Shown here: in pieces, positions 1-64,000 of the stretch
How the letters are laid out: the number at the start of each line of letters is the position of its first letter
Numbering within the stretch: position 1 is the first letter of the stretch
DNA from: Gammaproteobacteria bacterium
GTDB lineage: Bacteria; Pseudomonadota; Gammaproteobacteria; Acidiferrobacterales; SZUA-150
Direction: 5' to 3'
Assembly (NCBI GenBank): GCA_029880545.1
Contig: JAOUOD010000002.1
Coordinates: 200,767-264,766, forward strand
Length of the DNA: 64,000 nt
Translations under genes and position numbers: made by a program
The notes under the pieces: model-generated
Databases searched by the model: none
What the model was told of the DNA's origin: nothing
Seen by the model: the letters and a program-made list of their open reading frames with translations, nothing else

Positions 1-858
1 GTGTTTGCGATCCAGGACGAGTTGCGCACAAAGATCATTGCCGCCCTGTCCATTGTCCTGACCAACAAGGAAAAGCAGCGAATCGCCCGCCGCTACACTC
101 ACAGCATTGATGCCTACGACAGCTTCCTGAAAGGACAGTCCTACCTAGTCAAGCAAACCCGGGCAGACACAGTTATTGCCCGGCAACATTTCCAACGCGC
201 CATCGACAGCGACCCCGGCTTCGCACGCGCCTACAGTGGACTGGCACTGGCTTATGAAAATGAATACCGCTTCGGCTGGTCTGACAATCCAGGACAAACC
301 GCAAAGCTGGCACTCGCTAAAGGCATGCAGGCACTGGGACTGGACAAGGAATCGCCTCAAACCCATTGGGTCCTGGGAACTGTCTACCTGTTTGTCAGCG
401 GTGATCACGACCAGGCCATTGCCATGGGCGAGGCCACCATCGATATCGATCCCAATCATGCTGATGGCCTGATGTTACTGGCGGTAACCTATGCCTTTGG
501 AGGTGAACCGGACAGGGCCATTGCGCTGGTGGAAAAAGCCAAGCGACTCAACCCGTTTTACCCGTCGCAGTATCCATCGGTGCTAGGGCTTGCCAACCTG
601 CTGACAGGAAGATACGACAGCGCGATCACGGCTTACGAGGAATCCATTGCCATTAATCCAGTTCGAATCCAGCCCAACGTGTACCTGGTCGCCGCCTATG
701 TGCGCAGTGGGCAAATGGAGCATGCGCGCTGGCAGGCAGACAGGATCAGGGCGGATTTTCCCGGGTTTGACCTGGAACGCTGGGCCAGGCATCAACCTTA
801 TCGGGACAGGACCACGATGGCCGCCATACTTGCCGACATCAGGCAAGCCGGGCTATGA
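1..858 (+). CDS. TPR-repeat protein, C-terminal fragment (5' end lies outside the window)
   Basis: The ORF is open from base 1 in frame 1. It contains repeated TPR-like helical pairs (AYDSFLKGQSYL, ARQHFQRAIDSDPGFARAYSGLALAY, AIAMGEATIDIDPNHADGLMLLAVTY, AIALVEKAKRLNP, AITAYEESIAINP). The stop codon is at 856-858. Confidence 0.6.
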   Translation: MFAIQDELRTKIIAALSIVLTNKEKQRIARRYTHSIDAYDSFLKGQSYLVKQTRADTVIARQHFQRAIDSDPGFARAYSGLALAYENEYRFGWSDNPGQTAKLALAKGMQALGLDKESPQTHWVLGTVYLFVSGDHDQAIAMGEATIDIDPNHADGLMLLAVTYAFGGEPDRAIALVEKAKRLNPFYPSQYPSVLGLANLLTGRYDSAITAYEESIAINPVRIQPNVYLVAAYVRSGQMEHARWQADRIRADFPGFDLERWARHQPYRDRTTMAAILADIRQAGL

Positions 859-869
859 CACATTACGCG

Positions 870-1457
870 TCAGGCCAGGTCTCCGGCCAATGAGTCACGG
901 GTTGCTGTTGCAACCGGCTTAATGGCCAGTGTGCAGTTTTCATGATCCACGCCCATGTTGATATCGGCACCGTTTTTTACTGCTGCCGCCATCTCCGCGG
1001 TCAGCTCGAAGCGAACAAAGTGTACTGATGACGTCTTTTCCTCGGTCTCACGCTCCAGGTCTTCATCGGCGATAGCATAAACCTTGTCCATACCATCCAC
1101 CTGTACCCACAACCGGTCCTCGATACCCACCAGAGTGGCCAGCACTTTCTTGCGCTCTTCCACGTCTTCATATTCGATCATGAAAGTAGCCTTGAAATTG
1201 CCGCCATCGGGAATCAGCGGGTTATAGGCATCCAGCTCTTCCTGTATACCATCAGCCTCAAAAATTTTTTCAATGCGCAGCATTTCCTGGACCTGGTACT
1301 GCATGGTCAGCCTGTCTTCAAAGTACAGCGTGATATGCTCGTTCAGGTGAACCTTGCGCGGTTTTTTGTGTTCCAGCACCCTCGCCCGGAACTGCGGACG
1401 CTGCTGCGAATACTCTTCAAGACTCAGCAGGTCCTGCCTGTTTAAATGGTTACTCAT
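870..1457 (-). CDS. DUF3501-family protein (unknown function)
   Basis: 195-aa ORF starting 12 nt downstream of the Fe-S gene on the same strand. From memory, its sequence and its position next to an HdrD-like Fe-S protein and a rubrerythrin match the DUF3501 family. No catalytic motif was recognised. Confidence 0.6.
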   Translation of the reverse strand: MSNHLNRQDLLSLEEYSQQRPQFRARVLEHKKPRKVHLNEHITLYFEDRLTMQYQVQEMLRIEKIFEADGIQEELDAYNPLIPDGGNFKATFMIEYEDVEERKKVLATLVGIEDRLWVQVDGMDKVYAIADEDLERETEEKTSSVHFVRFELTAEMAAAVKNGADINMGVDHENCTLAIKPVATATRDSLAGDLA

Positions 1458-1468
1458 GTCACACCTCT

Positions 1469-2809
1469 CTAGATTCCGTATGCCTTGCGCAACAAGCTGA
1501 TGGGATGCTCGGAGACAAAACCGTCGTCCATGCCATTTTCAATTTGCTTGCCGGCCATAGGGCAATCGCTGCCATAATGATCCGGCTCAAACTGTTTTGT
1601 CCTGTTGATGACCGGGCGGCATATCTTCATGGAAATATCGTGATACTCCTTTTTCACGGCATAAGTGCCATCATGTCCGGAACACCGTTCAATAGCCTCA
1701 ATCTCCGTATCCGGCACAAGCCGGAGAATATCGCGGGTTTTCATGCCGATATTCTGCACACGCTGGTGGCAGGCAACATGATAGGCCACCTTGCCCAGGC
1801 TGTTCCTGAATTCGGTGTTGAGCTTGCCATCCTTGTGTCGAAGCGCCAGGTACTCAAACGGATCATAGATGGCGTTCTTGACTGCCAGCACATCGGCATC
1901 GCCAGGAAACATCAGCGGCAGCTCCTGCTTGAACATCAACACGCAGGACGGTACCGGCGCAATAATGTCATAACCATCATCGACCAGCTTCTTCAGGACC
2001 GGAATGTTGGCATCCTTGGCGCTGGCTACCGCATCGAGATCACCCAGCTCCAGCTTGGGCATGCCACAGCACTGCTCCTTTTCGGCCAGCACAACCGGAA
2101 TGCCGTTGTGCTCGAGGATTGCTGCCAGGTCTTCGCCTATATCCGGCGCATTGCGGCTGCCATAACAGGTCGCGAACAACGCCACCTTGCCGGTGGTCTT
2201 GCCTGCTGCTTCGGCAGTATTGTTACTCTTGTGTGAGCGCATGCGTTTTTGCAGCGTATTGTTGTGATACTCAGGCAAGGATGCTTTTGAAGACACACCC
2301 AGAACGCTTTCCAGCAGTTTGCGCGTGACGCCATTTTTGTTTGCAGTATTGACGATGCCTGATACAACAGGAATACCCGCCAGGCTACCGACAGCGTCGG
2401 TGCTGGACAGAATCTTGTCGCGAAGACTGGCGCCCTCTTTTTTATAACGTACGGCCTTTGCTCGCAGCATCAGGTGCGGAAAATCCACTTTCCATTCGTG
2501 AGGTGGTACATAGGGGCACTTGGTCATGTAACACAGGTCGCACAAATAGCAGTGATCCACCACGTTCCAGTAATCCTTGTGGGCAACACCGTCCACCTCC
2601 ATGGTATCGGATTCGTCCACCAGGTCGAAAAGCGTCGGAAACGCGTTGCACAAACTGACACAGCGACGGCAACCGTGACAGATGTCATAGACACGCTCCA
2701 GTTCGAGCATCAAATCATTTTCATCATAAAAAGCCGGATTTTTCCAATCCAGCGGATGACGGGTTGGTGCGTCGAGACTACCCTCTCTCGTTCCAGCAGG
2801 ACCAGCCAT
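1469..2809 (-). CDS. HdrD/GlpC-like iron-sulfur oxidoreductase (two [4Fe-4S] ferredoxin motifs plus CCG cysteine-rich domains)
   Basis: 446 aa. It has two CxxCxxCxxxCP motifs (CHGCRRCVSLCNAFP, CYLCDLCYMTKCPYVPP) and C-terminal CCG-type motifs (EQCCGMP, ERCSGHDG). Confidence 0.8.
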   Translation of the reverse strand: MAGPAGTREGSLDAPTRHPLDWKNPAFYDENDLMLELERVYDICHGCRRCVSLCNAFPTLFDLVDESDTMEVDGVAHKDYWNVVDHCYLCDLCYMTKCPYVPPHEWKVDFPHLMLRAKAVRYKKEGASLRDKILSSTDAVGSLAGIPVVSGIVNTANKNGVTRKLLESVLGVSSKASLPEYHNNTLQKRMRSHKSNNTAEAAGKTTGKVALFATCYGSRNAPDIGEDLAAILEHNGIPVVLAEKEQCCGMPKLELGDLDAVASAKDANIPVLKKLVDDGYDIIAPVPSCVLMFKQELPLMFPGDADVLAVKNAIYDPFEYLALRHKDGKLNTEFRNSLGKVAYHVACHQRVQNIGMKTRDILRLVPDTEIEAIERCSGHDGTYAVKKEYHDISMKICRPVINRTKQFEPDHYGSDCPMAGKQIENGMDDGFVSEHPISLLRKAYGI

Positions 2810-2844
2810 AGCGTATTACCCCGATAAATTCAGCAAGAGTTGTT

Positions 2845-2879
2845 TGAACAAGATAAAACGGGGCCGGTAAAGGCCCCGT
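2845..2879 (-). terminator. Intrinsic terminator/attenuator-like hairpin between the rubrerythrin gene and the Fe-S gene
   Basis: The minus strand reads ACGGGGCC-TTTACC-GGCCCCGT followed by TTTTATCTTGTT. This is an 8-bp GC-rich stem (2858-2879) followed by a T-rich tract, located in the 96-nt gap after the rbr stop codon. Confidence 0.55.
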
Positions 2880-2905
2880 ATGTCTCTCTTGGCACAGCGG
2901 CCCGA

Positions 2906-3325
2906 TTAACCGTCGAGATTGTCCAGGGCTTTCTGGAAACGGTTGGCGTGGGAACGCTCTGCCTTGGCCAGGGTCTCAAACCAGTCAGCGATTTCATCAA
3001 AGCCTTCATCACGAGCAGACTTGGCCATGCCCGGATACATATCCGTGTACTCATGGGTTTCACCGGCGATGGATGCTTTCAGGTTGTCAGCAGTTGCACC
3101 AATTGGCAGGCCGGTTGCCGGGTCACCGACAGCTTCCAGGTATTCCAGGTGGCCATGTGCGTGGCCGGTTTCGCCTTCTGCGGTAGAACGGAAAACTGCG
3201 GCTACGTCGTTGTAACCTTCAACATCAGCCTTGGCCGCAAAATACAGGTAACGACGGTTGGCCTGGGATTCACCGGCGAACGCATCTTTCAGGTTCTGTT
3301 CGGTCTTGCTACCTTTGAGATCCAT
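2906..3325 (-). CDS. Rubrerythrin-family diiron protein (erythrin type, no rubredoxin domain)
   Basis: 139 aa. The N-terminus ([27 protein letters not shown]) is typical of rubrerythrin. Two ExxH diiron motifs are present ([19 protein letters not shown]). There is no C-terminal CxxC...CxxC module. Confidence 0.88.
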
Positions 3326-3381
3326 ACTCTTATCTCCATTTCATTTATGTGGTTAGTATCAATTTCGCAACGCGAAACGAA

Positions 3382-3396
3382 TTAGAATGATTCTAA
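3382..3396. promoter_or_regulatory. Fur-family (PerR/Fur-like) 7-1-7 inverted-repeat operator candidate
   Basis: TTAGAAT-G-ATTCTAA is a perfect 7-1-7 palindrome. It matches 6/7 per half-site to the PerR-type TTATAATnATTATAA and 5/7 to the Fur-type TGATAATnATTATCA. It overlaps the predicted -10 of the rbr promoter and lies 57-71 nt upstream of the rbr ATG. Confidence 0.55.
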
Positions 3397-3419
3397 ACAA
3401 AAAGGCCCAAAACTGTCAA
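3390..3419 (-). promoter_or_regulatory. Sigma70-type promoter of the rbr operon
   Basis: The minus strand reads TTGACA (3419-3414), an 18-nt spacer, then TAGAAT (3395-3390). A small 5'-UTR hairpin TTTCGC-AAC-GCGAAA (3363-3377) follows. Confidence 0.6.
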
Positions 3420-3743
3420 ACAGGCTCTCTGGACTGGAACGGCGTGAAGCGGAAGCCGCTAGTGTGCCCCAAACCGGACATTTTCCCAAGCCACATCGCC
3501 CAGCGTCACATCCAGCCCGGTACCCGCATTCCTGGGCAACGCCCCATGCTCAGAAATTACTTCCGGGTTGGAAAACAAGCGATTGATTGGCAAGCTCGAT
3601 TTTTTTCTCCGCCTGTCTTGGAAATTGGCCGAAATCGGGATAAATAGTTGGCTTGCCCGGAAATCTCTACTACTATGTCCTAAGTAATAGGTATCGCAAC
3701 AAAAAACTGAACCAAAAGCCGGAATTAATCGACAGCAAACCAG

Positions 3744-5468
3744 ATGGCCACCCCTAATACGACATCCAATCTCAGCGGTCTGGCGCTGCGCCTTGTTCGC
3801 GATAACCTGCTAAGCACTGCTGACGCTGAACGCTTCCTGGCCGAAGCTCAGAAGAAAAAAACCCCGTTTGTCAGCTGGCTTGTCGACAACAAGAAACTTG
3901 ATGCGGCCACATTGGCTCGAGCCGCTTCCCAGGAATTCGGCGTACCGTTAATGCAGATTACTGCATTCGACCATGAAACCATTCCAACCTCGCTGGTAAA
4001 TGAAAAAATTATTGAACGCCATCGCGCCCTGCCGCTGTTCAAGCGCGGCTCCCGCCTGTTCGTGGCTGTTTCTGACCCCACCAATGTACAAGCCCTGGAT
4101 GAAATAAAATTCAATACAGGTCTCGGCACTGAACCAATTCTGGTTGAAGATGACAAACTGTCAGCAATGATCCAGAAAGTTCAGGATGCAACGGACACCA
4201 CCTTGTCCGACCTGGGCGACGATGACGGGCTGGAAAATCTGGATTTTGCTGACGAAGGCGATGATGCCACGGGCAACGAGACCTCCAATGACGGCGCCAA
4301 TGAAACGCCTATCGTCAAATTCGTAAACAAGGTATTAATCGACGCCATTAACCGTGGCGCATCGGATATACATATCGAGCCGTACGAAAAATCCTACCGC
4401 GTCAGGTATCGGCAAGATGGTGTATTGCAGGAAGTTGCATCACCCCCGCTGGCACTGGCAGCCCGAATCGCCGCACGTTTCAAGATACTTTCGCGCCTCG
4501 ATATTGCCGAACGCCGTGTTCCGCAAGACGGTCGAATGAAAATGCGCCTGTCCAAAAACCGCGCCATAGATTTTCGTGTCAGTACACTGCCGACCCTGTT
4601 TGGCGAAAAGATCGTGCTGCGTATCCTGGATCCAACATCCGCCACCCTCGGTGTAGACAAGCTCGGTTTCGAGACGGACCAGAAAGAAGCCTTCCTCGAT
4701 GCAGTTCATCGCCCCTATGGCATGGTTCTGGTAACAGGTCCAACGGGCTCCGGTAAAACGGTGTCACTCTATACCGCGGTCAATATTCTGAATACACCGG
4801 ACAGAAACATTTCAACTGCAGAAGATCCGGTGGAAATTAACCTTGCCGGTATCAACCAGGTCAACATCAACGAGAAAGCCGGGCTGGATTTCGGTGCCGC
4901 GTTACGTTCGTTCCTTCGCCAGGATCCGGATATCATTCTGGTTGGTGAAATTCGAGACCTTGAGACCGCGTCCATTGCCATCAAGGCTGCCCAAACCGGC
5001 CACATGGTGCTCTCGACACTGCATACAAACAGCGCACCGGCAACCCTGAGCCGCCTGGTCAACATGGGCGTACCGCCATTCAATATTGCATCTGCTATAA
5101 ACCTGATTGTGGCACAACGCCTGGGCCGACGACTTTGCGAGTCTTGCAAAAAACCAGTTGATCTGCCCAAGGAAGCCCTGCTCAAGGCAGGCTTCACCGA
5201 AGAAGACCTTGCCAAGAAACCAACCATCTTCGGTCCCGGCGGTTGCGATACTTGCGGCGGCAGTGGCTACAAAGGCCGAGTCGGTATCTATGAAGTAATG
5301 CCACTCAGTGAGGCTATCGGCGAAATTATTATGCGCGGCGGCAACGAGCTCGACGTTGAAAAACAGATGATCAAGGACGGCGTCACACCCCTGCGCCGGT
5401 CAGGACTGGTCAAGATACTCAAAGGCATCACCAGCCTTGAAGAAGTAGAGCGCGTAACCAACCAGTAG
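3744..5468 (+). CDS. pilB: Type IV pilus assembly ATPase PilB
   Basis: 574 aa. It has a Walker A motif (GPTGSGKT), a GspE/PilB-type core (ILVGEIRD, HMVLSTLHTN) and a C-terminal tetracysteine motif (CESC...CDTCGGSGYKGR). It is followed by pilC and pilD. Confidence 0.95.
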   Translation: MATPNTTSNLSGLALRLVRDNLLSTADAERFLAEAQKKKTPFVSWLVDNKKLDAATLARAASQEFGVPLMQITAFDHETIPTSLVNEKIIERHRALPLFKRGSRLFVAVSDPTNVQALDEIKFNTGLGTEPILVEDDKLSAMIQKVQDATDTTLSDLGDDDGLENLDFADEGDDATGNETSNDGANETPIVKFVNKVLIDAINRGASDIHIEPYEKSYRVRYRQDGVLQEVASPPLALAARIAARFKILSRLDIAERRVPQDGRMKMRLSKNRAIDFRVSTLPTLFGEKIVLRILDPTSATLGVDKLGFETDQKEAFLDAVHRPYGMVLVTGPTGSGKTVSLYTAVNILNTPDRNISTAEDPVEINLAGINQVNINEKAGLDFGAALRSFLRQDPDIILVGEIRDLETASIAIKAAQTGHMVLSTLHTNSAPATLSRLVNMGVPPFNIASAINLIVAQRLGRRLCESCKKPVDLPKEALLKAGFTEEDLAKKPTIFGPGGCDTCGGSGYKGRVGIYEVMPLSEAIGEIIMRGGNELDVEKQMIKDGVTPLRRSGLVKILKGITSLEEVERVTNQ

Positions 5469-5543
5469 TCACAATCGCGCGGCGAATCGATAACAATTTC
5501 TCTATTTCCTTGAACGCTAGATAGAGGCAGGACACCAAAAGCC

Positions 5544-6770
5544 ATGGCAAAGGCAGCAGCAAAACCAAAAAACGAAACGTTTGTCTGGGAAGGCACCGAT
5601 CGCAAGGGCAAAAAGATCAAGGGTGAAATGGATGGCGCCAGTATTGCCATCGTCAATGCCATGCTTCGTCGACAAGGTGTCAACCCGACCAAGGTTCGCA
5701 AAAAACCGAAGGCACTTTTTGGTGGCGGCAAGAAAAAAATCACGCCAAAGGACGTCAGCATATTTACACGTCAGCTCGCAACCATGATTGCGGCGGGCAT
5801 ACCCATTGCCCAGGCATTTGATATTGTCGGCAAGGGCCATGAAAATCCTGGCATGCGCGAGCTCATCACCAGCATCAAGCAGGATGTTGAAAGCGGTACC
5901 AACCTGACCCAGGCGCTGTCCAAGCACCCACTTCAGTTTAACGCCCTGTACTGCAACCTGGTGCAGGCCGGTGAAGCTGCCGGTATTCTTGACTCCATCC
6001 TTGATGAGCTGGCCACTTACCAGGAAAAAATCGAAGGCATCAAGAGCAAGATCAAGTCGGCTCTATTTTATCCGACCGCGGTAGTTGTGGTTGCGTTTGT
6101 AATCACAACTATTCTTCTGGTCTACGTTATTCCGCAATTCGAATCCCTGTTCAAGGGATTCGGCGCCGACCTGCCGGCACTGACAAAATTCGTGATTGAA
6201 CTCTCGGAATTCTTCCAGGTCTGGTGGTATGCAATGTTTGGCGGCATTATCGGTGGCGTTGTTTTGATGGCCAATGCCTACAAGCGGTCAGCAAAGATGC
6301 AGTACAGCTTTGACCGCGGTATTCTCCGCGCCCCGGTAGTCGGTGATATTGTACGCAAGGCTACCATCGCCCGGTTTTGTCGCACGCTGGCTACCATGTT
6401 TGCCGCCGGCGTTCCCCTGGTCGAAGCGCTGGATTCCGTCGCCGGCGCGGCGGGCAACCGGGTATACTATGACGGTACCATGGCCATCAAGGTGGATGTC
6501 AGCGGTGGCACCCAGTTGGTCAACGCCATGACCACAACCGGCCTGTTCCCCAACATGGTCTGCCAAATGGTCGCCATCGGCGAAGAATCCGGTGAACTGG
6601 ATACCATGCTGGGCAAGGTTGCCTCGTTTTACGAACAAGAGGTGGATGATGCTGTCGAAGGATTGTCGAGCCTGCTTGAGCCTATCATTATGGCATTCCT
6701 TGGCGTCGTAATCGGTGGGCTTGTTATTGCCATGTACCTGCCAATCTTCAAAATGGCTTCAGCAGTATAA
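5544..6770 (+). CDS. pilC: Type IV pilus inner-membrane platform protein PilC
   Basis: 408 aa with a duplicated GspF/PilC-type domain and three TM segments. It sits in the pilB-pilC-pilD context. Confidence 0.93.
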   Translation: MAKAAAKPKNETFVWEGTDRKGKKIKGEMDGASIAIVNAMLRRQGVNPTKVRKKPKALFGGGKKKITPKDVSIFTRQLATMIAAGIPIAQAFDIVGKGHENPGMRELITSIKQDVESGTNLTQALSKHPLQFNALYCNLVQAGEAAGILDSILDELATYQEKIEGIKSKIKSALFYPTAVVVVAFVITTILLVYVIPQFESLFKGFGADLPALTKFVIELSEFFQVWWYAMFGGIIGGVVLMANAYKRSAKMQYSFDRGILRAPVVGDIVRKATIARFCRTLATMFAAGVPLVEALDSVAGAAGNRVYYDGTMAIKVDVSGGTQLVNAMTTTGLFPNMVCQMVAIGEESGELDTMLGKVASFYEQEVDDAVEGLSSLLEPIIMAFLGVVIGGLVIAMYLPIFKMASAV

Positions 6771-6823
6771 ACTCGAACAACGGGCAGCCATTACCAGCTT
6801 GAACCCGGGAGCCGGATAAGGCC

Positions 6824-7717
6824 ATGGAATTACTGGCACAGTTTTATCAATTGCATACCACAACCGCACTTGGGCTGGTCGCACTGTTCTCGTTAATGGT
6901 CGGCAGCTTTCTCAACGTCGTAGTCCATCGCCTGCCGATTATGCTTGACCGAGAATGGCGTAGTCAGTGCCTGGAGTTCCTGGATCACCCGGAACCTGAC
7001 ACTAATCGGGCCGTGCCGGATAAATATAATCTCGTTTTTCCACGCTCATCATGTCCGCAATGCGGGCACCAGATTGATGCCTGGCAGAACATACCGGTTT
7101 TGAGCTATCTGCTGCAAAAAGGAAAATGCCGGCACTGCGACAAGCCCATCTCGCCGAGATACCCGGTTACAGAGATTATGACAATGATTCTGTCTGTCAT
7201 CGTCATTGGCCAACTGGGGCCAAACTGGCATTCCGTTTCATTCCTGTTTCTCACCTGGTCCCTGATTGCACTATCCCTTATAGATTTCGATCACAAACTT
7301 CTTCCTGACGACATCACGCTTCCGGTAATGTGGGCAGGGTTGGCGCTTGCCTTGACCGGCATTGGACCAGTGGATGTGAAATCCTCCCTGGCAGGAGCAA
7401 TAATCGGCTACGGCAGCCTGTGGCTGATTTTTCAGCTGTTTCGCCTTGCCACAGGCAAGGAAGGAATGGGTTATGGCGATTTCAAGCTGTTTGCCCTGCT
7501 CGGCGCATGGCTGGGCTGGCAACAGCTGCCGCTGATTATTATTCTCTCTTCCTTTGTTGGTGCCGCAGTCGGTATTGGCAATATTCTCATACGCAACCAT
7601 CATCGCAGTACACCGATACCATTTGGGCCATTTCTCTGTGCGGCCGGCTTTATTGCCATGCTCTGGGGCGATACGCTGATCGACCAGTACCTTCAGCTCA
7701 TGAGAATTCGTTTCTAG
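6824..7717 (+). CDS. pilD: Prepilin peptidase / N-methyltransferase PilD
   Basis: 297 aa. It has the cysteine pairs CPQCGH...CRHCDKPI and a polytopic membrane domain carrying the GYGDFKL active-site Asp motif. Confidence 0.93.
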   Translation: MELLAQFYQLHTTTALGLVALFSLMVGSFLNVVVHRLPIMLDREWRSQCLEFLDHPEPDTNRAVPDKYNLVFPRSSCPQCGHQIDAWQNIPVLSYLLQKGKCRHCDKPISPRYPVTEIMTMILSVIVIGQLGPNWHSVSFLFLTWSLIALSLIDFDHKLLPDDITLPVMWAGLALALTGIGPVDVKSSLAGAIIGYGSLWLIFQLFRLATGKEGMGYGDFKLFALLGAWLGWQQLPLIIILSSFVGAAVGIGNILIRNHHRSTPIPFGPFLCAAGFIAMLWGDTLIDQYLQLMRIRF

Positions 7718-7726
7718 GATTTGCAA

Positions 7727-8335
7727 ATGCTCAAGGTTGGTTTAACCGGTGGCATAGGTAGCGGAAAATCGACGGTATCCGGATATTTCCGGGAGCTTGG
7801 TGTTCCTGTTATTGACGCGGATGAGATCGGACATGAACTGTCCAGACAGGGTAATGCCGGATATAACGCCATCATTTCCGAATTTGGTGACTCAATTCTT
7901 GAAAAAAGCGGGCAGCTCGATCGGGCCCATCTTCGGCGACTTGTTTTCACGCAACCTGTCCAACGCAAAAGGCTGGAAGCCGTTCTTCACCCGCTGATCC
8001 GCGATGAAATTCTCCGCCAGGTTTCAATGTCAAGCGACTCACCTTACTGTATTATCGTCGTACCACTGCTTGTCGAAACCGATTTTCATAATTTGGTCGA
8101 CAGGATTGCGGTTATCGACACTACTGAAAAAAACCAGATCGAAAGAGTCATGCAGCGCAACCGTTTGGCCCGAGAACAGGTTGAACAGATCATTGCCGCC
8201 CAGGCAGCGGGATCAAAGCGACTACGCCATGCAGACGATATAATCAGGAATAATGGTGGTCCCGAGATACTTTTCAGACAAGTACAGGCGCTGCATCAAA
8301 ATTACCTGGCTCTTGCGGAGTCAGTTGCAGACTAG
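7727..8335 (+). CDS. coaE: Dephospho-CoA kinase
   Basis: P-loop GLTGGIGSGKST at the N-terminus. The ATG at 7727 has AGGA 8 nt upstream. The ORF track starts at a TTG at 7721. coaE after pilD is the conserved position. Confidence 0.9.
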   Translation: MLKVGLTGGIGSGKSTVSGYFRELGVPVIDADEIGHELSRQGNAGYNAIISEFGDSILEKSGQLDRAHLRRLVFTQPVQRKRLEAVLHPLIRDEILRQVSMSSDSPYCIIVVPLLVETDFHNLVDRIAVIDTTEKNQIERVMQRNRLAREQVEQIIAAQAAGSKRLRHADDIIRNNGGPEILFRQVQALHQNYLALAESVAD

Positions 8336-9306
8336 CTGGAAAACTGGCTCCAGTACGCGGTAATCATCGCGATACCGCATGCGCCGTGTTCAATAGCGGT
8401 GTTCAACATGTCTGGTGTCATGCCGCCCAGTGCAAACACAGGGATATCTGACTGCTTCGCCAGTTCGGAAAACCTGTCCCAGCCCAGTGTTGGCGCCCCC
8501 GGATGGCTCGGCGTATCCAGCACCGGTGACAACAACGCGGCATCGACGCCAAGTTGCGCTGCCTTTGTGAGCTCGGCAGCATTATGACAAGAAGCAAAAA
8601 CATAATAATCTTCCGGAAGCGGCCTTTCCATCGCCGCCATCAAAGTCTTGCTGCTGAGTTGCAAGCCATCCGCATCCAGCAGTTTCACCATTTCCGAACT
8701 TCGATTAAGAATTACACGTGCCCCGTATTTCCGGCATTTGTCCAGCACAATCCTGGCAATAGATAAATATGCCGTTTCGTCCAGGGCGGGTTCGCGCAGC
8801 TGCAACAAGCCGAGACCATGCTGTAACGCGATATCCAGGCGCCGCAGAAATTCGTCCTGACCCAGCTTGTCGACTGCGCTGATCGCATAGGTTTCAGCCA
8901 ACTGGAGTACATGCACAACAGGAAGGTTGGCCTCGGGATAATCAAGCCTTTTCATTCGGGTGATTTCGACCCAGTCAATTTCCTGCTTTTCCTTGCCATG
9001 AGGAATACCCGCATATTCCAGAACACGCCATATATCGAGATGCACTCGCTTGTCAGGATAGGCGTAAGCAATCCGCATCATCGGCATTGCCCTTGTTACC
9101 TCGATGCCAAGCTCTTCTCGCAATTCCCGCACCAGGGAGTCATAGGGCGATTCGCCGGGCTCTATCTTTCCGCCCGGAAACTCCCACTTTCCACCCTGGT
9201 GACTGCCGGGGTGCCGTCTGGAAAGGAGAACGCGCCGAGAATTTCGCGGATCGCGGACAACACCCGCGACAACCCGCAAAACCGGATCAGCTTCGGTATT
9301 CGGCAT
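8332..9306 (-). CDS. NUDIX hydrolase (MutT-like) fused to a thiamine-phosphate-synthase-like (TMP-TENI) domain
   Basis: 324 aa. The NUDIX box is GGKIEPGESPYDSLVRELREELGI. The C-terminal ~200 aa form a TIM-barrel-like ThiE-type domain (LLQLREP...VFALGGM). The start overlaps the argJ stop by 20 nt. Confidence 0.8.
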   Translation of the reverse strand: MPNTEADPVLRVVAGVVRDPRNSRRVLLSRRHPGSHQGGKWEFPGGKIEPGESPYDSLVRELREELGIEVTRAMPMMRIAYAYPDKRVHLDIWRVLEYAGIPHGKEKQEIDWVEITRMKRLDYPEANLPVVHVLQLAETYAISAVDKLGQDEFLRRLDIALQHGLGLLQLREPALDETAYLSIARIVLDKCRKYGARVILNRSSEMVKLLDADGLQLSSKTLMAAMERPLPEDYYVFASCHNAAELTKAAQLGVDAALLSPVLDTPSHPGAPTLGWDRFSELAKQSDIPVFALGGMTPDMLNTAIEHGACGIAMITAYWSQFSS

Positions 9307-10498
9307 TGATTTTCACGTAGTCATGAGACAGGTCTGTTGTCCATACCTTCACGCAATCATTGCCCTGATCAAGATCGACGGTTACAGTAATTTCTTCCCT
9401 GTTCATTACCTGTTGGCCGGCTTCCTCGGTATAGCTGGCAGCAACGCCCCCGTTCTCCACAATGGTAACCTCGTCGAGCATAATCCTGATCTTGGGCAAC
9501 TCGATATCAACAGGGGCGCGACCTACAGCCGCAAGAATTCTGCCCCAGTTTGCGTCACTGGCAAAGAAGGCTGTTTTTACAAGCGGCGAATGCGCAATTG
9601 TATAGGCGATATCAAGGCAGTCTTTTTCCGTAGCGCCATTTATCACGTTCAGGGTAATGAACTTGGTAATACCCTCGGCATCACGAATGACGTCCTGTGC
9701 CAACTCCGTTGCAATCCTGGTTAACTCTTTTTCAAATAACTCATAATCCTTGCTACCGGGTTCAATATTGATACCCGACTTTCCCGTAGCCATCAGCAGA
9801 CAGGAATCATTGGTAGAGGTATCTCCATCTACGGTGATCCTGTTGAACGAGACATCAGCGGCTCGTTCCAGTGCAACCTGGAGGTCATTGGCAGCGATAT
9901 TGGCGTCCGTAGCCATAAATACTAACAGCGTCGCCATATCCGGACGGATCATACCTGCACCCTTTGCGATTGCAGTAAGGTTGACCTCACCCGCCGACAA
10001 TTGTATGCGAGCCGATCTTCCCTTGGGCATGGTATCGGTAGTCATTATTCCCCGGGCTGCATCCACCCATGCAGCATCCTTCTGGCTCTCGACCAGACCC
10101 GGAATCGCGCCAGTAATTTTCTCCACCGGCAAACGCTGTCCAATAACACCCGTAGAAAATGGCAGCACCTCATCGGACTCTATTCCCAGTACCCGAGCCA
10201 GGGACTCACAACAGGCACGTGCGTTTTCGATACCGTCGACCCCTGTCCCGGCATTGGCATTGCCGGAATTTACAAGGGCAGCACGCACACGGCCGGACGC
10301 AAGGTGCTCCCGGCAAATGCTGACTGGCGCTGCGCAAAACCGGTTTTTGGTAAACACGGCTGCCACCTGGCTTCCTTGGTCACAAGTGATCAATACCAGG
10401 TCAGTCTTGCCGCTGGATTTAATACCTGCCGAAGCTACTGACAAACGAATTCCCGGTATTACAGCGAGATCCGTAACCGGTTCCAGTCCTACTGCCAT
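9287..10498 (-). CDS. argJ: Bifunctional glutamate N-acetyltransferase / amino-acid acetyltransferase ArgJ
   Basis: 403 aa. Full-length ArgJ-like sequence including the autoprocessing-site region (PDMATLLVFMATDA) and the C-terminal DLSHDYVKINAEYRS. Confidence 0.92.
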   Translation of the reverse strand: MAVGLEPVTDLAVIPGIRLSVASAGIKSSGKTDLVLITCDQGSQVAAVFTKNRFCAAPVSICREHLASGRVRAALVNSGNANAGTGVDGIENARACCESLARVLGIESDEVLPFSTGVIGQRLPVEKITGAIPGLVESQKDAAWVDAARGIMTTDTMPKGRSARIQLSAGEVNLTAIAKGAGMIRPDMATLLVFMATDANIAANDLQVALERAADVSFNRITVDGDTSTNDSCLLMATGKSGINIEPGSKDYELFEKELTRIATELAQDVIRDAEGITKFITLNVINGATEKDCLDIAYTIAHSPLVKTAFFASDANWGRILAAVGRAPVDIELPKIRIMLDEVTIVENGGVAASYTEEAGQQVMNREEITVTVDLDQGNDCVKVWTTDLSHDYVKINAEYRS

Positions 10499-10511
10499 TT
10501 GTTACCTCTTC

Positions 10512-10541
10512 CAGCAAAAAGGGAGCTTGTGCTCCCTTTTT
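10512..10541 (-). terminator. Intrinsic terminator downstream of secA
   Basis: AAAAAGGGAGC-TTGT-GCTCCCTTTTT is a perfect hairpin flanked by A and T runs, lying between the secA stop (10571) and the argJ start (10498). Confidence 0.6.
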
Positions 10542-10570
10542 ATCATGGCCTAAAAAAAAGACAAGCCCAA

Positions 10571-13273
10571 TCAGCTAAGTTGCCCATGACAACGTTTGTA
10601 CTTCTTCCCTGATCCGCAAGGACACGGGTCATTTCGACCCACTTTTGGCGCATTGCGAACCATTGTGCGGATCCCGTCACCCGGCTCGTCGGCGACCGCA
10701 GAATCCAGCTCGGCGTGCCGGAATTCCATCGTGGACTGGTCCGGCGCCACGGCCGCCAGCCGGTTAATCTCTTCCTCCGACTGGATCCGCAAGCGAACCA
10801 GAACCCTGACAACTTCGTGTTTTATGCGATCAAGCATATCACCAAACAACTGGAAAGCTTCGCGCTTGTACTCATCCTTCGGGTTTTTCTGCGCGTAGCC
10901 ACGAAGGTGGATGCCTTGGCGCAGATAATCCATGGCTGCCAGATGCTCTTTCCATTCCCGGTCAAGAACATTCAGCATGATGAATTTTTCTGCTTCCCGC
11001 ATTACATCATCGCCGTACTCGCTGCACTTCGCACGATACCGGTCATCCAGTTCCTGCTGTATCCTGGTTCGCAGGGCGTCTTCGGTCATCTCCTTGTCTT
11101 CATCCAGCCATTTTCGTACCGGAATCGTCAAATCGAGTTCAGCAGCCAGGTTTTGCTCAAGCGCGGCGGTATCCCATTGTTCTTCAACGCTGCCCGGCGG
11201 CATGTCCTGGTCAATGATGTTACTCAAAACTTCGTGGAACATGTTGCGAATATCGTCCGAGATATCGCTTCGATCCATAAGCTGGTTGCGCTGATCATAG
11301 ATTACATGGCGTTGGTCGTTGGCAACATTGTCGTACTCGAGCAATTGCTTGCGTATATCAAAGTTATGCCCCTCGACCTTGCGCTGGGCATTTTCTATGG
11401 CCCGGGTCACCAGTGGATGCTCTATGGATTCACCCTCCTGCATTCCGAGTTTCAACATCAGGTTGGATACCCGCTCGGAACCGAAAATGCGCATAAGACC
11501 ATCTTCAAGTGACAGGTAGAACCTGGAAGACCCCGGGTCTCCCTGGCGACCGGAACGACCGCGCAACTGGTTATCAATGCGCCGCGATTCATGACGCTCG
11601 GTTCCGATCACATGCAGTCCGCCGGCTTCAACGACCAGGTTATGTTGTGCCTGCCAGTCGCTCTTCAATTTTTCCTTTTTAACAACGTCGTCATTCGTCG
11701 CTTCCAGGGCGGCATCGATATTGCCACCGAGCACAATGTCCGTTCCTCTGCCCGCCATATTTGTGGCGATTGTTACGGCGCCGGGTCGCCCTGCCTGGGC
11801 AACGATTTCCGCTTCCCGGTCATGCTGTTTGGCATTCAGTACTTCGTGCGGTATCTTTTCATTTTTCAGAAGCCGGGAAAGGTGTTCCGAGCTCTCAATG
11901 GATATTGTTCCGACCAGGACCGGCTGCTTGCGATCATGGCAATCACGAATATCGGCGATGATGGCAACATCTTTTTCCGTCCTCGTACGATATATCTGGT
12001 CACCCATATCATTGCGAATCATATCCCGATGAGTCGGTATAACCACGACCTCGAGACCATAAATTGACTGGAATTCAAATGCCTCGGTATCGGCAGTACC
12101 TGTCATACCAGATAACTTGTCGTACAGGCGGAAGAAGTTCTGGAATGTAATTGATGCTACCGTCTGGTTCTCGCTCTGTATCGCGACCCCTTCTTTGGCC
12201 TCAATTGCCTGGTGCAGCCCGTCAGACCACCTGCGCCCTTGCATCATGCGCCCGGTAAACTCATCAATAATGACTATTTCGCCATCCTTCAAGATATAAT
12301 CCACTTCACGCTGAAATATGGCGTGGGCGCGCAACGCGGCGTTGACATGATGCAACAGTCCTATATTTGTCGCATCGTACAGATCGCCGTTCTCTTCCAG
12401 GATTCCTGCTTCGGACAGCAATTGCTCCACTCGCTCGTGACCGGTTTCGGTCAGGTATGCCTGCTTGGACTTTTCGTCTACCGTGAAATCTCCCGGTGTA
12501 AATCCATCGACCAGTTCGTCTCCTTCCTGGCGCTTCAACCCGGGGATGATGGTATTGATACGCTTGTAAAGGTCGGCACTTTCCTCGGCCGGTCCGGTTA
12601 TGATCAGCGGCGTACGCGCCTCATCAATAAGGATAGAGTCGACTTCGTCTACAACCGCAAAATTGAGCCCGCGCTGATATCTATCACTGGCATGAATACC
12701 CATGTTGTCGCGCAGATAATCGAAACCATATTCATTATTGGTGCCATAGGTAATGTCCGCAGCATATGCGGCACGCTTTTCATCCGGCGCCTGCCCGGAT
12801 GCGATCACGCCAACGGACATTCCCAGGAATCGGTAGATTCTCCCCATCCATTCAGAATCGCGACGCGCAAGATAATCATTAACCGTGACAATATGAACGC
12901 CTTTACCACTCAGGGCATTGAGGTACACAGGCAAGGTGGCCATTAGGGTCTTGCCTTCACCAGTGCGCATTTCGGAAATTTTTCCCTGGTGCAACACCAT
13001 GCCGCCAATCAGCTGCACGTCAAAATGACGCATTCCCAGCACCCGCCATGACGCTTCGCGAACAACCGCAAAAGCTTCCGGTAGCAGGTCATCGAGGGAT
13101 GTTCCGTCCTGGACACGGCTCCTGAATTCCTCAGTCTTGGCCTGCAGTTGTTCATCAGTCAGGGACTTGATACCGTCCTCAAGATCATTGATACGGTTAA
13201 CCGCCTGGCGCATGCGCTTGACCAGGCGTGCGTTCCGGCTTCCTATTATTTTGGTTAATATTTTTCCAATCAT
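10571..13273 (-). CDS. secA: Preprotein translocase ATPase SecA
   Basis: 900 aa with DEAD-like motor motifs ([28 protein letters not shown]-like, [10 protein letters not shown]) and a C-terminal zinc motif ([14 protein letters not shown]). Confidence 0.98.
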
Positions 13274-13390
13274 TGCAGCAAATTCCTGTCCCGAAATTCG
13301 GGTCTACCACCTATAAAGTTCCGGATTATGGAGCAAAAATCCGGCGGATTGAAGCAAACCGACCGGCCAATCAGCTGGTTACTCCTTCAG

Positions 13391-13426
13391 CAAATAAAAA
13401 AGCCACCCTGCAGCTGCATGGGTGGC
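13391..13426 (-). terminator. Intrinsic terminator after the M23 peptidase gene
   Basis: The minus strand reads GCCACCC-ATGCAGCTGCA-GGGTGGC followed by TTTTTTATTT, 27 nt after the stop at 13453. Confidence 0.7.
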
Positions 13427-13452
13427 CTCGCATTCTTCTGCTCTCAGTTCAA

Positions 13453-14388
13453 TCAGGATCCGCGTCGCGGACTATGCAGGTAATGCAGTGGGTCGGCCGC
13501 CTTGCCATTCCGAACCACTTCGAAATGCAAATGTGGGCCGGTTGAACGTCCAGAGGTACCTACCTCTGCCACGGGATCGCCCTTGCTCACCCTGTCACCC
13601 ACCTTGACCAATACTGCGGATGCATGCGCATAACGTGTAACGTACCCTTTACCATGGGTTACTTCAACCATCAGGCCATAACCTGTTTTTTCACCGGCGT
13701 GACTGACAACACCATCGCCCATGGCCTTGATTTTTGAACCCATTGGGCTGGCGATATCCACGCCCTTGTGAAATGCGCTTCGGCCACTAAATGGATCGGC
13801 GCGCATACCAAACCGGGAGCTTACCCAGCCACCGCCTACCGGCCAACCAGATGGCGTTACCGCCTCAGTCAACTGTCGATCCATCATTAATGATTCCAGC
13901 GCTGCCAAATGATGAGTCTTGGCTTCTACCGCTTCGGCCAGCTGGTCCAATGTAGAAATGATGTCGAAATGCTCACCTTCCGCATTTGGCTTGGAGGGGC
14001 CACCCACAGCCGGATCACTGTCGAAATCGAATTCCCGGCTATCGAGGTTGGCCATACGGGTGAGCCGGCCACCCAACGCGTCCAGGCGCAACAATCGCGC
14101 CTGCATACGTCCCATTCTTTGGGCCAAGGCATTCAAATGACTTTCGGCGCGTACCCGGGTTTTACGTAGCTCGCTACGAAGCCGGAGAACCTCATATTTT
14201 TGAGCCGCCAGAACCTCGCCATCGAGACCATAATGGCGCTGAACCATCTTGTTGATTTCAATACCAATAAACCCGAAAAAAAGAGGTAAATAGATGATGC
14301 CAACAAGGATCAATACACTGACATGACGGTGATTTAAGGTGATATGGCGGGCTTTCCCCGCTCGACTGGATACCAATAATATATTCAT
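13453..14388 (-). CDS. M23-family metallopeptidase (LytM-type), membrane-anchored
   Basis: M23 motifs are present (HKGVDIASPMGSKIKA, GPHLHFEV), with an N-terminal TM segment and a coiled coil. I prefer the ATG at 14388 over the TTG at 14427. The gene lies between lpxC and secA. Confidence 0.85.
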   Translation of the reverse strand: MNILLVSSRAGKARHITLNHRHVSVLILVGIIYLPLFFGFIGIEINKMVQRHYGLDGEVLAAQKYEVLRLRSELRKTRVRAESHLNALAQRMGRMQARLLRLDALGGRLTRMANLDSREFDFDSDPAVGGPSKPNAEGEHFDIISTLDQLAEAVEAKTHHLAALESLMMDRQLTEAVTPSGWPVGGGWVSSRFGMRADPFSGRSAFHKGVDIASPMGSKIKAMGDGVVSHAGEKTGYGLMVEVTHGKGYVTRYAHASAVLVKVGDRVSKGDPVAEVGTSGRSTGPHLHFEVVRNGKAADPLHYLHSPRRGS

Positions 14389-14430
14389 AACAACTTCAAC
14401 CTCTCTCCGTCCGCCTCCCGGGCTCAATTT

Positions 14431-15339
14431 TTATAGAGCGCCGGCACTCGCGCTTATCGGGTCTGATTCCACCGAATTCTCGATTCGAGTAATGCGCTCC
14501 CAATTGCTTGTCTCAAGCAACGTTCGAATCAGCCTGTTATTCAGGGAATGCCCGGATTTATGGGCGCGAAATGCCCCGATTATGGGGCGACCCAGCAAAT
14601 ACAGGTCGCCAAAGGCATCCAGCACCTTATGTTTTACAAATTCATTGAAATATCGAAGCTTATCTTCGTTTAGAATACCCTTATCGTCAAGCACTATCGC
14701 GTTTTCCAGTCCACCGCCCAAGATCAGGCCCTGGGCACGCAGCGCCTCGACATCACGCACAAAACCGAATGTGCGGGCTCGGCTCACATCGCGAATAAAT
14801 GAATTTGTACCAAAATTAAATGTCACTGTTTGCCCGGACTGGCGAAGCACCGGGTGCTGAAAATCGATTGAGAACTCTATATTAAAGGTATCTGCAGGCT
14901 CAAGTCGGGCCCATTTGTCACCGTCACGAACCTCGACAGGCTTCAGTATCCGGATAAATTCCCTCGGGAAATTCTGGGCAACTATGCCAGCGGACTCGAT
15001 CAGGAACACAAACGGGCTGGCACTGCCATCCATAATCGGTACTTCGGGGCCATCCACATCCACTCGCACATTATCTATGCCCAACCCCGCCAAAGCAGCC
15101 ATCAGGTGCTCAACGGTGGATATCTGGACACCATCTTTCTCCAGCACAGTAGACAGCCTGGTATCACCGACATTTTCAGGGCGTGCCGAAATTTGAACCA
15201 CCGGGTTCAGATCCACCCTGGAGAACTGGATTCCGAACCCTTCTGGGGCCGGTCGCAGCGTAATACCAACACGCTGACCGGTGTGCAGCCCGATTCCCGT
15301 GGCACTAATTGAATTCCCCAGCGTATGCTGAACTACCAT
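14431..15339 (-). CDS. lpxC: UDP-3-O-acyl-N-acetylglucosamine deacetylase LpxC
   Basis: 302 aa with a full-length LpxC-like sequence (TGIGLHTG, EHLMAALAGLGIDN, HKVLDAFGDLYL). It sits in the conserved position after ftsZ. Confidence 0.96.
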   Translation of the reverse strand: MVVQHTLGNSISATGIGLHTGQRVGITLRPAPEGFGIQFSRVDLNPVVQISARPENVGDTRLSTVLEKDGVQISTVEHLMAALAGLGIDNVRVDVDGPEVPIMDGSASPFVFLIESAGIVAQNFPREFIRILKPVEVRDGDKWARLEPADTFNIEFSIDFQHPVLRQSGQTVTFNFGTNSFIRDVSRARTFGFVRDVEALRAQGLILGGGLENAIVLDDKGILNEDKLRYFNEFVKHKVLDAFGDLYLLGRPIIGAFRAHKSGHSLNNRLIRTLLETSNWERITRIENSVESDPISASAGAL

Positions 15340-15607
15340 ATTTGGTATTCTTCCTTAAGATTCACCACTACAAATAGTAGTCGGGGAGAGGCAACCGAAT
15401 TTGCTTCCACACAGGTTTGATCGCCTCGCCCTTCTGCCCAATCCGCATATCCGTATGTGACATGGATACTCATGAGCACGGATGGAGCTTTGTTAACAAA
15501 CTACTTGTATTTAAAGACAGTTTTCCCCTTCTGTCCAGCCGAATCCCGCTGACGCTTGGTGGACGGGAGCACCGGGCTGACCAGTGGTAATTCATTTCTC
15601 CTTCATC

Positions 15608-16738
15608 TTAATCTGCCTGTTTACGCAAGAACGCCGGGATATCGAGGTAGTCCATACTGCCGGTGTCTTCGGCATTGGCGCCAGTCCGACGATGGCGAAT
15701 CACTGTTGGCGTATCAAGCTCCTCGTATGCCACAGGACCGGTACCTGTTTTTACAACCTTGTACGGCTGTTGATTCTTGGCGGGCAAACCAAGGCCCGTC
15801 GCAACAATCGTAACCCGCAGGCTTTCACCCATTTCCGGGTCAATCGCAGTTCCAATTACGACGGTAGCATCTTCCGAAGCCAGTTCCTTGACCTTGTTAC
15901 CCACTTCTTCGTATTCACTAATCATCATGTCAGGGCCTGCGGTGACGTTGACCAGGATTCCACGGGCGCCACGAATATCGACATTTTCCAGCAACGGGCT
16001 GGAGATAGCCTCAGTTACGGCAATGTTGGCGCGATCTTCGCCGGAAGCCACCGAAGAGCCCATCATTGCCATGCCCATTTCCGACATCACGGTACGCACG
16101 TCAGCGAAATCCACATTGATCAGGCCGGGGCGGGTAATCAGCTCGGCAATTCCCTGTACTGCGCCCTGCAATACTTCGTTGGCCTTGCTGAATGCGTCCA
16201 GAAGGCTGGCCTGCTTGCCCAGAATGGTCAACAACTTTTCGTTGGGAATGGTGATTACCGAATCCACGTATTCGCTTAACGCTTTTACGCCCTGGTCAGC
16301 CACTTCCATGCGCTTGCGGCCTTCGAAAGGAAATGGCTTGGTGACAACAGCCACGGTCAAAATTCCGAGGTCACGTGCCACCTGCGCGACAACCGGCGCG
16401 GCACCGGTTCCGGTACCGCCACCCATTCCGGCGGTGATAAACACCATGTCAGCTCCATCAAGCGCTTCCGCGATTCGTTCTCTATCCTCGACCGCTGCCT
16501 GGCGGCCAATGGACGGGTCTGCTCCGCAACCCAGACCCTTGGTCAGATTGGCACCGAGCTGCAGTACGGTTGCCACCGGCGAGCTGTTCAGCGCCTGGGC
16601 ATCTGTGTTGGCATTAATAAACTCAACACCTTCTATATTGGCACCAACCATATGGTTGACGGCGTTACCGCCACCACCACCGACACCAACAACCTTGATC
16701 ACAGCCTGCTGATCATATGTATCCATTAGTTCAAACAT
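15608..16738 (-). CDS. ftsZ: Cell division GTPase FtsZ
   Basis: 376 aa. It has the tubulin signature GGGTGTGAAPV and the C-terminal conserved peptide DYLDIPAFLRKQAD. Confidence 0.98.
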   Translation of the reverse strand: MFELMDTYDQQAVIKVVGVGGGGGNAVNHMVGANIEGVEFINANTDAQALNSSPVATVLQLGANLTKGLGCGADPSIGRQAAVEDRERIAEALDGADMVFITAGMGGGTGTGAAPVVAQVARDLGILTVAVVTKPFPFEGRKRMEVADQGVKALSEYVDSVITIPNEKLLTILGKQASLLDAFSKANEVLQGAVQGIAELITRPGLINVDFADVRTVMSEMGMAMMGSSVASGEDRANIAVTEAISSPLLENVDIRGARGILVNVTAGPDMMISEYEEVGNKVKELASEDATVVIGTAIDPEMGESLRVTIVATGLGLPAKNQQPYKVVKTGTGPVAYEELDTPTVIRHRRTGANAEDTGSMDYLDIPAFLRKQAD

Positions 16739-16789
16739 CTTGTTGCCCTCCTGTGTGGAATATCCTGGTAAATCAGTTCACAAGCCGCT

Positions 16790-18034
16790 TCAGAAATTCC
16801 CCTGAAACCAGCTTTTCATTCTTGCCCATACCGCCTTGGTCCCTGGTGTCGACTGCCCGGAATGGTCAAAATACTTTTCTCCGCCCTGGTGCTTTGCTCC
16901 GAACATCACCAACCCGACACCAGTTGCATAAATCGGGTTCTGCACAACGTTGGCCAGACCACCGACAAACTGGGGCATGCCGAGGCGCACCGGCATATGG
17001 AACACTTCTTCTGCCAGTTCCACCATACCTTCCAGTTTTGAACTGCCACCGGTAATCACAACACCGGAACCAATAACATCCTCAAACCCGGAACGTCTTA
17101 ACTCGGCCAACACCAGGCTGAACAATTCCTCCATACGAGGCTCAATCACCTCAGCCAGCGTATGACGCGACAATTGACGCGGCGGTCGATCACCGACACT
17201 CGGTACCTCGATGGTTTCGTCAGCAGCAGCCAGTTGTGTCAACGCACAACCGTATTTTTTCTTGATCTCTTCGGCGTGATGCGTGGGCGTTCTCAAGGCG
17301 ACAGCGATATCATTTGTTACCTGGTCGCCTGCGATAGGAATAACTGCTGTATGTCGAATGGCGCCGTCAGTAAAGACACAGATATCCGTTGTGCCGCCAC
17401 CGATATCAACTATGCAGACACCCAACTCCTTTTCATCCTCGGTGAGCACCGAGATACTTGATGCCAGCTGTTCCAGAATGATGTCATCCGATTCAAGACC
17501 GCAACGACGTACGCATTTGATGATATTCTGGGCCGCGCTTACTGCGCCGGTGACAATGTGGACCTTGGCTTCCAGCCTGACACCGCTCATGCCAATTGGC
17601 TCACGAATTCCTTCCTGTTGATCAATAATGAACTCTTGCGGAATAACATGAAGGATTTTCTGGTCAGCCGGAATGGCAAGCGCCCGCGCCGCTTCGATAA
17701 CACGATCTACATCCGATCCACCCACTTCCTTATCCTTGACCGCGACAATTCCGTGAGAATTGAAGCTGCTTATATGGCTTCCGGCGATACCGGCGTAGAC
17801 GGAATGAATTTCACAGCCCGCCATCAACTCCGCCTCTTCCACTGCTCTCTGGATTGATTGAACGGTCGACTCAATGTTTACCACCACGCCTTTTTTGAGA
17901 CCTCGTGACGGGTGGTGCCCGACACCGATTATTTCTATATCGCCCGTGGCCGAGATTTCTCCGACAATAACCAGCACCTTTGAAGTACCGATATCCAGCC
18001 CAACTATCAGTCTCGAATCATCACGTTTTGCCAT
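16790..18034 (-). CDS. ftsA: Cell division protein FtsA
   Basis: 414 aa with an actin-like ATPase fold (GLDIGTSKV, VDIGGGTTD) and a C-terminal amphipathic helix. It lies between ftsQ and ftsZ. Confidence 0.97.
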   Translation of the reverse strand: MAKRDDSRLIVGLDIGTSKVLVIVGEISATGDIEIIGVGHHPSRGLKKGVVVNIESTVQSIQRAVEEAELMAGCEIHSVYAGIAGSHISSFNSHGIVAVKDKEVGGSDVDRVIEAARALAIPADQKILHVIPQEFIIDQQEGIREPIGMSGVRLEAKVHIVTGAVSAAQNIIKCVRRCGLESDDIILEQLASSISVLTEDEKELGVCIVDIGGGTTDICVFTDGAIRHTAVIPIAGDQVTNDIAVALRTPTHHAEEIKKKYGCALTQLAAADETIEVPSVGDRPPRQLSRHTLAEVIEPRMEELFSLVLAELRRSGFEDVIGSGVVITGGSSKLEGMVELAEEVFHMPVRLGMPQFVGGLANVVQNPIYATGVGLVMFGAKHQGGEKYFDHSGQSTPGTKAVWARMKSWFQGNF

Positions 18035-18037
18035 AAC

Positions 18038-18805
18038 TTACCCCTTCATCCTCCCGGCATCGGTTCCGGTAACCGTTTCCGCATCCTTGCTGCCCGCAAC
18101 ACTGAATCCGTTTGTATAACGCAGATCGACACGCACCAGACGGCCTTCATGTACTTGTTTCAAATCAGGGTACACATCGATAAATCGCTGCAAGCGCTCG
18201 GCAATCTCGTTTCTGCCCAGTAGCAGTTCGGTACCATCCTGCAAACGTATACTCCACGATCGTCTGTCACTGAGACTGACAGCCTGCATTTGCAGACCGG
18301 CAACCGCGAGCATGTCCCTGAACCTTGTATAGGCGGCATGTACCAGGTTCGCGGTTCCCGCGGGACCATCCAGTCTCGGGAAAGCTGGCTCAGGCACGTA
18401 GTCACGATCCAGTGCGACAACATCTCCCTGGTGGTTAAGCCATTTGTTCTCTTGCCAGTGCGCCATCAGGTGTTGCTCTCTGTATTCAATATGCAGACCT
18501 GAAGGCCAACGACGCGTTACTGATGCACGAAAGACCCACGGCAGGCTTTCGATATCCGTCCGGATGGCGTCCAGATTAAGCATCAGGTAATTATCCAAAA
18601 CATGGTTGTACAATTTTCTTTCGATATCCACCCTGCTGACACGATTGAATTCACCTTGCAGCTGAATCTCGTTGACTGGAAAAGTGGCGGCACGAAAAAT
18701 CCAGTCAACAACTATTACCAACATCACCAGCGCAACAATTGCCACAATAACCACAAGCACCTTGCGATACGCGGGATGATTCTGGTTCATCGCGGCAGTT
18801 TCCAT
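18038..18805 (-). CDS. ftsQ: Cell division protein FtsQ
   Basis: 255 aa, a bitopic protein (TM segment VLVVIVAIVALVMLVIVV) with a POTRA-like region. The ATG lies 1 nt after the ddl stop. Confidence 0.9.
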   Translation of the reverse strand: METAAMNQNHPAYRKVLVVIVAIVALVMLVIVVDWIFRAATFPVNEIQLQGEFNRVSRVDIERKLYNHVLDNYLMLNLDAIRTDIESLPWVFRASVTRRWPSGLHIEYREQHLMAHWQENKWLNHQGDVVALDRDYVPEPAFPRLDGPAGTANLVHAAYTRFRDMLAVAGLQMQAVSLSDRRSWSIRLQDGTELLLGRNEIAERLQRFIDVYPDLKQVHEGRLVRVDLRYTNGFSVAGSKDAETVTGTDAGRMKG

Positions 18806-18806
18806 A

Positions 18807-19727
18807 TCAACACGCCTTCCCGTTACTCAACGACAGTATTTTCAACACCAGCTCCCTAAAACCAATTCCGGCCTGTCTCGCGGCCATGGGAACCAGGCTA
18901 TGATCAGTCATGCCCGGAACGGTATTTGCCTCAAGCACATACATCTTTTCATTCTTGTCCATCATTACATCAATTCGACCCCAGCCCTTGCACCCAAGCG
19001 CGTTGTATGCCTGTAAAGCAAGATCTTTCATTTGACTTTCCTGTTCTTCAGTCAAACCGCTGGGGCAGTGATAAAGAGTCGAATCTGCAACATACTTTGC
19101 GTCGTAGTCGTAAAACTCGTTAGGTGTCTCCACCCTGATCACCGGTAATGCTTCGTCACCCAGTATTGCGACCGTATATTCAGGCCCGTCGATAAACCGC
19201 TCGGCGATGACCTGGCTATCAAATTCACGCGCCGCTGCCCAGGCCTGGTTCAGTTCGGTGTCATTGGTGACTTTTGCCATGCCTACACTGGATCCTTCAT
19301 GTGCCGGCTTGATGAACATGGGAAACCCGAGTTTTCCGGCTGCTTCAGCCAGGCCAGACTCATCACTGATTTCTTCAAACTCTGCTGTACTGACCCCTAC
19401 CCCTCGCCACAACCGTTTGCTGCTCAGCTTGTCCATTGCCAGCGCTGATGCCAGCACACCACTTCCTGTGTAAGGCAAACCGGTTACTTCAAGCGCTCCC
19501 TGGATCACTCCGTCCTCGCCCCATCGACCATGCAATATGATGAATGCACGATCAAAATCACGCTGCTTCAGAATTTCCAGCACATCCCTGCCGGCATCAA
19601 TGCCGTGGGCATCGACTCCCGCTTCTTTCAGCGCCTGCAACACGGCTGCACCACTTTTCAGCGATACATCCCGCTCGGCTGAGAGGCCGCCCATCAACAC
19701 CGCTACCCTTCCGAATTGCTCAGTCAT
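18807..19727 (-). CDS. ddl: D-alanine--D-alanine ligase
   Basis: The internal ATG at 19727 (MTEQFGRVAVLMGGLSAEREVS...) fits the Ddl N-terminus and overlaps the murB stop by 8 nt. The protein has an ATP-grasp core. Confidence 0.94.
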   Translation of the reverse strand: MTEQFGRVAVLMGGLSAERDVSLKSGAAVLQALKEAGVDAHGIDAGRDVLEILKQRDFDRAFIILHGRWGEDGVIQGALEVTGLPYTGSGVLASALAMDKLSSKRLWRGVGVSTAEFEEISDESGLAEAAGKLGFPMFIKPAHEGSSVGMAKVTNDTELNQAWAAAREFDSQVIAERFIDGPEYTVAILGDEALPVIRVETPNEFYDYDAKYVADSTLYHCPSGLTEEQESQMKDLALQAYNALGCKGWGRIDVMMDKNEKMYVLEANTVPGMTDHSLVPMAARQAGIGFRELVLKILSLSNGKAC

Positions 19728-20625
19728 CTGCAGGTTCTCCGATGATTCGCACCTCAGGCTCCAGATCAATATCCTGCTCGGCCTTTACGGTATCTCTTAT
19801 GTGCCCAATAAGTGCTTCAACATCAGCAGCACGGGCGTTACCGGTATTGATAATAAAGTTTGCATGTTTGTCCGATACACAGGCCTTGCCGATACAGAAC
19901 CCCTTCAGGCCGCATGCCTCTATCAGGCGCGCCGCATGGTCACCGTCCGGGTTCTTGAAAACAGAACCCGCATTCGGCAACTGGGTGGGCTGTGTATCTC
20001 CTCGACGGGCAAGCAGGTTTCGTATCTCCTCTTTGGCACTACTCGACTCACCCGGTTGCAATCTCAGGTGGGCGGCTACAAACCACTCACCTTCGTGTCC
20101 ACGCACCTTGCGGTAGCCGATTTCATATTCTGATGCGGGCCTTGTCCGTATGTGCCCATGCCTGTCAATGGTTTCTACACTTTCAACAATACGCCAGGTT
20201 TCACCGCCAAATGCTCCAGCATTCATGGCCAAGGCGCCGCCGACAGTACCCGGAATGCCCGCGAGAAATTCGGCGCCGACAAGGTGGTGGTTGGCGCAAA
20301 ACCGCGCTACTTTCGCTCCAGCCACTCCGGATTCGGCACGCACGAGACTGCTCTCTATAACTGACAACTCGTTAAGCATTCCACTCAGGGCGATAACTGT
20401 TCCCCTGATTCCACCATCACGCACCAACAGGTTGCTGCCCAAACCAATCCAGCTCAACGACTCCGATTCCGGCAGGCTGGCGAGAAAGGTAACCAGGTCA
20501 TCAAGGTCAGCCGGCTGGTAGTATTTGTCAGCCGGTCCACCAATGCGCCAACTGGTGTGGCGCGTCATGGGTTCCGCCATTTTCATGCGACCTCGCAGCT
20601 GTGATGCCTGCTTTGCCATAATCAT
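19720..20625 (-). CDS. murB: UDP-N-acetylenolpyruvoylglucosamine reductase MurB
   Basis: 301 aa with an FAD-binding PCMH-type N-terminal region (TSWRIGGPAD, GLGSNLLVRDGG). The start forms an ATGA overlap with the murC stop. Confidence 0.93.
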   Translation of the reverse strand: MIMAKQASQLRGRMKMAEPMTRHTSWRIGGPADKYYQPADLDDLVTFLASLPESESLSWIGLGSNLLVRDGGIRGTVIALSGMLNELSVIESSLVRAESGVAGAKVARFCANHHLVGAEFLAGIPGTVGGALAMNAGAFGGETWRIVESVETIDRHGHIRTRPASEYEIGYRKVRGHEGEWFVAAHLRLQPGESSSAKEEIRNLLARRGDTQPTQLPNAGSVFKNPDGDHAARLIEACGLKGFCIGKACVSDKHANFIINTGNARAADVEALIGHIRDTVKAEQDIDLEPEVRIIGEPADD

Positions 20626-22025
20626 CCGACCTCTGCTCCGTTCAGCTTCCCGGACAGCTCGGCAGCCACCTGGCCGATACTTCCTGCGCCCATGGTCAAT
20701 ACCAGGTCCCCATCCTGAAGCAGGTTTACGAGCACATCAGATAACTGTTCGACATCGTCAACAAATACCGGGTCTGCCTGGCCGCGAGCCCTGATCGCAC
20801 GACACAATGCACGTCCGTCTGCACCGCTTTGCGGCTTCTCACCGGCAGCATAAACCTCGGTGATTACCAGGCTGGTTTCTTCTGCCAGCACCGCACTGAA
20901 GTCGTCCATCAGGTCGTGTGTTCTTGAGTAACGATGGGGCTGGAACACGGTTACAAGTCGACGCTCCTGCCAGCCTTGCCTTACAGCCTCCAGCGTCGCC
21001 CGGATTTCAGTAGGATGGTGTGCATAGTCATCAATAAACAGCACATTCTTTCCGTCTATTTCATACTCACCATTGATTTGCAGGCGTCTTCCGATGCCTG
21101 CAAATTCCTGTAAAGCCTTCTGTATCGCAACAGGTGCAACACCCAGGACATCGGCTACGGCAATGGCAGCAGTTGCATTCAGGATGTTATGCGTGCCTGG
21201 CTGGTTGATTGTGAAATTCGACCAAGCATCATTACCGGGCTTGCTTATCACAAAATGACTGCTGCGCCCGTCTCTACGAATATCCGAGATCCGGTAGTCG
21301 GCCCCCTCGGTCTCGCCATAAGTCAGAACAGGCTTGTGAATCCTGGGCAGCAACTCCCTGACAACGGTGTCGTCGTAACACAAAACCGCCATTCCGTAAA
21401 AAGGCAGGTTATGGAGAAACGCCACGAAAGTTTGTTTCAGTTTTTCAAAATCACCCTCGTAGGTGCTCATGTGATCCGCATCAACATTGGTGACCACGGC
21501 CATTAACGGGTGCAGATGAATAAAAGATGCGTCGCTCTCATCGGCCTCGGCCACGAGGTAGTCGCCCTTTCCGAGACGCGCGTTGGTACCGGCACTGTTC
21601 AGGCGCCCGCCGATCACAAACGTGGGGTCCAGGCCACCCTCGGCAAGAATGCTTGCCACAAGACTTGTAGTGCTGGTTTTGCCATGCGTACCGGCAATGG
21701 CAATTCCGCGCTGCAACTGCATTAGTTCACCCAGCATTTCTGCTCTGGGTATCACCGGTATATTGAGTGCGATGGCCTCCGCAACCTCGGGATTACTTGT
21801 ATCAATCGCCGACGATACGACAACAACATCAACACCATGCACAAGGCCCGCATCGTGACCAATGTTAATGGCCGCTCCCAACCCGGAGAGACGACTCGTA
21901 TTGGCGCTGGCACGCAAGTCTGATCCGCTGACGCTGAATCCCAGGTTACATAACACCTCAGCGATACCACACATGCCGACACCGCCTATACCGACAAAAT
22001 GCACCTTGTTGACCCAGCTACGCAT
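20622..22025 (-). CDS. murC: UDP-N-acetylmuramate--L-alanine ligase MurC
   Basis: Contains VHFVGIGGVGMCGIAEVL and the Mur ligase P-loop GTHGKTST. I prefer the ATG at 22025 (GAGGTG 5 nt upstream). The ORF-track start is 22040. Confidence 0.95.
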   Translation of the reverse strand: MRSWVNKVHFVGIGGVGMCGIAEVLCNLGFSVSGSDLRASANTSRLSGLGAAINIGHDAGLVHGVDVVVVSSAIDTSNPEVAEAIALNIPVIPRAEMLGELMQLQRGIAIAGTHGKTSTTSLVASILAEGGLDPTFVIGGRLNSAGTNARLGKGDYLVAEADESDASFIHLHPLMAVVTNVDADHMSTYEGDFEKLKQTFVAFLHNLPFYGMAVLCYDDTVVRELLPRIHKPVLTYGETEGADYRISDIRRDGRSSHFVISKPGNDAWSNFTINQPGTHNILNATAAIAVADVLGVAPVAIQKALQEFAGIGRRLQINGEYEIDGKNVLFIDDYAHHPTEIRATLEAVRQGWQERRLVTVFQPHRYSRTHDLMDDFSAVLAEETSLVITEVYAAGEKPQSGADGRALCRAIRARGQADPVFVDDVEQLSDVLVNLLQDGDLVLTMGAGSIGQVAAELSGKLNGAEVG

Positions 22026-23109
22026 GAACCACCTCTTCACAAATTCCGGCTACCGTATCCACCGCATCGGTTACGGCCTGTGTTCGTGCCGCCTTCGCCA
22101 TATTCAGCAAGACGCCACGATTTGCATCAAGCTCGGCCAGATTTCTGCTCAGCCGTTCCACGGTAAGCTCTTTCTCCTGCACAAGGATTGCCGCCTCATT
22201 TCGTACCAGGTACTCGGCGTTGGCCGTCTGGTGATCGTCAACCGCGTAAGGGTACGGCACCAACAGCGATGCGACTCCGCCTGCTGCCAGTTCGGCAACC
22301 GTCATGGCCCCGGCACGACAAATCACCAGGTCTGCCCAGCTGTAGGCTTCAGCCATGTCTTCGATGAATGCGGACAGCTCAACACTGGTTATGTTGGCGT
22401 CGTGGTAGGACTTGCGCGCCTCATCCAGCCAACGCGCGCCGCATTGATGCCAGATCTCAGGACGCTTGTCCGGCTCCATTGCAGCAATTGCCTGCGGCAC
22501 AATTCGGTTCAGCGCCCGTGCTCCCTGGCTGCCACCAATAATCAACAACCTCATCCGGCCCTGGTGCTGGGCATAACGCGTATCCGGATCACTCATAGCC
22601 GCAATTTCCCTGCGCACCGGGTTACCTACATGGCGCGTGCCCGGATGTTCGGCCAACACTCCGGGAAAGCCTGTCATTACTTTTCTGGCGACAACGGACA
22701 ATACCCGGTTTGTCAGGCCTGGCACGGCATTTTGCTCATGCACGAGCACGGGTATTCGCATAATCCAGGCTGCTATGGCACCGGGGCCGGATGCAAACCC
22801 ACCCATTGCCAATACAAGTTGTGGTCTGTGTTGCGACAAAATCACGAACGACTGGATCACTGCGCTTCCCAGGCGAAACGGCAACAACACCCAGCGCGCA
22901 ACTCCACCACCCCTTACTGATTTGATTCGGATGGCATGCAAAACAAACTTGTTGCGCGGGACAACTGCGGCCTCCAGCCCGGCCTCGGTTCCCATCCATT
23001 CAACCACAACACCCCGGTCGCGCAGGTAACGAGCCACCGCAAGGCCCGGGAACACGTGGCCACCGGTTCCGCCAGCAAGGATCATTATGCGTTTCAGTTC
23101 ATGGGTCAT
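22018..23109 (-). CDS. murG: Undecaprenyldiphospho-muramoylpentapeptide beta-N-acetylglucosaminyltransferase MurG
   Basis: 363 aa with the N-terminal motif ILAGGTGGHVFPGLAVA. The start forms an ATGA overlap with the ftsW stop. Confidence 0.96.
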   Translation of the reverse strand: MTHELKRIMILAGGTGGHVFPGLAVARYLRDRGVVVEWMGTEAGLEAAVVPRNKFVLHAIRIKSVRGGGVARWVLLPFRLGSAVIQSFVILSQHRPQLVLAMGGFASGPGAIAAWIMRIPVLVHEQNAVPGLTNRVLSVVARKVMTGFPGVLAEHPGTRHVGNPVRREIAAMSDPDTRYAQHQGRMRLLIIGGSQGARALNRIVPQAIAAMEPDKRPEIWHQCGARWLDEARKSYHDANITSVELSAFIEDMAEAYSWADLVICRAGAMTVAELAAGGVASLLVPYPYAVDDHQTANAEYLVRNEAAILVQEKELTVERLSRNLAELDANRGVLLNMAKAARTQAVTDAVDTVAGICEEVVHA

Positions 23110-24269
23110 GATGCTATCCGGTTCTCACGATCAACCATCAGAATCATACCGACGGCAAGACAACTCACAATCATGCTGCTGCCGCCATAACTCATCAGTG
23201 GCAAAGTCAGTCCCTTCGTAGGCAGCATCCCCATATTCACGCCCATGTTTATTGCTGCCTGCCAGCCGAGCAACAACGACATACCCTGGACTAGTCTTGT
23301 TGAGTACAGATCGCCACGTTGTTCGGCCAGCCTGGCTATATGAAACCCGCGAAACACAAGCACAACAAACAGGCCGATTACAAAAAGGATTCCGGAAAAA
23401 CCGAGCTCTTCCGCCAACACAGCCAACAGAAAATCAGTATGCGCCGCCGGCAGGTATGCAAGCTTCTGGATGCTTGCACCCAGCCCGACACCGAACCATT
23501 CACCACGGCCAAACGCAATCAACGCCTGTACCAACTGGAACCCGGAATCAAACGGGTCTGCCCAGGGATCGAGAAAACCGGTAACGCGCTCCATGCGGTA
23601 AGGTGACAACCAGGTAAGAAGTGCCATTGACCCTGCGCCCGTCAACACAACGATCATGAAATGCAGAAAACGCACGCCGGCCAGGTACAACATGGTCATC
23701 ACTGTTATCGACAACACAACCACGGTGCCGAGATCCGGCTCAAGCAGGAGCAAGGTACCAACTAGACCAAGCACCATTGACATGATGACAATTCCCGGCA
23801 CGAACAATCCCAGGTCTTCCTTCTTGCGAACGACATAACCGGCAACATAAATAATCATGAACAGCTTCATGAATTCACTCGGCTGCACCCGCATCAATCC
23901 AAGATTCAGCCAACGTACGGAACCATTTACCTTGGCCCCTATTCCGGGCAGCAACACCAGGATCAGCAAGATGATTCCGGTTACCAGCAACACCGGGCTT
24001 ATGCGCATCAATATCCCTGACCGGACACGACTCACTACAAACATCAGCGACAGGCCCATGAGTACGTGAATACTGTGGCGCAGCGTAAACTGGTATGTCG
24101 AACCAGCGGCGGCATCGGTTACCGACAAGGAAGCAGAAAACACCATGAGCCATCCAAGCATGATCAGCGACATGACAGAGGTAATGAAGGCCGGGTCCGC
24201 GGCAATACCGGGCTTTCGCAAACTCTTTGTTGCGCCCGGCAATGCACTGGTCACGGCATGGATCATCAT
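23106..24269 (-). CDS. ftsW: Peptidoglycan glycosyltransferase / lipid II flippase-type SEDS protein FtsW
   Basis: Polytopic SEDS protein (LPTKGLTLPLMSYGGSS). The ATG at 24269 forms an ATGA overlap with the murD stop. The ORF-track start is 24305. Confidence 0.93.
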   Translation of the reverse strand: MMIHAVTSALPGATKSLRKPGIAADPAFITSVMSLIMLGWLMVFSASLSVTDAAAGSTYQFTLRHSIHVLMGLSLMFVVSRVRSGILMRISPVLLVTGIILLILVLLPGIGAKVNGSVRWLNLGLMRVQPSEFMKLFMIIYVAGYVVRKKEDLGLFVPGIVIMSMVLGLVGTLLLLEPDLGTVVVLSITVMTMLYLAGVRFLHFMIVVLTGAGSMALLTWLSPYRMERVTGFLDPWADPFDSGFQLVQALIAFGRGEWFGVGLGASIQKLAYLPAAHTDFLLAVLAEELGFSGILFVIGLFVVLVFRGFHIARLAEQRGDLYSTRLVQGMSLLLGWQAAINMGVNMGMLPTKGLTLPLMSYGGSSMIVSCLAVGMILMVDRENRIAS

Positions 24270-25612
24270 CCGGCTGCTCCTTGGCCCAGGTAGGCCCTGA
24301 CACACTCACCAAATACATCGCCTCGATGTTCGAAGTTCCTGAACATGTCAAAACTTGCACACGCCGGTGACAACAACACATAATCACCCGCTTCTGCATT
24401 GTCACCTGCGATCTGGACAGCCTGCTCCATTGAATCGGCTGTGACTGACGCTACAGATCCAGGTACGGCATCGCGGATAATTTGCGCATCGCGCCCGATC
24501 AAGACAAGCAGCTTGACCCGGCCGGGCATGGCAACACCAAACGGCCGGAAGTCCGCATCCTTTCCTTCGCCACCGGCAATCAGAATTACCGGCCCGCTCA
24601 ATCCCTGCAAAGCTGCGATTGCAGCACCAACATTGGTCGCCTTGGAGTCATTGATCCACTTCACGCCACCGGATTCGGCCACCAGTTCAGATCGATGACG
24701 CAAGCCGGTAAACGACTTCAATACGGTCCGAACCACGTCAACGGGAATGGCAAATGGTTCAACAAGAGACAGGGCTGCCATCACATTGGTCATATTGTGA
24801 TTGCCCACCAGGCCTATATCCGCGATTCTGGCTACTTGCTCATTACCCCTGACGATCCATTCAGACGATTCGTCAATACCGTAATCCTCAGCTCGTCGCG
24901 GCCGGTCAAACCCGAACGACCGCGCACCGGCATACCCAACAGCCATTGCCGCTACAACAGAATCTTCGCGGTTATAAACCACGTGACCGCATTGACGATA
25001 TATAATCGCCTTGCTGTCGGCATAATCATCAAGATCGTTGTAACGATCCATGTGGTCTTCGCTGATATTCAGCACTACGGCACTGGCAGCTGCCAGGCTG
25101 GCTGTCGTTTCAAGCTGAAAACTCGACAGCTCCAGGACATAGACATCAGCCTCAGGCTCATCAAGCATTTCCAGCACCGGTCGACCGATATTTCCACCAA
25201 CCGGCGCATTCATCCCGGCACCCCGACATAATTCACCGACCAGGCTGGTAACAGTGCTCTTGCCGTTGGATCCGGTTATCGCAATTACCGGCGCCTTGAC
25301 CTCACGCGCAAACAGTTCGATATCGCCGACAATATCTGCACCTCTTGCACGGGCTTGCTCGATAACTGGCTGCCTGATGCTTACACCGGGACTGACCACG
25401 AGCATGTCAGCAGCGTCAAACCATTCAGTCCTGAATTCACCGCCGCGGAATTCCACATCCGCGTATTCCTGTTTCAACCTGGCCAGCGCTGGTGGCAACT
25501 CGCGACTGTCAACAACGCTGACTGAATAGCCACGCGCGTGCAGGTAGCGTACACAGGACAACCCGGTTGCACCCAGCCCTACTACCACCGCATTCCTGTT
25601 GTTGTCAGTCAT
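24266..25612 (-). CDS. murD: UDP-N-acetylmuramoylalanine--D-glutamate ligase MurD
   Basis: The N-terminus MTDNNRNAVVVGLGATGLSCVRYL aligns with the MurD N-terminus, and the P-loop GSNGKST is present. An alternative ATG lies at 25633. Confidence 0.94.
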   Translation of the reverse strand: MTDNNRNAVVVGLGATGLSCVRYLHARGYSVSVVDSRELPPALARLKQEYADVEFRGGEFRTEWFDAADMLVVSPGVSIRQPVIEQARARGADIVGDIELFAREVKAPVIAITGSNGKSTVTSLVGELCRGAGMNAPVGGNIGRPVLEMLDEPEADVYVLELSSFQLETTASLAAASAVVLNISEDHMDRYNDLDDYADSKAIIYRQCGHVVYNREDSVVAAMAVGYAGARSFGFDRPRRAEDYGIDESSEWIVRGNEQVARIADIGLVGNHNMTNVMAALSLVEPFAIPVDVVRTVLKSFTGLRHRSELVAESGGVKWINDSKATNVGAAIAALQGLSGPVILIAGGEGKDADFRPFGVAMPGRVKLLVLIGRDAQIIRDAVPGSVASVTADSMEQAVQIAGDNAEAGDYVLLSPACASFDMFRNFEHRGDVFGECVRAYLGQGAAG

Positions 25613-25642
25613 TGCATATTCCCGCGATAACATGTTTTCGTA

Positions 25643-26725
25643 TTACCGAATCTTCAGCGTTGCCAGCCCGGCCAACACAAGCATGAAGGTAATGATCCAG
25701 AATCGAACAATTACCCTCGGCTCCGGCCAGCCCTTTAGTTCGAAATGATGATGCAAAGGCGCCATGCGAAAAACGCGCTTGCCAATAAGCTTGAACGACG
25801 CCACCTGTATGATTACCGATATCGTCTCCATGACAAACACACCGCCCATGATGAACAGGACCAGCTCCTGCCTCACGACTACCGCTACAACACCCAAGGC
25901 TGCGCCAAGAGCCAATGCTCCGATGTCGCCCATGAATACCATCGCCGGGTAAGTGTTGAACCAGAGAAACCCAAGCCCGGCACCGATAATCGCCGCGCAA
26001 AAAACCAGGACTTCACCAGAGCCCGCGATATAGGGTATGGAAAGGTATTCGGCAAATTTGATGTTTCCGGTTACGTAGGCAAATATTGCGAGGCCTGCCG
26101 CAACCATCACCGTAGGAAGTATTGCCAGTCCGTCCAGGCCATCTGTCAGGTTCACGGCATTACTCGACCCTACGATTACCAGGTAGGTAAACAGAACGAA
26201 AAATGGCCCGAGATCCAGTGCGATATTCTTGAAAAATGGAACGATAAGCTGGGTTTCCGCCGGTACTTTTGCCATGTAATACAATGCCAGTGCTGCACCG
26301 ACACCAAATACTGTTTGCCAGAAATACTTGTTCCGGGCGCCAATTCCCCGCGGGTCCTTGTTAACCAGCTTCTTGTAGTCATCAACCCAACCGATCACGC
26401 CAAATGCCATTGTTGTCAGCAGCACGATCCAGACAAAACGATTGGTCAAGTCCGCCCACAGCAACGTGGAAATACCGATGGAGACCAGGATCAACGCGCC
26501 ACCCATGGTTGGCGTCCCAGCCTTCTTCAGGTGCGTTTCCGGGCCATCATCACGGACTGTCTGCCCGATCTGGTAATGACTCAGCCACCGGATCATTGAC
26601 GGGCCAATTACCAGCGTTATTGTCAAGGCCGTGATAACACCAAGAATGCCGCGCATGGTCAGGTAACGAAAGACATTGAAAAAGCTTATGTCTTCCGCCA
26701 GAACGTCAAAAAGATAGTAGAGCAC
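25643..26725 (-). CDS. mraY: Phospho-N-acetylmuramoyl-pentapeptide transferase MraY
   Basis: 360 aa, a polytopic protein with MraY motifs ([31 protein letters not shown]). Confidence 0.97.
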
Positions 26726-26735
26726 GTCGCTCCTC

Positions 26736-28079
26736 CTAACTCTTGTTCACGTTTGTAATACCGGAAACCACTGTTTCCATTTTCATCAACCTTGAGCCCT
26801 TTACCAGCACAGTTGCATCCGAATGCAGGCAATCAATCAAATCCTCAACCAGGCTGTCTGCATCCTGGTAATGTCTCGCTGACGCGCCGTAGCCGGCGGC
26901 AGCGTGTTGCGCAAGATTACCGATAACAAACAGGCGGCTAACACCTACACGCTTTGCCAGTTCGCCAACACGCCGATGTATCATCGGGCCGGCATCACCC
27001 AGTTCACCCATGTCGCCCAGAACAAGAATGGTTTCACCGCCGGTATTCTTCAGAACTTCGAGTCCTGCGGATACTGATGCAGGGTTGGCGTTATAGGTGT
27101 CATCAATCACCCTGGCGCCGTTGATTCCCTGCTTCGTTTCCAGGCGACCGGAAACCGCGCGCAGTTTCTCGAGACCGGCCCGTACATCTTCCAGTGTTGC
27201 CCCGGCTGCAATAGATGCAGCACTGGCTGCCATTGCATTCAATACATTGTGTTTACCCAGTATGGACAAGCGCATATCGATTTTCCCCTGGTTGGTTATC
27301 AAGTGAATGTCACTGCAGTCACCATGCAGTTTGTACTCACAACGAACATCAGCCTCGTACTCAAGACCGAAACTCACAATTGGACGCCCTTCTGCCATTT
27401 CCACCCATAACCCGGCATAGGTATCGTCTGCATTAATAATTGCCACTCCATCCCTGGGCAGCCCGGAAAGGATTTCACCCTTGGCGTGAGCCACGGCCTC
27501 AACCGAACCCAGTCCTTCCAGGTGAGCTTCCGCAGCGTTTGTAATAACTGCGATATTCGGCTTCGCCATTGTCGTCAGGTAATAGATCTCACCGGTATGG
27601 TTCATACCCATTTCGATGACGGCATACTGGTCATGTTCCCGCATTCTTAACAGTGTCAACGGGACCCCTAGGTCATTGTTCAGGTTTCCCCTGGTGGACA
27701 GGCCCGTGTGACGAATACCCATGATGGACGCGATCATTTCCTTAACCGTGGTCTTGCCATTGCTCCCGGTAACACCTATGACCGGGTACGCAAACCGGGT
27801 ACGCCACTCCGCGCCAAGATCACCAAGCGCAATACGGGTATCCTCTACCTCAATAAGTGGCGCATTCACCTCCAGCGCACGGCTTACAACGGCAGCCGTC
27901 GCCCCCGCATTCAATGCCCCGGTAACAAAGTTGTGCCCGTCAAATCGAGGCCCCTTCACGGCAAAATAAACGTCACCTGGCGACAATGTCCTTGTATCAA
28001 TACTGACGCCCGTGAACTCCCCGTCCGCTCCGGACAGTGTTCCATTCATGGCTTTGGCAGCAGCTGACAAGGTCATCAC
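26736..28079 (-). CDS. murF: UDP-N-acetylmuramoyl-tripeptide--D-alanyl-D-alanine ligase MurF
   Basis: 447 aa, a Mur ligase ([10 protein letters not shown]). It sits at the dcw position between murE and mraY. The start forms an ATGA overlap with the murE stop. Confidence 0.95.
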
Positions 28080-29563
28080 ACCGCCACCTCCAGCAACCGC
28101 TCCACGGTTTCCCGATCACTGTAAAAGTTTCGTTCGCCAGCTACTTCCTGGTAGGTTTCGTGCCCCTTGCCTGCAACCAGTACGATGTCGCCAGGGTTAG
28201 CGGCAGAGATGGCTGTACTGATTGCCTGTTCACGGGGCTGAATCACTTCGGCTTGTCCACTGAGGCCGGCGAGTATGTCTTCAATAATACTCTTGGCGTT
28301 TTCAAATCGAGGATTGTCATCAGTCAACACAACCCGGTCAGCTACGCGGCCCGCAATTTCTCCCATCAAGGGTCGCTTGCCCTTGTCACGATCACCGCCA
28401 CAACCGAAAACACACCACACCTCTCCAGAGACATGTTCACGCAGTGCCTGCAATGCTTTTTCAAGTGCATCCGGCGTATGCGCGTAATCGACAACAACAA
28501 CCGGTGAATCCGGTCCATGGAAGATTTCCATACGCCCGGCTGCCGGCTTGAGTGCAGACAATACCGCGGGCAAGGATGACAATGGCCTGCCAATACACAA
28601 AAGAATTGCCACAACCGCCAGTACATTCGACGCATTGAAACGTCCCAGCATATTGCAGGATACGTCGATCTCGTCGTCGCCATGGCCAATGGTCATGTCA
28701 AACCCGTCTTTGCGGACACGGTAATGACGAACGCAAACACGGGCATGATCAAATCCATAGGTCAGCAATTGTTCCGGATGATTATGATCCCGCGCCAGGA
28801 AAGCCTGGGCTATTTGCTCACTAAATTCGTCTTCCTCGTTGACGATGGCACAATCCAGTTCCGGGTAGTGGAACAGGCTCTGCTTGGCGCGCCCGTAACG
28901 CTCCATGCTGCCGTGGTAATCGAGATGATCTCTACTGAGATTGGTGAACACGGCAATATCAAAATCGACTGCGCTGACACGACCCTGGTCGAGCGCATGT
29001 GACGACACTTCCATACACACATGACTGCAGCCATCATCCCGAAACTTCGCGAGCACCCTGTGAACACTGATCACGTCCGGAGTGGTGTGGCCGCTGTCTT
29101 CAAGATTACCGGGATAACCGATTCCCATTGTACCGATCAATCCGCAACGCTCTCCACAGTTATTCAACGCCTGGGATGTCAAATAGGTACAGGTTGTTTT
29201 GCCATTGGTTCCGGTAACACCAATGATTTTCATGTCCCGTGAAGGTGAGCGATAGAACCTGTCTGCCAGCATACCCAGCTGGTCTCGCAGCTGCCGCACA
29301 ACAACTACCGGCATGTCTTTCAATTCTGGCCGCTCTTCTTCAGTCAGAACGGCAACGGCACCGCGCTCAAGCGCGGTTTCGATATAGTCGTGACCGTCAG
29401 TCGCCATGCCCTTTATCGCGACGAATAAATAGCCTGGTTCAACGCGGCGACTGTCCATTGTCATCCCGCAGAACCCTACATCGACAAAGGCGCTGACCAC
29501 GTCAACGCCATGTAACAACTCGGACAATCTGGAATAATAGACCTGATGGCTCGGGGTCGTCAT
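28076..29563 (-). CDS. murE: UDP-N-acetylmuramoyl-L-alanyl-D-glutamate--2,6-diaminopimelate ligase MurE
   Basis: 495 aa with the motifs GVTGTNGKTT and DNPR (LTDDNPRFE), the latter typical of mDAP-adding MurE. The start forms an ATGA overlap with the ftsI stop. Confidence 0.95.
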   Translation of the reverse strand: MTTPSHQVYYSRLSELLHGVDVVSAFVDVGFCGMTMDSRRVEPGYLFVAIKGMATDGHDYIETALERGAVAVLTEEERPELKDMPVVVVRQLRDQLGMLADRFYRSPSRDMKIIGVTGTNGKTTCTYLTSQALNNCGERCGLIGTMGIGYPGNLEDSGHTTPDVISVHRVLAKFRDDGCSHVCMEVSSHALDQGRVSAVDFDIAVFTNLSRDHLDYHGSMERYGRAKQSLFHYPELDCAIVNEEDEFSEQIAQAFLARDHNHPEQLLTYGFDHARVCVRHYRVRKDGFDMTIGHGDDEIDVSCNMLGRFNASNVLAVVAILLCIGRPLSSLPAVLSALKPAAGRMEIFHGPDSPVVVVDYAHTPDALEKALQALREHVSGEVWCVFGCGGDRDKGKRPLMGEIAGRVADRVVLTDDNPRFENAKSIIEDILAGLSGQAEVIQPREQAISTAISAANPGDIVLVAGKGHETYQEVAGERNFYSDRETVERLLEVAV

Positions 29564-31287
29564 GTTGCTCCCCCTGATCCGGCGCGCGCCCAGCGCTTTT
29601 CGACTACAGGCGCATCCGGCGCAACATTAAGAATGCGCATTGCGCCTGACATCACCTTGCCAAATACCGGGGCAGCAACCTGGCCGCCAAAATACTTGCC
29701 TTGCGGATCATCGATCATCACAACCATTACCAGTCGCGGATCCGACGCTGGAATCATTCCGGCAAACAGGGACAGGTACCGGTCATCAGCATACTCACCA
29801 TTTACCAGCTTGTGCACGGTTCCGGTTTTTCCTGCAACCCGGTAATGACGCACCTGTGCTGCAGCACCTGTACCGTCGTCACCAGCAGCCAGTTCGAGCA
29901 TACTTCGCATCTGTCGCGCAGTTTGTACGGACATGACTCTTCTTGGCCTGGCTTCGGCAAGCGGCAATACTGACAGCGGCGTTAACATGCCGTCATTGGC
30001 AAACGCAGTATAGGCACGCGCCAATTGCAAGGCGGTAACGGACAAGCCGTAACCAAACGACATCACGGCCTGGTCTATTTTTACCCAGCGCTCGGCCTTC
30101 GGCAGGTTCCCATCAACCTCGCCCGGAAGATTGATCCCGGTAAGCTCACCAAAACCCGCGCCTGCAAAAAAATCCCGCATCACCTCACGGTTCATGGCCA
30201 GTGCAATTCTTGCAGCACCGACGTTGCTGGATTTCTGTATTACCCCGGCAACACTCAGCATGCCATTTTTGTGTTCATCACGAATGGTTGCCGCACCCAC
30301 TTTCACGACTCCCGGCGTGGTATCGATACGAGAGCCTGGCGTATACAGGCCAGACTCCAGGGCGGCGGCGACAGTAAATGGTTTTACCGTTGAACCCGGT
30401 TCAAATACATCGGTCACTGCCCGGTTGCGGAAATTGTTACTGCGAAGATCCAGGCGATTATTGGGATTGAAGTCCGGCGCATTGGCCATTGCCAGTATCT
30501 CACCGGTTTTTGCATCCAGAATAACGGCTGAACCACCACGCGCCTTGTGCCGCAACACGGTCTCCGTCAGCTCACGATAAACTAGATACTGCAGGCGGCG
30601 ATCCAGGCTGATTCGCATATCGCTGCCAGGAATAGCGCGCTGAATCTGATCAACACTTTCTACAGCCTTTCCATGCCTGTCCTTGAATACCTGGACTTTT
30701 CCAGGTTGCGCCGCCAGCCTGTCATTGAAGACCAGTTCAATTCCCTCCTGCCCCTGGTCATCAATATTGGTAAACCCGAGAACATGGCCTGTCACGGCTC
30801 CGGTCGGGTAGTAACGCCTGTATTCACGCAACAGGGAAACGCCTGGCACGTTTAGTTGGCTGACATGCTCGGCGACGTCCGGCGTTACATGTCGCTTAAG
30901 GTACAGGAATTCACGATCTCGATTCTGTCGAACCAGTCGTGCGACCTGGGCTTCGCTGATATCAAGTACGTGCGCCAGAGACGACCATTGGCTGCGCGCC
31001 TCGACAAACATTCCCGGTTGCACCCATACGGAATCCACCGGCGTGCTTACGGCCAGAGGTGCTCCGTTACGGTCCATAATCATTCCGCGCACCGCGTTTT
31101 CCTTGACTACCCTCAAGTGGCGGGCATTGCCCTGCTTTACGAGAAACTCTGCATTCATAACCTGCAGAAACACTGCCCTGCCGGTCAGAATAGCCATAAC
31201 GATAATAAAACTTGTCAAGACAACACGACGACGCAAACCAAATGCCGCTGGCTTCACGACCCTGATCTTGTTATTTCGTGCTGTCAT
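29560..31287 (-). CDS. ftsI: Peptidoglycan D,D-transpeptidase FtsI (PBP3)
   Basis: 575 aa with an N-terminal TM anchor and the transpeptidase motifs STVKP, SSN and KTGT. Confidence 0.95.
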   Translation of the reverse strand: MTARNNKIRVVKPAAFGLRRRVVLTSFIIVMAILTGRAVFLQVMNAEFLVKQGNARHLRVVKENAVRGMIMDRNGAPLAVSTPVDSVWVQPGMFVEARSQWSSLAHVLDISEAQVARLVRQNRDREFLYLKRHVTPDVAEHVSQLNVPGVSLLREYRRYYPTGAVTGHVLGFTNIDDQGQEGIELVFNDRLAAQPGKVQVFKDRHGKAVESVDQIQRAIPGSDMRISLDRRLQYLVYRELTETVLRHKARGGSAVILDAKTGEILAMANAPDFNPNNRLDLRSNNFRNRAVTDVFEPGSTVKPFTVAAALESGLYTPGSRIDTTPGVVKVGAATIRDEHKNGMLSVAGVIQKSSNVGAARIALAMNREVMRDFFAGAGFGELTGINLPGEVDGNLPKAERWVKIDQAVMSFGYGLSVTALQLARAYTAFANDGMLTPLSVLPLAEARPRRVMSVQTARQMRSMLELAAGDDGTGAAAQVRHYRVAGKTGTVHKLVNGEYADDRYLSLFAGMIPASDPRLVMVVMIDDPQGKYFGGQVAAPVFGKVMSGAMRILNVAPDAPVVEKRWARAGSGGAT

Positions 31288-31546
31288 TTGTCTCTCGCTC
31301 GATAATCCGGACCTGCTGCGGCCCCGGCAAAGCCATCCCCATTCGTTTCTGCGCCGCCGCTTCCACCCGCTGGTGGCGTGACCACGCTCCTTCTTCCAGT
31401 AACAGTTTTCCCCATTCTGTATTCAACATGTCGCGCTCTGCACGCAACGCCTGCAACTCGCCAAAATTCATCCGGCTCTGGTGTCGCATGCCTATCACCG
31501 CCACGGCTGAGGCAAGGATTAGCACAACCAGAATGCTGCTACGCAT
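31271..31546 (-). CDS. ftsL: Cell division protein FtsL
   Basis: 91-aa bitopic protein (MRSSILVVLILASAVAVIG... followed by a leucine-zipper-like segment). The ATG at 31546 overlaps the rsmH stop by 8 nt. The longer 152-aa ORF in the track is an upstream extension into rsmH. Confidence 0.85.
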   Translation of the reverse strand: MRSSILVVLILASAVAVIGMRHQSRMNFGELQALRAERDMLNTEWGKLLLEEGAWSRHQRVEAAAQKRMGMALPGPQQVRIIERETNDSTK

Positions 31547-32486
31547 AGGCTGCAGTCGTTCTTTGGGCAATCCGCAACACCGCGCTACGTGCCCGCGGAT
31601 TTCTGTCACACTCAGCGGTCCCGGCCTTTTGTGCCTTACCGATTCTGCGCAATACCGGTTCCGGCAAACTGTCTTCGGTAACCGGCAGATCGGGTGGCAG
31701 GTTTCCTCGCTTCTCCAGGCCGGAAACAAATCGCTTCACCATGCGATCTTCCAGTGAATGAAAACTGATAATGGCAAGGCGACCACCCGCCTTGAGCGAA
31801 CGCACGCACTGGGGTAGCACTGCCTCAATCTCTTCAAGCTCACGATTCACGGCGATACGGATAGCCTGGAAACTGCGAGTAGCCGGATCCTTCTTGCGCT
31901 CCCGGGTCGGCACAGCTTCGGCAATCAAGCCGGCCAATTGTGCTGTTGTTGTGATCGGGCTGTCTTCTCGCTCACGAACAATCGTCCGGGCAATTCGTTT
32001 GGCAAACCGTTCTTCGCCATATTCTTTCAATACCCGCACCAACTCCTGTTCAGATACGGAAGCCAGCCAATCGGCAGCACTCATGCCTTGCGTCGTGTCC
32101 ATGCGCATATCCAGTGGACCGTCGTTACGAAAACTGAACCCGCGGCTGGCATCATCCAGCTGAGGTGACGACACACCCAGGTCCAGGAGAATCCCGTCCA
32201 GCTGTCGATGCCAACCCTGTTCCATTACTGTTTGCTCAAGCATGGAAAATGACCTGCCAATAAATTTGAACCTTTCGTCGGCAGCAAAATGGGATGTCGC
32301 CCATTGCCCGGCTTGCGGGTCCCTGTCCAGGGCAAGCAAGCGGCCTCGATCATCAAGCTGGTCAAGAATGGCGCGGCTGTGACCGCCGCGGCCGAATGTT
32401 CCGTCCACGTAGCGACCATCGGGCCTGATAGCCAGGCCTTCGATGCAGGCGTCAAGCAGTACCGGTAGATGCGAGTGCTCATTCAC
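31539..32486 (-). CDS. rsmH: 16S rRNA (cytosine1402-N4)-methyltransferase RsmH (MraW)
   Basis: 315 aa with the motifs HLPVLL, DGTFGRGGHS and LDLGVSSPQLD. It is the second gene of the dcw cluster. Confidence 0.96.
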   Translation of the reverse strand: MNEHSHLPVLLDACIEGLAIRPDGRYVDGTFGRGGHSRAILDQLDDRGRLLALDRDPQAGQWATSHFAADERFKFIGRSFSMLEQTVMEQGWHRQLDGILLDLGVSSPQLDDASRGFSFRNDGPLDMRMDTTQGMSAADWLASVSEQELVRVLKEYGEERFAKRIARTIVREREDSPITTTAQLAGLIAEAVPTRERKKDPATRSFQAIRIAVNRELEEIEAVLPQCVRSLKAGGRLAIISFHSLEDRMVKRFVSGLEKRGNLPPDLPVTEDSLPEPVLRRIGKAQKAGTAECDRNPRARSAVLRIAQRTTAAYA

Positions 32487-32510
32487 GCTCCAGGTCCCGA
32501 CACGTCACGA

Positions 32511-32969
32511 TTAAAGGGAAATGGAACTGAGTTCAGGCGGCATATCGCCATCATCATCGTCCCCCTCCTCCAGCCAGGCAGCTCGCCGGGCTGACCAGGT
32601 CTCCTCGGACCAGATTTCAAACTTGTTACCCTGACCAATTAATACCGCCGACTTGTCCAAACCGGCGAAATCCCGCAATGGCGCCGGCAACAGGATTCGG
32701 CCATTGCCATCCAGCTCACACTCGATGGCATGCCCGATCAGCAAGCGTTGCAGGCGACGAACTGACTTGCTCAAACTCGGCAACTTGACCAACTTTCGTT
32801 CAATGTCTTCCCAGTCAGGCAAGGGATACAGCAACAAGCAGTTCTCACGACTATCAACAGTAAGTACCAACTGACCCTGACAGCGGGCCACTAAGGCATC
32901 GCGATGGCGCGTGGGTATCGCCAATCGACCCTTGCTATCGAGGTTTAAGTTATTGACTCCGCGAAACAT
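32511..32969 (-). CDS. mraZ: Transcriptional regulator MraZ
   Basis: 152 aa with a duplicated SpoVT/AbrB-like MraZ domain (MFRGVNNLNLDSKGRLAIPTRHRD ... DGNGRILLP). It is the first gene of the dcw cluster. Confidence 0.96.
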   Translation of the reverse strand: MFRGVNNLNLDSKGRLAIPTRHRDALVARCQGQLVLTVDSRENCLLLYPLPDWEDIERKLVKLPSLSKSVRRLQRLLIGHAIECELDGNGRILLPAPLRDFAGLDKSAVLIGQGNKFEIWSEETWSARRAAWLEEGDDDDGDMPPELSSISL

Positions 32970-32993
32970 TTTTTCCCACTTGGCTCCTAGTTA

Positions 32994-33019
32994 GCCCACT
33001 GGTTCCCACAAATTCCCAC
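32994..33019 (-). promoter_or_regulatory. MraZ-box direct repeats (three GTGGG boxes with 10-bp phasing)
   Basis: The minus strand reads GTGGGA-ATTT-GTGGGA-ACCA-GTGGGC, immediately downstream of the Pmra -10. A fourth GTGGGA lies at 32974-32979, next to the mraZ start codon. Confidence 0.7.
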
Positions 33020-33027
33020 CATTTCAC

Positions 33028-33057
33028 ACTATAGTGGCCCTACCAATACACTGTCAA
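33028..33057 (-). promoter_or_regulatory. Pmra, sigma70 promoter of the dcw cluster
   Basis: The minus strand reads TTGACA (33057-33052), an 18-nt spacer, then TATAGT (33033-33028). It is preceded by an A/T-rich UP-like tract (33058-33085). Confidence 0.75.
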
Positions 33058-33180
33058 GACAATTTTTTGTTTGAAAATCAATATGTTCGCCTAAAAAGTC
33101 AGGCAAAAGCGGAGGCTGGATTGGCGGAAGACCTGGAACAAACACAGAATGTTTGTTGGCGCTAACAAACTAACCACGCC

Positions 33181-33205
33181 AAAGAAAAAGCCCATAAACT
33201 GGGCT
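33181..33205 (-). terminator. Intrinsic terminator of rnpB
   Basis: The minus strand reads AGCCCA-GTTTA-TGGGCT followed by TTTTTCTTT, about 25 nt after the RNase P RNA 3' end. Confidence 0.7.
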
Positions 33206-33230
33206 TATAAAAGGATGTAGTAAATAAAAA

Positions 33231-33590
33231 GGTAGTCAGCCGATAAGCCGGGTTCTGTCGTGGACAGTCATTCATCTGGGATTTGCGTCGCCACAAACCT
33301 CAAGCAGCCTACCCGGGTGCAGCGCGGGCCGCGCCATTGCACCCCTATTTGGCCTTGCTCCGGGTGGGGTTTTCCATCGCCACCGCATGTTGCCACCGGC
33401 GCGGTGCGCTCTTACCGCACCATTTCACCCTTACCTGTGCGCTGACTGTCGCCAGCGCCATCGGCGGTATACTTTCTGTTGCACTTTCCGTCGACTCACG
33501 CCGCCCAGGCGTTACCTGGCACCCTGCCCTGTGGAGCCCGGACTTTCCTCCCGCGCGTAGAACGCACGAGCGACTGTCTGGCTGACTACC
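33231..33590 (-). ncRNA. rnpB: RNase P RNA (M1 RNA), bacterial type A
   Basis: The minus strand carries the universally conserved blocks GAGGAAAGTCCGGGCTCCACAGGGCAGGGTGCCAGGTAACGCCTGG, GGTAAGGGTGAAA.GGTGCGGTAAGAGCGCACC, CCCGGAGCAAGGCCAAATAGGGG and AGATGAATGACTGTCCACGACAGAACCCGGCTTATCG. P1 pairing joins GGTAGTCAGCC (5') to GGCTGACTACC (3'). Confidence 0.96.
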
Positions 33591-33596
33591 GCCACT

Positions 33597-33626
33597 ATTA
33601 TATAGTGTCCTGAATGGTCTTGCCGA
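33597..33626 (-). promoter_or_regulatory. rnpB promoter candidate
   Basis: The minus strand reads TCGGCA (33626-33621), an 18-nt spacer, then TATAAT (33602-33597). The -10 ends 6 nt before the predicted mature 5' G at 33590. Confidence 0.5.
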
Positions 33627-33653
33627 GAATTCAGAAGCTGGGTGGCACAAACA

Positions 33654-33965
33654 CTAGACGATTAACATCAAAAACAGTGCGGCGATCAGGAAACCTGCAA
33701 CAATACCAAGCCATCGTGGAATTTTGCGGTAGGTCTCGCGCTGACCTTCAGCCATTGCCAACATTTGCGCCGCCATTGCTTGCGGATCTGATTTCATTTC
33801 CCGGCCCGCAGCCTCTGCTTCTTTCTTGTCCTTTAGGTACTTGCGGCCAAATGCCAGGCACTCCGGGCATTGCGGAACATGTTGCTTTAGTGCGGGGTTT
33901 TTCAGTTCACCACGAATAATGAGCCGACGAATATCTGTGCACGTAAAAACAGGGGAACCAGGCAT
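33654..33965 (-). CDS. Small membrane-anchored zinc-finger (zf-HC2 / ZAS-like) anti-sigma-type protein, orphan
   Basis: 103 aa counted from the ATG at 33965, which has GGATAGGA upstream. It carries the HxxxCxxC motif (HVPQCPEC) with an upstream Cys, and a C-terminal TM segment (WLGIVAGFLIAALFLMLIV). The 160-aa ORF in the track is an upstream extension. Confidence 0.55.
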   Translation of the reverse strand: MPGSPVFTCTDIRRLIIRGELKNPALKQHVPQCPECLAFGRKYLKDKKEAEAAGREMKSDPQAMAAQMLAMAEGQRETYRKIPRWLGIVAGFLIAALFLMLIV

Positions 33966-34264
33966 TGTCCTATCCAGGTAGATGTTGTTTCCTGATCGGC
34001 CAAGTGTACCCAAGTCCAGGGCATCAACAAAGGGGTGCCGGACTTCCGCTGGCGCCAACAGGTTTTTCCCTGTACTGCCCAGGCCGGCCGTGCCCGGTCC
34101 TATGACAACTTGTGCGGATATCCATATACCAATCACAGGGCCCTGATGCGTAGCCGCTCCCCAGCCCCACTAAAGTCTCTGCAAACAAATACCGATAAAT
34201 CTAGAGCTTCGAAACAGGAAACAAGGACGGGGTACGCTTCCCCTGCTCAGGGCCAAGGAACAGC

Positions 34265-35407
34265 ATGAAACGAATCAGCCAGACGTTGCTCGAGCAACTG
34301 CAAATTTCGGAAATCGATATTCAACATCGCAAACAATTGCTGAGCCTGGAGGACTCCGACCTTCAGACACTGAGCAAATATCGGTATGTTATTGAAAATA
34401 ACATCGACAAGATTGTCGACGAATTCTACGAGCATCAGACTGAAATAGACGAGGCTGCCCTTCTCATTGGCGATCTGGATACGCTAAAGCGACTGAGGGC
34501 GGCAATGCGAAAATATATACTTTCGCTGTTTGGCGGCTACTACGATGCCAACTATGTCAATAACCGGTTGCGTATCGGTATGGTTCACAAGCGTATCGGT
34601 GTTGAGCCAAAACTCTATATCGCCGGCCTTAACAAGCTGAAGGAAATTATCATCGAACAGTTTGAAAAGGAAATTCCGGAAGAAAATACTCGCGACACAC
34701 TGGCACGACTGTTCTCAAGATTGTTGTCATTCGATACTACGCTGGTATTTGATACCTACATACGAAGCCTGGTAGAAGAAATCAAGAATGCCCGGCAAAA
34801 AACCGCGGATTACGCAGAAAGCCTGGAAAAGAAAGTTCAGGAAAGAACCCAGCAACTAGAAGAGCTGGTCCAACGTGACCCATTGACCGGGCTGTATAAT
34901 CGGCGCGCAATGAAAACAATGCTGCGCTACGAACTTTCTCGTTCCAAACGATCTGACGAACCGGTTTCAGCGATATATTTCGATGTGGATAATTTCAAAC
35001 AAATTAATGATCAGCTTGGTCACCAGACCGGTGATGAAGTTCTCAGCCATATCGGCCTGGTATTGCTGGAATCAGTTCGCGAAACCGACATCCCATGCCG
35101 CTATGGTGGGGATGAGTTTTGTATTATTCTGGGGAACTGCGACGTACAGAATGCCGTTGAGGTTTGTAACAAGATTCTGAATGGATTTAACAACAAATAT
35201 CCTGATTTCTCTCTGAGCATAGGTATCGCCCAGACCGGTCCGGATGAATATGTCGACGATGATCACCTGATTGCTGCTGCCGACAAATGCATGTATGAAG
35301 CGAAGCAGAGTCCCGGTTCACAAATCAACTTCTCACTCAGTGATACCGCCCCTGAGAGCGAAGCCACACGCCGTGCCAATACCAAAACAGCAAACCGGGG
35401 CGGCTGA
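34265..35407 (+). CDS. Globin-coupled sensor diguanylate cyclase (protoglobin-type sensor domain plus GGDEF)
   Basis: 380 aa. The N-terminal ~165 aa carry the sensor-globin signatures: distal Tyr in VDEFYEH and proximal His in RLRIGMVHKRIGVEPKLY. A coiled-coil linker follows. The GGDEF domain has an intact active site (RYGGDEF, aa 279-285) and an RxxD I-site (RETD, aa 272-275). Confidence 0.8.
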   Translation: MKRISQTLLEQLQISEIDIQHRKQLLSLEDSDLQTLSKYRYVIENNIDKIVDEFYEHQTEIDEAALLIGDLDTLKRLRAAMRKYILSLFGGYYDANYVNNRLRIGMVHKRIGVEPKLYIAGLNKLKEIIIEQFEKEIPEENTRDTLARLFSRLLSFDTTLVFDTYIRSLVEEIKNARQKTADYAESLEKKVQERTQQLEELVQRDPLTGLYNRRAMKTMLRYELSRSKRSDEPVSAIYFDVDNFKQINDQLGHQTGDEVLSHIGLVLLESVRETDIPCRYGGDEFCIILGNCDVQNAVEVCNKILNGFNNKYPDFSLSIGIAQTGPDEYVDDDHLIAAADKCMYEAKQSPGSQINFSLSDTAPESEATRRANTKTANRGG

Positions 35408-35409
35408 CC

Positions 35410-36249
35410 TCAGTCACGTGAATGCAGGGCCAGGTCATAAAGCAGGTTGCGACTGACACCGGTAACTTCGCTCGCCAGCCTCGCAGCTTTTTTGACAGGC
35501 AACTCCTGCAACAACAGCTTCAACACCCGTTCAGCCTCCGGCGTCATCCCCAACACATCCGGCGAATGGCCTGCTACAACCAGGACAATCTCACCTCGCC
35601 TCTGGTTCGGATCATCAGTAACAATCCTGGCCAACAATTCAAGGCTGCCGTCGATAATAGTTTCATGAATCTTGGTGAGCTCCCGGGCCAGGGTTGCCTG
35701 CCTGCCCTCCCCGAAAATCGCTGCCATATCTGCCAGCGCTCCCTCTATGCGGTGTGGACTTTCGTAGAAAATGAGAGTTGCAGTTTCGCCGGCCAATTCA
35801 TGCAGCCGTTTTTGCCTGGCACCGGTTTTATGCGGCAGAAACCCTTCAAAAAAGAACCGATCGCTGGGCAGACCGGCAACACTGAGTGCAGCAATGGCCG
35901 CGCTCGGGCCGGGGATCGGGCTGACCGTTATTCCTGCCTCCCGGGCTGCCCGAACCAGGATAAATCCCGGGTCTGAAATCAGCGGGGTTCCCGCGTCGCT
36001 TATCAGGGCAATGGCTTCACCGCCGCGCAGGCGATCCACCAGCCCGGCACTACGATCGCGCTCGTTGTGCTCATGAACTGAAATCAGGGGCTTCTGAATA
36101 CCAAATCGGCTGAGCATTTGTGCGCTATGGCGCGTATCCTCTACGGCAATGCAGTCAACCTCGGCGAGCGTTTTTTGCGCCCGAACGGATAAATCGTCCA
36201 GGTTGCCTATCGGCGTTGCCACTACGTACAGCCGCCCGCGGTTTGACAC
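35410..36249 (-). CDS. rsmI: 16S rRNA (cytidine1402-2'-O)-methyltransferase RsmI
   Basis: 279 aa with the N-terminal motif LYVVATPIGNLDDLS and a tetrapyrrole-methylase fold. It is divergent from lpoA, as in enterobacteria and pseudomonads. Confidence 0.93.
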   Translation of the reverse strand: MSNRGRLYVVATPIGNLDDLSVRAQKTLAEVDCIAVEDTRHSAQMLSRFGIQKPLISVHEHNERDRSAGLVDRLRGGEAIALISDAGTPLISDPGFILVRAAREAGITVSPIPGPSAAIAALSVAGLPSDRFFFEGFLPHKTGARQKRLHELAGETATLIFYESPHRIEGALADMAAIFGEGRQATLARELTKIHETIIDGSLELLARIVTDDPNQRRGEIVLVVAGHSPDVLGMTPEAERVLKLLLQELPVKKAARLASEVTGVSRNLLYDLALHSRD

Positions 36250-36310
36250 AACAACGCCCCCTTACGATACTCTCTGCCACATTGTGCGCCCTATAATAAG
36301 GTAAGCTGAC

Positions 36311-38269
36311 GTGAGTACAACGATGAATTTACAGATATCCCGCCCTGTTCACCTGCTGAACCGCGTCCGGCTCGGCCTGGCAAGCCTGTTTTTTGCCGCC
36401 CTGATGCACGGTTGCGGCACACCGGGGCCGAAACTCCCGGAAGCCGCCGAGCCGGCAACTCTTGAAGGTGCCGCCCGTGCCGAGGCCTCGGACGAATATA
36501 TTTTAGCCGCCCGACAATATGTAAAACTGGCAGAATCCGCAGCCAAAACTGACCGCGCCGGGCTATTCACCAGGGCTGCGGAAGCCTACATCAAGGGCGG
36601 TCAATTTGACTACGCCCAGGCCACGCTGAAGGATATCCAGGCCGGAAAAAATCAACCGGACCTGCGGGCAAGGCAGCTGATACTTTACGCACGTATCGCT
36701 ATCCACGAAGGCAGCAATGAAAAAGCAGCGCGACTACTTTCGCGCGCACGGAAAACATCCGGGGTGCAACCCGCTACCCTGATCCAGGCCTATGATCTGG
36801 AGGCCGAAGTAGAGCTGGCGCTAAACAACCCGGTAGGCGCCGTTAAAAACCTGATTAACCGGGAGCGGCATATCACCGAACCCAGGGATATTGATACCAA
36901 CCAGCTGAAAATCTGGGAAATTCTGAGTCAATTGCCGGTGCGAGAGTTGCGTGATGCACACAACCTCGCCGGCGACCCGGTCTTCCGCGGCTGGACCGAC
37001 CTGGCCCTGAGACAAGCCAAATCACCGGCCACGTTCGGCCGGTCCCTGGGTCAATGGAAAAAAGACCATTCGACCCACCCGGTTACCGAGACAACACTGA
37101 AAACACTCAAGAGCCCGGGGCCGGCGCTAATCGGCCGCATCGGCAGCATCGGCATCCTGTTACCGCTAAGTTCTGCGTCGCATGCCATCAAGCTCGCCGC
37201 CGAGGCGGTCAAGGAAGGCATTATTGCCATGGATAACGCCAGCGCACGCCCGGACAAGCCGCAAATCCGCTTTTACGATACTGGCGACGAGGTCCGCCAG
37301 GCAATGCAACAATTTGCCCAGGCCAAAAAAGATGGCGCCCAGTTCATCATCGGTCCACTCGGCAATGAGGCTGTCGATGCCCTGGTGGCCAATGTCGAGA
37401 TCGATGTGCCAACGTTGTTTTTGAGTCATACCAGCCGGGAAATCGATATTGATAATGTTGCCGTGTTCCAGTTCGGTCTCACACCGGAACAGGAAGCCAA
37501 ACAGGCTGCCGAGCAGGCATATGTTGATGGTCATCGTCACGCAGTCACACTCTACCCCCAGAACCCGTGGGGCGAGCGTATGCGCACAGCGTTCAATGAA
37601 CACTGGTTACGCCTTGGCGGCACGGTCTTGTCAGAAGTGGGGTACAACGAAGACGTGTATGATCACTCGCAAACGATACAACAGCTTTTCGACATCAACA
37701 GTAGCCTCAATCGAAAGACAAGACTCGAAACCATTACTCGCACGCGCCTGGATATGGAGCCGCGGCGACGCCAGGATGTAGATTGTGTGTTCCTGGCAAC
37801 CCGGGCCAAGCAGGGTCGATTGATCAAGCCCCAGCTCAATTATTACCGGGCGCACCAGATTCCGGTTTACGCCACTTCGCACATCTTTACCGGTCGCGAT
37901 GACCGCATCAAGGACCAGGATCTCAACGGCATTCGATTTGGCGACATGCCGTGGATGCTGATAGACAAGGGCGACATACACGAATTGCGCCAGCTGCAGG
38001 GTAACTGGTCCTACGCCAGAACCCAGCTCGACCGACTGTACGCGCTGGGAATGGATGCATATGCGGTTATTCCCCACCTGAACCGCATTGGCAGCGGTTC
38101 AGGTGCAAGATTCAACGGTGTCACCAGCAGCCTGAGCGTTGACCAGGAAGGCAGATTGCACCGGCAACTGGTCTGGGCAAAATTTCAGCGAGGCGTGCCT
38201 TCGCCGTTAAAATCGGAATACCATTATTCAGGCAATCTGAATAATGCAGCACCGGGTGCGGGCCGATAA
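36311..38269 (+). CDS. lpoA: Penicillin-binding protein activator LpoA (lipoprotein)
   Basis: 652 aa with a lipobox (AALMHGC), an N-terminal TPR-like domain and a C-terminal periplasmic-binding-protein-like domain. It sits in the rsmI/lpoA/yraN/diaA/BON synteny. The start is GTG at 36311; an alternative ATG lies at 36323. Confidence 0.88.
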   Translation: MSTTMNLQISRPVHLLNRVRLGLASLFFAALMHGCGTPGPKLPEAAEPATLEGAARAEASDEYILAARQYVKLAESAAKTDRAGLFTRAAEAYIKGGQFDYAQATLKDIQAGKNQPDLRARQLILYARIAIHEGSNEKAARLLSRARKTSGVQPATLIQAYDLEAEVELALNNPVGAVKNLINRERHITEPRDIDTNQLKIWEILSQLPVRELRDAHNLAGDPVFRGWTDLALRQAKSPATFGRSLGQWKKDHSTHPVTETTLKTLKSPGPALIGRIGSIGILLPLSSASHAIKLAAEAVKEGIIAMDNASARPDKPQIRFYDTGDEVRQAMQQFAQAKKDGAQFIIGPLGNEAVDALVANVEIDVPTLFLSHTSREIDIDNVAVFQFGLTPEQEAKQAAEQAYVDGHRHAVTLYPQNPWGERMRTAFNEHWLRLGGTVLSEVGYNEDVYDHSQTIQQLFDINSSLNRKTRLETITRTRLDMEPRRRQDVDCVFLATRAKQGRLIKPQLNYYRAHQIPVYATSHIFTGRDDRIKDQDLNGIRFGDMPWMLIDKGDIHELRQLQGNWSYARTQLDRLYALGMDAYAVIPHLNRIGSGSGARFNGVTSSLSVDQEGRLHRQLVWAKFQRGVPSPLKSEYHYSGNLNNAAPGAGR

Positions 38270-38277
38270 CGACAACC

Positions 38278-38652
38278 ATGATCATGCCTGAAAAAGCCCG
38301 TCACTTGCTGGTTGGCGAAGCCGCGGAAAAACGGGCTTGCCGGTACCTGCAGGACAAGGGGCTGAGGCTTGTTGACAGGAACTTGCGTACACCGCATGGT
38401 GAAATAGACCTGATAATGATGGATCATGACACCGTGGTGTTTGTCGAGGTACGGTACCGCAAATCCGGTCGGTACGGTCTCGCCGAGGAAACCGTAACGC
38501 AAGGAAAGCAGCAGAAACTGGTTCGCTCGGCACAATGGTTTCTGCAGCGAAACAATGAACACGCCGGTCGACCGTGCCGGTTCGACCTGGTAGCCATTAC
38601 CGGGGACAACCAGGCTGGCGACCCCAACTGGATTACAAACGCGTTTTTCTAA
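38278..38652 (+). CDS. YraN-family (UPF0102) endonuclease-like protein
   Basis: 124 aa with the characteristic motifs GEIDLIM..D..VFVEVRYR. It is in the conserved position after lpoA. Confidence 0.88.
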   Translation: MIMPEKARHLLVGEAAEKRACRYLQDKGLRLVDRNLRTPHGEIDLIMMDHDTVVFVEVRYRKSGRYGLAEETVTQGKQQKLVRSAQWFLQRNNEHAGRPCRFDLVAITGDNQAGDPNWITNAFF

Positions 38653-38658
38653 ACTTGA

Positions 38659-39294
<636 letters not shown>

Positions 39295-39309
39295 ACGCCA
39301 GGGCGAATC

Positions 39310-39906
39310 ATGCATCGATACACATTTTCCGGTTCAGGCTTCCCCGTGCTTCTGCTTTTGGCCACGCTCCTGCCAGTAATACAAGGCTGTGCTACTGCAG
39401 TTGTCGCCGGTGCCGGTGCCGGTGCAGTGATTACCAATGACAAGCGCAGTTTCGGCTCCATAATTGATGATGAAAATATCGAAATTAAGATGCGACGTTT
39501 TGTCGATCAGCAGAAAGTACTCAGGGAAACAGCACACCTCAGCTTCACCAGCGTCAACGGCGTATTATTGATCTCGGGAGAAATCGGAAACGAACAGGAT
39601 CGCAACCTGATTCTGAGCCATGCCCGCCAGACCAGTGGCGTGAAACGCACAGTTAACCAGATGGAAATTGCACCCGTAGCATCAGTCAGCTCGCGCACCC
39701 GCGACGCATGGATAACCAGCGTTGTCAAAACACGCCTTGCCTCCGACAAGCGAGTTGATTCGACACGCATAAAGGTAGTAACTGAATCCGGCTCTGTTTT
39801 TCTCATGGGTCTTGTTAGCCAGCAAGAAGGAGCGGACGCCGCTGAAGCGGCGCGCGTAGTCAACGGCGCCAAACGTATTGTCAAATTGTTCGAGTACCTG
39901 GATTGA
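39310..39906 (+). CDS. BON-domain lipoprotein (DolP/YraP-like)
   Basis: 198 aa with a lipobox (PVIQGC) and two BON-type repeats. It is in the conserved position after the SIS gene. Confidence 0.85.
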   Translation: MHRYTFSGSGFPVLLLLATLLPVIQGCATAVVAGAGAGAVITNDKRSFGSIIDDENIEIKMRRFVDQQKVLRETAHLSFTSVNGVLLISGEIGNEQDRNLILSHARQTSGVKRTVNQMEIAPVASVSSRTRDAWITSVVKTRLASDKRVDSTRIKVVTESGSVFLMGLVSQQEGADAAEAARVVNGAKRIVKLFEYLD

Positions 39907-40382
39907 ATACCGGATCAAAAATAATCACCCGACACGAAGATCTCGTTGCCGCCATTAAGACGGCCGGCAGACCGCTGGTATTTACCAATGGCTGCTTTGA
40001 TATTCTTCACCGGGGTCATACTACATATCTCGAGCAGGCTGCATCACTTGGCAGCACGCTGCTGGTTGCACTGAACACTGACGAATCGGTCAGACGACTC
40101 GACAAGGGCAGCGATCGACCGATTAATTGCCTCGAAGACAGGATGGCCGTGATGGCTGCCCTGCAATGCGTGGCACTGGTCACATGGTTCGATCAGGACA
40201 CGCCTTATGAGCTAATCCGTCTTGTATCGCCGGACCACCTGGTCAAGGGTGGTGACTGGACGGTGGAAAATATTGTCGGCGCGGACCTGGTTCAGAAAAA
40301 CGGTGGCAAGGTACATTCCATTCCATTCGAGTTCGATCGTTCAACCACATCGCTGATCAAGCGAATTCGCGATCATGACTGA
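39903..40382 (+). CDS. D-glycero-beta-D-manno-heptose 1-phosphate adenylyltransferase (stand-alone RfaE domain II)
   Basis: 159 aa, a cytidylyltransferase-type protein with the HxGH motif (FTNGCFDILHRGH). The TTG start overlaps the BON gene stop. No kinase domain is fused. Confidence 0.82.
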   Translation: MNTGSKIITRHEDLVAAIKTAGRPLVFTNGCFDILHRGHTTYLEQAASLGSTLLVALNTDESVRRLDKGSDRPINCLEDRMAVMAALQCVALVTWFDQDTPYELIRLVSPDHLVKGGDWTVENIVGADLVQKNGGKVHSIPFEFDRSTTSLIKRIRDHD

Positions 40383-41766
40383 AACTAACCCGCCGCTGTT
40401 ATCGGATCTGCGATCCGTATGCGGTAACCACGGACTGCTCAGCGCCGATGGAGATATGCTTGCCTACGGGTATGACAACTCGCGCCTGCATCGCATGCCC
40501 CTGGCGGTCGCCATTCCGGCTGATGAAAAAGCAGTAAACGGCATCATCCGGATTTGTCGCAGGTACCAGGTTCCGGTCACAACACGGGGTCGTGGCACGA
40601 ACACGACCGGGGCCAGCGTACCCGAACCCGGCGGGATCATCCTGTCTACCGAAAAACTCAACAACATCATCGAGTACAGGCCCGAAGACCGGTTCATTCG
40701 CGTGCAACCCGGTGTCACCAATGGCGAGGTCAGGGATCTCGCGGCCAGGGATGGCTTGTTCTGGGCTCCGGATCCTACCAGCACCGACGTCTGCAGCATT
40801 GGTGGCAACCTGGCGATGAACGCAGCCGGACCGCGGGCAGTCAAATACGGGAGTACGCGCAACCATGTGCTCGGGATTCGCGCAGTCAGCGGCGCCGGTG
40901 AACTCTTTTCTGTTGGCGCCATCACCAGCAAAAGCGTGGTCGGCTACGATCTCACCCGCCTGATCATAGGCTCCGAGGGCACTCTCGCCGTCATTACCGA
41001 GGCCACATTGCAACTCCTGCCACTACAACCGGCACGTGCAACCATTAGACTGCTGTATCGCGATATCGATTCTGCCAGTCACGCAGTATCCAGCATAATG
41101 CGCCAGCATATTATTCCCAGCGCACTGGAGTTCATGGACACAAAGGCTATCGATATTGTTCGTGAACACGGCAATGTTGATACACCTGCCAATGCTGGTG
41201 CGTTGCTTATGGTTGAAGTGGAAGGACAGGCCGGGCAAATCCATGATGATGCACAAACTCTAATCCGGTCTGCAGGCAATCCGGGCCTGGTTGCCCAGGA
41301 CATCGCCACAAGCCGCGAACAGATCCAGGCGCTCTGGCAAATGCGCAAAGCATTGTCTCCGGCACTGCGCAAGTTGGCACCGAACAAGATCAACGAAGAT
41401 GTTGTTGTTCCGGTAAGCAGAATACCGGCGCTGATCAATGGACTCAATGACATCGGCAGCAGGCATGGCATCACCATCGTCAATTTCGGGCATGCGGGCA
41501 ATGGCAATATCCACGTCAACCTGCTTTACGACAGCCAGAATCCGGATCAGGCCGCCAGGGCTATACCCTGCCTGGATTCGGTATTTGACCTGGTGCTGTC
41601 GCTTGGAGGCAGCCTGTCCGGCGAGCACGGCATCGGTGAAGTCAAGCGCGAGTTCGTCAGCCGCGAATTGAATGCCAACGCGCTGATGCTCATGAGAGCC
41701 ATCAAACAGCAATTTGATCCTGACAATATACTGAATCCCGGCAAAGCCTTGCCCGCCGAAGACTGA
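40375..41766 (+). CDS. FAD-linked oxidase (GlcD / D-lactate dehydrogenase family)
   Basis: 463 aa with a PCMH-type FAD-binding domain (RGRGTNTTGASVP) and the C-terminal GSLSGEHGIG motif. It overlaps the previous gene by 8 nt. Confidence 0.85.
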   Translation: MTETNPPLLSDLRSVCGNHGLLSADGDMLAYGYDNSRLHRMPLAVAIPADEKAVNGIIRICRRYQVPVTTRGRGTNTTGASVPEPGGIILSTEKLNNIIEYRPEDRFIRVQPGVTNGEVRDLAARDGLFWAPDPTSTDVCSIGGNLAMNAAGPRAVKYGSTRNHVLGIRAVSGAGELFSVGAITSKSVVGYDLTRLIIGSEGTLAVITEATLQLLPLQPARATIRLLYRDIDSASHAVSSIMRQHIIPSALEFMDTKAIDIVREHGNVDTPANAGALLMVEVEGQAGQIHDDAQTLIRSAGNPGLVAQDIATSREQIQALWQMRKALSPALRKLAPNKINEDVVVPVSRIPALINGLNDIGSRHGITIVNFGHAGNGNIHVNLLYDSQNPDQAARAIPCLDSVFDLVLSLGGSLSGEHGIGEVKREFVSRELNANALMLMRAIKQQFDPDNILNPGKALPAED

Positions 41767-41897
41767 CGAGCCGACGGCCGGAACAGAATTTGCGCCGGGG
41801 CCACTTGGAGATTTTTGGATTTGAGCTACACTTCACCAGGTAAAATCGTATTTAGTACAATATTTGCACCCAAACACGTATTTGAAGGAGACACACA

Positions 41898-42677
41898 GTG
41901 ACACGAATCAAGAAAGCTGCGCTGATGCTGGCCGCGGCCGCCAGTTTTACCGCCACCGCACCCAGCCAGGCGGCTACTGACATCGACGCCATCGCAGCAC
42001 TCGGCACGCTTGCTGATCCCCAGGCTGCGTTCCTGGCCCTGTCGGAAGATCTTGGCGGCACCATCGCCTACCGATCAGTTTCACCAGCCGAAGATCTTGG
42101 CGTAACCGGATTTGACCTGGGCCTGGAACTCACCAGTTCCCGCCTGGCCAATTCAGCCGAATGGGTTGCAGCGGTATCTTCAGGCGATGAACTGTCCAGC
42201 GTCATCATGCCACGCATTCATGTACACAAGGGACTGCCTTTCGGTATCGATATTGGCGCCTTTTACACTGGATCATCCAACTCGAACATTGACATCACCG
42301 GCGCCGAATTGCGCTACGCCCTGGTAGAAGGTGGCGTTGCCATCCCCGCGGTAGGCGTACGCCTCACCTACAGCAAGCTGTCCGGCATTGACGAACTGGA
42401 AATGCAGACCACTGGCGCCGAACTGGCGATTTCAAAGGGCTTTGCATTCCTGACCCCGTATGCTTCCGCCGGCGCAGTGCGTGTTACCAGCACCCCTGAC
42501 GGTATCGCAGCTGATCCGGTAACATCCGGCGGCGCGGGCCTGGTTGAAGAGGAATTCACCTTGAGCCGTGCCAACGTTGGCGTGAACATGAACTTCACCT
42601 TGCTGAATATTGTTCTCGACTGGGACAAGACCGGCGACGTGACTTCGTCGACCCTGAAAGTCGGATTTCGCTGGTAA
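41898..42677 (+). CDS. Secreted protein, probable small outer-membrane beta-barrel (unassigned family)
   Basis: 259 aa with a GTG start and GAAGGAG RBS. It has a signal peptide (AAASFTATAPSQA|A), alternating hydrophobic beta-strand patterning and a C-terminal aromatic residue (KVGFRW). Confidence 0.6.
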   Translation: MTRIKKAALMLAAAASFTATAPSQAATDIDAIAALGTLADPQAAFLALSEDLGGTIAYRSVSPAEDLGVTGFDLGLELTSSRLANSAEWVAAVSSGDELSSVIMPRIHVHKGLPFGIDIGAFYTGSSNSNIDITGAELRYALVEGGVAIPAVGVRLTYSKLSGIDELEMQTTGAELAISKGFAFLTPYASAGAVRVTSTPDGIAADPVTSGGAGLVEEEFTLSRANVGVNMNFTLLNIVLDWDKTGDVTSSTLKVGFRW

Positions 42678-42692
42678 GTGCCTCCTCGGCAC

Positions 42693-42727
42693 AAAAAAGC
42701 CCCGCAATGCGGGGCTTTTTTATTTTT
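42693..42727. terminator. Bidirectional intrinsic terminator
   Basis: AAAAAA-GCCCCGC-AAT-GCGGGGC-TTTTTTTATTTTT lies between the convergent OMP-like gene and the macrodomain gene. Confidence 0.85.
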
Positions 42728-43256
42728 ACGGACCGCTGTTCCGGGTTCCTCGCTCGGCATCTTCAAGCTCGGTCAACACGCGCCTGTAGAGATCGGCATC
42801 TGCTGAAGTAAAACAACAAGCGATGATACGATCAAACCTCGACACATAGCGGGTCATCTGTCGGAGCGCGATAACTGCGGCTTCTTGCTTTGGGTAACCA
42901 AAAACACCTGTGCTGATTGCCGGAAACGCAATTGAACGGCAATCATTGGCCAGCGCCAACTCCATGCTGTTTCGGTAACATTGTTCCAGCTGGCCTGCTT
43001 CTCCGTGTTGTCCACCCTGCCACACGGGTCCGACCGTATGAACCACCCGGCGAGGCTGCAGCCTGAAGCCGGGTGACAGTTTGGCCTGCCCGGTCTCGCA
43101 ACCATCAAGTGTACGACAGTATTCCGCCAGCTCCGGTCCTGCAGCCGCGTGGATGGCGCCATCAACACCGCCACCGCCCAACAGGCTTTTGTTGGCGGCG
43201 TTGACGATAGTGTCGACATCAAGCGTCGTGATATCTGCGCAAACAATCTTGATCAT
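42726..43256 (-). CDS. Macro-domain protein (YmdB-like O-acetyl-ADP-ribose deacetylase family)
   Basis: 176 aa counted from the ATG at 43256 (GGAGG RBS). Macro-domain motifs are present: DITTLDVDTIVNAANKSLLGGGGVDGAIH and IAFPAISTGVFGYP. Confidence 0.88.
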   Translation of the reverse strand: MIKIVCADITTLDVDTIVNAANKSLLGGGGVDGAIHAAAGPELAEYCRTLDGCETGQAKLSPGFRLQPRRVVHTVGPVWQGGQHGEAGQLEQCYRNSMELALANDCRSIAFPAISTGVFGYPKQEAAVIALRQMTRYVSRFDRIIACCFTSADADLYRRVLTELEDAERGTRNSGP

Positions 43257-43323
43257 TGCCTGCCTCCGCGTAAGCGGGAAACATTGCCAGCCATGGTTAG
43301 GCGCCTGGCAATCCGGCTGCAAC

Positions 43324-43734
43324 CTACTTGATCACACGCAAGCTGGGTGGTTTGCCCGGACCATTGTCTCCGCCCGGTGGCCTTCCAGGGATTTCTGTGC
43401 TGGCTTTGCCGGATTCAACGGGCTCGGCGATAGTGAAACTCATACCCTCGCCATTTTCCCTGGCGAATATCGCGCGCACGGCAGTAACAGGAATTTCTAT
43501 GGCGCAGGATTTTCCCGAGAATCGAGCGTGAAAAAACAGCCAGTCGTCACCAAGGTCAAGATCGGCCACAGCCTGGGGGTGGACATTCAACACAATCTCG
43601 CCATCGGAATCATAACCTGCAGGCACGCGGACGCCCTCCTGCCTGACGTCCACGAGTACGTGGGGCGTCAGGCCATTGTCCACCGCCCATTGATGTATCG
43701 CGCGGATATAGTAGGGTGTGATCAACTTTGACAT
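43324..43734 (-). CDS. sspB: Stringent starvation protein B (ClpXP adaptor SspB)
   Basis: N-terminus MSKLITPYYIRAIHQWAVDNGLTPHVLV, and a C-terminal tail ending LRVIK, which resembles a ClpX-binding peptide. It follows sspA. Confidence 0.93.
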   Translation of the reverse strand: MSKLITPYYIRAIHQWAVDNGLTPHVLVDVRQEGVRVPAGYDSDGEIVLNVHPQAVADLDLGDDWLFFHARFSGKSCAIEIPVTAVRAIFARENGEGMSFTIAEPVESGKASTEIPGRPPGGDNGPGKPPSLRVIK

Positions 43735-43825
43735 GACATCACCTCTGACCAACAGCTGGTTGGATATTTGAATGCCTGGCGATATTTGTTACGACATCGG
43801 CAACACCCGGGTCGCTCGCACAATA

Positions 43826-44452
43826 TCAGGCCTGGCGCATCTCCCTTTCGGTATCCAGGAGACTTTTTCTGAATGATTTACGCGCAAACAGGCGCTCGGC
43901 ATATTCCAGTACCGGCCTGGCCTGGCGCGGCATGCTGATACCGTATTTATCCAGGCGCCACAAGATGGGTGCCAGAGCGCAGTCTACCAGCGAGAACTCC
44001 TCGCCCAGGATAAACGGGCGCTCCTTGAATACCGGGGATATGACTGTCAGGCCGTCTCGAATGGTATTGGCAGCTTTTGACGCCAGCTTCTTGTCATCGC
44101 CTTCTATAATCGGGGTCAGCGAATACCAGTCACGATCAAACCGGTAAAGCATCAGGCGCGCCTTGGCACGCGACACCGGGTCTACCGGCATCAGCGGCGG
44201 GTGAGGCAACCTTTCATCCAGGTACTCATTGATTATCGGTGAGCTGTACAACACCAGGTCACGATCTATCATGGTCGGCACTTCGTTGTACGGGTTGTGA
44301 TCTGACAGTTCACGCGGCTTCTTCTGCTCGTCCACCTCAACAACCTGGAACTCCACCTCCTTTTCAAACAGCACAATACGCGTGCGGTGACTATGAGGAT
44401 CAGAGCCTGAAAAAAGGGTCATGATGGGTTTGCGATTAGCAGGCGATGCCAT
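43826..44452 (-). CDS. sspA: Stringent starvation protein A (GST-like RNAP-associated)
   Basis: 208 aa with the N-terminus MASPANRKPIMTLFSG..HSHRTRIVLFEKEV, colinear with enterobacterial SspA. Confidence 0.94.
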   Translation of the reverse strand: MASPANRKPIMTLFSGSDPHSHRTRIVLFEKEVEFQVVEVDEQKKPRELSDHNPYNEVPTMIDRDLVLYSSPIINEYLDERLPHPPLMPVDPVSRAKARLMLYRFDRDWYSLTPIIEGDDKKLASKAANTIRDGLTVISPVFKERPFILGEEFSLVDCALAPILWRLDKYGISMPRQARPVLEYAERLFARKSFRKSLLDTEREMRQA

Positions 44453-44465
44453 TGGGCTGACTCCT

Positions 44466-44509
44466 TAAAAACCATAAATAACGCCGAAAGGGGGCAATGC
44501 CCCCTTTCG
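44466..44509 (-). terminator. Intrinsic terminator after petC
   Basis: An 11-bp perfect stem CGAAAGGGGGC-ATT-GCCCCCTTTCG (44485-44509), followed on the minus strand by GCGTTATTTATGGTTTTT. Confidence 0.75.
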
Positions 44510-44553
44510 CACCCACTATTCCGGAATCACTTTATGCAAGTGACGCGACCGGC

Positions 44554-45270
44554 CTAGTGGATATCTCTCCAGTATTCCTTCTTCAGCATGTAGGCAACGA
44601 AGAAGAATACAAACATAAAGATCATAACATAGGCGCCGATGCGATAGCGCACCAGCTTTGCCGGTTCGGCCAGGTAGACCATGAAATTCGTCAGGTCGCG
44701 CATGGCTGAATCATACTCTTTTTCAGTCATACTGCCGGCCTTGGCCAGCTCAAAACCGGTGATATGGCCCGCCTCGTTCTTGACCGCGCGCTGCTCGCCC
44801 TGCAATTCGTACAGCACATGCGGCATGGCCACCTTGTCAAACACGCTGTTATTCCAGCCACTGACAGCACCGGTATCACGGTAAAAACTGCGCATGTAGC
44901 TATAAATCCAGTCTGCGCCGCGTGAACGGCCGGTCAGAGACAGGTCGGGCGGAACCGTGTTGAATGCCGCCTTGGCAACAGCCGGCGTAATCGATGCTGT
45001 CATCAATTCACCAACCTTGTCACTGGCGAACATCAGGTTGTCCTTGACCTGCTCTTCGGTCAGACCCAGGTCCCGTGCCATGCGGTTGTAACGCATGAAG
45101 GAAGCACTGTGACATGACATGCAGTAGTTCATGAAAATCCGGGCGCCGCGCTGCAACGAGGCTCTGTCACCCAGGTCGATATTGGCTGAATCCAGCTTGA
45201 CATCACCACCACCGGCGACCGCCAGGCCGGAAAACAGACTCAGAACAAGTACAATTACCAACTTTTTCAT
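44554..45270 (-). CDS. petC: Cytochrome c1 (ubiquinol-cytochrome c reductase subunit)
   Basis: 238 aa with a signal peptide, a heme motif (CMSCHS) and a C-terminal TM anchor. The ATG at 45270 forms an ATGA overlap with the petB stop. The 398-aa ORF in the track is a spurious 5' extension. Confidence 0.92.
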   Translation of the reverse strand: MKKLVIVLVLSLFSGLAVAGGGDVKLDSANIDLGDRASLQRGARIFMNYCMSCHSASFMRYNRMARDLGLTEEQVKDNLMFASDKVGELMTASITPAVAKAAFNTVPPDLSLTGRSRGADWIYSYMRSFYRDTGAVSGWNNSVFDKVAMPHVLYELQGEQRAVKNEAGHITGFELAKAGSMTEKEYDSAMRDLTNFMVYLAEPAKLVRYRIGAYVMIFMFVFFFVAYMLKKEYWRDIH

Positions 45271-46640
45271 TTTGTCACCCTTTCCGGTTCTGGCTTGGTC
45301 TTGTCCCAGGTGGTGTACCAGGGCATCAACAGGAAGAACAACAGGTACAGTATGGTGCATATCTGTGCAGCCAGTACCGCAGGACCGGCAGCCGGCTGCG
45401 TTCCGAGGTAACCCAGAATGATAAACACGACGACGAATATGGCCAGCGCCAGCTTGAACATCCAGCCCTTGTAACGAATGGACTTGACCGGTGAACGATC
45501 CAGCCACGGCAGGAAAGCAAACAGCACAATACCCATACCCATCAACACCACACCCCAGAACTTGGCTTCGAGAGTGAAGTACCCCAGCATCAATACTGCG
45601 GCCAGGCCAACAGTAGCCGCACGCACCATCGTATTCTGGTTTGCCTTGAGCACCATCAGGGTCATGATGATGGTCAGCGGTACAAGGCCGTAGACCACGA
45701 ACATGTCGGTGCAGGCACGGAGCAATGAGTAGTACGGTGTGAAGTACCACAACGGCACGATATGCGCCGGTGTCTTCAACAGGTCCGCCGGCGTAAAATT
45801 GTCGGCCTCAAGGAACCAGCCGCCAAACTCGGGCACGAAAAATACCACGGCAAAATACAGAATAAGGAATCCGGCAACACCGACGATATCCTTCACCGTG
45901 TAATACGGGTGGAACGGAATACCATCCACAGGAATACCATCAGAGCCCTTGTTCTTCTTGATTTCGATGCCATCAGGATTGTTGGAACCGACTTTATGCA
46001 GCGCAACAATATGTACAAAAACCAGTCCAGCCAGGGCCAGCGGTACAGCAACAACATGCAGCGCAAAGAATCGGTTCAGCGTAGCGTCACCAACGACAAA
46101 ATCGCCACGAATGAATTCTGTCAGCATGTCGCCGATAACCGGAATGGCGCCAAACAGGGAAATGATTACCTGCGCGCCCCACAGTGACATATTGCCCCAC
46201 GGCAACAGGTAACCCATGAAGGCTTCCGCCATCAATGCCAGCAGGATGACAACACCGATCAACCACAGCAATTCCCGCGGGCCACGGTAGGATCCATACA
46301 TCAGGCCACGGAACATATGCAGGTAAACGACAATAAAGAAGAAAGACGCACCGGTAGAATGCAGGTAACGCATCAGCCAGCCCCAGGGTACGTCACGCAT
46401 GATGTACTCAACCGAAGCAAAAGCCAGCGCCGTATCCGGCTTGTAGTGCATGGTCAGAAAGATGCCGCTGACGATCTGGATAACCAGAACCAGCATTGCC
46501 AGTGAGCCGAAGTAATACCAGAAATTGAAATTCTTCGGTGCGTAATACTTGGCCAGGTGTTCGTTCCAGACCTTCATTACGGGGTAGCGATCATCCACCC
46601 ACTTCAGGCCCTGACCCATAATATCGATAATCTTGTCCAT
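45267..46640 (-). CDS. petB: Cytochrome b (bc1 complex)
   Basis: 457 aa counted from the ATG at 46640 (AAGGGGG RBS, 10 nt after the petA stop). The motifs NFNFWYYFGSL, RYLHSTGASFFF, the PEWYF-like PLWYFTPYY and conserved His pairs are present. Confidence 0.95.
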   Translation of the reverse strand: MDKIIDIMGQGLKWVDDRYPVMKVWNEHLAKYYAPKNFNFWYYFGSLAMLVLVIQIVSGIFLTMHYKPDTALAFASVEYIMRDVPWGWLMRYLHSTGASFFFIVVYLHMFRGLMYGSYRGPRELLWLIGVVILLALMAEAFMGYLLPWGNMSLWGAQVIISLFGAIPVIGDMLTEFIRGDFVVGDATLNRFFALHVVAVPLALAGLVFVHIVALHKVGSNNPDGIEIKKNKGSDGIPVDGIPFHPYYTVKDIVGVAGFLILYFAVVFFVPEFGGWFLEADNFTPADLLKTPAHIVPLWYFTPYYSLLRACTDMFVVYGLVPLTIIMTLMVLKANQNTMVRAATVGLAAVLMLGYFTLEAKFWGVVLMGMGIVLFAFLPWLDRSPVKSIRYKGWMFKLALAIFVVVFIILGYLGTQPAAGPAVLAAQICTILYLLFFLLMPWYTTWDKTKPEPERVTK

Positions 46641-46650
46641 CCTGACCCCC

Positions 46651-47256
46651 TTAAGCCTTGTCGCTATCCTGATCCACGCCAATCAGCAGGCGGGTATCAG
46701 ACAGGTATTTGTGTGGCGGAACAGGCAAGTTGGTTGGTGCCGGAACGTTCTTGTAGACGCGACCGGACAAATCAAACTTGGAACCATGGCATGGGCAGAA
46801 GAAGCCACCCGGCCAGTCATCGCCCAACGCAAACGCGGCAACAGCACCGGCCTTGATCGGAGTCTGTGGCGAGCATCCCAGGTGGGTACAGATACCAACC
46901 AGCACCAGGTACTCGGATTTAATGGAACGCTCGACACCGGCAACATATCCCGGCTGGTCGGCATTCGTGGAATCGGGATCAGTAACCGTGGCATTGAGCT
47001 TTTCCAGCCCAGCCAGCATTTCCGGGGTACGGCGCAAAATCCACACAGGCTTGCTACGCCACTCAACAGTCATCATCTGACCGGGTTCCAATTTACTGAT
47101 ATCAACTTCTACCGGTGCGCCAGCAGCACGGGCACGCTCACTTGGCGTCCAGCTCTGGATGAATGGCACGGCGGCGAATCCGGCACCTACTGCGCCCACT
47201 GCTGAGGTCAAAGCCACGAGCTGTCGGCGAGTGCGGTTCATTCCTTCGTCACTCAT
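46651..47256 (-). CDS. petA: Rieske [2Fe-2S] subunit of ubiquinol-cytochrome c reductase
   Basis: 201 aa with a Tat-type signal (RTRRQLV) and the Rieske boxes CTHLGC and CPCHGS. Confidence 0.95.
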   Translation of the reverse strand: MSDEGMNRTRRQLVALTSAVGAVGAGFAAVPFIQSWTPSERARAAGAPVEVDISKLEPGQMMTVEWRSKPVWILRRTPEMLAGLEKLNATVTDPDSTNADQPGYVAGVERSIKSEYLVLVGICTHLGCSPQTPIKAGAVAAFALGDDWPGGFFCPCHGSKFDLSGRVYKNVPAPTNLPVPPHKYLSDTRLLIGVDQDSDKA

Positions 47257-47327
47257 GAACCCCCCTGAATTGAGTTAGGTCACTGATTTTTAGGGAAAAA
47301 ATATAAACAAAACACTAAACTGAAATT

Positions 47328-47351
47328 GTATATTAGCAATTACTAATATAC
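47328..47351. promoter_or_regulatory. 24-bp near-perfect palindrome in the petA/protease divergent intergenic region (operator candidate)
   Basis: GTATATTAG-CAATTA-CTAATATAC: 9-bp perfect arms around an AATT core. It lies 72-95 nt upstream of the petA ATG. Confidence 0.45.
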
Positions 47352-47411
47352 TGACAGCAGCGCGGCATAGGATCATACATCAACCGGTCACAGTCAAGTG
47401 AATATCGGGCT

Positions 47412-47451
47412 AAATCCGGCCAATTCTTGGAAAAATCCGCCCAAATTCTTC
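47412..47451 (+). repeat. Imperfect direct repeat with 21-bp phasing upstream of the DegS/AlgW-like gene
   Basis: AAATCCGGCC-AATTCTTGG (47412-47430) and AAATCCGCCCAAATTCTTC (47433-47451). A TACAAT -10 candidate at 47487-47492 lacks a good -35. Confidence 0.4.
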
Positions 47452-47534
47452 AAAACCCATCATAGCCTTCCACGGGTTATCACCGCTACAATTAGCTGTT
47501 CATATTCAGGTTGTTTATCGGAGCTGGAATTCCT

Positions 47535-48734
47535 ATGCCTTGGCGCCAATCACTCGCTTTTCTGATGCGGGCCGTTATTCTCGGCCTCGCATTTTCATTC
47601 GTAATTATCACGATCTGGCCCAAGTTGGTGCTGGAACGGCACCTGACCGGACCCGATCAACAGGCGCAGACGCCAGCACAAACAGCATCGCCAACCCTGC
47701 CCGCAGGTCGTGACGTCAGCGGGCCCGTGTCCTACTCCGACGCGGTGGATCGCGCATCTCCGGCAGTGGTCAACATCAATACCGCCAAGGTGGTCACGGT
47801 TCGCCAACACTCATTCTTCGACGACCCGATATTTCGCCGCTTTTTCGGGCGCGACCTGGACAACCTTATTGGCAAGCCCAGACAACAGCTACAGACCAGC
47901 CTTGGTTCAGGCGTTCTGCTCAGTTCCAAGGGCTACATAGTGACCAATAATCACGTCATCCAGGGTGCCGATACCATCCAGGTGTCCTTGCGCGACGGGC
48001 GCACCGCCAAGGCCAAGCTGGTAGGTAGCGACCCGGAAACCGACCTCGCTGTTCTGAAAATCGAGCTGGACAAGCTGCCAAGTATCCAGGTGGGCGACTC
48101 CGGCAAATTGCGCGTGGGTGACGTAGTACTGGCCATAGGCAACCCGTTTGGCGTTGGCCAGACTGTCACCCTGGGCATAGTCAGCGCCACCGGCCGTAAC
48201 AAGCTGGGAATTAACAGGTTTGAAAACTTCATCCAGACCGATGCCGCCATCAATCCCGGAAACTCCGGCGGCGCGCTGATTGATGCTCGTGGTAACCTGA
48301 TCGGCATCAATACCGCCATTTTCTCCAAATCCGGTGGATCACAAGGCATCGGCTTCGCCATCCCCGTCGCGCTCAGCCAGGAAGTGCTGGCCGATATCAT
48401 CAAACACGGACGACCGGTACGCGGTTGGCTCGGTGTCGAAGGCGACCCGGTCACTGATGAAATTGCCAGGGCGCTGGACCTGGAAAAAACCGAAGGCATT
48501 GTCGTGGTTGGCGTTCTGCGAAACGGTCCCGCACACAAAGCGGGCATTGAACCGGGCGACGTCATTATCGCCGTTGACGGCAAACCGGTAGTGGGTGCTC
48601 ACGAAACCTTGCTGGCCATCTCAAGGCATCGGCCCGGAACCCGCATCAAGCTCGACATTATTCGTGACGGGAAGAAGCAGCCAATCGAAGCAACGGTCAT
48701 TGAACGGCCCACTGAAAGACCTGACAACAAGTAA
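47535..48734 (+). CDS. DegS/AlgW-type periplasmic serine endoprotease (S1C, single PDZ)
   Basis: An N-terminal TM anchor, a trypsin-like domain (TNNHV, DLAVLKI, GNSGGAL) and one PDZ domain. I prefer the ATG at 47535. The ORF-track start is a TTG at 47511. Confidence 0.9.
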   Translation: MPWRQSLAFLMRAVILGLAFSFVIITIWPKLVLERHLTGPDQQAQTPAQTASPTLPAGRDVSGPVSYSDAVDRASPAVVNINTAKVVTVRQHSFFDDPIFRRFFGRDLDNLIGKPRQQLQTSLGSGVLLSSKGYIVTNNHVIQGADTIQVSLRDGRTAKAKLVGSDPETDLAVLKIELDKLPSIQVGDSGKLRVGDVVLAIGNPFGVGQTVTLGIVSATGRNKLGINRFENFIQTDAAINPGNSGGALIDARGNLIGINTAIFSKSGGSQGIGFAIPVALSQEVLADIIKHGRPVRGWLGVEGDPVTDEIARALDLEKTEGIVVVGVLRNGPAHKAGIEPGDVIIAVDGKPVVGAHETLLAISRHRPGTRIKLDIIRDGKKQPIEATVIERPTERPDNK

Positions 48735-49181
48735 CGCCGATGAGCAAATTGCACGATCGCAACATTGCCCTTATAGATTGGGCAGTGTTGTGACGCATCG
48801 TTCTGGCAATCAAACTAACACCAGTTTACCGGGCACAGGATACACCGTTGATCAGGTAGCCGAGCCATTTATCCGGGAGTATGACAGGTGTTTACACTGT
48901 GGTTCATAGGGTCTTTGTTTATTAACTCCGGAACAACACCAACAATCATTCTTGCAATCAACAGCTTATCCGAACACACACATCTTTTCTGTATTACCTG
49001 ACACTCTGGAACGAGTTGATTCACGAATCGCTGACAAGTTGAACATAATCTAGTTATGTCTATTTTTAATGTCATGGATTCATGCCTGACTCACAAGGAA
49101 AACCACGCTGAATGCGGACTGTCCAGTGTTACAAATCTCAGGCACAAGAATAAATTCACTATGCACCCTGGAGTATTTTTT

Positions 49182-50108
49182 ATGAGAAAGTTTAGCATCG
49201 CAAGCATCCTGGTCAGTACCAGCCTGGTTTCTGTATCCCCGGTTTTCGCAGGCACGGTTACAGAACGCGAAACCAATGACACACCCGGCACCGCGCAACC
49301 ACTTGCACCCGATTCAAACATGAGGGTAAGCCCCGCATACATGGGCAACAGTCCTGCCATGGCCAAAGATGTAGACTTTTTCAGTATCAATGTAGAAGCC
49401 AACGACGTCGTCACCATAGACATAGAAAATGGATACGGTGCGGGTGAACCGGTGGATACCTGCATCGCGGTAATAACACCCGAGGGACGGGTACTCCGCT
49501 ACATTGATGACAACAACGAGTTAAGAGTTGCTATCAACGATGACGAAAACACCAACGCAGATCTCTGGGATTCACTGCTCAAGAATGTAGTATTCCCTGC
49601 ATCCGGTACTTACACCATCGGTGTCAGCAACTGGGGTCGTTGTTTCCAGGAAGTGACCAACGGCTACACAATGGAATCCGGCGATATGGATGCCGGCGAT
49701 TATGAACTGGTGGTCACCGGCGTGTCAGTGCCTGCAGGAATGCAACACGTCAACATCTCCGTGAAGAATGACCATCGCTCCGGCCGTAGCCCGATCAACC
49801 CAAAGAGCAACGGCAAGATTCCTGTTGCCATTCTTTCATCCGAATCATTTGATGCCACGTCAGTGAATACCGGTTCGGTAACCTTTGGCAATACCGGTGA
49901 CGAAAACAGCCTGGAGAATTGTCACAGCAAGACCGTCGATGTTAACCGCGATGGATTCCCGGATGTCATGTGCCACTTCCGCACACGTGATACAGACTTC
50001 AACAAGTACAGTGAGGAAGGCGTTCTACGTGCAACCCTTAAAGACGGTACTCGTATCGAAGGACGTGGCAACCTGAATGTTGTATCTGTTAAGCCTAGCC
50101 GCCGATAA
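49182..50108 (+). CDS. Secreted protein with an N-terminal PPC-like (pre-peptidase C-terminal type) domain and an unassigned beta-rich C-terminal domain
   Basis: 308 aa counted from the ATG at 49182 (GGAG RBS). It has a signal peptide (VSVSPVFA|G). ExND...A.PL, DVDFFS and GDYELVV are PPC-type hallmarks. The C-terminal half contains a DxNxDGxxD-like Ca-site (DVNRDGFPD). Confidence 0.6.
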   Translation: MRKFSIASILVSTSLVSVSPVFAGTVTERETNDTPGTAQPLAPDSNMRVSPAYMGNSPAMAKDVDFFSINVEANDVVTIDIENGYGAGEPVDTCIAVITPEGRVLRYIDDNNELRVAINDDENTNADLWDSLLKNVVFPASGTYTIGVSNWGRCFQEVTNGYTMESGDMDAGDYELVVTGVSVPAGMQHVNISVKNDHRSGRSPINPKSNGKIPVAILSSESFDATSVNTGSVTFGNTGDENSLENCHSKTVDVNRDGFPDVMCHFRTRDTDFNKYSEEGVLRATLKDGTRIEGRGNLNVVSVKPSRR

Positions 50109-50130
50109 GATCAATCCATCTGAAGCCAAA

Positions 50131-50163
50131 CAAAAGCCCCGGAATCTTCCGGGGCTTTTTTAT
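50131..50163. terminator. Bidirectional intrinsic terminator
   Basis: CAAAA-GCCCCGGA-ATCT-TCCGGGGC-TTTTTTAT lies between the convergent PPC-domain gene and tatC. Confidence 0.85.
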
Positions 50164-50181
50164 TCCAGGGCAAGACCTCAA

Positions 50182-50991
50182 CTATTTTTCATCAATCTCT
50201 TCATCGAATTTCCGGATCTCGTTTTCAAGATCCAGGCTTTCTGAATCATCGTCGGGTTTGCGCTTGCCAATCCTTCGCGCAAAGAACAGGCCCACTTCAA
50301 ACAACAACATCATCGGAATGGCCAGCAGGGTTTGGGAAATCACATCCGGTGGCGTCAACAGCATCGCGACCGCAAACACGCCTATCAGGACGTAGGGGCG
50401 CTTGTCGGCAAGGGATTCCGGCTCGATAACCCCGGCATAGGTCAAAAGCAGGATCGCGACCGGTAATTCAAAAGCAATGCCAAAGGCGATAAACATTGCA
50501 AAGACAAAATCAAGATACGCCTTGATGTCGGTCATGATCTGCACGCCTTCCGGCGCCACCTTGGTGAAAAATTCGAACACCAGCGGGAACACAACAAAGT
50601 AGGCAAATGCCATACCACCATAGAACAGCAGCGTACTGGAGGCCAGCAACGGTATAACCAGGCGCCGTTCATGGCGGTACAGGCCGGGCGCGACAAATGC
50701 CCATGCCTGGTAAAGAATCCAGGGTATGGAAGCAACAAGGGATACAATAAACGCCAACCGGAGTGGAGTCAGAAACGGTGACGCCACTTCTGTTGCGATC
50801 ATGCTGGCGCCCTTGGGCAAAACACTCAGCAGCGGCTGGGCCAGAATGTTGTACAACTCCTGGGAATAAACTATCAATGGCAAAAATATCGCAAACACGC
50901 CTGCCAACGCATACAGCAAGCGGTTACGCAACTCGAGCAGGTGCGAAAAGAAACTGCCTTCCGCTTCGTAATCAGGTTGATTGTCAGTCAT
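50182..50991 (-). CDS. tatC: Twin-arginine translocase subunit TatC
   Basis: 269 aa with six TM segments and the N-terminal motif [14 protein letters not shown]. The start forms an ATGA overlap with the tatB stop. Confidence 0.96.
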
Positions 50992-51392
50992 CGGTCTTTG
51001 GGATGCTTTGTATCGGAAGCGTCTTCGCCGACCTGGCCGACGGCCTCGGTTTTGACAGGCTCTTCGCTATTCGCAGTCTTTCCTTCGATGGCATCGATAA
51101 GGTAGTCCGGTTCCGGTGATACAGGCTGGTTCAGGGTCTGGGCAATCTCGGCGGAAGACTGGTTCAGGTTATCTCGCGCCCGGGTTAATTCTTCCTTGAG
51201 TTTTCGTAGTTCGGCCAACTCCTCGGATTTGAGCTGTTCATCAAAATCATCCTTGACCGAGGCGATAAAATTCCGGATTCGCGCCACCCACTTGCCGGCA
51301 AAGCGTGCGGCTTCAGGCAGGCGTTTGGGTCCAAGAACAATCAGCGCCAATACAGAGATCAGCACCAGCTCCCAGAAACCGATATCAAACAT
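50988..51392 (-). CDS. tatB: Twin-arginine translocase subunit TatB
   Basis: 134 aa with the N-terminus [26 protein letters not shown]. Confidence 0.93.
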
Positions 51393-51416
51393 AACTCCGG
51401 CCCGGCGATCGTCTTG

Positions 51417-51644
51417 TCAGACTTTGGAATTGTCTTTGTTTTCAGCAGGTGAAGACTCTCCATCAATAACGCGACTGGACTTGTCTTCCACTTGCGTTTT
51501 GCTGTCTGACTCTTCCTTCACAGCCTGCTTGAAACTCTTGATGGCGCCACCGAGATCGCCACCAACATTACGCAGTTTCCGGGTACCGAATACCAGGACC
51601 ACCACGGCCAGCAGAATCAATAATTGCCAGATACTAATACCCAT
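51417..51644 (-). CDS. tatA: Twin-arginine translocase subunit TatA
   Basis: 75 aa with the N-terminus [25 protein letters not shown]. Confidence 0.93.
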
Positions 51645-51700
51645 ATTCTCGTCCTCTTTGCGGTTACGTTACCGCCAGTCATAATAGTATAGTAATGTAA

Positions 51701-52024
51701 TTACCGGCCCCGAGAGGCCTTCTCCTCCAGGCCGGACACGCCAAAACGGCGATCCAACTCCCGTAACACATCATCCGGTTTCAGCCCCTGCTGCGCAAGC
51801 AACACCAGGGTATGAAACCACAAATCCGCCACCTCGTAGACAATCTTGTCTTTATTGCCGTCTTTGGCCGCCATCACGGTTTCTGTGGCTTCTTCACCGA
51901 TTTTTTTCAAAATCGCATCCAGGCCCTTGGCATACAACCGGGCCACGTAAGAGCTGTCGGCATCGGCATGCTTCCGGGCTTCCAGCACTTCGGCCAATTG
52001 TTTCAAAGTATCACTCACATGCAC
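51701..52024 (-). CDS. hisE: Phosphoribosyl-ATP pyrophosphatase HisE
   Basis: 107 aa with the motifs [15 protein letters not shown] and EVADLWFH. Confidence 0.93.
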
Positions 52025-52030
52025 CGCCTG

Positions 52031-52423
52031 TTACTTGCTGCCGTAAATTTCATCGGCTGACTTCAGAACCGGCTCAACTTCATGCCACTGGCCATCACGA
52101 TATTCACGAAAAAAACAACTGTGTCTTCCGGTATGACAGGCAATGCCGCCCTTTTGTTCCACTTCCATCATAATGACGTCGTTATCGCAATCCAGGCGCA
52201 GCGAAACCAGGCGCTGTTCATGACCGGATTCCTCGCCCTTGCGCCACAGCTTCTGCCGTGAACGCGACCAGTAAATGGCCTTGCCTTCCGCCACCGTCAG
52301 TCTCAAGGCCTCCCGGTTCATCCAGGCGACCATCAGGATTTTCCCCGACCCGGTCTCCTGGGCAATGGCGGGCACCAGCCCGTCAGCCGTCCACCTGATC
52401 TCGTCCAGCCAGGCCTCGCTCAA
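52031..52423 (-). CDS. hisI: Phosphoribosyl-AMP cyclohydrolase HisI
   Basis: 130 aa with the motifs [23 protein letters not shown] and CDNDV...V.Q.GG.ACHTG. Confidence 0.94.
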
Positions 52424-53187
52424 ACTGATGTCCTCATCTCGATACCCTGCTGCGCCATGAAAGCCTTGGCCTCACCAACCGTGTACTCGCCAAAATGAAA
52501 AATACTGGCTGCCAGCACCGCGTCCGCATGCCCACGGGTCACGCCGTCAGCCAGGTGCTGCAAGTTGCCGACACCGCCCGAAGCGATGACCGGGATCGGC
52601 ACGGCATCACACACGGCACGGGTCAAACCAAGATCAAAACCGTCTTTCGTGCCGTCTCGATCCATGCTCGTCAGCAGGATTTCACCGGCACCGTATTCAG
52701 CCATTTTTCGTGCCCACTCGATCGCGTCAATACCGGTAGGTTTGCGACCGCCATGGGTAAAGATTTCCCACCTGTCGTCGCCCACTGACTTGGCGTCGAT
52801 GGCGACAACAATGCACTGCGAGCCAAAATGATCGGCCGCTTCCTTGACGAATTCCGGGTTGAATACGGCAGCAGTATTAATGGCCACCTTGTCCGCCCCG
52901 GCATTAAGCATGGTGCGCACATCTTCCAGCTTGCGTATACCGCCGCCGACTGTAAGCGGAATAAATACCTGGCTGGCCATTTCTTCGACCACGTGCACCA
53001 TGGTCTCACGATCATCAGAACTGGCGGTGATATCCAGGAACGTGATCTCATCGGCACCCTGCTCGTCATAGCGGCGCGCCACTTCCACCGGGTCGCCGGC
53101 ATCGCGAATGTCGACAAACTTCACGCCTTTGACAACGCGACCGTTATCAACGTCAAGACAGGGAATAATTCGCTTGGCCAGTCCCAT
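52420..53187 (-). CDS. hisF: Imidazole glycerol phosphate synthase cyclase subunit HisF
   Basis: 255 aa with the motifs [15 protein letters not shown] and ASGGVG. Confidence 0.97.
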
Positions 53188-53189
53188 GA

Positions 53190-53927
53190 TCAGCCACCCA
53201 GCTCATCGGCAAGTTTCTGTGCCTCGGTAAAATCCAGCGTACCCTCGTAAATAGCGCGGCCGGTAATGGCCGCGGTAATGCCTTCCGATTCCACCGCACA
53301 CAACGCCTTGATGTCATCAATGTTGGTGATGCCGCCGGATGCTACGACCGGGACGGATATGGCTTGCGCAAGCTTCACCGTCGCCTCGACATTCACGCCG
53401 GTCATCATGCCATCACGACCAATATCGGTGTAGACAATGGCGCTGACGCCATCATTTTCAAATCGCTTGGCCATCTCGATAACATTCTGGCCGGTCAACT
53501 TGGCCCAGCCTTCAATTGCTACGTCACCATCCCTGGCGTCCAGCCCGACAATGACATGGCCAGGAAACTTGCTGCATGCCTCGGCGACAAACTCCGGTTC
53601 CTTGACTGCCTTGGTACCAAGAATCACGAACTGCACACCGGCATCAAGATACGCCTGGATGGTTTCAAGGTCGCGAATGCCGCCACCTATCTGGATCGGC
53701 AAATGCGGGTAGGTTTTGGCAATGGCGGTAATAACATCACCATTAACCGGCTTACCATCAAAGGCGCCGTTAAGATCAACCAGGTGCAGGCGCCGTGCGC
53801 CGGCAGCCTTCCACTTGCCGGCCATGGCTACCGGGTCATCAGAGAAAACCGTGTCATCGTCCATGCGCCCCTGGCGCAGGCGTACGCATTTCCCGTCTTT
53901 CAGATCAATTGCAGGGATTACCAGCAT
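53190..53927 (-). CDS. hisA: ProFAR isomerase HisA
   Basis: 245 aa counted from the ATG at 53927 ([17 protein letters not shown]). The ORF-track start at 53969 would overlap hisH. Confidence 0.95.
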
Positions 53928-53934
53928 CTTCCCA

Positions 53935-54579
53935 CTACTCCTGCCCGTCCCAGCGGACGAAATTCTCAAGCAACTTCAGCCCGGCGTGTTGACTCTTTTC
54001 CGGGTGAAACTGCGCTGCAAACACATTGTCACGCCCCGCTGCCGAGGTAAAGGTCAAACCAAAGTCGGTGGTTCCAGCCACGATCGCCGGGTCTGCCGAC
54101 TCAACATAATAACTGTGCACAAAATAAAATCGCGCATCCTGGGCAATACCCTGCCACAGCGGATGATTGCGCGTCTGCCGAACCTGGTTCCAGCCCATGT
54201 GCGGAATTTTCAGCAGCTGACCATCGGCGTCTTTCATATTCTCCGGGAAGCGCCGGGTTTGACCGGGAAACACTGCCAGGCAGTCGACGCCGCCGCCTTC
54301 CTCGCTGAAGTTGTACAGCGCCTGCAGACCCAGGCAAATTCCAAGAAATGGCTTGCTGGTGATCGCCTCAAGCAGGGCCTGGCGCAGACCCGATGCGTCC
54401 AGCGCACTGATACATCCGGCAATGGCGCCCTGCCCCGGGAATACCACGTGGTCTGCTTTCGCAACAACATCCGGGTCATGACTGAGCAGAACGCTCGATT
54501 TGGTTGCTACGTGCTCCAGCGCCTTGACCACCGAGCGCAGGTTTCCCATGCCATAATCGACAACAACAACGGTGCTCAC
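53935..54579 (-). CDS. hisH: Imidazole glycerol phosphate synthase glutaminase subunit HisH
   Basis: 214 aa with the motifs [19 protein letters not shown] and the FHPEKS catalytic triad region. Confidence 0.96.
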
Positions 54580-54638
54580 CGGATTACTCCGTCACAATTC
54601 ATATACTCACCACTGAAACAAGAACCAGGGGTCGCCCT

Positions 54639-55229
54639 CTAGAGGCTTCCCTTGGTAGACGGGATCACATCGCCCATGCGCGGATCAGCTTCTACCGCCA
54701 TGCGCAGGGCACGACCAAACGCCTTGAAAATGGTCTCGGCAATATGGTGTGCATTCCGACCACGGATGCAGTCGATGTGCAGCGTCGTTAACGCGTGATT
54801 ACAGAACCCCTGGAAGAACTCTCCCAGCAGGTCAATATCGAACTCACCCACGTGCGAGCGCGGGTAGTCGACCTGGTATTCGAGCCCAGGGCGACCGGAA
54901 AAATCGATCACCACCCGGCTCAATGCCTCATCTAGCGGTACATAGGCGTGGCCATAGCGGCGAATACCCTTCTTGTCGCCAATGGCCTTGGCCATCGCCT
55001 GGCCAAGGGTAATGCCAATGTCCTCGACCGTGTGATGATCATCAATATGGGTATCACCCTCGGCCTTGATTTCCAGATCCACCAGGCCATGACGCGCCAC
55101 CTGGTCCAGCATGTGCTCGAGAAACGGCACGCCGGTATCCAGCACAGCCTTGCCGGACCCATCCAGGTCAATACTGACCGTAATCCGGGTTTCGTTGGTA
55201 TTGCGCGTAATTGAAGCGGTGCGGCTCAT
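54639..55229 (-). CDS. hisB: Imidazoleglycerol-phosphate dehydratase HisB (monofunctional)
   Basis: 196 aa counted from the ATG at 55229 (AAGGAA RBS). Motifs are [19 protein letters not shown] and GRNAHHIAE. No phosphatase domain is present. Confidence 0.95.
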
Positions 55230-55334
55230 GTGAACAGGATTCCTTGAAATGTCTGCCCCGAGTTTACCAAATATCCCGGTAAACTCACGCACATCTGTGC
55301 CTGCCCTGTTGACAGCAATTGCCTAAAGCTGCGG

Positions 55335-58300
55335 TTACTTGCCTGCCTGCGGCCCTGGCGACCCGGCACCACTGTCATTAGCATCGGCTGCCCGGGGCTG
55401 CCCGGCCGCAGCTGTCTCGCCGACGGGGCTGAAGTGATACTCGAACACCTCCATGGATTGCATGTAGCCGGTTTCCGACTCCGTGCGCGCGTAGCGCGCC
55501 GGCATCATTTCAGCCAGCCGATCCATGCTTTTCTGCAGCCAGGGACTAAGAACACCGAGAGCCAGGAGTTCCCGGTTTTTTGCGTGCACGGCAATAGCTT
55601 TCTCTTCAACCTGGTATACCTGGTCCTCCAGGGCGAGCTCGTATTCCTCTGCCTCAATCTTGCTCAGCCTGCCTGGTCGTTCCGATTCGGCCATGGCACG
55701 CGCCAGCCGGTAGTACATATCGCCAATATAATAGGTCGCCGCGGCGGTAAACTCGGCCACCCGGTAGTCGAGCAAACGGTTACACAGTTCGACCGTGTGG
55801 ACCATCTGGTTCTTCTTGAGTTGCAGCATCTTCCTGAATGGCTGTGCCAGGCGCATGGCAACAAACTTTTCATATTCCGGCTCAATGAAAACAAGCTGGG
55901 CACTCGCCGCCAGGTAACGGGTTCTCTCGGTTCGCTTCTCCCCGGCCCCGGCCTCGGTTTCGATAAACTTCTTCAGATCGGCAAGGTAGGCATCGTGCTT
56001 GCCCTGCAGTTGATAAAGACCGGCGATACGAAACCGGGCTTCCAGTACCGGCTCCAGGGGATCAGGGAACAACGCGATATACCGGCTATAAGATACGTGA
56101 GACGCCGGGTAGTTTTCGGCAGCCTGGTACATCTCGGCAGCCGTAATCAGCGCTTCACGCCTTGTTGATTCGTCACTCGGGCCGGTTGCAAGCCGTTCAA
56201 ACTCGACAGCGGCCCGGTCAAATTGCTTCATCTCCCGGAATACCACGGCGAGTCTTGATGTAGCATCAATGGCCAGCTTATGACCACCGAACATGCTCCG
56301 GAAAGATTGCAGCGCCAGCGCTGCTTCCGGCCAGCGTTGCAGCTGAATCAGGATTGACGCTGCATCAAAGTCTGCTGTTGGGCGGATATCGGAACCAGGC
56401 GCCGATTTTGCGACGCGGGCAAAATGTCCGAGGGCGCGCTCAGGATCAGCATCGGCCACTGCCTGCTCACCCTGACGATAGATAGAGGCCGCCAGGTTAT
56501 TAATCAGCTTGTCTCGCTCAGGGTCTTTTGGATTGGTAAGACGCACTGCCTTGCGGTATGCCTGCTCCGCCAGGACATGGTTCTTGCTGTCGAACTCGGC
56601 ATGGGCAATCACGAGCCAGGCCGAACGACGCATTCCCTTTTCCGCCTTTGGATACTCATCAAGCAATCGTCGCGCTACCTGGTTGGCCATCGGGTAGTTT
56701 CCTGACTGAAAATAATCTTCGGCTACCGCGGCCAGTATCATCGGCACCTTGTCGAAACCCCGGAATGAGTCGGCAAACTTTAGTGAAACAGCGATAATCT
56801 TTTCCCGCGCGCCAGGCTGATCTGCAGCAGGTAATTGTTCGTAACCCTGGCGATATGCAGACACGGCGGCATAACCGGCATCGCGGGCCCGGCCATGCAC
56901 ACCATAGCTGTAGGCGGTTCGCTCGAATTCCGCCCCTGCCTGCGCATAATGCTTGCCACCGAGCAACATCTCGGCGAGGCGATAATTCATCTCCGGAGCC
57001 ATGGCATCATCAGGGAGCGATGACAGGAACTGCGTATACCACATGATTGCCTGCTCAAGATTTTCCGAATGGTTTTTTGCAAAACGCTTGTCCTGGTACA
57101 AGGCATGGTAGTGGCCGGCAAGCTCGGACAAGGTATTTTTCAGATGACCGACAACATCGTTGTACGCGCGAATGTCATTATGCTTCCAGTATTCCGAATA
57201 CAATCCATAAGCTAAAGCAAACTGTTTTCTCGCCTCCAGCACATAACCGCTGAACCCGCCTTTCTTGTAGACATCGGCAATACGAAGGTGGAGATAAGGT
57301 GACTTGGGATGATACGGGTACTGTCTGATAAACGCACGGTAGGTTTCTGCCGCGTCATTGTAACGACGTGTAGCCAGGTAGTGCTCGGCAAGGTGCCTGT
57401 ATATGCCTTCCTCGTAACTACGGTTACCGTTTTCCCTGAAATACCCGGCAACCGATTCAGCGCCACCAAGACTGGAAAAACTGAGACTGATGGCCCGGTA
57501 GATATCTTCCATGCGCACCGGGTCGGTCGACGTGACCGTGGAATCTCGACTACCGGTTTTCCCGGTCTCGTGATCAAGCAAGGCGATAAAGAATTTCAAT
57601 GCAGCCTGGTAACGTTGTTGCCGGTAGCTGGTCCAGCCCGCCTTGCCCAGTGCAAGCTCAAAGTAGGAAGACGCCGGTCCGCTGGCGATTATGGCCTGGT
57701 ATGCGGCGTTTGCCTGGTCATACCGTTTGCGGGCAAAGTAATATTCACCCAACCGAAACCTGGCTTCATCGATATAGGCTGACCCGGGGAAGCGCGCTTC
57801 CATCTGATGCAAAATACTGATCGCTTCTTCCGTGTTACCGAGTTCCTCATAGGCGCGTGATAACTGGTACAGCACCCGGTCGTTGTATTCAAAATCAGGG
57901 AACCGTTTCAATACACTTTTATACAAACCAATTGCTTCAAGCGCACCGGTTCTGCCCGGATCTACAACAACATTACCCGGCAATTTTTCGGGCAGGGAGT
58001 CAGCTGACAATTTTTTCCTGCTGACAGCTGTCACGCGGCGTTCGAATGCGTCACCTGATTCGCGCTTGATGGCTGGCGCTGGGTCGGCTGAATCCTTGAC
58101 CTGCGGAACCGGCGCGTCACCTGCCTGCAACATGCGCTCCCGGTATTCCCTGGCCTGTTCAATTTTCAGATCGGCCAGCCGTCGTATGGCTTCCGGTGCG
58201 ATCTTCGTGTGTGAATCCTGCTCGAGATATCGCTGGTAATTTTCTACAGCCTTTTCAGTGCTGTGTTCGATCTTCTCATCTTTCAGTTCAATCTTGACAT

Positions 58301-58394
58301 CATCAAGCCCGGCCAACGTTTGACGACGATCGGCTGAAACACAACCAGCCATTGCGACAATCAGAAGAACCGGCAGAGCACGAATAACATTCAT
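55335..58394 (-). CDS. Very large TPR-repeat lipoprotein (about 1019 aa), unassigned family
   Basis: The ATG at 58394 lies 13 nt after the upstream stop. It has a signal peptide plus lipobox (LLIVAMAGC). TPR-like helix pairs recur along nearly the whole length (e.g. YQLSRAYEELGNTEEAISILHQM, RFRLGEYYFARKRYDQANAAYQAI, HLRIADVYKKGG, YRLAEMLLGGKHYAQAGAEFERT, RFRIAGLYQLQGKHDAYL). The C-terminal tail is low-complexity Ala/Gly/Pro. No catalytic motif was recognised. Confidence 0.75.
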   Translation of the reverse strand: MNVIRALPVLLIVAMAGCVSADRRQTLAGLDDVKIELKDEKIEHSTEKAVENYQRYLEQDSHTKIAPEAIRRLADLKIEQAREYRERMLQAGDAPVPQVKDSADPAPAIKRESGDAFERRVTAVSRKKLSADSLPEKLPGNVVVDPGRTGALEAIGLYKSVLKRFPDFEYNDRVLYQLSRAYEELGNTEEAISILHQMEARFPGSAYIDEARFRLGEYYFARKRYDQANAAYQAIIASGPASSYFELALGKAGWTSYRQQRYQAALKFFIALLDHETGKTGSRDSTVTSTDPVRMEDIYRAISLSFSSLGGAESVAGYFRENGNRSYEEGIYRHLAEHYLATRRYNDAAETYRAFIRQYPYHPKSPYLHLRIADVYKKGGFSGYVLEARKQFALAYGLYSEYWKHNDIRAYNDVVGHLKNTLSELAGHYHALYQDKRFAKNHSENLEQAIMWYTQFLSSLPDDAMAPEMNYRLAEMLLGGKHYAQAGAEFERTAYSYGVHGRARDAGYAAVSAYRQGYEQLPAADQPGAREKIIAVSLKFADSFRGFDKVPMILAAVAEDYFQSGNYPMANQVARRLLDEYPKAEKGMRRSAWLVIAHAEFDSKNHVLAEQAYRKAVRLTNPKDPERDKLINNLAASIYRQGEQAVADADPERALGHFARVAKSAPGSDIRPTADFDAASILIQLQRWPEAALALQSFRSMFGGHKLAIDATSRLAVVFREMKQFDRAAVEFERLATGPSDESTRREALITAAEMYQAAENYPASHVSYSRYIALFPDPLEPVLEARFRIAGLYQLQGKHDAYLADLKKFIETEAGAGEKRTERTRYLAASAQLVFIEPEYEKFVAMRLAQPFRKMLQLKKNQMVHTVELCNRLLDYRVAEFTAAATYYIGDMYYRLARAMAESERPGRLSKIEAEEYELALEDQVYQVEEKAIAVHAKNRELLALGVLSPWLQKSMDRLAEMMPARYARTESETGYMQSMEVFEYHFSPVGETAAAGQPRAADANDSGAGSPGPQAGK

Positions 58395-58407
58395 AAGTTG
58401 CCTGCCA

Positions 58408-60264
58408 CTATCCACCTCGTGCGCGATCATAGCTCCTGGCCAGTTCAAAGCGTGCCTTGACCTGGTGAGCCTTGAGTTGTTTTATCCGCCGATCAATTTC
58501 GGTTATTGCCATATCAGTCAGCTGCTGTCGCTGTTGACTGATCAGCAACGCTGTTGCCGGAATTGCCTTGCTGATTCTTGAAGCCAGCGCGTTTAACTGG
58601 TCGTCATAGCCTTCGTAAGTATCCAGCAAAACCTGCCTGGCGCTGACAACAGCATGATGGCGCAACTTCAGGCTTTCCAGCTCGCTATCCAGCTGGTTCC
58701 AGCCTTGCTGGGCCAGCTGCCTCCTTGCGTCATAGTCGGTCAGCACCTGCCAGCGTATCAGGCCGGACAGGCGATCAAGCCGGCGCCGGTAGTCAGACGC
58801 GCTGGTTCCGCTGCCCGCATTCGCGTGCAGCAACCGGATTCTGTCCATATCTTTTTGTTCAACGGCGCTGACAAATAATCCCGGATCAGACTGATCGTTC
58901 AGCGAACTCAACTGGCCGTAGATCCGGTGTCGACTGGCAAACTGCATGGACATTCGCGCCGCCAGTAGCTCAAAGTCCTTGTCAATCCCGGGCAGAAATC
59001 GATCGTAATAATCTTTTCTGGCGCGAATCATCTCCTGGTAATACACCACATCCCGGCGCCAGGTTTGCAGGCGCTCATTCAGCTCCTCAAGATCAAGAAG
59101 ATTTCCGAATGCCTCCTGCGCGTCATGGTTCGCCATTAACTTGGCCAGGTAGTGGTTCTCTGGGGAATTGCCCACGGAATCGAGACGAATCGCCCAGGTA
59201 CCGGCCTGCTTCAACCGCTCTTTGATGAGGTGTCTGAAAAAAGTACCGGCCAGAATATTGGAGCGTGATGTTTCAAGGCGCGACATCTCCGAGTCAAAAG
59301 CCTTGATCGCCTTCTCATACATGAGTGCTGCCTTGCCATGCAATCCGAGCTTGCCATATGCGTAGCCAATACCAAGCAGCGCTTCCTGCACACCCATGTC
59401 CGCGAGCACGCGCCCGGCAAGTTCGTTCCAGGAAACAATCGCGCGATCGTAGCGCTTCAGTGCAACGTCAGCCCAGCCCAGCCCGAGCAGAGCCCGGTTG
59501 GAAAAAGGACCTTCCAGCCTGACGCGCACGAGACTGGCCCGGGCCTGCTCCGGTCGATTCAGTTCCAGCAGGCGGAAACCAAGAGCCAGTGCCGCCTTGT
59601 CACGAATGGAGTGTGATGCCTCTGTATCAGAACCTGTATCAGCAACCTTTTCGAGATAACGAATGCTTTTTTCGTCCAGGCCAAGTCTTGCATAGGCCAC
59701 GCCCAGGTTGTAGGAAGCAAAACCTGCGTAACGATCATTGTCCAGCAATGGCTCAAGCAGTGTTATCGCTTCCTTGTTCCTGTCGTTTATGATCAGGACC
59801 AGCGCCTTTTGAAATGTGATATCCGCCTTTGATGCAACTGGCAACCGGCCCGATATCCGGTCAACCACAGCCAATGCTTGCGCACGCTGGTCTTTTCGCA
59901 ACAAGGTCTGGCCCAGCTGATGCAGGGCAAAATCACGATCCACGCCATCAAGACCGGCGTCTTCAGCGACCTTGATGGCACCCGCTGCACGTTCATGCAA
60001 GCGGTACTTGAGAGAAAAACTGCCCACGGTGAAATCAGGGCGATTGGCCTCATACCGCAAAACACCAAGCTTGTTCTGGTCGAGCCAGAAATTCCGGCCC
60101 AGGCCCGATTCAAGCCTGACCAATGCATCAAAATCATGGCCAAGAAATGATTGATACAGGGCTTCGCCAACATACAAATCCGGCGGAACGCGGGTATCCG
60201 CAGCGGCCGGCAGGATTGTAAGCATGCCCAGGTACACCACCAGTGTGTTTCGCAGATTGCTCAC
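58408..60264 (-). CDS. Secreted TPR plus coiled-coil protein (618 aa), unassigned family
   Basis: The GTG start lies 3 nt after the upstream stop. It has a signal peptide (LVVYLGMLTILPAAA|D). The N-terminal half holds about 7 TPR-like repeats (SYNLGVAYARLGLDEKSIRYLEKV, LLGIGYAYGKLGLHGKAALMYEKAI). The C-terminal ~280 aa are heptad-rich helices. Confidence 0.7.
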   Translation of the reverse strand: MSNLRNTLVVYLGMLTILPAAADTRVPPDLYVGEALYQSFLGHDFDALVRLESGLGRNFWLDQNKLGVLRYEANRPDFTVGSFSLKYRLHERAAGAIKVAEDAGLDGVDRDFALHQLGQTLLRKDQRAQALAVVDRISGRLPVASKADITFQKALVLIINDRNKEAITLLEPLLDNDRYAGFASYNLGVAYARLGLDEKSIRYLEKVADTGSDTEASHSIRDKAALALGFRLLELNRPEQARASLVRVRLEGPFSNRALLGLGWADVALKRYDRAIVSWNELAGRVLADMGVQEALLGIGYAYGKLGLHGKAALMYEKAIKAFDSEMSRLETSRSNILAGTFFRHLIKERLKQAGTWAIRLDSVGNSPENHYLAKLMANHDAQEAFGNLLDLEELNERLQTWRRDVVYYQEMIRARKDYYDRFLPGIDKDFELLAARMSMQFASRHRIYGQLSSLNDQSDPGLFVSAVEQKDMDRIRLLHANAGSGTSASDYRRRLDRLSGLIRWQVLTDYDARRQLAQQGWNQLDSELESLKLRHHAVVSARQVLLDTYEGYDDQLNALASRISKAIPATALLISQQRQQLTDMAITEIDRRIKQLKAHQVKARFELARSYDRARGG

Positions 60265-60267
60265 AGC

Positions 60268-60807
60268 CTAGCGCTCAAAAAACTCGATACCGTTTTCCTG
60301 TTCCAGGCTCGCCAGCCGAATCTCGATAATTGCCGGGTGCACGCCCTTTACCACGGTATAACTGATTCGGCGCTGCGCAGTCTGGTTATTGGACAGCCTG
60401 CCGACCACGTGCAGGTCAAGCTTGTGCTCACGAAGCTTGATATTGCCGGTATAGAGTCGCTGAACGCCGCCATTTTTAAGTGCACTGATCTCCATTGGTG
60501 CATACTTGTGGTGTATCACTTCCTTGCCATCGATACTGATGGCCAGCGAAGCAAGGTCAAACGGTCCGCCATCTTTCAGGGATAAATAGATTGCGATCTG
60601 GGTATAGGCCGGGTACAGCAGCCTGTCTTCAAGTGTTTGCAGCTCGGTACCGATATCTAGAACTTCTTCCTTGGCCTTGCGCACCTGCTCATCCAGCCCT
60701 TTCGCTTGATCGGCGAGCGTCGCCAGGGGGAGACCGGCGATAAGAATTCCTGCTACACATACCGCGACTACCTGCAACAATCCGCTCTTGGCGATACTGG
60801 ACACCAC
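60268..60807 (-). CDS. Small signal-anchored/secreted protein (179 aa): coiled coil plus beta-rich domain, unassigned family
   Basis: GTG start with GGGAG 5-6 nt upstream. It has an N-terminal hydrophobic segment (LLQVVAVCVAGILIAGLPLATLA), a short coiled coil (LDEQVRKAKEEVLDIGTELQTLEDRL) and then beta-strand-patterned sequence. It is the first gene of the tightly packed trio. Confidence 0.65.
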   Translation of the reverse strand: MVSSIAKSGLLQVVAVCVAGILIAGLPLATLADQAKGLDEQVRKAKEEVLDIGTELQTLEDRLLYPAYTQIAIYLSLKDGGPFDLASLAISIDGKEVIHHKYAPMEISALKNGGVQRLYTGNIKLREHKLDLHVVGRLSNNQTAQRRISYTVVKGVHPAIIEIRLASLEQENGIEFFER

Positions 60808-60942
60808 ACCACTCCCTAATAGTTATTTTCGTTATAAATTGTAGCGCATCCGGGAAAATTTCCGACGCGTTAATGGGTCGCCCGGCATCAGCAATACCAA
60901 GTTATTGTTTTCAGAAGGGATTTACGGGTTTCTCCGGCCAGT

Positions 60943-62028
60943 TTAGCTTAGTTCAGCCATCGCTTTCAGGAAAACATCGTTTTCTTCAGGTGTGCCGATG
61001 GTGGTGCGCAAGCAATTCTCGAGCAGCGGGTCGGCGTGGGACAGGTTTTTGATCAGCACACCCGCCTGTTTCAGTGACTCATGCACCGCATCGCCGGCAG
61101 CGTGGCGGGAGCGGAACAGGATGAAGTTGGCCTCGCTGGGCCAAGCCTGGATGTCCGGCATGTGTGACAGTGCATCAAAAACACGCTGCCGCTCGGAAAC
61201 AATGGCAGCGGTCTGCTCGTGCAGAAAACGGGCATTGTCCAGGGCAAACTCGGCACCGGTCTGGGTCAGGCTGTTCACGTTATAGGGCATGCGCACCTTG
61301 TCGAATTCCTGCAACCAGCGGCCATCGCCGGCCAGCAGACCCAGGCGCAACCCGGCGAGACCCAATTTGGAGACAGTGCGCATCACCACAACATTGTCAT
61401 AACCGGCCAATCGCGACATCCATGAGTCCGAGGCAAACGCGTAATAAGCTTCGTCGATAACAACAAGGCCATTGGCTGCACGGATTATGGCTTCCATCTG
61501 TTCACGGGCGAACAGGTTGCCGGTGGGATTGTTGGGATACGCCAGGAATATGACTGCCGGATCATGCTGTTCAATGGCAGCGAGCATGGCAGGCAGATCA
61601 AGCGCGAAATCATCAGCCCGCAACGGCACGCCGACATGTTTCATGCCAACAAAACGCGCAGTCATGTCGTACATGACAAATCCGGGAACCGGTGACATGA
61701 CTACCGCCCCCGGTCGCGCCATGGCCAGCATGATCATCTGGATGATTTCATCAGAGCCGTTGCCTAACAGGATTTCTGCTTCGTCGGGCACGGCCATTTC
61801 CCGGCGCAGCCCCGGTCGCAGTTGTTGCGCCGACGGGTCCGGGTAACGGTTGATATCGGTCTGCACCAGCTTGTCGGCCCAGGCGCGCTTGAGATCCTCC
61901 GGCCATGGATACGGGTTCTCCATGGCATCAAGCTTGATCAGGTCGCCGGGATCGGCAACACCATAGGCTTTTAATGCCCGAATCTCGGGACGCACCAGTT
62001 GTTCGATACGCTTGTTAATGTCGGTCAT
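60943..62028 (-). CDS. hisC: Histidinol-phosphate aminotransferase HisC
   Basis: 361 aa, a class-II aminotransferase with the PLP-lysine region (MRTVSKLGLAGLRLG). It is in his operon context. Confidence 0.95.
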   Translation of the reverse strand: MTDINKRIEQLVRPEIRALKAYGVADPGDLIKLDAMENPYPWPEDLKRAWADKLVQTDINRYPDPSAQQLRPGLRREMAVPDEAEILLGNGSDEIIQMIMLAMARPGAVVMSPVPGFVMYDMTARFVGMKHVGVPLRADDFALDLPAMLAAIEQHDPAVIFLAYPNNPTGNLFAREQMEAIIRAANGLVVIDEAYYAFASDSWMSRLAGYDNVVVMRTVSKLGLAGLRLGLLAGDGRWLQEFDKVRMPYNVNSLTQTGAEFALDNARFLHEQTAAIVSERQRVFDALSHMPDIQAWPSEANFILFRSRHAAGDAVHESLKQAGVLIKNLSHADPLLENCLRTTIGTPEENDVFLKAMAELS

Positions 62029-62065
62029 GATGGCCTATAGCAACAGGCTTTTGCCGTTGGCTGTT

Positions 62066-63364
62066 CTATTTGCGGATGCGGTATTCAGCTGAACGCGCGT
62101 GCGCAGTCAGGCCCTCGCCATGAGCCAGGACTGATGCAGTACGACCCAGCCGGTCTGCGCCTTCGGCAGAACAGCCAATCAGGCTGGTACGCTTCTGAAA
62201 GTCGTACACGCCCAGCGGTGAACTGAACCGCGCCGTACCGGACGTGGGCAGCACATGGTTGGGCCCGGCGCAGTAGTCGCCCAGGGCTTCGGCAGTATAG
62301 CGGCCCATGAAAATGGCACCGGCATGACGAATTTTTTTTGCATACTCGCGCGCATCATCCATGGATAACTCGAGATGTTCAGGCGCGATACGGTTGGTCA
62401 ATGCCGCCGCTTCATCCAGGTCACGACAAACAATGATGGCGCCGCGACCCTCGATGGAGGCGCGAATAATATCCGCTCTCGGCATTTCGGCAAGCAGGCG
62501 CGTCATGGCCGCGGCCACGTTGTCGGCAAATGCCTGGTCCGGGGTCAGCAGGATAGCCTGTGCCAGCTCATCGTGTTCAGCTTGCGAAAACAAATCCATG
62601 GCCACCCAGTCGGCATCAGTCTTGCCATCACAGATCACGGCAATTTCTGACGGCCCGGCAATCATGTCGATGTCCACCTGGCCGAACACCATACGCTTGG
62701 CCGTGGCAACATAGATATTGCCGGGACCAACAATCTTGTCTACCTGCGGAATGGTATCCGTACCAAACGCCAGCGCGGCGACAGCCTGGGCACCACCGAC
62801 GGCAAACACGCGATCAACGCCGGCAATATGCGCGGCAGCCAGGACCATGTCATTGACTTCACCGCCAGGCGTTGGCACTACCATGATGAGTTCAGCGACA
62901 CCAGCGACCTTGGCCGGGATGGCATTCATCAATACCGAAGAAGGATAAGCGGCCTTGCCACCAGGTACGTATAGCCCGGCACGATCAAGCGGTGTTACCT
63001 GCTGACCCAGTACCGTGCCATCAGCCTCGGTATATTCCCAGGAATCGATGCGCTGCCTTTCGTGATAACTGCGTACACGTTCCGCGGCTTGCTCCAGGGC
63101 CCGGCGCTGATCTTCAGGCAGGCGCTCGGCGGCGGCACGCAAGGCATCAACACTGATTTCCAGGTCAGCCGCATTGGCAACTTCGAGGCGATCAAACTTC
63201 TGTGTGTATTCAAGCACAGCCGCGTCACCGCGCGCCCGAACCGCGGCAATAATGTCGCGCACAACATCAGTAACGTCCTGGTCTTCACCGTGACTGCGAT
63301 TAAGCAGGTCGGTAAACTCGGATTCAAAGTCCTGGTCAGTAGTGCGAAGCTGGCGAATATTCAT
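62066..63364 (-). CDS. hisD: Histidinol dehydrogenase HisD
   Basis: 432 aa with the motifs AGPSE, QAEHD and NHVLPT. Confidence 0.97.
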
Positions 63365-63369
63365 GGCTG

Positions 63370-64000
63370 TTACGAAAGCGTTTCAACTGCCTGCGCCAGT
63401 TGATCCACCAGCGCTTTCAGTTTGTTGTGTTTCATTTTCATGGAAGCCTTGTTGGCCACCAGTCGTGAGCTGATATCGGCAATATGCTCCACTTCAACGA
63501 GGCCATTGGCCTTCATGGTATTGCCGGTACTGACCAGGTCAACGATACGATCGGACAGGCCTACCAGTGGCGCCAGTTCCATGGAACCGTAGAGCTTGAT
63601 GATCTCGGTCTGAATACCCTTGGCGGCAAAATGGCGCTTGGCAATATTCACGTACTTGGTGGCAATGCGCAGGCGCGTCCACTTGCTCGGATCATCGGTG
63701 CGCGCCATTTCCCTCGGCTCAGCAACCATGAGTCGGCACGGTGCCAGCTTGAGATCGAGTAACTCGTACAAGCCATCGCCGTCAAATTCCATCAACACGT
63801 CCTTGCCGGCAATGCCAAGGTCTGCAGCACCGTACTGCACGTAGGTGGGCACATCAGTAGCACGAATCAGCGTGAACTTTACATCCGGGCGATTGGTATC
63901 AAAGATCAGCTTGCGGCTCCTGTTCATGTCCTCAAGCGGTTCGATACCGGCATGCGCCAGCAGCGGCAGCGTATCGTCAAGGATACGACCCTTGGACAGT
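63370..64000 (-). CDS. hisG: ATP phosphoribosyltransferase HisG, short form (5' end runs off the window)
   Basis: The reading frame stays open to base 64000 (..[33 protein letters not shown]..). The ORF-track start at 63927 is an internal Met. There is no C-terminal regulatory domain, since the stop lies right after the catalytic core. Confidence 0.93.

Follow-up and report, generated by a model that had tools for sequence, protein, structure and literature searches.

The three closely packed genes that separate hisC from hisB in the 64-kb stretch of DNA analyzed here (the window), referred to below as A, B, and C, are part of a known system that is functionally uncharacterized outside Myxococcus, and not an undescribed stand-alone one. 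Their counterparts in relatives open a longer conserved cluster, and this cluster is, by its gene order, protein sizes, and host taxa, the Agl-Glt "core complex" of Luciano et al. (2011). New here are the placement of the scaffold trio in a his operon, the local absence of the motor half, and the high divergence of the proteins; the kind of system is already known. The reading that we favor, and consider reasonably probable, is that A, B, and C form the periplasmic, outer-membrane-proximal scaffold half of a trans-envelope machine of the core complex type, which would act together with a remote motor.

Three intact genes inside the histidine operon

The ORF coordinates, together with the Pfam assignments of the flanks, confirmed the arrangement given in the earlier note, i.e., three intact ORFs on the same (minus) strand with hisC upstream and hisB downstream. 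Gene A (60268..60807; GTG start, 179 amino acids [aa]; NCBI protein MDH5631997.1, locus tag OEZ10_03290) is followed after 3 nt by gene B (58408..60264; GTG start, 618 aa), and B is followed after 13 nt by gene C (55335..58394; ATG start, 1019 aa). A longer mechanical ORF of 1037 aa, with a TTG at 58448, can be drawn for C. The boundaries of the insert are hisC (60943..62028, minus strand; Pfam Aminotran_1_2) and the IGPD gene hisB (54639..55229, minus strand; ATG at 55229; Pfam IGPD, E = 1.9e-65). With these two, the flanks recognized by Pfam comprise HisG, HisD, and HisC upstream and IGPD (HisB), HisH, HisA, HisF, HisI, HisE, and TatC downstream.

The hisC-A gap (135 nt, 60808..60942, minus strand) holds a ribosome-binding site (AGGGAG) and, at about 60843-60838, an isolated TACAAT. 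In the C-hisB gap (105 nt, 55230..55334, minus strand; predicted fold, -32.5 kcal/mol) there is a hairpin with a 9-bp stem but without a T-run after it, and it was not scored as a terminator. A consensus scan of both gaps found neither a promoter nor a terminator; the TACAAT, which the earlier note had named as a candidate when it asked whether the gap holds its own promoter, is indeed present but lacks an acceptable -35 element. The GC content (0.535 to 0.548) and GC3 (0.59 to 0.62) of the three genes match the rest of the window, and the codon-usage distance of B and C from the window's other long ORFs (0.08 to 0.10) falls within that of other real genes (0.07 to 0.15). This native composition supports the view, held before on inspection by eye, that the insert is a long-resident one. 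Alien, non-his genes inside proteobacterial his operons are a reviewed concept (PMC10138114), and A-B-C resemble them in being embedded in a his operon and probably co-transcribed with it; we found no literature report of a his operon with envelope-scaffold genes (here 5.6 kb) between hisC and hisB.

No enzymatic motif is apparent in the trio, as had been claimed. Pfam and NCBIfam gave no family for A and generic TPR matches only for B and C, and the latter two are indeed TPR/helical scaffolds. An export signal can be read in the sequence of all three proteins, again as claimed, although that of A calls for a correction. Its N-terminal hydrophobic segment, previously described as an anchor, is followed by TLA/DQ (the slash marks the predicted cleavage site) and more probably serves as a signal peptide that is cleaved off, because AxA-type sites end it across the family. 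A long helix and an eight-strand beta-sandwich follow (AF2 model, pLDDT 89), with no relative in the PDB either by fold or by sequence. The A family numbered 4,542 proteins in a profile search, none of them with a Pfam domain, in 1,386 clusters at 50% identity. In B, a signal peptide (LPAAA/DT) precedes TPRs at about residues 110-330, and the long C-terminal part closes with a conserved ARFxxAxxYDRA motif. C has a lipobox (AMAG/C), the Cys of which is found in every one of 56 aligned homologues, followed by an N-terminal helix bearing an invariant PEAIRRLADL(K) motif that is kept in the window, a disordered linker, an all-alpha TPR solenoid (residues 146-963), and a disordered tail (AF2 model, pLDDT 83).

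A conserved motor-bearing cluster and the Agl-Glt core complex

We then surveyed the synteny of the trio in 80 genome loci from many phyla, 68 of which were testable upstream and 53 downstream. The gene order in these loci is A-B-C-D-E-ExbB-ExbD-ExbD-F, where D is a small TPR lipoprotein, E is a small protein, and F is a GltG/TonB-like protein. The A, B, and C proteins of the window are full-length homologues of the products of the first three genes, with 36 to 45% identity. For B, the identity to the second gene of five clusters (L001, L002, and L010-L012) is 37 to 40% over the full length, and for C, which has more than 1,865 homologues (best matches, 41 to 46% identical), that to its counterparts in full clusters is 41 to 45%. 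Co-occurrence of the three genes, which the earlier note had left as a question, turned out to be near-universal, with an A homologue upstream of B in 64 and a B homologue in 63 of the 68 loci that could be tested upstream; A is conserved as the gene that opens the cluster. Of the 53 loci testable downstream of the trio, 52 have ExbB, 51 to 52 have E, 51 have F, 49 have both ExbD paralogues, and at least 46 have D.

The core complex, as published, consists of the Group B genes gltC, gltD, gltE, gltG, and aglR/Q/S plus one extra gene, and its hosts are Gamma- and Betaproteobacteria, Geobacter, and Fibrobacter (PMC3169522; PMC3858216). It was tabulated for Geobacter, Methylibium, Saccharophagus, Teredinibacter, and Thioalkalivibrio (PMC3169522), and Geobacter and Geomonas loci are among the matches of our survey. 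In relatives of the trio, this set is complete, in the order GltC-GltD-GltE-extra gene-AglR-AglQ-AglS-GltG. The tabulated homologues of GltC (MXAN_2541) are Gura_3077 (629 aa), GM21_0438 (626 aa), Mpe_A1224 (634 aa), and Sde_3567 (624 aa), and those of GltD (MXAN_4870) are Gura_3076 (1108 aa), GM21_0439 (1090 aa), Mpe_A1225 (941 aa), and Sde_3566 (957 aa) (PMC3169522). B, with its export signal, 618 aa, and position directly upstream of C, agrees with the published picture of an exported GltC homologue of ~620 to 640 aa, and C, a lipobox-bearing TPR protein of 1019 aa, agrees with that of an exported GltD homologue of 922 to 1108 aa. From synteny, sizes, and the tables of Luciano et al., we infer that B is a GltC-like and C a GltD-like member of the core complex. 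Among the neighbors, the C terminus of F in L012 matched the NCBIfam AgmX/PglI C-terminal domain (NF033768) with 59.4 bits (cutoff, 40), and the same protein also matched the GltG and GltJ models; D matched the GltE model below the cutoff. No Glt-specific NCBIfam model was matched by B or C.

Clear profile matches of all three proteins to a characterized system, which by the earlier note would refute its proposal, were obtained in part at most: the link came for B and C from synteny and the published tables, it does not cover A, which is conserved in the cluster but missing from the 2011 tables (PMC3169522), and the core complex has been characterized in function for Myxococcus only. We regard A as a new conserved component of the core complex, with a confidently predicted fold and no solved relative. 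The proposal made at first reading, that three genes peculiar to this locus make up a self-contained and undescribed envelope system, could draw on the tight packing of the trio and on the absence of any but generic TPR matches, but the homologues number in the thousands, ExbB, E, and F accompany the trio almost without exception, and the larger motor-bearing cluster of the 80 loci has been in the literature since 2011. That the trio is such an unplaceable, self-contained system now seems highly improbable.

A relation of C to Tol-Pal or Bam accessory factors was also considered. C shares with CpoB (YbgF) a periplasmic coiled-coil and TPR makeup and an association with a TolQR-type motor, and its repeats resemble the YbgF TPR unit. 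It scored 102.8 bits against TIGR02795 (tol_pal_ybgF; cutoff, 90.1) and 78.0 bits against the BamD/YfiO model TIGR03302 (cutoff, 81.4), and homologues are annotated automatically by JGI as "TolA-binding protein." Both scores, however, are summed over five stretches of repeated generic TPR units, and only through this summing does the first of them exceed its cutoff; the CpoB equivalog model PRK10803 (263 positions; cutoff, 383) gave only 25 bits. CpoB, encoded with tolQRAB-pal, is a small periplasmic protein with a single, C-terminal TPR domain, whereas C is a lipoprotein solenoid of 1019 aa. The size of C is also some four times that of BamD, a lipoprotein of about 240 aa (model, 239 positions). 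No tol, pal, or bam genes are adjacent to C, and its relatives neighbor a dedicated ExbB/ExbD/GltG-like set rather than TolB or Pal. It is thus very unlikely that C is an oversized CpoB/YbgF or BamD-type lipoprotein. With the equivalog model for the PEP-CTERM PrsT TPR lipoprotein (TIGR02917; cutoff, 312), B gave 18.8 bits, and C was not listed.

A detached and divergent trio

The window differs from the core complex in having its first part only, inside a his operon. Searches of the 64 kb by tblastn and unfiltered HMMs found no homologue of D, E, the motor, the transducer, or the giant secreted protein described below. Where the core complex has all Group B genes clustered in a single region, C is followed here by hisB. 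The earlier note had asked whether the three genes always reside in his operons; this was the case in none of the 80 genome loci. A hisC-A-B arrangement recurs, nevertheless, in a second metagenomic lineage (L006 and L093), with proteins that are 57 to 64% (A), 54 to 68% (B), and 80 to 82% (HisC) identical to those of the window and with a hisC-A gap of 47 nt in L006 and ~260 nt in L093. In the ENA contig k141_214409, C is likewise followed by a hisB (IGPD) gene. One further locus, L089, is independently detached from the motor; it holds the most divergent member of the family, in which A is fused to B in frame. An interaction between A and B is supported by this one in-frame fusion together with the short A-B spacer, which is conserved across the family.

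The A, B, and C proteins of the window are among the 2 to 3 most divergent of 76 to 83 family members, and the branch of C is a long one. Where conservation within the family reaches 90% or more, the window keeps 82 to 83% of the positions, versus a median of 97% in cluster-embedded orthologues; the deviations are scattered, mostly conservative, and not clustered on one surface. The ancestral 4-nt overlap of B and C has become a 13-nt spacer. To judge by the sequence, the trio is still under selection, because its ORFs are intact, its codon usage is native, and the conserved positions and the PEAIRRLADL motif are retained. Furthermore, the A and B genes of the second his-embedded lineage are intact at only 54 to 64% identity, which points to long purifying selection.

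The locally missing motor half and the high divergence could also mark a decaying, non-functional fragment of a broken cluster riding in the his operon. Such a remnant would hardly have kept three long ORFs (5.5 kb) with their signal peptides and lipobox, native codon usage, and mostly conservative substitutions at conserved sites, nor would A and B be intact in the diverged hisC-A-B lineage, and we give this explanation very little credence.

The same observations bear on a motor-independent descendant of the system, i.e., an outer-membrane-anchored periplasmic scaffold that is passive or powered by a generic Tol/Ton motor and expressed with the his-tat operon. The lack of a motor half in the 64 kb, the evolution of A, B, and C being faster than that of their cluster-embedded orthologues, the lost B/C overlap, and the likewise detached, A-B-fused L089 are all in its favor, and the divergence and long C branch would fit a changed or relaxed function after motor loss. 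Against it stand the retention of the family-invariant motifs, the scatter of the deviations over no single surface, and the cooperation of dispersed genes in Myxococcus, where gltC, gltD, and aglRQS function together although they are spread over three clusters. On balance, we find this descendant rather doubtful. The more specific form of an autonomous sub-machine, whose scaffold was freed of its dedicated proton motor at least twice (in the his-embedded clade and in L089) to act alone or on a generic Tol/Ton motor, with its expression tied to the his-tat operon and with A as an obligate partner, also appears unlikely.

Predicted architecture and bearing on the core complex

The favored reading is that of a scaffold half working with a remote motor. 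In almost all other bacteria examined, the genes after the trio encode a GltE-like TPR lipoprotein, the small protein, one TolQ/ExbB-like and two TolR/ExbD-like proteins, and a TonB-like transducer of the GltG type, which together would couple the proton-motive force to the scaffold. C would be the GltD-like outer-membrane lipoprotein "pillar," B the GltC-like periplasmic connector, and A a small subunit partnering B that is not in the published lists. In the window's lineage, the scaffold genes would have parted from the motor genes and been placed between hisC and hisB, and most likely, as we assume, the trio still acts with a motor/transducer module whose genes lie at another place in the genome. 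The equivalence to GltC and GltD is taken from the published tables and, like the physical assembly and the remote motor, is put forward here as a prediction.

The Myxococcus counterparts offer a structural comparison. In an AlphaFold-based description, GltD has a mature N-terminal Cys and an N-terminal helix touching GltC, its central TPR domain lies between helical domains, and its termini are disordered (PMC11761067); the predicted model of C shows the same layout. By analogy with this published GltD model, the PEAIRRLADL helix of C may be a docking site for GltC and the TonB-like domains. GltC itself is a periplasmic TPR connector, and B likewise has TPRs and a long C-terminal region. The genes of the gliding machinery are dispersed in Myxococcus too, but the clusters that we examined lack the GltA/B/H beta-barrels, GltK, CglB, GltI/J, and the cytoplasmic platform, and gliding by the window's host is not expected. 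The Agl-Nfs (NfsA-H) system of M. xanthus, which assembles the spore coat, is a paralogous use of GltC/D/E/G-like proteins and the Agl motor for non-motility surface transport; it differs in being Myxococcales-specific and in having added components.

These results change the annotation of the window, in which A, B, and C are neither orphan hypothetical proteins nor histidine-related ones. They also reveal a natural module boundary at which A-B-C can be detached from the D, E, motor, and transducer genes, and this detachability fits the published structural model, which assigns GltC and GltD the part of outer connectors. The locus and its relatives thus bear on the role of the Agl-Glt core complex in non-gliding bacteria, a question dating from 2011. 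Finally, 25 of the 58 clusters testable in this respect adjoin a gene for a giant secreted protein with CLIPPER/DUF11 repeats, which is a candidate cargo of the machine.

The A-B-C block in the his operon

Genes A (179 aa), B (618 aa), and C (1,019 aa) form a detached, relocated variant of the Agl-Glt-type core complex, a system that is itself known but functionally uncharacterised outside Myxococcus. In the listed order, hisG (63370-63927, minus strand) comes first, followed by hisD and hisC (60943-62028, minus strand), the latter directly before gene A (60268-60807, minus strand; hydrophobic segment ending TLA-DQ). Gene B (58408-60264, minus strand; N-terminus with LPAAA-DT) and gene C (55335-58394, minus strand; lipobox AMAG-C) come next, and directly after C lie hisB (54639-55229, minus strand) and then hisH, hisA, hisF, hisI, hisE, putative tatA/B, and tatC. 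A and B are separated by 3 nt and B and C by 13 nt, while the gaps to hisC and hisB are 135 and 105 nt, respectively. In GC, GC3, and codon usage the block falls within the span covered by the remaining genes of the window, in line with the by-eye judgement of the earlier note, whose description of the gene order, spacers, gaps, and export signals proved accurate when checked in the window. The window's contig (394,425 bp) carries the proteins MDH5631995.1 and MDH5631997.1, the latter being A (locus tag OEZ10_03290), and the sequence also occurs as contig k141_214409 of ENA ERZ27296366.

A promoter/terminator consensus scan of both gaps found none, no 8-12-mers common to the two gaps in direct or inverted orientation were detected as insertion scars, and no repeats were found flanking the block. 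With no terminator in either gap, the trio is probably transcribed by read-through from the his promoter. The gap between C and hisB (55230-55334, minus strand) can fold into a hairpin whose stem has 9 perfectly paired bp (GAGTTTACC...GGTAAACTC), the fold of the whole gap being -32.5 kcal/mol; lacking a T-run, it is not a canonical terminator, and an influence on mRNA stability or on read-through from the insert into hisB is possible. Farther on (50182-51700, minus strand), hisE is followed by a Pfam-confirmed tatC in the same orientation, and the small ORFs between the two had been assigned to tatA/tatB from the sequence. The export-dependent trio and protein-export genes are thereby placed in one apparent transcription unit, which may be a coincidence. 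HisG (63370-63927, minus strand) is of the short form, with 185 aa in the ORF as called; short-form HisG normally requires a separately encoded HisZ subunit.

The conserved cluster and the Agl-Glt core complex

Profile searches against Pfam and NCBIfam, which the earlier note had proposed for all three proteins, matched no family for A and generic TPR models only for B and C, with no Glt-specific NCBIfam model among them. C has more than 1,865 homologues. Its AF2 model (pLDDT 83) comprises a lipoprotein signal, helices at residues 45-59 and 66-90, a disordered linker (92-143), a continuous alpha-solenoid (146-963), and a disordered tail. The most conserved motif of the family, PEAIRRLADL(K), invariant in 56 of 56 sequences, lies on helix 66-90. 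A Foldseek comparison of the model with the PDB returned generic TPR solenoids only, e.g., Ctr9, Ski3, IFT-A, and OGT.

We then examined the gene neighborhoods of relatives. On the contigs of ten A relatives, A-B-C are followed by a TPR protein of roughly 210 aa (D), a protein of roughly 100 aa (E), MotA/ExbB, two ExbD, a protein of roughly 450 aa (F), and then a CLIPPER/SdrD_B-repeat protein at least about 3,400 aa long; three further contexts of C homologues, including that of Thiohalomonas denitrificans, have the same order. A genome scan with the C alignment matched at least 480 species, from which the best 80 loci were kept (the window's own genome not being among them), and HMMs built from five or six reference clusters were scored on all ORFs of all these loci. 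The 80 loci come from Gamma-, Beta-, and Zetaproteobacteria, Desulfuromonadales/Geobacter, Desulfobacterales, Nitrospirota, Acidobacteriota, and Gemmatimonadota. Among the 68 with enough upstream DNA, A was found upstream of C in 64 and B in 63, which answers affirmatively the question of whether the three genes co-occur. Among the 53 with enough downstream DNA, ExbB and E were each present in 52, F in 51, ExbD in 49, and D in at least 46; several of the misses in the survey are artefacts of longest-ORF calling.

The giant protein is adjacent in 25 of the 58 testable loci of the best 80. It is a secreted protein of ~3,400 to 4,200 aa with CLIPPER/DUF11, SdrD_B, and DUF7619 repeats (three relatives' loci, L010:11499-16482, L011:17703-23081, and L012:17275-23081), its gene lying either after F or, in divergent orientation, before A, and at its N-terminus in these three loci a signal peptide precedes a short Cys-Ser-Asp motif. 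It is a possible cargo or surface partner of the machine. The locus L014, from a Thiohalomonadaceae MAG (JBFFMJ010000004.1), carries a tandem pair of clusters, a short type with a C of 935 aa and an F of 303 aa, and a long type with a C of about 1,200 aa, an F of 448 aa, and the giant protein. There are at least two paralogous subtypes in the family, and the trio of the window does not fit either of them cleanly.

The order and sizes B-C-D-E-ExbB-ExbD-ExbD-F are exactly those of the published 'core complex' of the Myxococcus Agl-Glt gliding machinery, which consists of gltC, gltD, gltE, gltG, aglR, aglQ, aglS, and one extra gene, and which is clustered in some Gamma- and Betaproteobacteria, Geobacter, and Fibrobacter, where its function is uncharacterised (Luciano et al. 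2011, PMC3169522). Table S3 of that paper lists Gura_3077 (629 aa, GltC), Gura_3076 (1108, GltD), Gura_3075 (240, GltE), [Gura_3074], Gura_3073 (211, AglR), Gura_3072, Gura_3071, and Gura_3070 (484, GltG), with a like pattern in GM21, Mpe_A, Sde, TERTU, Tgr7, Maqu, and Sfri (PMC3169522). The matches among our best 80 loci likewise include Geobacter, Geomonas, and Cellvibrionaceae. The F protein of L012 passes NF033768 (AgmX/PglI C-terminal domain; 59.4 bits, cutoff 40) and also matched the GltG and GltJ models, while D matched the NCBIfam GltE model below the cutoff. As B and C have no Glt-specific NCBIfam match, their assignment to Myxococcus GltC/GltD, the step beyond the core complex, depends on the published tables. 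A search for literature on later core-complex work or on ExbBD-TPR-giant adhesin clusters found nothing specific. The envelope-scaffold reading of the earlier note was right, while its proposal of an undescribed system was wrong, the trio being the front of a larger cluster that matches an Agl-Glt-type core complex.

The predicted layout of the window's C matches that described for Myxococcus GltD, in the model of which an N-terminal helix touches a helix of GltC, close to where GltG and GltJ bind through their TonB-like domains (PMC11761067). On the best-supported reading, C would be an outer-membrane lipoprotein pillar, B a connector binding the N-terminal helix of C, and A a partner of B. 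Together they would make up the outer part of a proton-motive-force-driven trans-envelope machine, the inner part of which (GltE-like, E, AglRQS-like, and GltG-like) would be encoded elsewhere in the genome.

The gene A family

New here is the A family as a conserved subunit. The published core-complex tables (PMC3169522) are without A, whose place there would be just upstream of each GltC homologue. A single-sequence search with A gave only ten relatives, while a profile of 32 A sequences retrieved 4,542 proteins at E ≤ 1e-5, none with a Pfam domain and all named 'hypothetical' in their sources; an exhaustive search yielded 1,386 clusters of homologues (50%-identity representatives). In the AF2 model of A (pLDDT 89), a signal helix is accompanied by a helix of 37 residues (28-64) and a beta-sandwich of eight strands. 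Foldseek found nothing in the PDB below E = 1e-3, the matches being generic Ig-like sandwiches only, and the A profile had 0 matches among PDB sequences.

A is nearly always present in the clusters (64 of 68 testable loci). In about 48 of 82 loci its stop and the B start lie exactly 3 nt apart, in most others only a few nt, and in L089, a locus from a gammaproteobacterial MAG, A and B are fused in frame. This spacing and the fusion point to A and B working as partners. Fusions of the two are rare, though, and the idea that they might be common was dropped: the 150 top-ranking representatives include none, the longest having 353 aa. Nearly all A-family C-termini (alignment A2) end in F-K-D/E-W or F-K-D/E-R, with EFFER or EFYER in the his-embedded clade and KEWE in short-type clusters; the conserved aromatic/charged tail suggests a docking motif.

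Separation from the motor genes

D, E, ExbB, ExbD, F, and the giant protein were absent from all 64 kb of the window by tblastn and an unfiltered HMM search of the six-frame translation. An ORF at 1-855 (plus strand), cut by the window edge, encodes a TPR protein that appears to be unrelated rather than the missing GltE-like one; its matches to the PrsT, MamA, and PilW models are generic, weak, and far below the cutoffs, and it scored 21 bits on the D-family HMM.

L089 (L089:7863-13122; genome contig JAOTYM010000030.1) is a second, independent motor-detached locus. It encodes A-B as a 713-aa ORF, a C of 932 aa, and a 99-aa E-like ORF, followed by the unrelated genes CMD, cyclase, and MMPL; D, ExbB, ExbD, and F are all absent within 10 kb. 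Since both this locus and the window are without a local motor half (D-E-ExbB-ExbD-ExbD-F), scaffold and motor have become detached at least twice, and these two natural splits reveal a module boundary between them not described before. In Myxococcus, gltC, gltD, and aglRQS are spread over three separate clusters (PMC3169522).

The main rival to a surviving partnership with a distant motor is that the trio is now motor independent. The faster divergence of both detached lineages somewhat favors this: L089 is the most divergent family member, and the window's C, on a long branch, is 41% identical to type-1 members, which share 51% among themselves. The window's A, B, and C keep 82 to 83% of the positions conserved at ≥90%, against a median of 97%, making them second or third lowest of 76 to 83 members. 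The conserved motifs kept in all three proteins, on the other hand, favor a surviving motor partnership. Most of the deviations are conservative, and their even distribution led us to drop the idea that they concentrate on a lost partner surface. Judged from these substitutions, the trio has diverged while still under constraint and is not decaying. The B/C junction also differs, with its 13-nt spacer instead of the usual 4-nt overlap (44 of 67 loci).

The his-operon location of the trio is likewise new. The earlier note had asked whether the genes always lie inside his operons; none of the best 80 genome loci has his genes nearby, so the window's site is unique compared with these, yet it is not a one-off. 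A metagenome scan with C alone gave no close relative, and a second scan, with the A alignment, found only L093, a JGI metagenome locus. L006, a contig in ENA whose sample bears a neighbouring accession number, has a hisC C-terminus 80% identical to that of the window, followed after 47 nt by A (57%) and B (54%). L093 has the same hisC-A-B arrangement and is 97% identical to L006 at the nucleotide level.
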